Shown one piece after another: positions 1 to 10,032 of a stretch of DNA of 10,032 bases. Where the stretch lies: the UHGV virus genome UHGV-0102185; one strand, given 5' to 3'. The translations under genes were made by a program, and so were the position numbers. The notes below the pieces were generated by a model, which searched no databases, was not told where the DNA came from, and saw only the letters and a list, made by a program, of their open reading frames with translations. The stretch is from a virus. Within the stretch, counting starts at the first letter, position 1; every line of letters starts with the position of its first letter.

Positions 1-1
1 T

Positions 2-46
2 GACTTCTCCACACCGACTAAAGTGACCGCAGAGCCGGGAGCGTAA
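2..46 (+). CDS. N: 3' end of an upstream gene, probably major capsid protein gpN (partial; start lies outside the window)
   Basis: Frame 2 is open from the window edge to TAA at 44-46 (peptide ...DFSTPTKVTAEPGA*), ending 3 nt before the M start codon with GGGAGCG just upstream. Identification as N rests only on P2 gene order; the peptide is too short to recognise. Confidence 0.35.
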   Translation, partial: DFSTPTKVTAEPGA

Positions 47-49
47 CCG

Positions 50-793
50 ATGACGAGTCCCGCACAGCGCCACATGATGCGGGTCTCGGCAGCGATGACC
101 GCGCAGCGGGAAGCCGCCCCGCTGCGACATGCAACTGTCTATGAGCAGATGCTGGTCAAGCTGGCCGCAGACCAGCGCACACTGAAAGCGATTTATTCAA
201 AAGAGCTGAAGGCCGCGAAAAAACGCGAACTGCTGCCGTTCTGGTTGCCGTGGGTGAACGGCGTGCTGGAGCAGGGCAAAGGTGCACAGGATGACATTCT
301 GATGACGGTCATGCTGTGGCGTCTGGATACCGGCGATATTGCCGGTGCGCTGGAGATTGCCCGTTATGCCCTGAAGTACGGTCTGACCATGCCGGGTAAA
401 CACCGCCGCACCCCGCCGTACATGTTCACCGAGGAGGTGGCGCTCGCGGCCATGCGCGCCCACGCTGCCGGTGAGTCTGTGGATACCCGCCTGCTGACGG
501 AGACCCTTGAACTGACCGCCACGGCAGACATGCCTGATGAAGTGCGCGCAAAGCTGCACAAAATCACCGGTCTGTTTCTGCGTGACGGTGGTGATGCCGC
601 CGGTGCGCTGGCTCACCTGCAACGTGCGACACAGCTCGACTGTCAGGCAGGCGTCAAAAAAGAGATTGAACGACTGGAGCGGGAGCTGAAACCGAAGCCG
701 GAGCCGCAGCCCAAAGCGGCCACCCGCGCCCCGCGTAAGACCCGGAGCGTGACACCGGCAAAACGTGGACGCCCGAAAAAGAAAGCCAGTTAA
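50..793 (+). CDS. M: Terminase endonuclease (small) subunit, P2 gpM-like
   Basis: 247-aa ORF (MTSPAQRHMMRVSAAMTAQREAAP...) with length and sequence matching my recollection of P2 gpM; lysine/arginine/proline-rich C-terminal tail; sits directly upstream of an L-X-Y-K block as in P2. Confidence 0.88.
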   Translation: MTSPAQRHMMRVSAAMTAQREAAPLRHATVYEQMLVKLAADQRTLKAIYSKELKAAKKRELLPFWLPWVNGVLEQGKGAQDDILMTVMLWRLDTGDIAGALEIARYALKYGLTMPGKHRRTPPYMFTEEVALAAMRAHAAGESVDTRLLTETLELTATADMPDEVRAKLHKITGLFLRDGGDAAGALAHLQRATQLDCQAGVKKEIERLERELKPKPEPQPKAATRAPRKTRSVTPAKRGRPKKKAS

Positions 794-892
794 CAACCGA
801 ATGCGCCCCGCGCCAGGGCGGCACGCCGGTCAGTGAGGGTGAATCACCTGACACTGCACCGGCGTCCACCGCCCGACTTTTCAGAGGTAGTC

Positions 893-1402
893 ATGATGAC
901 GCTGATTATTCCGCGAAAGGAGGCTCCCGTGTCCGGTGAGGGTACGGTGGTCATCCCGCAACCGGCAGGCGACGAGCCGGTGATTAAAAACACGTTCTTT
1001 TTTCCCGATATCGACCCGAAGCGCGTCCGGGAACGTATGCGCCTTGAGCAGACCGTCGCCCCCGCCCGTCTGCGTGAGGCCATCAAGTCAGGCATGGCGG
1101 AGACGAATGCGGAGCTGTACGAGTACCGCGAACAGAAAATTGCCGCCGGTTTTACGCGTCTGGCGGAAGTCCCGGCGGACGACATCGACGGTGAAAGCAT
1201 CAAAGTTTTTTACTACGAGCGCGCCGTGTGTGCGATGGCGACCGCGTCGCTTTATGAGCGTTATCGCGGCGTGGATGCCAGTGCGAAAGGCGACAAGAAG
1301 GCTGACAGCATTGACAGCACCATTGATGAGCTGTGGCGGGATATGCGCTGGGCGGTGGCGCGCATCCAGGGCAAGCCGCGCTGCATCGTGAGTCAAATCT
1401 GA
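893..1402 (+). CDS. L: Head completion/stabilisation protein, P2 gpL-like
   Basis: ORF track opens at GTG 833, but ATG 893 (MMTLIIPRKEAPVSGEG...) is preceded by AGAGGTAG at 883-890 and gives 169 aa, the length I recall for P2 gpL. Start could also be ATG 896. Confidence 0.82.
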   Translation: MMTLIIPRKEAPVSGEGTVVIPQPAGDEPVIKNTFFFPDIDPKRVRERMRLEQTVAPARLREAIKSGMAETNAELYEYREQKIAAGFTRLAEVPADDIDGESIKVFYYERAVCAMATASLYERYRGVDASAKGDKKADSIDSTIDELWRDMRWAVARIQGKPRCIVSQI

Positions 1403-1605
1403 TGAAGACCTTTGCGCTACAGGGCGACACGCTCGACGCCATCTGTGTCCGGTATTACGGGCGCACTGAGGGCGTGGTCGAGGCCGTGCTCGCCGCAAAT
1501 CCGGGACTGGCTGAACTGGGTGCGGTGCTGCCGCACGGCACCGCCGTCGAACTGCCCGACGTTCAGACCGCGCCCGTGGCTGAAACTGTCAATCTGTGGG
1601 AGTAA
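1402..1605 (+). CDS. X: Small tail protein, P2 gpX-like
   Basis: ATG 1402 overlaps the L stop (TGATGA); gives 67 aa (MKTFALQGDTLDAICVRYYGRTEGVVEAVLAANPGLAELGAVLPHGTAVELPDV...), matching P2 gpX in size and position. The longer track ORF from 1333 is an in-frame upstream extension inside L. Confidence 0.78.
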   Translation: MKTFALQGDTLDAICVRYYGRTEGVVEAVLAANPGLAELGAVLPHGTAVELPDVQTAPVAETVNLWE

Positions 1606-1608
1606 CGC

Positions 1609-1890
1609 ATGACAGCAGAAGAAAAAAGCGTCCTGTCGCTTTTCATGATTGGGGTGCTGATTGTTGTCGGCAAGGTGCTTGCCGGTGGTGAACCCATCAC
1701 CCCGCGTCTGTTTATCGGGCGCATGTTGCTCGGTGGTTTTGTCTCGATGGTTGCCGGTGTTGTTCTGGTGCAGTTTCCTGACCTGTCACTGCCTGCGGTG
1801 TGCGGTATCGGCTCCATGCTGGGTATCGCCGGTTATCAGGTGATTGAGATTGCCATTCAGCGCCGTTTTAAGGGCAGGGGGAAACAGTAA
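1609..1890 (+). CDS. Y: Holin, P2 gpY-like
   Basis: 93 aa with hydrophobic segments (LSLFMIGVLIVVGKVLAGG, LLGGFVSMVAGVVLVQF, AVCGIGSMLGIAGYQVI) and a charged C-terminal tail (RRFKGRGKQ); sits immediately upstream of the endolysin as in P2. Confidence 0.85.
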   Translation: MTAEEKSVLSLFMIGVLIVVGKVLAGGEPITPRLFIGRMLLGGFVSMVAGVVLVQFPDLSLPAVCGIGSMLGIAGYQVIEIAIQRRFKGRGKQ

Positions 1891-2387
1891 TGCCGGTAAT
1901 TAACACGCATCAGAATATCGCGGCCTTTCTCGACATGCTGGCCGTGTCCGAAGGGACGGCGAATCATCCGCTGACGAAAAACCGGGGCTATGACGTGATA
2001 GTCACCGGACTGGACGGGAAGCCGGAAATTTTCACTGACTACAGTGACCACCCGTTCGCGCATGGCCGACCGGCGAAGGTGTTTAACCGTCGCGGTGAAA
2101 AATCCACGGCCTCCGGTCGCTATCAGCAGCTTTACCTGTTCTGGCCGCACTACCGCAAACAGCTTGCCCTGCCGGATTTCAGTCCGTTGTCACAGGACAG
2201 GCTCGCCATTCAGTTGATCCGCGAACGCGGTGCACTGGATGACATCCGGGCGGGACGCATTGAGCGCGCCATTTCACGCTGTCGCAATATCTGGGCGTCC
2301 CTGCCGGGTGCCGGTTACGGTCAGCGTGAGCATTCACTGGAAAAACTGGTCACCGTCTGGCGTACCGCTGGCGGCGTACCGGCTTAA
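1890..2387 (+). CDS. K: Endolysin (lambda R-type lytic transglycosylase fold), P2 gpK-like
   Basis: 165 aa; recognisable similarity to lambda R (AFLDMLAVSEGT, GYDVIV, FTDYSDHP, SGRYQ, RCRNIWASLPGAGYGQREH). Start ATG overlaps the Y stop (TAATG). Confidence 0.9.
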   Translation: MPVINTHQNIAAFLDMLAVSEGTANHPLTKNRGYDVIVTGLDGKPEIFTDYSDHPFAHGRPAKVFNRRGEKSTASGRYQQLYLFWPHYRKQLALPDFSPLSQDRLAIQLIRERGALDDIRAGRIERAISRCRNIWASLPGAGYGQREHSLEKLVTVWRTAGGVPA

Positions 2388-2401
2388 ACGGAGTAAACAC
2401 C

Positions 2402-2827
2402 ATGAAGAAATTATCCCTTTCACTGATGCTGAACGTGTCGCTGGCGCTGATGCTGGCACTGTCCCTGATTTACCCGCAGAGCGTGGCCGTCAGTTTTGTC
2501 GCTGCCTGGGCGATTCTGGCGACGGTTATCTGTGTGGTTGCCGGTGGTGTCGGCGTGTATGCCACAGAGTATGTACTGGAACGCTACGGGCGGGAGCTGC
2601 CGCCGGAATCGCTGGCCGTGAAGATTGTCACGGCGCTGTTTTTGCAGCCGGTGCCGTGGCGCAGACGGGCGGCGGCTCTGGTGGTGATGGTGGCGACGTT
2701 TATCTCGCTGGTTGCCGCCGGGTGGATTTTTACCGCGCTGATTTATCTCGTGGCATCGGTGTTCTTCCGGCTGATACGTACGGCCTGCCGTCAGCGTTTT
2801 GAGGGGCGGGAACCATGTCAAGGCTGA
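2402..2827 (+). CDS. lysA: Lysis accessory membrane protein, P2 LysA-like
   Basis: 141 aa, strongly hydrophobic with several predicted membrane segments; GGAG at 2390-2393 upstream; sits between endolysin and spanin genes as in P2. Confidence 0.75.
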   Translation: MKKLSLSLMLNVSLALMLALSLIYPQSVAVSFVAAWAILATVICVVAGGVGVYATEYVLERYGRELPPESLAVKIVTALFLQPVPWRRRAAALVVMVATFISLVAAGWIFTALIYLVASVFFRLIRTACRQRFEGREPCQG

Positions 2828-3240
2828 TGATTGTGCTGGTCGTGTTGTTATCGCTGGCGGTGGCGGGGCTGTTTCTGGTGAAGCATGAAAACGCCAGACT
2901 GCGCGACTCGCTGGACAGGGCGAACAGCGTCGCCAGCGGGCAGCAGACGACCATCACCATGCTGAAAAATCAGCTTCATGTTGCGCTCACCAGGGCAGAC
3001 AAAAACGAGCTGGCGCAGGTGGCACTGCGTCAGGAACTGGAGAACGCCGCGAAGCGTGAAGCACAGCGCGAGAAAACCATCACGAGGTTACTGAATGAAA
3101 ACGAAGATTTTCGCCGCTGGTACGGTGCTGACCTGCCTGATGCTGTGCGCCGGTTGCACCAGCGCCCCGCCTGCACCGACGCCAGTGATTGTCCACAACG
3201 CCTGCCCGAAAGTGAGTCTTTGCCCGATGCCGGGCAGTGA
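2815..3240 (+). CDS. lysB: Inner-membrane spanin (Rz-like), P2 LysB-like
   Basis: 141 aa with an N-terminal membrane anchor (LMIVLVVLLSLAVAGLFLV) followed by a charged, probably coiled-coil periplasmic region; contains the nested lysC reading frame. Confidence 0.8.
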   Translation: MSRLMIVLVVLLSLAVAGLFLVKHENARLRDSLDRANSVASGQQTTITMLKNQLHVALTRADKNELAQVALRQELENAAKREAQREKTITRLLNENEDFRRWYGADLPDAVRRLHQRPACTDASDCPQRLPESESLPDAGQ

Positions 3241-3385
3241 CCCGGAGACGAACGGCGATTTAAGTGCCGATATCCGGCAGCTTGAGAACGCGCTGGCACG
3301 CTGTGCCAGCCAGGTAAAAATGATTAAACACTGTCAGGACGAAAACGATGCTCAAACCCGACAGCCTGCGCAGGGCGCTGACTGA
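3095..3385 (+). CDS. lysC: Outer-membrane lipoprotein spanin (Rz1-like), P2 LysC-like, nested out of frame in lysB
   Basis: 96 aa with a signal peptide and lipobox (MKTKIFAAGTVLTCLMLCAGC), a proline-rich stretch and several cysteines. Starts inside lysB in another frame and runs past the lysB stop into the R start region. Confidence 0.75.
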   Translation: MKTKIFAAGTVLTCLMLCAGCTSAPPAPTPVIVHNACPKVSLCPMPGSDPETNGDLSADIRQLENALARCASQVKMIKHCQDENDAQTRQPAQGAD

Positions 3386-3815
3386 TGCCGTCACGGTGCT
3401 GAAAACTAACCCCGATATGCTTCGGATATTCGTGGATAACGGGAGTATTGCCTCCACACTGGCGACGTCGCTGTCATTCGAAAAGCGTTACACGCTCAAT
3501 GTCATTGTGACCGACTTTACCGGTGATTTTGACCTGCTCATCGTGCCGGTGCTGGCGTGGCTGCGGGAAAATCAGCCCGACATCATGACCACCGACGCAG
3601 GCCAGAAAAAGGGCTTCACGTTTTATGCAGACATCAACAATGACAGCAGCTTTGATATCAGCATCAGCCTGATGCTGACCGAGCGCACGCTGGTCAGTGA
3701 GGTGGACGGCGCACTGCATGTGAAGAATATCCCGGAACCCCCGCCGCCGGAGCCGGTCACCCGCCCGATGGAGCTTTATATCAATGGCGAACTGGTGAGC
3801 AAGTGGGATGAATGA
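3348..3815 (+). CDS. R: Tail completion protein, P2 gpR-like
   Basis: 155 aa (MLKPDSLRRALTDAVTVLKTNPDMLRIFVDNGSIAS...), size and position matching P2 gpR; stop overlaps the S start (ATGAATGA). Confidence 0.85.
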   Translation: MLKPDSLRRALTDAVTVLKTNPDMLRIFVDNGSIASTLATSLSFEKRYTLNVIVTDFTGDFDLLIVPVLAWLRENQPDIMTTDAGQKKGFTFYADINNDSSFDISISLMLTERTLVSEVDGALHVKNIPEPPPPEPVTRPMELYINGELVSKWDE

Positions 3816-4257
3816 GTTTAAGCGTTTTGAAGACCGGCTGACCGGACTGATTGAGTCGCTGTCACCGTCAGGGCGTCGGCGACTGGCGGTAGATATTGCG
3901 AAGAAACTGCGCCAGCGCCAGCAGCAGCGAATTAAATTACAAAAAGGCCCGGATGGTACGCCGTATGTACCGAGAAAAAACCAACCAGTGCGAAATAAGA
4001 AAGGCCGGATAAAGCGGGAAATGTTTGTGAAATTACGCACTAACCGGTTTATGAAAGCAACAGCTAGCGAGAGTGCGGCGGTGGTGGAGTTTACTGGTAA
4101 GGTTGAGTGTATTGCGAGAGTACATCAATTTGGGTTGGCTGATAAGCCTAGTTACAACAGTAAGGCTGTGGTTTATCCTGTTCGTATACTTATGGGAATC
4201 TCAGAGCGTGATACGAAATTTGTTGAAGAAGTTATTATTCGCTACCTATCTCATTAG
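3808..4257 (+). CDS. S: Tail completion protein, P2 gpS-like, with an AT-richer and probably divergent 3' portion
   Basis: 149 aa (MNEFKRFEDRLTGLIESLSPSGRRRL...VHQFGL...); the N-terminal third is GC-rich like the backbone, while from about 3950 onward composition and codon choice become AT-rich. Confidence 0.85.
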   Translation: MNEFKRFEDRLTGLIESLSPSGRRRLAVDIAKKLRQRQQQRIKLQKGPDGTPYVPRKNQPVRNKKGRIKREMFVKLRTNRFMKATASESAAVVEFTGKVECIARVHQFGLADKPSYNSKAVVYPVRILMGISERDTKFVEEVIIRYLSH

Positions 4258-4302
4258 GGACGATGAAAATATAGTTTCATCAGCTATATTCTAGTATATA
4301 AA

Positions 4303-4337
4303 ATACTAAGGCTACACTAGCCGTGTAGCCTTAGTAT
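4303..4337. terminator. Perfect hairpin (15-bp stem, 5-nt loop) between convergent genes; candidate bidirectional intrinsic terminator
   Basis: ATACTAAGGCTACAC (4303-4317), loop TAGCC, GTGTAGCCTTAGTAT (4323-4337) are exact reverse complements. Lies between the S stop (4257) and the minus-strand gene's stop (4358), in AT-rich flanks, but without a clean poly-U run on either side. Confidence 0.5.
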
Positions 4338-4357
4338 ATGTTTGGGATATTATATAA

Positions 4358-5602
4358 CTAAATCCAGCGAAGGTAGAATAGTAAGTAAGGATCTCTGATG
4401 TCTAATACATCGCTTTCTTGATCCCACTCGATAATACTGCTATTTGCAGCATCGTTGGCAATAGCAGTTGAGTGCTGACATGCACTGGTTATACTAGAAC
4501 CGCTTGGGCTATCGCCATGACATAACGAGGTCACTCGAGATACTAAGTCAGAATAACGAAATGTCAGCGTCGGAGGATTAGAAGCAATGGCTTTTAATAA
4601 AAAGACATAAACATCGCCTTGCCAGCCATCTTTTGATATATATGATTTTCTATCAGAACCACGCACTTTAGGTCCTTCGCGCATTTTATCCACAATCGTG
4701 CTGTAATCTGCTGACTGAAGTGTACGTTTGCACACTCTTTGCAATGTGGCAATATCTTTTTGATATTTTATTGAAGTATCAGAAGTCTCTCTGACATTCA
4801 TTTCAAAACAAGAGTTTAAGCATAAATATTGCATTAGTTGTGGTGAGCCTGCGGACTCTTTTACTAACTCACTTATAACTTCATCAGAGGCATCTATATT
4901 GAGTAGTTTGAATCCTTTCTGAGCAATAATTTTTAAGGTTGATTCATCCCAATAATCAAAATCAATATTAAATATCCGACCTCGTAAGTCAGAGTTACCC
5001 CGAAGAACATCATCAGAATGATATGGCACTGATGCACAAATAAATTTGCAGCCATTAGCTATGGCATCTTTTATTTGTCGTGATAGTTCGGCTTGAGCTT
5101 CTTTAGCAATATAGTGAAAATCATCGATAAAGATAACATAATCTGTGTTTGCGATTTCTCGCTTCATTAGTTGAAAGAGATCTATCGCAAATGATTCTGA
5201 GGTTTGATCTGCTGTACTATAACCAGCGGATGCAGACCCTTTAAGACTACCTTTTGCTAAAATTACACCAGCTTGGGCAGATAATTCTCCTGTACTTGAA
5301 AATGATGAGGTGCCAGTTTTACTTTGAACTTGGGTTACTGGTACACCAAGTATGTCGAAAACGCGCTTCCATAAATCATTAGCAGATTGAACCCCTGCTC
5401 CAGTTACTTCGATTAGCCTCTGGGTTCCAAGTACTTTCTTAACAAAGACAGTTTTTCCTGATTTTGATGGGCCAGAGATAGAAATCAGCATGGTGCCCAT
5501 CTCAAGTGTATCGATTAACTGTTGCTGTTTAGATACTAGGTGATCCTCAACCAGTGTGTGGTTGGGATAACCGCCTGGGATAAAAACCTCTGTCGCCTTC
5601 AT
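4358..5602 (-). CDS. Compact STAND/AAA_16-like P-loop NTPase of unknown function; candidate phage-encoded defence or exclusion protein
   Basis: 414-aa minus-strand ORF in the AT-rich block. Walker A GPSKSGKT (nt 5450-5473), Walker B VIFIDDFH of the hhhhDD type (DD at nt 5120-5125), a possible sensor-1-like KFICASV, and a GSP motif (ESAGSPQLMQYL) about 90 aa further on. A Ser/Thr/Gly-rich insert (about aa 94-135) sits between Walker A and B. No canonical Shine-Dalgarno before the ATG. Confidence 0.7.
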   Translation of the reverse strand: MKATEVFIPGGYPNHTLVEDHLVSKQQQLIDTLEMGTMLISISGPSKSGKTVFVKKVLGTQRLIEVTGAGVQSANDLWKRVFDILGVPVTQVQSKTGTSSFSSTGELSAQAGVILAKGSLKGSASAGYSTADQTSESFAIDLFQLMKREIANTDYVIFIDDFHYIAKEAQAELSRQIKDAIANGCKFICASVPYHSDDVLRGNSDLRGRIFNIDFDYWDESTLKIIAQKGFKLLNIDASDEVISELVKESAGSPQLMQYLCLNSCFEMNVRETSDTSIKYQKDIATLQRVCKRTLQSADYSTIVDKMREGPKVRGSDRKSYISKDGWQGDVYVFLLKAIASNPPTLTFRYSDLVSRVTSLCHGDSPSGSSITSACQHSTAIANDAANSSIIEWDQESDVLDIRDPYLLFYLRWI

Positions 5603-5643
5603 ATATCAACGCCAACATTATTAATGGTATGCCAATTTTACGT

Positions 5644-5661
5644 TGTAAGAGGATCAATACA
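5644..5661 (+). promoter_or_regulatory. TGT-N12-ACA element upstream of V; possible Ogr-type late-activator site (speculative)
   Basis: TGT (5644-5646), 12 nt, ACA (5659-5661), centred about 56 nt upstream of the V start codon. P2 late promoters carry such a partial dyad centred near -55 of the transcription start, so the spacing is not ideal and a chance match is plausible. Confidence 0.2.
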
Positions 5662-5708
5662 AGTTCCATTTATTGCCTGTGAGTGCTGAAAAATTCAATA
5701 TTTGAAAA

Positions 5709-6344
5709 ATGAATATAAATCACTCATTACAAGAGCTTGCGCGTGCACTGCGCAACATGATCCGCACCGGTATTATCGTCGAAACCGACCTTAACGCCGG
5801 TCGCTGCCGTGTGCAGACCGGCGGCATGTGCACCGACTGGCTTCAGTGGCTGACCCATCGTGCCGGACGTTCGCGCACATGGTGGGCACCTTCCGTGGGG
5901 GAACAGGTGCTGATTCTGGCTGTGGGCGGTGAACTCGACACGGCGTTCGTTCTGCCGGGGATTTATTCCGGCGATAACCCCGCGCCGTCTGCGTCGGCGG
6001 ATGCCCTGCATATCCGTTTCCCTGACGGGGCGGTGATTGAGTATGAACCTGAAACCAGTGCACTGACGGTAAGCGGAATTAAAACGGCCAGCGTGACGGC
6101 TTCTGATTCTGTTACTGCCACGGTGCCGGTGGTCATGGTGAAAGCATCAACCCGCGTCACCCTGGACACACCGGAGGTGGTCTGCACCAACAGGCTGATT
6201 ACCGGCACGCTGGAAGTGCAGAAGGGCGGGACGATGCGCGGCAACATTGAACACACCGGCGGTGAACTCTCATCAAACGGTAAGGTACTGCATACCCATA
6301 AACACCCCGGCGACAGTGGCGGCACAACAGGGGGACCTCTATGA
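5709..6344 (+). CDS. V: Baseplate spike/assembly protein, P2 gpV-like
   Basis: 211 aa (…LQELARALRNMIRTGIIVETDLNAGRCRVQTGGMCTDWLQWLTHRAGRSRTWWAPSVGEQV…), matching P2 gpV in length and sequence as I recall it; the first few codons are AT-rich. Confidence 0.9.
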   Translation: MNINHSLQELARALRNMIRTGIIVETDLNAGRCRVQTGGMCTDWLQWLTHRAGRSRTWWAPSVGEQVLILAVGGELDTAFVLPGIYSGDNPAPSASADALHIRFPDGAVIEYEPETSALTVSGIKTASVTASDSVTATVPVVMVKASTRVTLDTPEVVCTNRLITGTLEVQKGGTMRGNIEHTGGELSSNGKVLHTHKHPGDSGGTTGGPL

Positions 6345-6688
6345 CTGCGCGTTATCTCGGAATGAATCGCAGTGATGGCCTGACGGTCACTGACCTTGAG
6401 CATATCAGCCAGAGTATCGGCGATATCCTGCGCACACCGGTCGGCTCACGGGTGATGCGTCGTGATTACGGCTCGTTGCTGGCGTCAATGATTGACCAGC
6501 CGCAGACCCCGGCGCTTGAGTTGCAGATTAAGGTCGCCTGTTACATGGCGGTGCTGAAATGGGAACCCCGCGTCACCCTGTCATCCGTCACCACGGCGCG
6601 CAGTTTTGACGGGCGAATGACAGTTACGTTAACCGGCCAGCACAACGACACCGGCCAGCCACTTTCGTTAACCATCCCTGTGAGTTGA
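6341..6688 (+). CDS. W: Baseplate wedge protein (T4 gp25-like fold), P2 gpW-like
   Basis: 115 aa (MTARYLGMNRSDGLTVTDLEHISQSIGDILRTPVGSRVMRRDYGS...); start overlaps the V stop (ATGA); correct size and position for gpW. Confidence 0.9.
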   Translation: MTARYLGMNRSDGLTVTDLEHISQSIGDILRTPVGSRVMRRDYGSLLASMIDQPQTPALELQIKVACYMAVLKWEPRVTLSSVTTARSFDGRMTVTLTGQHNDTGQPLSLTIPVS

Positions 6689-6692
6689 AACC

Positions 6693-7601
6693 ATGCCGAT
6701 TATCGACCTGAACCAGCTACCCGCACCGGATGTGGTCGAGGAGCTGGACTTTGAAACCATTCTTGCCGAACGCAAGGCGACACTGATTTCCCTTTACCCG
6801 GAAGACCAGCAGGAGGCGGTCGCCCGTACCCTGACGCTGGAATCCGAGCCTCTCGTCAAACTGCTGGAGGAAAATGCTTATCGTGAGCTTATCTGGCGTC
6901 AGCGTGTGAATGAGGCCGCACGGGCGGTGATGCTGGCCTGTGCTGCCGGTAATGACCTTGATGTGATTGGTGCCAATTACAACACCACACGCCTGATTAT
7001 CACCCCGGCAGATGATTCAACCATCCCGCCGACACCGGCCGTGATGGAATCTGACACCGATTATCGTCTGCGTATTCAGCAGGCGTTTGAAGGTTTAAGC
7101 GTCGCCGGGTCGGTGGGTGCCTATCAGTATCATGGCCGCAGTGCCGACGGGCGTGTCGCGGATATCTCTGTCACCAGTCCGTCTCCGGCCTGCGTCACCA
7201 TCTCTGTGCTGTCACGTGAAAATAACGGTGTCGCATCCGAAGACCTGCTGGCGGTGGTGCGTAACGCCCTTAATGGCGAGGACGTCAGGCCGGTGGCCGA
7301 CCGCGTGACCGTGCAGTCTGCCGCCATCGTTGAATACCAGATAAACGCCACGCTTTACCTTTACCCTGGTCCCGAAAGCGAACCCATACGCGCTGCCGCC
7401 GTGAAAAAACTGGAAGCGTACATCACGGCACAGCACCGGCTGGGGCGCGACATCCGTCTGTCTGCCATTTATGCCGCTTTGCATGTGGAAGGCGTGCAGC
7501 GTGTCGAACTGGCTGCACCACTGGCCGACATCGTGCTCAACAATACGCAGGCGTCTTTCTGTACCGAATACAGCGTCGTGACCGGAGGCTCGGATGAGTG
7601 A
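6693..7601 (+). CDS. J: Baseplate assembly protein, P2 gpJ-like
   Basis: 302 aa (MPIIDLNQLPAPDVVEELDFETILAERKATLISLYPEDQQEAVARTLTLESEP...); size and synteny match gpJ. Confidence 0.9.
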   Translation: MPIIDLNQLPAPDVVEELDFETILAERKATLISLYPEDQQEAVARTLTLESEPLVKLLEENAYRELIWRQRVNEAARAVMLACAAGNDLDVIGANYNTTRLIITPADDSTIPPTPAVMESDTDYRLRIQQAFEGLSVAGSVGAYQYHGRSADGRVADISVTSPSPACVTISVLSRENNGVASEDLLAVVRNALNGEDVRPVADRVTVQSAAIVEYQINATLYLYPGPESEPIRAAAVKKLEAYITAQHRLGRDIRLSAIYAALHVEGVQRVELAAPLADIVLNNTQASFCTEYSVVTGGSDE

Positions 7602-8124
7602 TTCGCGACTGCTGCCGACCGGCTCATCACCGCTTGAAGTCGCTGCCGCGAAAGCCTGTGCGGAAATTGAAAAAACGCCGGTCAGTATTCGTGAGTTGTG
7701 GAACCCGGACACCTGCCCGGCAAATCTGCTGCCGTGGCTGGCGTGGGCGTTTTCGGTCGACAGGTGGGATGAAAAGTGGCCGGAAGCGACAAAACGCGCC
7801 GTTATCCGCGATGCCTATTTCATCCACTGTCATAAAGGCACTATAGGCGCAATCCGACGCGTGGTGGAGCCGCTCGGCTATCTCATCAACGTGACGGAGT
7901 GGTGGGAAAACAGTGACCCGCCCGGCACCTTCCGGCTTGATATTGGTGTACTGGAAAGCGGTATCACAGAGGCAATGTATCAGGAAATGGAACGGCTGAT
8001 TGCTGATGCCAAACCTGCAAGCCGCCACCTTATCGGCCTGAACATTACCCGGGACATTCCCGGCTACCTGTTCGCCGGTGGTGTGGCTTACGACGGCGAT
8101 GTAATTACGGTTTACCCCGGATAA
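7594..8124 (+). CDS. I: Baseplate protein, P2 gpI-like
   Basis: 176 aa (MSDSRLLPTGSSPLEVAAAKACAEIEKTPVSIRELWNPDTCPANLLPWLAWAFSVDRWDE...); overlaps the J 3' end by 8 nt; size and synteny match gpI. Confidence 0.9.
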   Translation: MSDSRLLPTGSSPLEVAAAKACAEIEKTPVSIRELWNPDTCPANLLPWLAWAFSVDRWDEKWPEATKRAVIRDAYFIHCHKGTIGAIRRVVEPLGYLINVTEWWENSDPPGTFRLDIGVLESGITEAMYQEMERLIADAKPASRHLIGLNITRDIPGYLFAGGVAYDGDVITVYPG

Positions 8125-8134
8125 GTGAGGTATA

Positions 8135-9982
8135 ATGAGCACAAAATTCAAAACCGTTATCACCACTGCCGGTGCAGCAAAGCTGGCAGCGGCAACCGCG
8201 CCGGGAGGGCGGAAGGTCAACATTACCACGATGGCCGTCGGGGATGGCGGTGGTAAATTGCCTGTCCCGGATGCCGGACAGACCGGACTTATCCATGAAG
8301 TCTGGCGACATGCGCTGAACAAAATCAGCCAGGACAAACGAAACAGTAATTATATTATCGCAGAGCTGGTTATTCCGCCGGAGGTGGGCGGTTTCTGGAT
8401 GCGTGAGCTTGGCCTGTACGATGATGCGGGAACATTAATTGCCGTGGCGAACATGGCCGAAAGTTATAAGCCTGCCCTTGCCGAAGGCTCAGGGCGTTCG
8501 CAGACCTGCCGCATGGTCATCATCGTCAGCAGTGTGGCCTCAGTGGCGCTGACCATTGACACCACAACGGTGATGGCGACGCAGGATTACGTTGATGACA
8601 AAATTGCAGAGCACGAACAGTCACGACGTCACCCGGACGCCTCGCTGACCGCAAAAGGTTTTACTCAGTTAAGCAGTGCGACCAACAGCACGTCTGAAAC
8701 ACTGGCCGCAACGCCGAAAGCGGTAAAGGCCGCTTATGATCTTGCTAACGGGAAATATACCGCGCAGGATGCCACCACAGCGCGAAAAGGCCTTGTCCAG
8801 CTCAGTAGCGCCACCAACAGTGATTCTGAAACGCAGGCCGCAACACCAAAAGCGGTGAAGTCTGCCTATGACAATGCTGAAAAACGTCTTCAGAAAGATC
8901 AGAACGGTGCGGATATTCCTGATAAAGGACGCTTCCTGAGTAACATTAATGTTTACAGCAAAGGTGAAGTGGATAAGAAAAAGGGAATGCGAAAGTATTC
9001 GTTTGCAGCCCCTGCAAATGTCGTTGCCGGGAAGTGGTATCCCGTTATCTTTCGCCGTGCTGCCAGCCTTTCAGGAGAAATGGCATCCCGCGTCGTTATT
9101 TCCACTGGTTGTTATAACAGCGATTATGTAATGAATAACTGCGAGTTTAATGGCATGGTTATGCCCGGAGGCTGGACTGATCGTGGTTCATATGCGGCAG
9201 GTTATTTCTGGACGTATCAGACTAATGAGCGTTCAATCCATTCCATTGTTACAAGCCTGAAAGATGATGATGTATGTAGTGTTTTTTATGTTGAAGCCAG
9301 AGCTTTCCCTGTGCAAATTCTTGCAGAGGAAGGGCTAACGGTTATTGTTCCGACAGAGGATTATGTCGTCGGTCAAACGACATATAAGTGGGGGGCAACT
9401 AATCCTGCTACAGAAAGCACGAACGCACAGGCTATTCTGGATTTTAAAAATGGGCGCGGTTATTACTGCTCACATCCATTTATTTCCAGCCTTTCGGGAA
9501 ATGCTGCAACAGCAACGAAGTTAGCGAACGCAAGAAATATTAATGGTGTCAGATTTGATGGCTCTGCTGATATAAATATTAATACACTGGTATCCAGAAA
9601 CCGTGTTACTGCATTAGGTGGGAGCGTAAAGGGGACACCAGGTATTCAGATGTATGAGGCATACAACAATGGCTACCCAACAGCCTATGGTAATGTGCTT
9701 CATCTCACTGGCGTAACCGCAGTAGGAGAGGGTGAGTTACTTATTGGCTGGAGTGGAACCAGCGGTGCTCATGCTCCGGCATATATTCGCTCCCGACGAG
9801 ATACCACAGATGCTAACTGGTCTGGATGGGCGCAACTATATACAACTGCTCATAAACCCTCAGCGGGAGATGTTGGTGCATACACCAAAGCTGAATCAGA
9901 TTCACGTTATGTGAGAGACATGCGGCTGGGCGGTGCATCTACATATAAACCAGCAAATAATGGTACTACATGGACGCGGTGA
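8135..9982 (+). CDS. H: Tail fibre protein, P2 gpH-like, with a divergent C-terminal region
   Basis: 615 aa; N-terminus (MSTKFKTVITTAGAAKLAAATAPGGRKVNITTMAVGDGGG...) typical of P2-family fibres; GTGAGG at 8125-8130 upstream; two fibre-repeat copies; composition becomes AT-richer from about 8900. Confidence 0.9.
   Translation: MSTKFKTVITTAGAAKLAAATAPGGRKVNITTMAVGDGGGKLPVPDAGQTGLIHEVWRHALNKISQDKRNSNYIIAELVIPPEVGGFWMRELGLYDDAGTLIAVANMAESYKPALAEGSGRSQTCRMVIIVSSVASVALTIDTTTVMATQDYVDDKIAEHEQSRRHPDASLTAKGFTQLSSATNSTSETLAATPKAVKAAYDLANGKYTAQDATTARKGLVQLSSATNSDSETQAATPKAVKSAYDNAEKRLQKDQNGADIPDKGRFLSNINVYSKGEVDKKKGMRKYSFAAPANVVAGKWYPVIFRRAASLSGEMASRVVISTGCYNSDYVMNNCEFNGMVMPGGWTDRGSYAAGYFWTYQTNERSIHSIVTSLKDDDVCSVFYVEARAFPVQILAEEGLTVIVPTEDYVVGQTTYKWGATNPATESTNAQAILDFKNGRGYYCSHPFISSLSGNAATATKLANARNINGVRFDGSADININTLVSRNRVTALGGSVKGTPGIQMYEAYNNGYPTAYGNVLHLTGVTAVGEGELLIGWSGTSGAHAPAYIRSRRDTTDANWSGWAQLYTTAHKPSAGDVGAYTKAESDSRYVRDMRLGGASTYKPANNGTTWTR
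8654..8740 (+). repeat. Intragenic tail-fibre repeat, copy 1 (KGFTQLSSATNSTSETLAATPKAVKAAYD)
   Basis: 29-aa motif repeated 44 aa further on with roughly 80% amino-acid identity; resembles the conserved phage tail-fibre repeat seen in P2 H and lambdoid side fibres. Confidence 0.7.
8786..8872 (+). repeat. Intragenic tail-fibre repeat, copy 2 (KGLVQLSSATNSDSETQAATPKAVKSAYD)
   Basis: Second copy of the same motif inside H, in frame. Confidence 0.7.
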
Positions 9983-10032
9983 TGCTGCCAACTTACTGAT
10001 TTAGTGTATGATGGTGTTTTTGAGGTGCTCCA

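What the first reader, a model, noticed from the sequence alone, without database searches (positions are those of the whole stretch)
3950..5735. Mosaic junctions fall inside S and V coding sequence: the cargo appears to travel with gene ends as a swappable cassette
The shift to AT-rich composition starts inside S (about 3950, after the GC-rich N-terminal third) and ends inside V (the first eight or so codons, ATGAATATAAATCACTCATTACAA, are AT-rich before typical GC-rich V sequence resumes near 5735). The S C-terminus still looks gpS-like (VHQFGL retained), so it is a divergent allele rather than a disruption. This is what homologous recombination within flanking conserved genes would produce. 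As I recall, P2 itself carries an uncharacterised ORF (orf30) at this S/V position, consistent with a recurrent cargo hotspot.
Basis: partly seen in the sequence, partly recalled or inferred. Interest (0 to 1): 0.55.

Follow-up and report, generated by a model that had tools for sequence, protein, structure and literature searches.

The report
Swappable defence cassette in P2 prophage
In a P2-like E. coli prophage, an AT-rich block carrying a candidate anti-phage ATPase has replaced the end of tail gene S, the S–V spacer and the first dozen codons of baseplate gene V, and it moves between related prophages by homologous recombination inside those genes; this is a well-documented example of a known kind of phage mosaicism at a known hotspot.

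Summary
The window is a P2-like late region. Backbone GC is 58.5±3.5%. It drops in two steps inside S: to 49% at 3883, where identity to P2 and L-413C collapses, and to 39% at 4093, where identity to R18C collapses. It returns to 60% at 5743, after V codon 12. The S tail has the same GC and GC3 as the cargo.

In 5,426 complete E. coli genomes, the S tail is found only in the 12 that carry the cargo. In six other carriers, block 3883–5742 differs from the window by 0–0.43%, while the flanks differ by 1.6–3.6% (Fisher p ≤ 3e-10), and the right-hand recombination ends vary. Across 85 P2-like loci, 49 are empty and nine cargo classes occur, nearly all with their own S 3′ end or V 5′ end. All nine classes and the empty site keep a TTGT core about 65 nt upstream of V; seven classes and the empty site show a TGT–N10-13–ACA dyad there.

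The cargo is an Orc1/Cdc6-like AAA+ ATPase (PADLOC candidate PDC-S59). It sits at S/V in seven other enterobacterial P2-like lineages.

The hotspot (P2 orf30 site) and the mechanism are already known, so this is a new member of a known kind and of modest interest.

The parts
3808..3882 (+). S (gpS tail-completion gene) nt 1-75: backbone-type 5' end, shared by all E. coli P2-like S alleles. It serves as left-hand homology for exchange.
   Evidence: Identical to R18C and 74/75 to L-413C (one mismatch, S nt 75), 72/75 to P2; GC 54.7%. The flank SNPs nearest the block in other carriers lie at 3823 and 3847.
3883..4092 (+). S nt 76-285: the 'type-B' middle of S. This second S allele is shared with R18C and other cargo classes and resembles Klebsiella/Yersinia-type gpS.
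   Evidence: 208/210 identical to R18C but about 60% to P2 and L-413C. Present in 97 of 5,426 E. coli genomes. GC 49.0%, below every backbone 210-nt window. All 12 type-B loci in the 85-locus survey (8 window-type, 3 R18C-type, 1 Pycsar-type) carry cargo, and all 49 empty sites have the P2-type S.
4093..4257 (+). S nt 286-450: cargo-linked AT-rich S tail (residues 96-149 plus stop). It is a true but very divergent gpS C-terminus.
   Evidence: Identity to R18C collapses here. GC 39.4% and GC3 30.9%, equal to the cargo. In E. coli it is found only in the 12 cargo-bearing genomes. Closest relative is a Klebsiella-type S tail at 59% aa identity.
4258..4357 (.). Spacer between the convergent S and cargo genes, with a perfect 15-bp-stem hairpin at 4303-4337 followed by a U-run on the minus strand. 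It is the likely intrinsic terminator of the cargo gene and may also stop read-through from the O operon.
   Evidence: Terminator scan; RNA fold -24.2 kcal/mol, z = -6.2, 0 of 200 shuffles as stable; inverted repeat I1.
4358..5602 (-). Cargo: a 414-aa Orc1/Cdc6-like AAA+ P-loop ATPase, a candidate single-gene anti-phage defence protein (PADLOC PDC-S59-like), antisense to the late operons.
   Evidence: PDC-S59 E = 2.8e-31; weak AAA_22, AAA_16 and ATPase_2 hits. Walker A GPSKSGKT and Walker B-like IDDFH are invariant in 26 homologues. AlphaFold model pLDDT 78.5. Foldseek top hits are Cdc6, PAB2304, ORC, RuvB and RFC. Orthologues at 71-78% identity lie at S/V in seven other P2-like lineages.
5603..5708 (+). 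Cassette-borne spacer upstream of V, carrying a late-promoter-type activator dyad TGT-N12-ACA at 5644-5661 (the P_V equivalent). It is unrelated in sequence to the P2, L-413C or R18C spacers apart from this element.
   Evidence: exact TGT-N12-ACA starting 65 nt upstream of the V ATG. A TTGT core lies at -63 to -68 in all nine cargo classes and the empty site, and a TGT-N10-13-ACA dyad is found in seven classes and the empty site. P2 late-promoter consensus and operon structure are from PMC3931495.
5709..5742 (+). V (gpV baseplate spike) nt 1-34: cargo-linked AT-rich V head (MNINHSLQELAR instead of MNTLANIQELAR).
   Evidence: Differs from P2, L-413C and R18C up to 5742. GC 33%. Identical in all 8 carriers and absent from every other class.
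5743..6344 (+). Rest of V: backbone-type, serving as right-hand homology for exchange.
   Evidence: About 98% identical to P2, L-413C and R18C. The first SNPs versus other carriers fall at 5777, 5861 or 6050. Pfam Phage_base_V, Phage_spike and Apex.

Best explanation
The S/V boundary of P2-like phages is the gap between two late operons: O-N-M-L-K-R-S ends there and V-W-J-I-H-G begins. It is a long-known accessory-gene hotspot. In this prophage the site holds a cassette made of five parts: a foreign gpS C-terminal tail, a terminator hairpin, an antisense Orc1/Cdc6-like AAA+ ATPase gene (a candidate anti-phage defence), a P_V-type late promoter of its own, and a foreign gpV N-terminal head.

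The cassette came from a diverged, low-GC P2-like phage in which S, cargo and V were already neighbours. It entered the E. coli Peduovirus backbone by recombination between the homologous but diverged S and V genes, which fixed junctions inside the coding sequences (S nt 285/286, V nt 34/35). The recipient already carried a second S allele ('type B', from S nt 76), which is itself the product of an earlier crossover.

Since then the whole block has spread among E. coli P2-like prophages by ordinary homologous recombination in the roughly 97%-identical flanks, with variable end points. Only cassettes that supply functional S and V ends and a late promoter for the V operon can survive in a viable phage, which is why every cargo class brings homologous gene ends and a promoter element.

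Shown here: the junction positions, the linkage, the low-diversity block in diverged backbones, the variable crossover points, the conserved promoter element, and the cargo's fold and family.

Inferred: that the donor was a low-GC P2-like phage, that RecA-type or phage recombination is the agent, that the promoter and terminator function, and that the cargo defends against phages.
For: Nested breakpoints inside S at 3883 and 4093 and inside V at 5742. The S tail's GC and GC3 equal the cargo's and lie far below the backbone.

The S tail occurs only with the cargo: 12 of 12 genomes, and none of the roughly 1,776 other P2-like places in E. coli. Block 3883-5742 has 0-8 SNPs per 1,860 nt, against 99-223 per 6,274 nt in the flanks, in six carriers (Fisher p from 3e-10 to 3e-24). 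Across 28 within-class pairs, the block is 0.26% diverged and the flanks 2.2%. The right ends of the conserved tract differ among carriers: 5777, 5861, 6050.

L127 has an independent type A/B crossover at S nt ~112. Nine cargo classes show near-perfect linkage to their own S 3' or V 5' alleles. The tails are true gpS homologues. The nt-285 junction sits next to a local conservation peak, the AAVVEF patch, with 0.82 mean pairwise identity.

A TTGT core lies at -63 to -68 from the V ATG in all classes and the empty site, and a TGT-N10-13-ACA dyad is found in seven of nine classes and the empty site, matching the P2 late-promoter consensus (PMC3931495). There are no terminal repeats at the block ends, and the block's only sizeable ORF outside S and V, the 414-aa cargo, is an AAA+ ATPase rather than a recombinase.

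Cargo orthologues lie at the same site and in the same orientation in seven other P2-like lineages. Other occupants of the site are defence genes: a Pycsar cyclase at E = 1e-128, a RelA/SpoT PDC-S33 protein, and an AAA-TIR fusion.
Against: No donor phage with a closely matching S tail, spacer or V head was found. The closest S tail is 59% identical and belongs to a Klebsiella phage with a different cargo.

Among phages carrying orthologous cargo, the S tails are only 43-54% identical while the cargos are 71-78% identical. Two of those lineages have GC-normal tails. So linkage between tail and cargo breaks down over deep time, or the tail evolves unusually fast.

The S tail and V head are also the least conserved parts of these genes generally. 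Some of the divergence could therefore reflect relaxed constraint rather than import. The junction at S nt 75 is not at a marked conservation peak.

Promoter, terminator and defence functions are untested.
Confidence: 0.8

Rival explanations
1. A naked AT-rich gene was inserted into the S-V spacer by illegitimate or site-specific recombination. The adjacent S tail and V head then diverged and became AT-rich in place, through relaxed constraint, local mutational bias, or selection for AT-rich DNA next to the cargo.
For: The S tail (nt ~335-450) and V head (nt 1-24) are the least conserved parts of these genes across P2-like phages. The tails are hypervariable and do not track cargo similarity at depth. 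AT-rich tails recur next to AT-rich cargo in 6 of 8 lineages.
Against: The identity changes are abrupt steps (about 99% to about 55% at 4093 against R18C; about 100% to about 60% at 3883 against P2), not gradients. The tail shows almost no within-class variation while the flanks vary by 2-3%. The tail's GC3 matches the cargo's exactly. There are no repeats or target duplications at the ends, and the block's only sizeable ORF outside S and V is an AAA+ ATPase, not a recombinase. The whole promoter spacer is also replaced, yet it keeps a functional-looking element.
Confidence: 0.08
2. There is no cassette mobility. The 12 E. coli prophages are one clonal phage lineage, and the block looks conserved only because of purifying selection or chance.
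For: All carriers share gene order and about 97-98% backbone identity.
Against: The block includes 206 nt of non-coding DNA and all synonymous sites, yet shows 0-8 differences where 30-66 would be expected at flank rates. The R, V, J and H proteins of the carriers are different alleles. The tract ends differ among carriers. Flank divergence within the class (2.2%) approaches the between-class level (3.0%).
Confidence: 0.04
3. The linked gene ends are functionally coupled to the cargo. For example, the ATPase might sense gpS or gpV of competing P2-like phages, and the resident phage's divergent S tail and V head would spare it from its own defence.
For: Strict short-term linkage of tail, head and cargo. 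The tail is more divergent than any other segment compared. Prophage defence genes commonly target related phages (general knowledge; Rousset 2022, PMC9122126).
Against: There is no direct evidence. Physical proximity plus recombination explains the linkage fully. Orthologous cargos coexist with very different tails, including GC-normal ones. Several cargo classes leave S or V unchanged.
Confidence: 0.06

Closest known systems
P2 orf30 site (S/V) accessory-gene region of P2-like phages, one of three classical variable regions alongside the TO-region (old/tin) and the Z-region (Z/fun)
   Same: Same position between S and V. The content is AT-rich, variable and non-essential in otherwise syntenic phages. 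Empty sites exist (L-413C). P2 carries orf30 and R18C carries a different ORF (PMC3091744; PMC6823313).
   Different: The cargo here is a different gene, an Orc1/Cdc6-like ATPase. The replaced tract reaches 375 nt into S (165 nt for the cargo-specific tail) and 34 nt into V. In P2 itself the junctions are at the last three codons of S and immediately upstream of the V ATG.
Defence hotspots of P2-like phages and P4 satellites exchanged between elements (Rousset et al. 2022, PMC9122126; Moura de Sousa et al. 2026, PMC13586616)
   Same: Defence-type cargo in a fixed slot between conserved genes, with rapid turnover that is independent of the core genome. Homologous recombination through flanking genes is proposed there as a route between phages.
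   Different: Those studies centre on the gpA/gpQ hotspot. They pool everything 'downstream of GpL' (16% of P2 systems) without resolving the S/V site or its junctions. Here the junctions are mapped to the base, inside essential structural genes, and each cassette is seen to bring its own P_V-type promoter element.
Classical phage mosaicism with joints inside genes (general knowledge of lambdoid and P2-like phage comparative genomics)
   Same: Sharp transitions from near-identity to high divergence, joints within coding sequence that keep the reading frame, and exchange between homologous genes of diverged relatives.
   Different: Nothing essential differs. This is a well-resolved example with population-level evidence.
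PADLOC candidate system PDC-S59 and Orc1/Cdc6-type AAA+ ATPases
   Same: HMM match E = 2.8e-31 over the ATPase half. Walker A and B motifs are present. The fold matches Cdc6, ORC, PAB2304, RuvB and RFC.
   Different: The PDC-S59 profile covers only residues 37-296 of 414. TM-scores to solved structures are low (0.35-0.46). No effector domain was recognised, whereas another S/V cargo (L030) fuses a PDC-S59-like ATPase to a TIR domain. Anti-phage activity is untested for any member as far as the searched literature shows.

Membership tests
P2-like (Peduovirus-type) late-gene region | Gene order M-L-X-Y-K-lysA-lysB/C-R-S-V-W-J-I-H with high nucleotide identity to P2-group phages | tested here: met
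   ORFs and Pfam hits. 95-99% identity of the flanks to P2, L-413C, R18C and others. RefSeq annotation of identical prophages.
gpS tail-completion / virion morphogenesis protein (PF05069, TIGR01635) | Full-length match above the curated cut-off | tested here: met
   PF05069 118 bits (cut-off 24.3), residues 3-147. TIGR01635 132 bits (cut-off 37.65).
gpS tail-completion / virion morphogenesis protein (PF05069, TIGR01635) | The mosaic allele supports tail completion in a viable phage | not testable with these tools
   Indirect only: R18C, a plaque-forming phage, carries the same type-B middle with another tail (PMC6823313). The window's tail allele has not been seen in an isolated phage.
P2 orf30-site accessory hotspot | Variable content between S and V in otherwise syntenic relatives, with empty sites present | tested here: met
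   Of 85 loci, 49 are empty and nine cargo classes are present. Klebsiella P2-like phages also carry cargo there.
P2 orf30-site accessory hotspot | The cargo is compositionally foreign (AT-rich) | tested here: met
   Cargo GC 39.4% against a backbone of 58.5%. The S-stop-to-V-ATG intervals of all cargo classes are 34-38% GC.
Homologous-recombination-exchanged cassette | The block is much less diverged than its flanks across carriers, with variable tract ends | tested here: met
Homologous-recombination-exchanged cassette | Dependence on RecA or phage recombination functions | not testable with these tools
   Requires genetic crosses.
Transposon, integron-type or integrase-mobilised cassette | A recombinase gene, terminal inverted or direct repeats, target-site duplication, and fixed ends | tested here: not met
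   The block's only sizeable ORF outside S and V is the 414-aa cargo, which matches AAA+ ATPase families and no recombinase family. There are no repeats at 3883, 4093 or 5742. Junction positions vary between classes and even within a class.
P2 late promoter (Ogr-dependent, P_V) | A TGT-N12-ACA dyad upstream of the operon's first gene | tested here: met
   TGTAAGAGGATCAATACA at 5644-5661. A TTGT core at the same distance from the V ATG is present in all classes and the empty site, and a TGT-N10-13-ACA dyad in seven of nine classes and the empty site. The consensus comes from PMC3931495.
P2 late promoter (Ogr-dependent, P_V) | Ogr-dependent transcription initiation | not testable with these tools
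   Needs a reporter assay or 5' end mapping.
PADLOC PDC-S59 candidate defence protein | Match to the family HMM over most of its length | tested here: inconclusive
   E = 2.8e-31, but only residues 37-296 of 414 match profile positions 37-292 of 428. The C-terminal third is not covered.
PADLOC PDC-S59 candidate defence protein | Protection against phage infection | not testable with these tools
   No paper in the searched library mentions PDC-S59.
Orc1/Cdc6-like AAA+ ATPase | Walker A and B motifs, an AAA+ base plus lid fold, and a C-terminal helical / winged-helix region | tested here: inconclusive
   GPSKSGKT and IDDFH are invariant. Foldseek gives Cdc6 at E = 4e-9 and PAB2304 at 3e-7, but TM-scores are 0.41-0.46. 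Pfam AAA-family hits are all below their gathering thresholds.

The most novel reading that the evidence does not exclude
The S tail and V head are not passive hitch-hikers. They are co-selected with the cargo: the Orc1/Cdc6-like ATPase would be a defence that recognises the tail-completion or baseplate-spike proteins (or the S/V DNA) of competing P2-like phages, and the resident phage's divergent gene ends would make it immune to its own weapon. That would explain both the strict linkage and the extreme diversity of the gpS C-terminus.
Probability: 0.06. Interest if true: 0.75.

Novelty: new member of a known kind. Interest (0 to 1): 0.35.

Why it matters
The finding gives a base-resolution, population-backed picture of how accessory and defence genes are swapped in a well-studied temperate phage. 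The unit of exchange is not the cargo gene alone. It is a module that also carries the ends of two essential structural genes, a terminator, and the late promoter of the downstream operon. This has three practical consequences.

- Hotspot surveys that define cargo strictly as 'between core genes' will misplace boundaries and may miss chimeric core genes.
- gpS and gpV alleles can serve as markers for cargo type.
- The S/V site, which has received far less attention than the old/tin and Z/fun sites, holds recognisable defence genes (a Pycsar cyclase, a RelA/SpoT protein, an AAA-TIR fusion). It also holds an untested, widely distributed Orc1/Cdc6-like ATPase that is retained at this site across enterobacterial P2-like phages, which makes it a reasonable candidate for a new single-gene defence system.

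None of this overturns current views. It refines them.

Tried and rejected
- **Donor search.** Megablast and tblastn against 50,697 phage records found no phage with this S tail, spacer, cargo or V head at high identity. The donor remains unknown.
- **Tail travels with cargo over deep time.** I expected the S tails of phages carrying orthologous cargo to resemble the window's tail. They do not (43-54% identity), so I dropped the idea.
- **Crossovers only at conservation peaks.** This holds for nt 285 and for the V junction region but not convincingly for nt 75.
- **Transposon or site-specific insertion.** There are no terminal repeats, and the only sizeable ORF in the block is an AAA+ ATPase, not a recombinase.
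- **Non-coding RNA in the spacers.** No Rfam family scored at gathering threshold.
- **Cargo promoter.** A sigma-70 consensus scan found no promoter-like site for the cargo in 5603-5708, and the number of sites in the region was no higher than in shuffles. The cargo promoter is not identified.
- **Sequence search of solved structures.** Nothing significant for the cargo.
- **Literature.** A search for PDC-S59 gave nothing. The neaT paper concerns a different moron site, G/FI.


Full report
**What the window is.** The 10-kb window is the late region of a P2-like (Peduovirus-type) prophage. It has ORFs for the small terminase M, L, X, holin, endolysin, lysA, lysB/C, R (3348-3815), S (3808-4257), V (5709-6344), W, J, I and the tail fibre H. 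Pfam confirms gpR, gpS and gpV. The flanks are 95-99% identical to P2, L-413C, R18C and many other Peduoviruses. Between S and V lies one 414-aa ORF on the opposite strand (4358-5602).

**Checking the observation.** Backbone GC in 165-nt windows is 58.5 ± 3.5% (minimum 49.7%). Inside S the GC falls in two steps:
- S nt 1-75: 54.7%
- S nt 76-285: 49.0%
- S nt 286-450: 39.4%, GC3 30.9%

The last segment is indistinguishable from the cargo (39.4%, GC3 29.2%). Both spacers are 31%. The first 33 nt of V are 33%, and the rest of V is 60%.

Base-by-base alignment puts the breaks at 3882/3883 against P2 and L-413C, at 4092/4093 against R18C, and at 5742/5743 in V against all three. The description of the V end was accurate: amino-acid changes fall in codons 3-7, and synonymous changes run to codon 12. 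S remains a full-length gpS (PF05069 residues 3-147; TIGR01635) and retains VHQFGL.

**Are the gene ends part of the mobile unit?** Three tests say yes.
1. *Linkage.* The cargo-containing block 4093-5742 is present at ≥99.5% identity in 12 of 5,426 complete E. coli genomes. The S tail plus spacer alone (4093-4357), searched with sensitive blastn, hits exactly those 12 genomes and nothing else. The R/S-5' backbone anchor is present at 1,788 places in 1,565 genomes.
2. *Diversity.* In six other carriers, block 3883-5742 differs from the window at 0-8 of 1,860 positions, and the flanks at 99-223 of 6,274 (1.6-3.6%). Fisher p ranges from 3e-10 to 3e-24. Across all 28 within-class pairs, the block is 0.26% diverged and the flanks 2.2%, close to the 3.0% seen between prophages with different cargo.
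3. *Tract ends.* The first flank SNP to the right is at 5777, 5861 or 6050 depending on the carrier. On the left it is at 3823 or 3847 in five carriers and at 3776, in R, in L006. Homologous recombination in the flanks produces this pattern; a site-specific event does not.

**Is this general at the site?** I surveyed 85 P2-like loci: 75 from IMG/VR found with gpV, the window itself, three reference phages (P2, L-413C, R18C) and six cargo-bearing E. coli prophages. Of these, 49 are empty, 17 carry P2-type orf30, 8 carry the window's cargo, 3 carry the R18C-type ORF, 4 carry a 357-aa ORF, and four are single-member classes.

Junctions, measured against the empty-site reference, fall as follows:
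- **Deep inside S:** nt 75 for the window, R18C-type and Pycsar classes; nt 425 for an AAA-TIR class.
- **In the last three codons of S:** nt 444 for P2-orf30 and the 357-aa class.
- **After the S stop codon:** two classes.
- **Inside V:** four classes (nt ~9, ~21, 30-34 and ~45-60).
- **At or 17-18 nt upstream of the V ATG:** the rest.

Gene-end alleles are almost perfectly class-specific. For example, the last S residues are ...HLDR in 48 of 49 empties and ...HLER or ...HLEC in all 17 orf30 loci.

The 'type-B' S middle (3883-4092) is shared by several cargo classes and is present in 97 E. coli genomes. One R18C-type prophage (L127) switches from the P2-type to type B at nt ~112 instead of nt 75. 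That is an independent crossover inside the gene.

At the protein level the tails are real gpS C-termini (conserved IARVHQ.GL and YP.R.L). The type-B middle and the window's tail are closest to Klebsiella/Yersinia-type gpS.

**A constraint that shapes the cassette.** S is the last gene of the O operon, and V is the first gene of the V operon. The V operon is driven by the Ogr-dependent late promoter P_V, whose consensus is TGT-N12-ACA (PMC3931495). The window's 106-nt spacer upstream of V is unrelated to those of P2, L-413C or R18C, yet it contains an exact TGT-N12-ACA at 5644-5661, starting 65 nt upstream of the ATG. All nine cargo classes and the empty site keep a TTGT core at -63 to -68, and a TGT-N10-13-ACA dyad is found in seven classes and the empty site. 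Each cassette therefore supplies its own late promoter element.

On the other side, a perfect 15-bp hairpin (4303-4337; -24.2 kcal/mol, z = -6.2) followed by a U-run on the minus strand is a plausible terminator for the antisense cargo.

No terminal repeats and no Rfam RNA were found. The block's only sizeable ORF is an AAA+ ATPase, not a recombinase.

**The cargo.**
- It matches the PADLOC candidate single-gene system PDC-S59 (E = 2.8e-31 over residues 37-296). No characterised defence family reaches significance; the only other PADLOC hit is weak, mad8 at E = 1e-4 over residues 141-189. Pfam AAA hits are sub-threshold.
- The family has more than 1,400 members across many phyla, with invariant Walker A (GPSKSGKT) and IDDFH motifs.
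- An AlphaFold model (pLDDT 78.5, with a disordered loop at 93-135) resembles Cdc6/Orc1, PAB2304, RuvB and RFC subunits. Foldseek E-values go down to 4e-9, with TM-scores of 0.35-0.46.
- Orthologues of 71-78% identity sit at the same S/V position, also antisense, in seven other P2-like lineages, including Enterobacter ludwigii and Serratia marcescens prophages with different lysis modules.
- One orthologue is retained, with R, S and fragments of V, in a decayed remnant flanked by host genes (L119).
- Other occupants of the site include a Pycsar cyclase (E = 1e-128), a RelA/SpoT-domain PDC-S33 protein, and an AAA-TIR protein whose ATPase is also PDC-S59-like.

A defence role is therefore a reasonable inference, but it is not shown.

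**Limits of the cassette idea.** Among the phages with orthologous cargo, the S tail is AT-rich (35-41% GC) in 6 of 8 lineages including the window. But it is only 43-54% identical to the window's tail, whereas the cargos are 71-78% identical and R, the S middle and the V body are 58-86% identical. The S tail and V head are also the least conserved parts of those genes across P2-like phages.

So the tail is linked to the cargo on the timescale of spread within E. coli but not over deep time. Either further crossovers between tail and cargo have occurred, or the tail evolves unusually fast. No donor carrying this exact tail or head was found.

**Comparison with what is known.** The orf30 site is one of three classical regions where P2-like phages carry foreign genes (PMC3091744). 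The R18C paper noted a different ORF there (PMC6823313). Recent hotspot studies concentrate on the gpA/gpQ and Z/fun sites. They pool everything 'downstream of GpL', and they propose homologous recombination through flanking genes as the route of exchange between phages (PMC13586616). Joints inside genes are a classical feature of phage mosaicism.

What this analysis adds:
- a base-level map of the junctions
- the population evidence for spread of the block
- the finding that each module carries its own gene ends and P_V element
- the identification of a conserved Orc1/Cdc6-like ATPase as a recurrent occupant of this site

**Verdict.** This is a new member of a known kind and of modest interest. 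The untested defence function of the cargo and the hypervariable gpS tail are the most promising leads.

Noticed in passing
window 8800-9982 (3' part of tail-fibre gene H): GC drops to 41-52%. This part of H differs at 34-60% of positions from prophages that are otherwise 97-98% identical (641-1139 mismatches in 1,898 nt). It is a second mosaic segment, presumably a host-range cassette.
   Followed up: no
L119:2000-6000 (ENA metagenome scaffold; the protein is named Enterobacter ludwigii in NCBI): A decayed P2-like remnant, flanked by host genes (a sigma factor, DsbD, a chemoreceptor), retains only lysC, R, S, the cargo orthologue, a split V and a fragment of J. This suggests the ATPase is kept while the phage decays.
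   Followed up: partly
L088:3512-4900, L067:3776-4867, L030:3392-4918: Other cargos at the same S/V site are recognisable defence genes: a Pycsar cyclase (E = 1e-128), a RelA/SpoT-domain protein (PDC-S33), and an AAA-TIR fusion whose ATPase also matches PDC-S59.
   Followed up: partly
window 5689-5708, and the equivalent positions in L001, L002 and L003: By eye there is no Shine-Dalgarno-like purine run in the ~20 nt upstream of the V start codon, either in the window (AAAAATTCAATATTTGAAAA) or in the P2 and L-413C types. The late-promoter dyad lies only ~65 nt upstream, so V may have a very short or unusual leader.
   Followed up: no
L083 (S gene): In one member of the 357-aa-cargo class, S is frameshifted (a 138-aa product with an unrelated C-terminus). 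That prophage is probably defective.
   Followed up: no
L008:9893-10650: In one cargo-bearing E. coli prophage (strain ESDR8), the tail-fibre assembly gene is truncated next to an IS21-family element (ISSso4 IstB), and the endolysin is annotated as partial.
   Followed up: no
L110:5278-6021 (Klebsiella phage ST147-VIM1phi7.1 gpV): The annotated V is 744 nt and carries a 33-residue N-terminal extension ahead of the conserved MNTLASIQELA start. This is probably a mis-called start codon that reaches into the promoter spacer.
   Followed up: no
L003 versus the P2-orf30 class (17 loci): The orf30 block is more diverged among its carriers (mean 4.9%) than their flanks are (2.6%). This is the opposite of the window's cassette, so orf30 is an old, fast-evolving resident rather than a recent arrival.
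   Followed up: partly

Follow-up and report, generated by a model that had tools for sequence, protein, structure and literature searches.

A stand-alone AAA+-like NTPase gene at the orf30 locus of a P2-like prophage, a candidate for prophage-borne immunity

Results

An acquired single-gene module lies between tail genes S and V

The window analyzed here is a 10,032-nucleotide stretch of the viral genome UHGV-0102185, in which a minus-strand ORF at 4358..5602, with an ATG start, encodes the 414-aa stand-alone NTPase given in the preliminary description. Every other long ORF on the minus strand runs antisense to a P2 late gene, and the product of this ORF, hereafter the cargo gene, corresponds to WP_032151672.1, which carries only the annotation "ATP-binding protein". 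The flanking genes are those of a P2-like prophage: on the left S (3808..4257, plus strand), which is mosaic and encodes the tail completion protein gpS, and on the right V (5709..6344, plus strand), which encodes the baseplate spike protein gpV and opens the next late operon. The slot thus reaches from the end of the late operon terminated by S to the promoter of the V operon.

Composition, homology breakpoints and gpS identity delimited an AT-rich mosaic block (3925..5725) that stands where P2 has its orf30 region together with the 3' half of S. GC content was 0.389 in this block and 0.394 in the cargo gene itself, compared with 0.593 to the left (1-3900) and 0.577 to the right (5730-8700). 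The AT-rich block (GC 0.39) that had been described between S and V is therefore real, but its onset lies inside S rather than after it. Nucleotide homology ends within S at position 3888 in the comparison with P2, at 3925 with L-413C and at 4134 with R18C, and the C-terminal half of gpS is 41% identical to P2 gpS as against 72% for the N-terminal half. Terminator scanning and RNA folding also confirmed an intrinsic terminator hairpin on the minus strand, 20 nt past the cargo stop codon (4303..4337), with a 15-bp perfect stem followed by a U-run; its predicted folding energy was −24.2 kcal/mol (z −5.58 relative to shuffled sequences), and none of 200 shuffles was equally stable. S and the cargo gene converge on this terminator, which could possibly work in both directions. 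The GC contrast, the opposite strand and the gene's own terminator uphold the earlier view of a single acquired cargo gene and support a module of gene and terminator that this P2-like prophage acquired horizontally into its orf30 slot.

The region upstream of the cargo gene is shared with the control region of gene V. A TGT-N12-ACA dyad (5644..5661, plus strand), recognized by its pattern and by its spacing compared with P2 and L016, has its center 56.5 nt before the start codon of V and is probably the site at which an Ogr-type late activator acts on the PV promoter. Most of the 106 bp upstream of the cargo gene looks like DNA occupied by this putative activator site, and the block containing the dyad was conserved in three Enterobacterial alleles. 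A σ70 promoter scan upstream of the cargo gene revealed no consensus promoter, with no site passing; the dyad overlaps the one −35/−10-like pair available to the cargo gene (TTGTAT-16 nt-TAAAAT, minus strand). Expression from the lysogen, as proposed in the preliminary description, is presumed here and found no support in the promoter scan.

The S-V slot is reused by diverged alleles of the cargo gene

The S-V interval corresponds to the orf30 variable locus of P2, a recognized location for genes that P2-like phages have gained horizontally (PMC3091744). Of 1664 E. coli records chosen as a spread sample, most had an empty slot and about one quarter an orf30-type gene. The cargo gene was rare in E. 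coli, being present in 12 of 5426 complete genomes, and in all 12 it was intact and 99.6-100% identical; the exact cargo sequence was found on 280 contigs, and a decayed prophage remnant has retained the gene intact. Comparison of the S-V interval across P2-like prophages revealed diverged alleles in the same slot and orientation in Serratia (57% identity) and in Enterobacter and a metagenome (75%), and the P2-slot copies stood alone between S and V in three genera. Among sequenced phages we found no close homologue, and the sole match, at 31% identity, was to a Clostridioides phage.

Comparison with P2 orf30 itself showed that the two genes share the slot, the minus-strand orientation and a location in AT-rich acquired DNA, with no similarity between the proteins (best BLASTP E value of 27) and no nucleotide homology in the interval. 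P2 Orf30 matched no Pfam or PADLOC model. The P2 genes old, tin and fun (Z/fun) provide a precedent for exclusion genes in P2 accessory slots, although they lie in other slots and their products are unrelated to the cargo protein.

The cargo protein combines invariant NTPase motifs with a hypervariable loop

The three motifs of the preliminary description are all present and invariant in an alignment of 32 homologues from several phyla. Scripted motif positions placed the Walker A sequence GPSKSGKT at aa 44-51 (5450..5473, minus strand, as for all features of the protein), the DD-type Walker B sequence YVIFIDDFH at aa 155-163 (5114..5140) and GSPQ at aa 252-255, the latter at the GxP or sensor-2 position with Q instead of R. 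Residues K50, D160, D161, F162, H163, R209 and S253 were invariant down to 23% identity, and G44, G49 and K50 in distant branches. R209 belongs to the sequence DLRGR (aa 205-209; 4976..4990), which conservation and the AlphaFold strand map place directly before strand b5 (residues 210-214), where RuvB and RFC have their arginine finger. Its resemblance to the RuvB sequence LRDRF makes R209 a candidate trans-acting, box VII-like arginine finger, and this region gave weak matches to RuvB models in NCBIfam, a library in which the cargo protein otherwise had no meaningful match.

The remainder of the chain consists of a helical lid (aa ~220-296; 4715..4945), defined by the model, by conservation and by matches to AAA+ lid folds and containing the invariant stretch G252-S-P-Q-L-M-Q, and a C-terminal domain (aa ~329-414; 4361..4618) with H-S-H-H-S-S topology plus a terminal helix. 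The last ~85 aa were modeled as a winged helix by AlphaFold and in the fold search, one of the options raised previously for the C-terminus, and this domain contains the conserved motifs PPxLTFRY, PSGSS, EWD and DIRDPYxLFYLRW. The absence of an N-terminal effector domain also stood: Walker A begins at aa 44, and Pfam added no domain.

A Ser/Thr/Gly-rich insert between Walker A and Walker B, previously noted as unusual, proved to be a hypervariable, disordered Ser/Thr/Gly/Ala-rich loop (aa 88-138; 5189..5341) on a β-hairpin between helix a2 and strand b3. AlphaFold pLDDT was below 50 at residues 93-136, compared with 79 overall, and mean column identity was 0.32 at aa 88-138 versus 0.66 elsewhere. 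Between close relatives, identity was 39-59% in the loop and 71-87% in the rest of the protein, with A116-K117 invariant within the loop. The loop was shorter in the nuclease-paired homologues described below and missing from the TIR-fused ones, and its position is that of the initiator-specific motif. In these alignments, this surface loop is the fastest-evolving region of the protein, as expected of a recognition element in an arms race.

The protein matches neither STAND nor classical AAA+ NTPases in full

Taken together, the sequence and the predicted structure describe the cargo protein as an AAA+ core whose Walker B is of the DD type, a lid bearing the GxP motif and a winged helix at the C-terminus, in a family that is unclassified in Pfam. 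The proposal of a compact STAND-like NTPase held for the DD Walker B and the GxP motif; sensor-1 arginine, sensor repeats and effector domain are all lacking. The hhhhDD signature of STAND proteins is present as VIFIDD at aa 156-161, with D160 and D161 invariant in all branches, and the AlphaFold model contains the STAND tripartite layout of core, lid (aa 220-296, with G252-S-P254) and winged helix (aa 329-402). This layout does not discriminate STAND from AAA+ proteins, because Cdc6/Orc1-type AAA+ proteins share it. In STAND proteins, strand β4 ends with a sensor-1 arginine. No arginine occurs in β4 and the residues that follow it (KFICASVPYH, aa 186-195), as judged from the alignment and the strand map of the model rather than from superposition; S191 and H195 are conserved in this stretch in its place. 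Neither Pfam nor the model revealed sensor repeats or an effector domain in the 414 aa, the chain ending with the winged helix, and no curated STAND model (NACHT, NB-ARC, nSTAND) matched in Pfam at E≤1. Two features of classical AAA+ proteins are not present either, namely the hhhhDE Walker B with its catalytic glutamate, in place of which DD is invariant, and the sensor-2 arginine of the lid, in place of which the protein has G-S-P-Q255.

Structure prediction and fold search recovered the AAA+ core, lid and winged helix, with PDB 2qen as the nearest structure. The closest structures were PF01637-type archaeal ATPases and Orc1/Cdc6 rather than NLRs, the best neighbors after 2qen being Orc1/Cdc6, MuB and TnsC; the neighbors Orc/Cdc6, MuB, TnsC, RFC and RuvB are DNA-transaction ATPases and not immune proteins. 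A search of BFVD returned only generic clamp loaders, a sequence search of the PDB found nothing, and PHROGs gave a match only to a family of unknown function. The strong structural likeness is to the archaeal "Walker-type ATPases" PaBY2304 (2qen) and SSO1545 (2fna) of PF01637, from which the cargo protein differs by its 45-aa disordered loop. ATPases of this type are said to have been placed in the STAND "MNS" clade by Leipe et al. in 2004. The corresponding Pfam model, ATPase_2 (PF01637), aligned with aa 34-259 over profile positions 16-224 of 225 at 18.3 bits, below its cut-off of 33.2; since the likeness in fold is strong and the score is below threshold, the cargo protein resembles ATPase_2 but is not a member at the level of sequence. 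AAA (PF00004; 18.4 bits, cut-off 21.2), AAA_22 (24.2, cut-off 27) and AAA_16 (19.7, cut-off 32.6) also remained below their Pfam cut-offs. The suggested alternative of an AAA_14 plus DUF4143 ATPase was rejected: AAA_14 matched the P-loop only (E 0.022; 15.2 bits compared with a cut-off of 27), and DUF4143 was unmatched.

The family is widespread and includes effector-bearing homologues

We found 1707 homologues at E≤1e-3, with a patchy distribution over more than eight phyla at 35-60% identity; full-length homologues with dozens of invariant residues occurred at 55-60% identity across phyla. Two sets of more distant homologues were associated with effectors. Actinobacterial proteins of ~490 aa carry a C-terminal TIR_2 domain (Pfam E 2e-12) behind a module that hhalign matched over its whole length (98.2%). 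This TIR-fused branch comprised 1874 proteins, one of which adjoins caspase and TIR genes, and the branch approached nSTAND_NTPase5 at 19.9 bits, compared with a cut-off of 34, with precomputed PF25199 matches in a few members. In Firmicutes, a ~400-aa homologue is followed after 3-20 nt by a conserved ~260-aa REase (Pfam DpnII-MboI, 5e-35; PADLOC Argonaute-associated REase, 1e-15), a pair that we found in Clostridium, a Clostridioides phage and Paenibacillus.

The neighborhoods of the homologues were mixed. Contexts included SIR2-nSTAND5 with MNT/HepT, type I RM, AbiTii, HEPN and TIR-like genes, integrases and plasmids; for example, a 24%-identical plasmid homologue adjoins type I RM genes. 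In a marine lineage the gene directly upstream of the homologue is weakly HEPN-like, and Massilia has a TIR-like gene upstream; the 300-aa upstream gene of the marine lineage had no relatives among the other neighbors. Among ~290 ORFs within three positions on either side at ~55 non-prophage loci, most had housekeeping functions. Two apparent links with known systems were discarded, since the mad3/mad2 neighbor matches that had suggested MADS were to a UvrA-like protein and the PD-T4-6 matches were to generic kinases. Relatives lacking the insert and a 630-aa relative had contexts that were short or uninformative.

The superfamily is catalogued as a defence candidate

A search of PADLOC-DB 2.0.0 identified PDC-S59 (PDLC05049; E 2.8e-31, 107 bits) as the sole substantial match of the cargo protein in a defence library, the only other PADLOC match being a marginal one to mad8. 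PDC systems are phage defence candidates that lie inside BREX, DISARM or type I RM systems (10.1101/2024.01.29.577857). Like the cargo gene, PDC-S59 is a single-gene NTPase candidate (~428 positions); in contrast to the embedding on which PDC-S59 is based, the cargo gene lies between phage tail genes. The alignment paired aa 37-296 with profile positions 37-292 of 428, that is, the ATPase part only, and because of this restriction and the score of 107 bits the cargo protein is better regarded as a relative of PDC-S59 than as a clear member. Every subfamily tested scored 46-108 bits, and therefore none of them is the PDC-S59 seed group, although in some branches of the superfamily the profile extended into the C-terminal domain (L104, aa 3-415; L085, to position 402).

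The cargo gene had been put forward as an undescribed system, and this part of the proposal did not stand, given that PADLOC-DB already lists the superfamily, as PDC-S59, and that the S-V slot is the classic orf30 variable locus. Literature searches found no paper mentioning PDC-S59 or WP_032151672 and no experiment on the cargo protein or PDC-S59, Brenes & Laub 2025 lying outside their scope; the accession and the peptide motifs were both absent from the supplements of Payne 2024, DefensePredictor 2026 and a 2026 P2/P4 preprint. Compared with Avs and other NLR-like STAND proteins, including TIR-STAND, the cargo protein shares the P-loop switch, DD Walker B, GxP lid and winged helix, as well as a location in prophages or hotspots, but no Avs model of PADLOC matched it and it carries neither an effector nor TPR-like repeat domains.

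Discussion

We consider, with moderate confidence, that the cargo gene most likely serves prophage-borne immunity, directed at other phages or at mobile DNA and exerted by a stand-alone nucleotide switch. The gene is credible as an anti-phage gene because it is foreign, it occupies a variable slot, its relatives carry killer domains and its family is listed as a defence candidate. The anti-phage role proposed in the preliminary description is thus plausible in light of the PDC-S59 match, the reuse of the slot and the TIR- and REase-associated homologues, although neighborhoods rich in housekeeping genes count against it, as do the lack of a consensus promoter, the confinement of the PDC-S59 match to the ATPase part and the DNA-transaction ATPases among the structural neighbors.

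Other explanations fit parts of these data. The protein could be an incomplete sensor or switch, with the effector gene at another site in the prophage or in the host, or an orphan that has lost a TIR, REase or HEPN partner. The distant branches always pair the module with an effector, as a fused TIR or an adjacent REase, and the upstream HEPN-like and TIR-like genes of the marine lineage and Massilia point the same way. We nevertheless regard this explanation as unlikely: the top 150 cluster representatives were all stand-alone proteins of ~400-450 aa or fragments, all-against-all clustering of 403 neighbors from 60 loci yielded no conserved partner beyond local synteny in Myxococcota, and the gene is alone in the P2 slot in three genera. 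Because full-length conservation is strong across phyla, the single protein appears to be the working unit. A role as a passenger ORF, decaying or without function, is very improbable. Such an ORF might be rare and lack a recognizable promoter, as is the case here, but it would not be expected to stay intact and nearly identical in all 12 E. coli genomes and in a decayed prophage, nor to keep dozens of residues invariant in full-length homologues of other phyla that are still 55-60% identical.

The structural neighbors raise the further question of whether the protein serves DNA transactions of a mobile element, as a loader, initiator or target selector similar to Orc/Cdc6, DnaC/IstB, MuB or TnsC. 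In addition to the ranking of Orc1/Cdc6, MuB and TnsC directly after 2qen, one homologue is named "Bacterial dnaA protein", homologues occur on plasmids and a Clostridium homologue has a weak Pfam match to TniB. This role is improbable in that transposases, integrases, helicases and replication partners are not conserved as neighbors of the family, and the cargo gene lies among late tail genes, distant from the P2 replication module. Moreover, the cargo protein differs from Orc1/Cdc6 and MuB/TnsC in having DD rather than the catalytic DE in Walker B and GSPQ without a sensor-2 arginine, and in having homologues that bear immune effectors and no replication or transposition partners; loaders show neither TIR fusion nor pairing with an REase. 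We give still less weight to lysogenic conversion, in which the gene would alter host physiology in a manner unrelated to phages, for example as an ATP-dependent regulator with a winged helix, since no target operon or neighbor is conserved, and the family is patchy, horizontally spread on plasmids and prophages and includes homologues with TIR or REase effectors.

For prophage-borne immunity, we propose that the protein would rest as an inactive monomer and that a component of the invader would be sensed, probably by the hypervariable loop, the winged helix or both. ATP-dependent oligomerization might follow, in which R209 would complete the active site of the neighboring protomer. The oligomer could then act directly, either by coating or clamping DNA in the manner of Orc/Cdc6, MuB and TnsC or by burning ATP; since the stand-alone form has no recognizable effector, how it would kill or block is a guess. 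A specific version of this scheme, which we offer as a speculation with a rather small chance of being correct, is a minimal, self-contained immune NTPase in which the loop senses and ATP-bound protomers polymerize on DNA through the winged helix, blocking replication or packaging. If true, a polymerizing single-chain switch would constitute defence without an enzymatic effector.

Should the cargo gene not be protective, it would be an ordinary uncharacterized accessory gene of a prophage. If it is protective, the orf30 (S-V) locus would join the phage-borne defence hotspots as the third classic variable slot of P2, present surveys being focused on the old/tin and Z/fun slots, and a first function would be assigned to a family of >2000 sequence clusters that lies outside Pfam classification. 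As an NLR-like/AAA+ switch the protein would also be unusually small, with relatives that alternate between a TIR domain, a nuclease and no effector, and it would thus be a convenient system for studying how an NTPase sensor acts without a dedicated effector.

The S-V slot and its cargo gene

The late region of a P2-like prophage fills the window (terminase M, L, X, holin, endolysin, LysA/B/C, R and S, followed by V, W, J, I and H), and an ORF scan of the window revealed a sole long minus-strand ORF that is not antisense to a late gene, at 4358..5602 and encoding 414 aa. The GC content of this cargo gene is 0.394, and that of 3925-5725 is 0.389, compared to 0.593 in the left and 0.577 in the right flank, confirming the minus-strand ORF in an AT-rich block that a preliminary description had placed between S and V. 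The block is real, but its left edge falls within S rather than after it. Nucleotide similarity to P2, L-413C and R18C stops at 3888, 3925 and 4134, respectively, within gene S, and restarts at 5726-5730, just within V. In addition, identity to P2 gpS is 72% over the N-terminal half of gpS but only 41% over its C-terminal half, and GC falls to 0.36 at the S 3' end. The exchanged block thus takes in the 3' half of S: gpS (3808-4257) is a mosaic with breakpoints at about 3888-4134, and the exchanged AT-rich block starts within an essential tail gene. Downstream of the cargo gene, a perfect 15-bp hairpin trailed by a U-run (4337-4303, minus strand) begins 20 nt past the stop codon and was predicted by RNA folding to be unusually stable (dG -24.2 kcal/mol, z -5.6; 0 of 200 shuffles equally stable), corroborating the hairpin noted earlier. 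Elsewhere in the window, the 3' part of the tail-fibre gene H (8700-9982) has a GC content of 0.47 versus about 0.58 upstream, suggesting that the receptor-binding end of the tail fibre was exchanged separately.

The S-V interval varies among P2-like phages, containing orf30 (786 nt, minus strand) in P2, an unrelated plus-strand ORF in R18C and nothing in L-413C. The orf30 region is one of three in P2-like phages that commonly hold horizontally acquired genes (PMC3091744), and protein comparison of the cargo protein with P2 Orf30 found no relatedness. Joined flanks used as a query against E. coli complete genomes matched 1664 records; in 60 of these, sampled evenly, the interval was empty (span 3449) in most and held an orf30-type insert (span 4323) in about a quarter, and the cargo gene (span 4831) occurred only in the top match. 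Twelve of 5426 E. coli complete genomes carry the cargo gene, always on the chromosome, at 99.6-100% identity and annotated as 'ATP-binding protein', and the exact protein is present on 280 contigs of a large collection.

A 57%-identical Serratia protein and 75%-identical Enterobacter and metagenome proteins occupy the identical slot in the identical orientation, each in its own P2-like prophage; reuse of the orf30 slot by diverged alleles across genera is a new point. Two Enterobacter-type contigs (L086 and L090, 3517-6737) contain a decayed P2-like remnant in which V is split into 162, 55 and 42 aa, J is cut to 128 aa and the head genes are absent, with an intact 415-aa ATPase gene. Such an intact gene in a dead prophage would fit selection that went on acting on the cargo once the prophage had died. 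The E. coli 258E prophage with the same cargo (L001) also has a DUF4238 gene in the A/portal (old/tin) hotspot, three small genes without known function in the Z/fun slot and an internal stop in gene D (features within 9390-10319, 26702-28396 and 33796-34959); because of the stop, this prophage copy may be defective.

Regulatory DNA between the cargo gene and V

The 106 bp between the cargo ATG (5602) and the V ATG (5709) contain a TGT-N12-ACA dyad at 5644-5661, centred 56.5 nt from the V start codon. P2 late promoters are Ogr-dependent, with dyad symmetry upstream. P2 has an imperfect dyad 57 nt from the V start, a perfect dyad lies about as far from V in a P2-like prophage bearing a 75%-identical allele, and the block is kept in three Enterobacterial alleles; by this analogy the dyad in the window is probably the PV late-activator site. 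A promoter scan found no σ70 site for the cargo gene. The sole promoter-like hexamers, and the best candidate on visual inspection, TTGTAT-16-TAAAAT on the minus strand, overlap the dyad, which hints at mutually exclusive expression.

A putative NTP switch at the AAA+/STAND border

No Pfam model reached threshold for the cargo protein: AAA_22 scored 24.2 bits (threshold 27), AAA_16 19.7 (32.6), ATPase_2 18.3 (33.2) and AAA_14, rejected here as the alternative family proposed earlier, 15.2 (27). A word-indexed search returned 1707 homologues, the best 120 of which are full-length and all about 414-420 aa. They are 55-60% identical in Aeromonas, Serratia, Acidithiobacillus, Chloroflexi, Desulfuromonas and Verrucomicrobia. 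Among 1.84 billion cluster representatives, a profile search gave 2205 clusters at E<=1e-3, of which 521 were at E<=1e-30; the 150 best are again stand-alone 400-450 aa proteins or fragments. A genome scan located 62 loci in Proteobacteria, Myxococcota, Acidobacteria, Chloroflexi, Bacteroidetes, Verrucomicrobia, Cyanobacteria and Firmicutes.

A script check placed GPSKSGKT at aa 44-51, YVIFIDDFH at aa 155-163 and GSPQ at aa 252-255, as previously read from the translation. About 100 positions are invariant in a 32-sequence alignment, including the entire P-loop, F158, DDFHY, R209, GSPQLM and the C-terminal motifs EGPKxRGSDR, WQGDVY, PPxLTFRY, PSGSS, EWD and DIRDPYxLFYLRW. The insert between Walker A and Walker B is as Ser/Thr/Gly-rich as described, with Ala also abundant, and is hypervariable: column identity is 0.32 at aa 88-138 versus 0.66 elsewhere, and this loop is 39-59% identical between proteins that are 71-87% identical elsewhere, with A116-K117 invariant in its middle.

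AlphaFold2 run on the family alignment (pLDDT 79.3, pTM 0.68) predicted disorder only at residues 93-136. In the model, an alpha/beta core of AAA+ type is followed by a helical lid (about aa 220-296), a basic linker that is conserved, and a canonical winged helix (helix 331-339, strand 347-349, helices 350-360 and 368-386, strands 391-394 and 399-402), one of the options raised for the C-terminal part, with one more helix at the end. The disordered loop forms the tip of a modelled beta-hairpin (91-95/134-138) that comes after helix a2 and before the Walker B strand, the site of the initiator-specific motif in AAA+ proteins of the initiator clade. The top Foldseek PDB matches were Cdc6 (1fnn), 2qen, ORC/Cdc6, RFC and RuvB; a PDB sequence search found no related entry.

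The protein shares with STAND NTPases the DD Walker B, the GxP motif and the NBD-lid-WH layout, but it lacks the arginine after beta4 (reading KFICASVPYH), contains no repeats and no effector domain in its 414 aa, as had been supposed for the N-terminus, and matched no curated STAND model. 'STAND-like' thus stands as a description, not as membership. Also speaking against STAND, invariant R209 of DLRGR directly precedes beta5 in the modelled strand order, as do the RuvB LRDRF and RFC SRC motifs, and NCBIfam gave weak RuvB matches. Of the classical AAA+ features, the catalytic Glu and the sensor-2 Arg (GSPQ instead) are missing. Given these mixed features, we term the protein an Orc/Cdc6- and PF01637-like NTP switch at the AAA+/STAND border; this model-based fold assignment is a new point.

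Effector-bearing relatives

The most informative new result came from distant homologues. In a tblastn search of plasmids, a Curtobacterium 'TIR domain-containing protein' (L084, 5878-7350) matched the cargo protein, and profile comparison aligned the entire NTPase module at 98.2% probability, with the motif series EVFxxxxxPTHTFV, GPSGIGKS, VIDDFH, PDLTNR, GSxxxAQLLCMNAC and DPMLTFYLR. The hypervariable loop is missing, and behind the module aa 355-471 match TIR_2 (Pfam E 2e-12). The plasmid copy is flanked by a caspase-family gene and another TIR gene. TIR-fused forms, with the loop-less NTPase-winged-helix module, constitute a large family in Actinobacteria: 1874 proteins at E<=1e-5 (P0270-P0389 among them), nearly all about 490 aa with PF13676 and a few with nSTAND_NTPase5; their TIR part matches PADLOC PDC-S66.

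A second type of relative, 31% identical, occurs in Clostridium plasmids, a Clostridioides phage and Paenibacillus. This homologue is about 400 aa long, has a loop about 28 aa shorter and is followed after 3-20 nt by a conserved protein of about 260 aa with a DpnII-MboI-type REase domain (Pfam 5e-35; PADLOC Argonaute-associated REase about 1e-15; L085 5980-7979, L102 3968-5967 and L103 3992-6023). This Firmicutes two-gene cassette looks to be a separate, undescribed candidate for a defence system. In a small sample of sequences, loop length tracks effector presence or absence, which is also a new point. Both sister branches, TIR-fused and REase-paired, are new, and the exchange of effectors (TIR, nuclease or none) around an unchanging NTPase module is the pattern of immune sensors.

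Genomic context and the defence candidate PDC-S59

PADLOC-DB matched the cargo protein to PDC-S59 (E 2.8e-31), over aa 37-296 only; PDC systems are 145 candidates picked for embedding in BREX, DISARM or type I RM systems. All tested subfamilies match this profile at 46-108 bits, in some with the alignment extending through the C-terminal domain; they form one superfamily, of which the cargo protein is a divergent branch.

Outside P2-like prophages the gene lies alone in small variable islands. These adjoin parC/parE in Aeromonas, separate ubiD from a TonB receptor gene in a marine gammaproteobacterium and follow ribonucleotide reductase genes in two lineages. When 403 neighbours were clustered all-against-all, no partner gene proved to be conserved. 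A widespread marine gammaproteobacterial lineage (protein in 523 blocks of the collection) has, 94 nt upstream and in the same orientation, a gene for 300 aa (L002, 7004-7906); its R-x4-H motif, weak HEPN_RiboL-PSP match (E 1e-3) and Cys-rich C-terminus indicate that it could be a local effector partner. In two lineages the homologue is directly downstream of ribonucleotide reductase genes of differing type, nrdAB-like or a 712-aa RNR with TSCPD (L092 and L094, 653-6263; L097, 1828-6263), and one such island also has a SIR2-nSTAND5 gene, an MNT/HepT pair and Tn7-like genes; this adjacency may be a chance hotspot or may reflect a connection with dNTP metabolism.

Housekeeping genes predominate among the roughly 290 ORFs lying up to three positions to either side of the gene, with scattered matches to type I and II RM, AbiTii, PDC-S13, HEPN, integrase and resolvase, and these raw counts are weak evidence for defence. 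A mad3/mad8 match (L022, 6822-9977) was rejected as a UvrA-like ABC ATPase (Pfam UvrA_DNA-bind, E 1e-39), a case of some PADLOC models catching housekeeping paralogues. A 24%-identical plasmid homologue adjoins type I RM genes, and in Massilia a TIR-like gene is just upstream of the homologue.

Proposed function

What the analysis shows is the domain anatomy of the cargo protein, its invariant catalytic residues and hypervariable loop, and that effectors are modular among its relatives. By the proposed mechanism, the cargo protein would be a nucleotide-dependent switch that oligomerises upon sensing an invader. Because the stand-alone form carries no effector, its output would probably be direct, tentatively through the winged helix and loop binding or polymerising on DNA, or through ATP consumption; a rival reading is that it needs an effector encoded elsewhere. 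It could instead be a DNA-transaction ATPase of a mobile element, but effector swapping is at odds with replication or transposition ATPases. Two further rivals are a host regulator and a relic.

A search of the literature, and of defence libraries dating from no later than 2023, found no experimental validation of the cargo protein. The locus is real and was accurately described, but in the earlier proposal of a candidate undescribed anti-phage system the word 'undescribed' has to be given up, as the superfamily is already catalogued and the cargo gene is not categorically new: it encodes a divergent member of a superfamily listed as a defence candidate, in a long-known variable slot of P2.

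Follow-up and report, generated by a model that had tools for sequence, protein, structure and literature searches.

The closest described counterpart of the locus studied here is the late promoter PV of phage P2. In the P2 record (NC_001895), an "activator binding site; activation of pV promoter" is annotated at 10239-10266, and the transcription start of the V operon is annotated at 10308, which is the first base of the V coding sequence. The annotated leaders of the other late operons in this record are 23-40 nt. A passage of Shell et al. 2015 (PMC4633059) counts P2 as one of the few sources of leaderless genes in E. coli and cites Christie and Calendar 1985 for the leaderless P2 gene; the P2 V start site as used here rests on the GenBank annotation together with this secondary citation. 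The late-promoter consensus is TGT-N12-ACA (PMC3931495), a partial dyad whose centre lies about 55 nt ahead of the transcription start in promoters of the P2 type. P2 PO and PF read TGT-N12-CCA and PV reads TGT-N11-ACA, indicating that the right half-site is loosely defined. As in our locus, P2 PV lies between S (or its cargo slot) and V, next to a divergent non-essential gene (P2 orf30).

A weak sigma70 core, and a half-site of the TGT type some 65 nt upstream of the start, are common to P2 PO/PP and PF, P4 Psid and PLL, the B-dependent promoters of phage 186 and the locus described here. The transcripts of P2 PO/PP and PF and of the Ogr/Delta/B relatives carry leaders of 23-40 nt and a Shine-Dalgarno sequence, unlike the predicted V mRNA of our locus. 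At P2 PO/PP, one activator site is able to serve two divergent promoters; the partner there is a second late operon, whereas here it is a cargo gene that is presumably expressed in the lysogen. In E. coli, mobile elements provide examples of leaderless mRNAs, namely lambda cI (from PRM), Tn1721 tetR and P2 V, and these have a 5ʹ-terminal AUG and no Shine-Dalgarno, as predicted here, and compared with these three the 5ʹ end in our locus is placed by promoter geometry.

We analyzed a stretch of 10,032 nt from the virus genome UHGV-0102185 (hereafter the window), which is the late region of a P2-like (Peduovirus) prophage. The spacer between the cargo gene and V is very probably the PV late promoter of this prophage, arranged back to back with a divergent cargo promoter region and followed by a leaderless V. 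The activator box, the weak core promoter and the predicted leaderless V start belong to the known system, and the PV sequence itself is a new variant. The surroundings of the promoter are as follows:

Up to 4257: genes M, L, X, Y, K, lysA/B/C, R and S, upstream of a low-G+C insert
4303-4337: hairpin with a 15-bp stem and T-rich flanks, between the S stop (4257) and the cargo stop (4358)
4358-5602, minus strand: cargo gene encoding a 414-aa P-loop/AAA protein, PADLOC candidate PDC-S59, with its ATG at 5602-5600
5603-5708: spacer of 106 nt between the cargo ORF and V
5709-6344, plus strand: gene V, baseplate spike, 211 aa, after the insert
5709-9982: V, W, J, I, H, one of the four late operons, directly 3ʹ of the promoter spacer

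The G+C content was 0.31 in the spacer and 0.38 in 4258-5725, compared with 0.56 in the rest of the window, the phage backbone, which was in agreement with the preliminary description of an AT-rich divergent control region of 106 nt at 5603-5708. The same 2-kb segment (4000-6000) was present in 12 complete E. coli genomes. In E. coli KW21, the identical 4000-6000 segment lies within a complete P2-like prophage that encodes ogrK and whose PO/PP region is identical to that of P2. The window itself stops short of ogr, and a full-length copy of it was not found in complete E. coli genomes (best coverage 88%), so ogr is shown through a prophage that shares only the 2-kb segment. The best E. coli genome matches to the window end at about 8860-8878, indicating that the distal part of the tail fibre is a different allele. 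In the KW21 prophage, the PF late promoter (L084 27490-27620) retains the ATTGTG half-site and the P2-like sequence downstream of it, and a recombinase gene of the invertase type, whose end is 59 nt from the sheath gene, takes the place of the DNA to the left. No RNA family from Rfam was detected in 4200-5900 at E<=1.

In the spacer and at its junction with V, the following elements were assigned:

5635-5662, minus strand: sigma70-like cargo promoter candidate, TTGTAT (5662-5657), 16 nt, TAAAAT (5640-5635), from a relaxed scan (8/12)
5640-5667, plus strand: predicted Ogr-type activator binding region of the V late promoter, transferred from the P2 annotation by distance to the ATG
5642-5662, plus strand: partial dyad GTTGT-N12-ACAA, containing TGT-N12-ACA (5644-5661), from a motif search
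5673-5678, plus strand: -35-like hexamer TTGCCT (4/6) of the V late promoter, at -36 to -31 from the ATG
5696-5702, plus strand: -10-like element CAATAT/AATATT, ending 6-7 nt before the V ATG
5709, plus strand: predicted transcription start of the V operon at the A of the V ATG, from the P2 annotation, the promoter geometry, the missing Shine-Dalgarno and an unpaired 5ʹ end

The predicted activator region, the equivalent of P2 10239-10266, extends from -69 to -42 relative to the V ATG (5709), and the dyad is centred at -56.5. The motif search returned TGT-N12-ACA at the position that had been described for it. This motif occurred three times in the window against 2.87 expected, which is no excess over chance, and it is therefore unusable as evidence by itself. 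The extended form GTTGT-N12-ACAA was unique in the window, where 0.07 occurrences were expected, and was present at least once in 15 of 200 shuffles. When the window was scored with a 24-nt matrix of the activator box alone, built from the V-upstream family, the dyad ranked 5th-6th at 8.0-8.4 bits, inside the shuffle range and below the minimum of the training set (10.0 bits; median 20.7 bits), indicating that the activator box of the window is a weak sequence match to the family. The box positions that fitted the family profile were GTTGT, A7, A14, A16, A18 and A19, and the others differed. As a site finder, the box matrix alone failed to single out the dyad, whereas a matrix of the whole promoter succeeded.

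A second TGT-N12-ACA was located at 9651-9668 (region 9648-9671), within the low-G+C distal part of the tail-fibre gene H, and this region scored 11.3 bits with the activator-box matrix on the minus strand. Promoter context was looked for at 9648-9671 and none was seen; this activator-like site is probably due to chance.

The V-upstream sample comprised 152 regions from IMG/VR contigs, one-genome-per-species bacterial contigs and four loci with diverged cargo homologues, which were reduced to 67 classes with <75% identity over -100 to -16, representing P2-like phages of many Enterobacterales. The aligned consensus of the 67 classes was G-TTGT-gtcA-N6-A-n-(A/C)AAA-C. In 31 classes TTGT started at -66 and in a further 25 at -65 (together 56/67), against a background of about 1.1 per position. 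The family -35 consensus, ATTGCCGC, was found at the same offset as TTGCCT in the window, and the most frequent -10 was CATCCT at -13 or -12. The TTGT and the two hexamers shifted jointly, being placed at either (-66, -36, -13) or (-65, -35, -12), and the register of the window (-66, -36, -13) was that of P2 and of the largest class. As the box, -35 and -10 move in register, the promoter acts as a rigid unit locked to the V ATG; judged from these alignments, such an ATG-locked promoter is what a leaderless design would predict. When a 62-nt matrix covering the box, -35 and -10 was trained on 57 other classes, with the window's own class left out, the only positive match in the window was at 5642 (+) with 11.0 bits, compared with -0.6 for the next best match and a maximum of 7.0 bits in 60 shuffles. 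The family has conserved the motif together with its placement and the register of the promoter, and V lacks a Shine-Dalgarno. The proposals that the spacer houses the late promoter of the V operon and that the TGT/ACA dyad is an Ogr-type box were thus supported, the distance to the ATG being that of P2 and of most relatives.

On the plus strand, the sole candidate returned by the relaxed scan in the spacer was TTGCCT, 17-18 nt and CAATAT/AATATT; the consensus promoter scan at its threshold (9 of 12) gave no match inside the spacer on either strand. P2 PV shares the offsets of the window from the V ATG (TTGT at -66 to -63, -35 at -36 and -10 at -13 to -8), and the -10 is of the CAAT type in both, CAATCT in P2 and CAATAT in the window. 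Outside these short elements, however, the window sequence is unrelated to P2 PV, and homology comes back only inside V, where megablast similarity to P2 and its relatives resumes at 5726, 18 nt into the gene. The window further differs in having a perfect TGT-N12-ACA dyad where P2 PV has TGT-N11-ACA, a better -35 (TTGCCT versus ATAGCA/TAGCAT) and a longer spacer to the divergent gene (106 nt versus 83 nt).

A perfect palindrome at 5694-5706, TTCAA-TAT-TTGAA, was read from the sequence and falls on the -10 and the start predicted for PV. The repeat tool did not return it at seed 6, and it could be either chance in A+T-rich DNA or a small operator. The inverted-repeat search returned only a trivial AT palindrome at the cargo start.

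V has an ATG start codon without upstream Shine-Dalgarno complementarity. The duplex energy with the 16S 3ʹ end was +0.4 kcal/mol, a weaker pairing than at any other of the 15 starts in the window; the cargo gene was next with -1.5 kcal/mol, while the other 13 starts ranged from -2.2 to -9.7 kcal/mol. These values confirmed that neither gene has a strong ribosome-binding site and that no canonical Shine-Dalgarno precedes the ATG of the cargo NTPase, as noted in the preliminary description. Among the 67 classes, a Shine-Dalgarno of -6 kcal/mol or better before V was present in only one, and P2 V, with its start annotated on the ATG, likewise has none. The first 14 nt of the predicted V mRNA were unpaired in the minimum-energy fold. 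By analogy with P2, the V mRNA is predicted to be leaderless, with its 5ʹ end at the start codon. The earlier reasoning that a dyad about 56 nt from the V ATG implies an almost leaderless mRNA therefore holds, but the difficulty seen in it does not, as this is the documented state for P2 V. In the same way, the missing ribosome-binding site of V had been called unusual, yet it is to be expected, since a leaderless design is known for P2 V and the P2 record puts the start on the first base of V.

In PADLOC, the cargo protein clearly matched the defence candidate PDC-S59 (E = 3e-31). Only weak, sub-threshold AAA/P-loop matches were obtained with Pfam; neither a Pfam nor an NCBIfam family reached its threshold, and no NCBIfam name was assigned. 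Homologues in the protein collection numbered 1707 and were spread across many phyla, including members from Serratia, Aeromonas, Acidithiobacillus, Chloroflexi and Desulfuromonas. The best 120 of the 1707 had lengths of 414-447 aa, in most cases 414-420 aa, and aligned over 100% of the query at 54-78% identity. The cluster of cargo proteins that are 100% identical to that of the window carries the name Escherichia fergusonii. Four homologues with 71-78% identity were all located in the S-V slot and divergent from V; their Shine-Dalgarno energies were -3.1 to -6.5 kcal/mol, making the value of the window the weakest of the five.

On the minus strand, the best promoter candidate was TTGTAT-16-TAAAAT, which at 8/12 remained under the scanner threshold of 9, consistent with the preliminary description of only weak sigma70-like hexamers on this strand. 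Its -35 is the reverse complement of the right half-site of the dyad, and its -10 lies just past the left half-site and ends 32 nt before the cargo ATG. The transcript is predicted to start near 5628, with a leader of about 26 nt that is A+T-rich and less structured than shuffles (z = +1.4), which would be compatible with initiation independent of Shine-Dalgarno pairing. All five homologous modules had a TTGTnn-17-nAnnnT pair, located 25-33 nt upstream of the cargo ATG. The layout overlapping the dyad was also present in the Serratia homologue L090 (TTGTAA-17-TATTTT) and in L086 (TTGTTC-17-CATCTT). In L085 and L088, which have spacers of 206-211 nt, TTGTnT-17-TAAnTT is positioned 29-32 nt before the cargo ATG, away from PV. 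In the S-V slot, the distance between the start of a divergent cargo gene and the V ATG is often as short as 83-132 nt, and cargo promoters therefore commonly overlap PV. We tentatively consider, as an unlikely though not negligible extension, that the dyad doubles as the core of the cargo promoter and that late Ogr binding turns V on while occluding the divergent defence-candidate gene.

How much of the dyad belongs to the cargo gene bears on the first of the rival explanations. The dyad might mainly or only be the sigma70 core of the cargo promoter (TTGTAT/TAAAAT), with its likeness to an Ogr box a by-product and V activated elsewhere. The coincidence of the best minus-strand candidate with the dyad would fit this explanation, as would the weak score of the box on the family matrix and the occurrence of the TTGTnn/nAnnnT pair in all five modules, including L085 and L088, where it is far from PV. 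The ACAA half-site could accordingly be kept by the cargo promoter instead of Ogr. However, GTTGT is at the modal offset of the family and in register with the -35 and -10, an unlikely accident for an element that serves the cargo gene only, and the spacer offers no other plus-strand candidate. The two roles are, moreover, compatible with each other. We therefore regard a purely cargo-directed dyad as very unlikely and retain the reading of the spacer as a PV late promoter.

The other two explanations concern the 5ʹ ends of V and of the cargo coding sequence. The V mRNA might have a leader, either from an upstream start or from read-through, and be translated independently of a Shine-Dalgarno on an A+T-rich leader. 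The V start is placed by prediction, and the V ATG is preceded by 25 nt of A+T-rich sequence on which S1-dependent initiation could take place; nevertheless, the plus strand offers a single sigma70-like pair, which ends 6-7 nt from the ATG, P2 has the matching register with the start annotated on the ATG, and the ATG-locked register in 56/67 classes fits the leaderless prediction. Read-through from S is opposed by the strong 4303-4337 hairpin and by the convergent cargo gene. A leadered V mRNA is very improbable in our view. As for the cargo protein, the suggestion that it begins at the internal M35 or M38 would make the Shine-Dalgarno of M1 irrelevant, and the very weak duplex before M1 (-1.5 kcal/mol) speaks for it. 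In a 13-sequence alignment, however, nine residues within 1-34 were invariant (F7, P9, P13, T16, H21, L22, K25, L29 and D31), and neither M35 nor M38 was conserved. With an internal start, moreover, no more than 6-9 residues would precede the Walker A loop (G44-T51), and such a start disagrees with the full-coverage homologues of 414-420 aa and with the PADLOC profile, whose position 37 aligns to cargo residue 37 with no offset. The M35/M38 start, which we hold to be highly improbable, was rejected. Given the conservation of residues 1-34 in distant homologues, the annotated start of the cargo protein at M1 (ATG 5602-5600) is correct.

Under the PV late promoter reading with a leaderless V, the phage zinc-finger activator Ogr would bind GTTGT-N12-ACAA (5642-5662), about 56 nt upstream of the start, in the late phase, and would recruit sigma70 RNA polymerase to the weak core formed by TTGCCT, 17-18 nt and CAATAT/AATATT. 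The first transcribed base would be the A of the V ATG (5709) or a base no more than 1 nt away, which would yield a leaderless V-W-J-I-H mRNA from which V would be translated at the 5ʹ-terminal AUG without a Shine-Dalgarno. The cargo gene would be translated from M1 and probably transcribed from a weak sigma70 promoter overlapping the dyad, and its translation would proceed from a leader that is short, A+T-rich and little structured and has next to no Shine-Dalgarno. The start site on the V ATG and the dependence on Ogr are taken from the P2 record and the literature, and we infer that both would hold for the variant in the window.

Among 120 loci surveyed, the S-V slot was empty in 70, occupied by divergent cargo in 36 and by co-directional cargo in 14. 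V codons 2-7 of the window differ from those of P2 (MNINHSL versus MNTLANI). The S allele (3808-4257) diverges from P2 S after about residue 26, and the mosaic joints thus lie inside the flanking genes. Because the joints are inside S and V, the exchanged module appears to consist of part of S, the cargo gene, PV and the 5ʹ end of V. The hairpin at 4303-4337 is likely a two-way terminator that closes both the O operon and the cargo transcript; in P2, the O-operon terminator is annotated at the equivalent place.

In annotations of P2-like prophages, the V operon should accordingly be given a leaderless start, and an absent ribosome-binding site at V is no sign of a wrong start codon. In the loci surveyed, a late promoter locked to the V ATG always accompanies the S-V slot, either retained or brought in as the slot's own copy, and it is swapped along with the first V codons. 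Cargo engineering in this slot must therefore spare about 70 nt upstream of V. The possible coupling of Ogr binding to cargo shut-off is the only part able to add new biology; if true, a reciprocal Ogr switch could be general to the S-V slot, given the gaps of 83-132 nt between divergent cargo genes and V.

Follow-up and report, generated by a model that had tools for sequence, protein, structure and literature searches.

The mosaic organization of tail fibres in P2, P1, Mu and the lambdoid phages has long been known, from the early fibre comparisons onwards. Among the described systems, P2 gpH (NP_046775.1, 669 aa) and the fibres of P1 and Mu are among the closest to the gene presented here. 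P2 gpH is encoded after genes V-W-J-I, contains a PF12571 domain and two PF03406 repeats, and shows in addition a Gp34_trimer match. The host-range region of P2 H is located in the C-terminal part and depends on its cognate chaperone, and chimeric fibres have been supplied together with the matching one (PMC9942202). In phage Mu, the Tfa protein stays attached to the fibre tip (PMC10579305).

The investigated gene lies at the 3' end of the window, which is the whole stretch of DNA that was analysed (UHGV virus genome UHGV-0102185; 10,032 nt). It resembles P2 H in its place after V-W-J-I and in its PF12571 and two PF03406 matches, but the Gp34_trimer match is absent. It shares a distal block with P1 S' and Mu S/S' (PDB 8ju3, 5yvq), and in its intact relatives a Tfa-type chaperone gene follows, as in these phages. 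In contrast, the N-terminal two thirds of H are unrelated to the P1 and Mu fibres and the window copy is devoid of the tip; the likeness concerns the distal module only. The region is very probably gene H, coding for the tail fibre and receptor-binding protein of a P2-like prophage of E. coli, in an inactivated form that has been truncated by IS1 and in which the loss of two repeats is possibly an artefact.

Results

Position and N-terminal part of the gene

The open reading frame of 615 aa was found in the window at 8135..9982 (+), exactly where the preliminary description had placed it. It is preceded by ORFs of 211, 115, 302 and 176 aa, whose Pfam families match those of P2 V, W, J and I, and the order of these genes is that of the P2 late operon. 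The features assigned in this part of the window are given below; KSC207 and KW21 are prophages of the E. coli strains of these names, and R1, R2 and R4 are repeats of KSC207 H.

7594..8124 (+): gene I; the fibre module has its left boundary within ~150 nt of the start of this gene (mismatch map, three-way alignment with KW21 and KSC207)
8135..9977 (+): H remnant of a P2-like (Peduovirus) prophage, codons 1-614 and the first base of codon 615
8135..8587 (+): tail-collar fibre domain at the N-terminus, aa 1-151 (PF12571 matched over the whole profile, E=1.9e-58)
8653..8746 (+): core of fibre repeat copy 1, 44-aa unit 8642-8773 (PF03406; 100% identical to KSC207 R1)
8785..8878 (+): core of fibre repeat copy 2, unit 8774-8905, a hybrid of R2 (5' part) and R4 (3' part)
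8786..8817 (+): junction interval of the putative 264-nt (two-repeat) deletion, 32 nt identical in R2 and R4
8860..8929 (+): end of homology to P2-type H genes and zone of the GC drop (megablast, GC change point)
8885..9562 (+): middle module, aa 251-476, beta-rich, common to side fibres of unrelated coliphages
9488..9958 (+): module at the distal end, aa 452-608, akin to the ends of the P1 Sv' and Mu S' fibres (sequence comparison)
9978..10032 (+): left terminal 55 nt of IS1, 55/55 nt identical to IS1 left ends

The PF12571 match over aa 1-151 places the protein among the tail fibres of the P2 gpH type, and this domain presumably anchors the fibre to the baseplate. The N-terminus of ~170 aa that had been regarded as canonical P2 H is indeed P2-like, but it extends further than was supposed: P2 gpH and the window H share 94% amino acid identity over residues 1-251. 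At the DNA level, the identity to P2 amounts to 96% and ends at window position 8860. Past residue 251 no significant similarity to P2 gpH was detected, except for the 11-residue motif DSRYV(R/K)D(M/V)RLG. By descent, the gene is a member of the P2 gpH type, represented here by a disrupted copy.

Closest intact relatives

The closest intact relative is the H gene of the P2-like prophage of E. coli KSC207, which encodes 749 aa (WP_087530543.1); full-length copies of this H type are listed for about 30 complete E. coli genomes. When an in-frame deletion of 264 nt is allowed for, the window H differs from KSC207 H by one mismatch (at 8287) in 1843 nt. Both genes consist of the same modules, show the same GC step and are flanked by gene I. 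However, KSC207 H has four repeats, an intact tip of 47 residues and gene G downstream, whereas the window has two repeats and IS1. In KSC207 the tail fibre assembly gene G (175 aa) starts 3 nt after H, and its product is 75% identical to P2 G and 96% to the G protein of phage 9W.

The similarity to P1 Sv' suggested an invertible segment as a reason for the sudden loss of homology. This reading was rejected, as the end is IS1 and the intact relatives are without an invertase. Neither an invertase nor an inverted fibre end of the Mu G or P1 C type was found in KSC207, MSI001 and 9W; the order in all three is H-G, a hypothetical gene and the sheath gene, with no recombinase.

Fibre repeats

The duplicated fibre repeat that had been proposed at 8654-8740 and 8786-8872 corresponds to two cores at 8653-8746 and 8785-8878, which are 73% identical over 94 nt, lie 132 nt (44 codons) apart in the same frame, and coincide with two matches to the phage tail fibre repeat PF03406 (E=3e-41). 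Tandem Repeats Finder reported no array in the window because the two units are too diverged. The second unit begins like R2 of KSC207 and continues as R4, with 98.5% identity to R4. The deletion junction may be placed anywhere in 8786-8817 (repeat offsets 12-44), with one mismatch left in the whole gene versus KSC207, and the 32-mer of this interval is the longest exact internal repeat of the four-repeat region. P2 has two PF03406 repeats, 9W and KSC207 have four, and the spans in the complete genomes listed with this H type correspond to three, four or five units, the two-unit copy occurring in none of them. Therefore, the copy number varies naturally.

Compositional step and distal modules

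A GC profile along H and a domain-wise alignment had been proposed in the preliminary description, and both were carried out. The maximum likelihood change point of the GC content was located at 8867, with 0.556 to its left and 0.455 to its right, and a likelihood ratio as high as that of this step was reached in 2 of 1000 codon shuffles. The GC content of third codon positions decreases from 0.61 (aa 1-169) to 0.38, 0.36 and 0.27 in three distal segments, while the six further phage genes for which it was determined (M, L, V, W, J and I) range from 0.62 to 0.72. The AT-richer region with different codon usage, reported to start at about 8900, was thus recovered. Megablast matches of different Peduovirus H genes end at window positions 8860, 8872 or 8929, and this end of DNA homology coincides with the GC step.

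The alignment resolved modules with different relatives: P2 at the N-terminus, phages 9g and Kati in the middle, and P1 Sv' and Mu at the distal end. Residues 250-476 share about 57% identity with the side fibres of the siphophages 9g and Kati; identities of 30-40% were obtained with lateral or distal fibres from further phages, among them T4-like phages of Aeromonas. The middle module (aa 251-476) is possibly involved in carbohydrate binding. The residues 452-608 are 69% identical to Sv' of the P1 invertible C segment and match the Gifsy-2 and Fels-1 side fibres too. Within this distal module, the block 9545-9829 diverges from phage 9W; both 9W and Peduovirus P22H4 have the same H design with another block at window aa ~470-560. 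The tip of the intact relative, including the 47 residues missing in the window, can be aligned to the C-termini of the solved fibres Mu S' (8ju3) and Mu S (5yvq); the intact relative was used for the alignment to 8ju3.

The proposal of a horizontally exchanged receptor-binding domain holds insofar as H is modular in relation to P2 and its distal part is AT-richer, but the mosaic is not particular to the window. The distal part is identical base for base to prophages in many genomes and therefore does not result from a recent exchange. The AT-rich distal two thirds represent an old module exchange common to many prophages. Uniform identity to a single known H without a compositional step had been named as evidence against mosaicism; such identity was nearly found with KSC207, and the compositional step is real.

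IS1 at the end of the gene

The source contig (ENA ERZ1745065 NODE_2473, 16,732 nt), which was assembled with metaSPAdes from a short-read metagenome at a coverage of 5.9x, has the same last base as the window, 55 nt inside IS1. These terminal 55 nt, GGTGATGCTGCCAACTTACTGATTTAGTGTATGATGGTGTTTTTGAGGTGCTCCA, occur with 100% identity in more than 5000 plasmids, and in an annotated example the match stops 1 nt before a CDS named "IS1-like element IS1A family transposase". Therefore, the window ends with the left end of IS1, in the orientation of H. The terminal inverted repeat of IS1 was found at the end of the element. The last H base, at window position 9977, is joined to the IS1 start GGTGATGCTGCC, where the intact gene would read on as ATCAGGCTCCGCC...; IS1 completes codon 615 (CGG, Arg) with two bases and provides the TGA stop (9980-9982) from within its inverted repeat. 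Compared with the relative, H is lost after codon 702, which corresponds to 47 codons, i.e. the C-terminal tip. An IS1A insertion that yields an ORF ending in the 5' part of the element was described previously for another gene (PMC13622650). The sequence (C)ATGGACGC at the H::IS1 junction is a candidate 8-9 bp target site.

These results change the interpretation of the gene length. The ORF is shorter than P2 H, for which ~669 aa had been stated and which indeed comprises 669 aa, but it does not constitute a shorter fibre: it is short because IS1 removes 47 codons and provides the stop, and because two repeats of 44 aa are absent. Gene G, which was supposed to be cut off by the window end, is not represented in the window at all, since 9978-10032 is IS1. 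The complete tip followed by G, which belongs to the P2 gpH type, is thus missing here, with 47 codons lost and IS1 present instead of G. The far side of IS1 was sought with the exact G protein of the closest relative, and this search returned only long isolate contigs with an intact H-G pair.

The same junction in other E. coli and metagenomes

A protein search revealed products of 703 aa that end with ...TTWTR and correspond to the four-repeat gene cut at the same residue. They were found in E. coli GCA_033342895.1 and GCA_902827505.1 and in three ENA metagenomes. The identical 45-nt H::IS1 junction occurs in these two isolate assemblies and in these three metagenomes:

GCA_033342895.1 (5.3-Mb contig; L012, L017): E. 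coli isolate
GCA_902827505.1 (L013): E. coli isolate
L014-L016: ENA metagenomes, the contigs of which likewise stop inside IS1

L012 has the whole IS1 at this junction (768 bp, with a 232-aa InsAB product), and over window 8818-10032 the comparison with L012 gave 0 mismatches, IS1 end included. The carriers of the 703-aa allele resemble the window in a junction that is the same to the base, with ...TTWTR followed by the stop. They differ from it in having four repeats and another prophage backbone upstream, and there is no cargo gene between S and V, where the window has one (4358-5602); in one carrier an IS21-family insertion is located in the lysis region. The junction was found in none of the complete RefSeq E. 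coli genomes, in which the best matches stop at the last H base, and an exact search of species-representative genomes (one genome per species) gave none either. IS1 has little target specificity. Since the junction is shared to the base by elements of this kind, it is most likely a single event that was inherited by all carriers.

Left boundary of the fibre module

The window is 100% identical to the E. coli KW21 prophage over 4000-6000. In KW21, gene I is longer and the fibre cassette, which includes a recombinase and two chaperone genes, is of an entirely different type; KW21 diverges sharply from the window after about 7885. Conversely, KSC207 and L012 differ from the window by 2-8% upstream of ~7609, whereas beyond about 7609 the window and the KSC207/L012 type are identical. 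The position of these boundaries indicates that the C-terminal part of I and the N-terminus of H travel together. Judging from these alignments, the C-terminal part of I together with the "conserved" N-terminus of H is one of several alternative modules.

Resistance region beyond the junction

In L012, the first IS1 is followed by DNA of the tet(B) region and not by the remainder of H or by G. The order in L012/L017, followed on JAWPEQ010000001.1 as far as position 3,650,207, is IS1, tet(B)-tetR, a second inverted IS1, catA1, an acetyltransferase, tnpA/tnpR of the Tn3 family, of which the transposase comprises 988 aa and is accompanied by the resolvase, and an integron-type integrase. The 6 kb after the H stop in L012/L017, which start inside IS1, are 100% identical to IncF-type plasmids of E. 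coli and Shigella, in three pieces. We take this layout to be a Tn10 remnant plus Tn9/Tn2670/Tn21.

Discussion

The intact fibre of this type would dock on the baseplate through its P2-type N-terminus, followed by a shaft of 44-aa repeats, the beta-rich middle module and an end similar to that of P1 S' and Mu S'. In the intact relatives the distal end is succeeded by the assembly chaperone gene G. In the window copy, IS1 was inserted after 9977, which removed the conserved tip (47 codons) and added an Arg codon and TGA, and two of the four repeats may have been lost through a crossover in the 32 nt common to repeats 2 and 4, unless this loss is an artefact. A fibre deprived of its tip and uncoupled from G would form no working trimer and bind no receptor, and the prophage would be adsorption-defective. 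It is probable, as far as can be deduced from the nucleotide sequence, that such a prophage does not produce infectious particles of its own. The short length of H reflects damage and not a new kind of fibre, and its mosaic architecture is already known.

The position of the contig end deserves attention, as the length of IS1 present in the window, exactly 55 nt, equals the largest k that metaSPAdes uses by default, and the coverage is as low as 5.9x. An assembly-graph artefact, i.e. a k-mer overlap or chimeric join that leaves H intact in the organism, is nevertheless highly improbable. H and IS1 have no common sequence at the join, and a de Bruijn graph would presumably need reads spanning it; the break falls exactly on the first base of the IS1 inverted repeat; and the same 45 nt across the join recur in two isolates, in one of them on a 5.3-Mb contig with the whole IS1, and in three independent metagenomes processed by another assembler. 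A stop 55 nt into a multicopy element is the expected output of a de Bruijn assembler with k=55. Even less credible is the notion that the 615-aa ORF encodes a complete mosaic fibre, short by nature, whose receptor-binding domain was newly exchanged, with G located just past the window. It is true that the N-terminus, repeats and GC step were all confirmed and that fibre lengths do vary (relatives of 705 and 749 aa, P2 H of 669 aa, and genome spans that imply three to five repeats). However, the last 55 nt, stop codon included, are part of IS1, the full-length homologues are 47 residues longer and possess a conserved tip, which can be aligned to the structures of Mu S and S', no G sequence occurs in the window, and the distal part is too widely shared, base for base, among the prophages of many genomes for the exchange to be recent.

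Truncation by IS1 remains the preferred explanation of the gene end, and two further questions concern the assembly of the DNA upstream of it. The contig might be a chimera of two co-resident P2-like prophages, KW21-like up to about 7600 and carrying a KSC207/L012-like I-H::IS1 part behind it. The complete identity to KW21 at 4000-6000 in spite of an entirely different KW21 fibre module fits this possibility, as does the segment 7609-10032, which has essentially the sequence of L012 and KSC207, although these two depart from the window by 2-8% upstream. Such a chimera is unlikely, though, in view of the region 7100-7750, where the window has its own mix of variants, including unique bases, and no sharp switch; moreover, recombination among P2-like prophages is normal in this region, and L014, itself a carrier of the junction, differs upstream as well. 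The two-repeat state is a more delicate matter. All five other carriers of the H::IS1 junction have four repeats, so that two repeats are unique to the window contig, and no two-repeat copy was seen among the complete E. coli genomes listed with this H type. The join sits in the 32-nt longest exact repeat, which is ambiguous at k=21 and not at k=33 or 55, and in a short-read assembly with 5.9x coverage a collapse of the four-repeat gene at this site, with no biological deletion, is therefore a serious possibility, although we lean slightly away from it. The repeat number varies naturally (three, four and five copies in complete genomes, two in P2), the 32-nt identity is also the best substrate for true slipped or unequal recombination, and the join is clean and in frame.

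In annotations, the 615-aa product is best marked as a pseudogene disrupted by IS1 rather than as a novel short variant of the fibre, and the prophage as one that is probably incapable of forming infectious particles. More generally, where an ORF ends within a few bases of the end of a short-read metagenome contig, the stop codon may come from a repeat element, and the tandem-repeat copy number in such contigs is not trustworthy without the reads. The results have no bearing on open questions of phage biology, as fibre mosaicism has long been described.

As no H sequence follows the first IS1 in L012, the event at the junction may have involved a composite element or a deletion rather than a simple insertion. 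By analogy with the isolate, a resistance region of the Tn10-remnant/Tn2670-like kind would also follow IS1 in the organism from which the window is derived. A literature search for a resistance island in a tail fibre gene of P2-like phages returned nothing relevant. We slightly favour the view that the junction marks one ancestral move of an R100-type, IS1-bounded multidrug-resistance region (tet(B), catA1, Tn21, integron) out of a plasmid and into a P2-like prophage, within the gene for its tail fibre, that the resulting island circulates in gut E. coli, and that the window represents a carrier which later lost two repeats. If this were true, the H::IS1 junction would provide a cheap metagenomic marker for the lineage or the island. 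Anyone wishing to track a chromosomal resistance island has a modest lead in the association of the junction with a tet(B)/catA1/Tn21-type region in isolates. It is mildly notable in itself that in isolates the junction borders a resistance region derived from plasmids.

Variation in the tail fibre gene and its surroundings

The tail fibre gene H carries a 132-nt (44-aa) shaft repeat, the number of which differs among related prophages. Among the matches listed for complete E. coli genomes, the 1843-nt H query gave matched spans of 1975, 2107 or 2239 nt, which correspond to three, four and five copies of the repeat, respectively. Among prophages with the H type of the window, the repeat number of the shaft is therefore a natural copy-number polymorphism.

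The switch between backbone types falls within gene I, directly upstream of H (window 7594-7900). From approximately 7609 on, the window is identical to the type represented by E. coli KSC207 and by L012, a GCA_033342895.1 locus, and the E. coli KW21 prophage diverges strongly from it past approximately 7885. This pattern points to exchange of the C-terminal end of I as one piece with the N-terminus of H. Although the KW21 prophage (NZ_CP117672.1) shows 100% identity to window 4000-6000, its fibre cassette is very unlike that of the window and is of the invertible-segment type:

L011 10095-14059 (NZ_CP117672.1), KW21 fibre cassette: longer I gene, 392-aa fibre, two assembly genes in opposite orientations, second fibre end, recombinase

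Insertion sequences and contig ends

Window position 10032 is the end of the ENA contig NODE_2473 (L006 11898) and lies exactly 55 nt into IS1. The same H::IS1 junction is present in three other metagenome contigs, which end 47-112 nt past the H stop codon. Where ORFs end so near a contig edge, repeat-derived stop codons are worth checking.

The prophage of E. coli GCA_033342895.1, which shares this junction, is struck by several insertion sequences. An IS21-family element with IstA- and IstB-like genes was observed in its locus L017 (2750-5052), between the holin gene and a LysA-like gene; no lysozyme-sized gene was called in L017 around this element.

Cargo ORF between tail genes S and V

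A low-GC ORF separates tail genes S and V, in the place occupied in P2 by the non-essential orf30:

window 4358-5602, - strand, 414-aa ORF

Its GC content is 0.39, compared with 0.58 for the phage backbone. In PADLOC, the product was assigned to PDC-S59, a candidate defence family (E=2.8e-31); its matches to AAA/P-loop Pfam models were weak. The insert was found in no phage records, the matches being to E. coli genomes instead; 12 complete genomes carry the same S-V insert, where it is labelled 'ATP-binding protein'.
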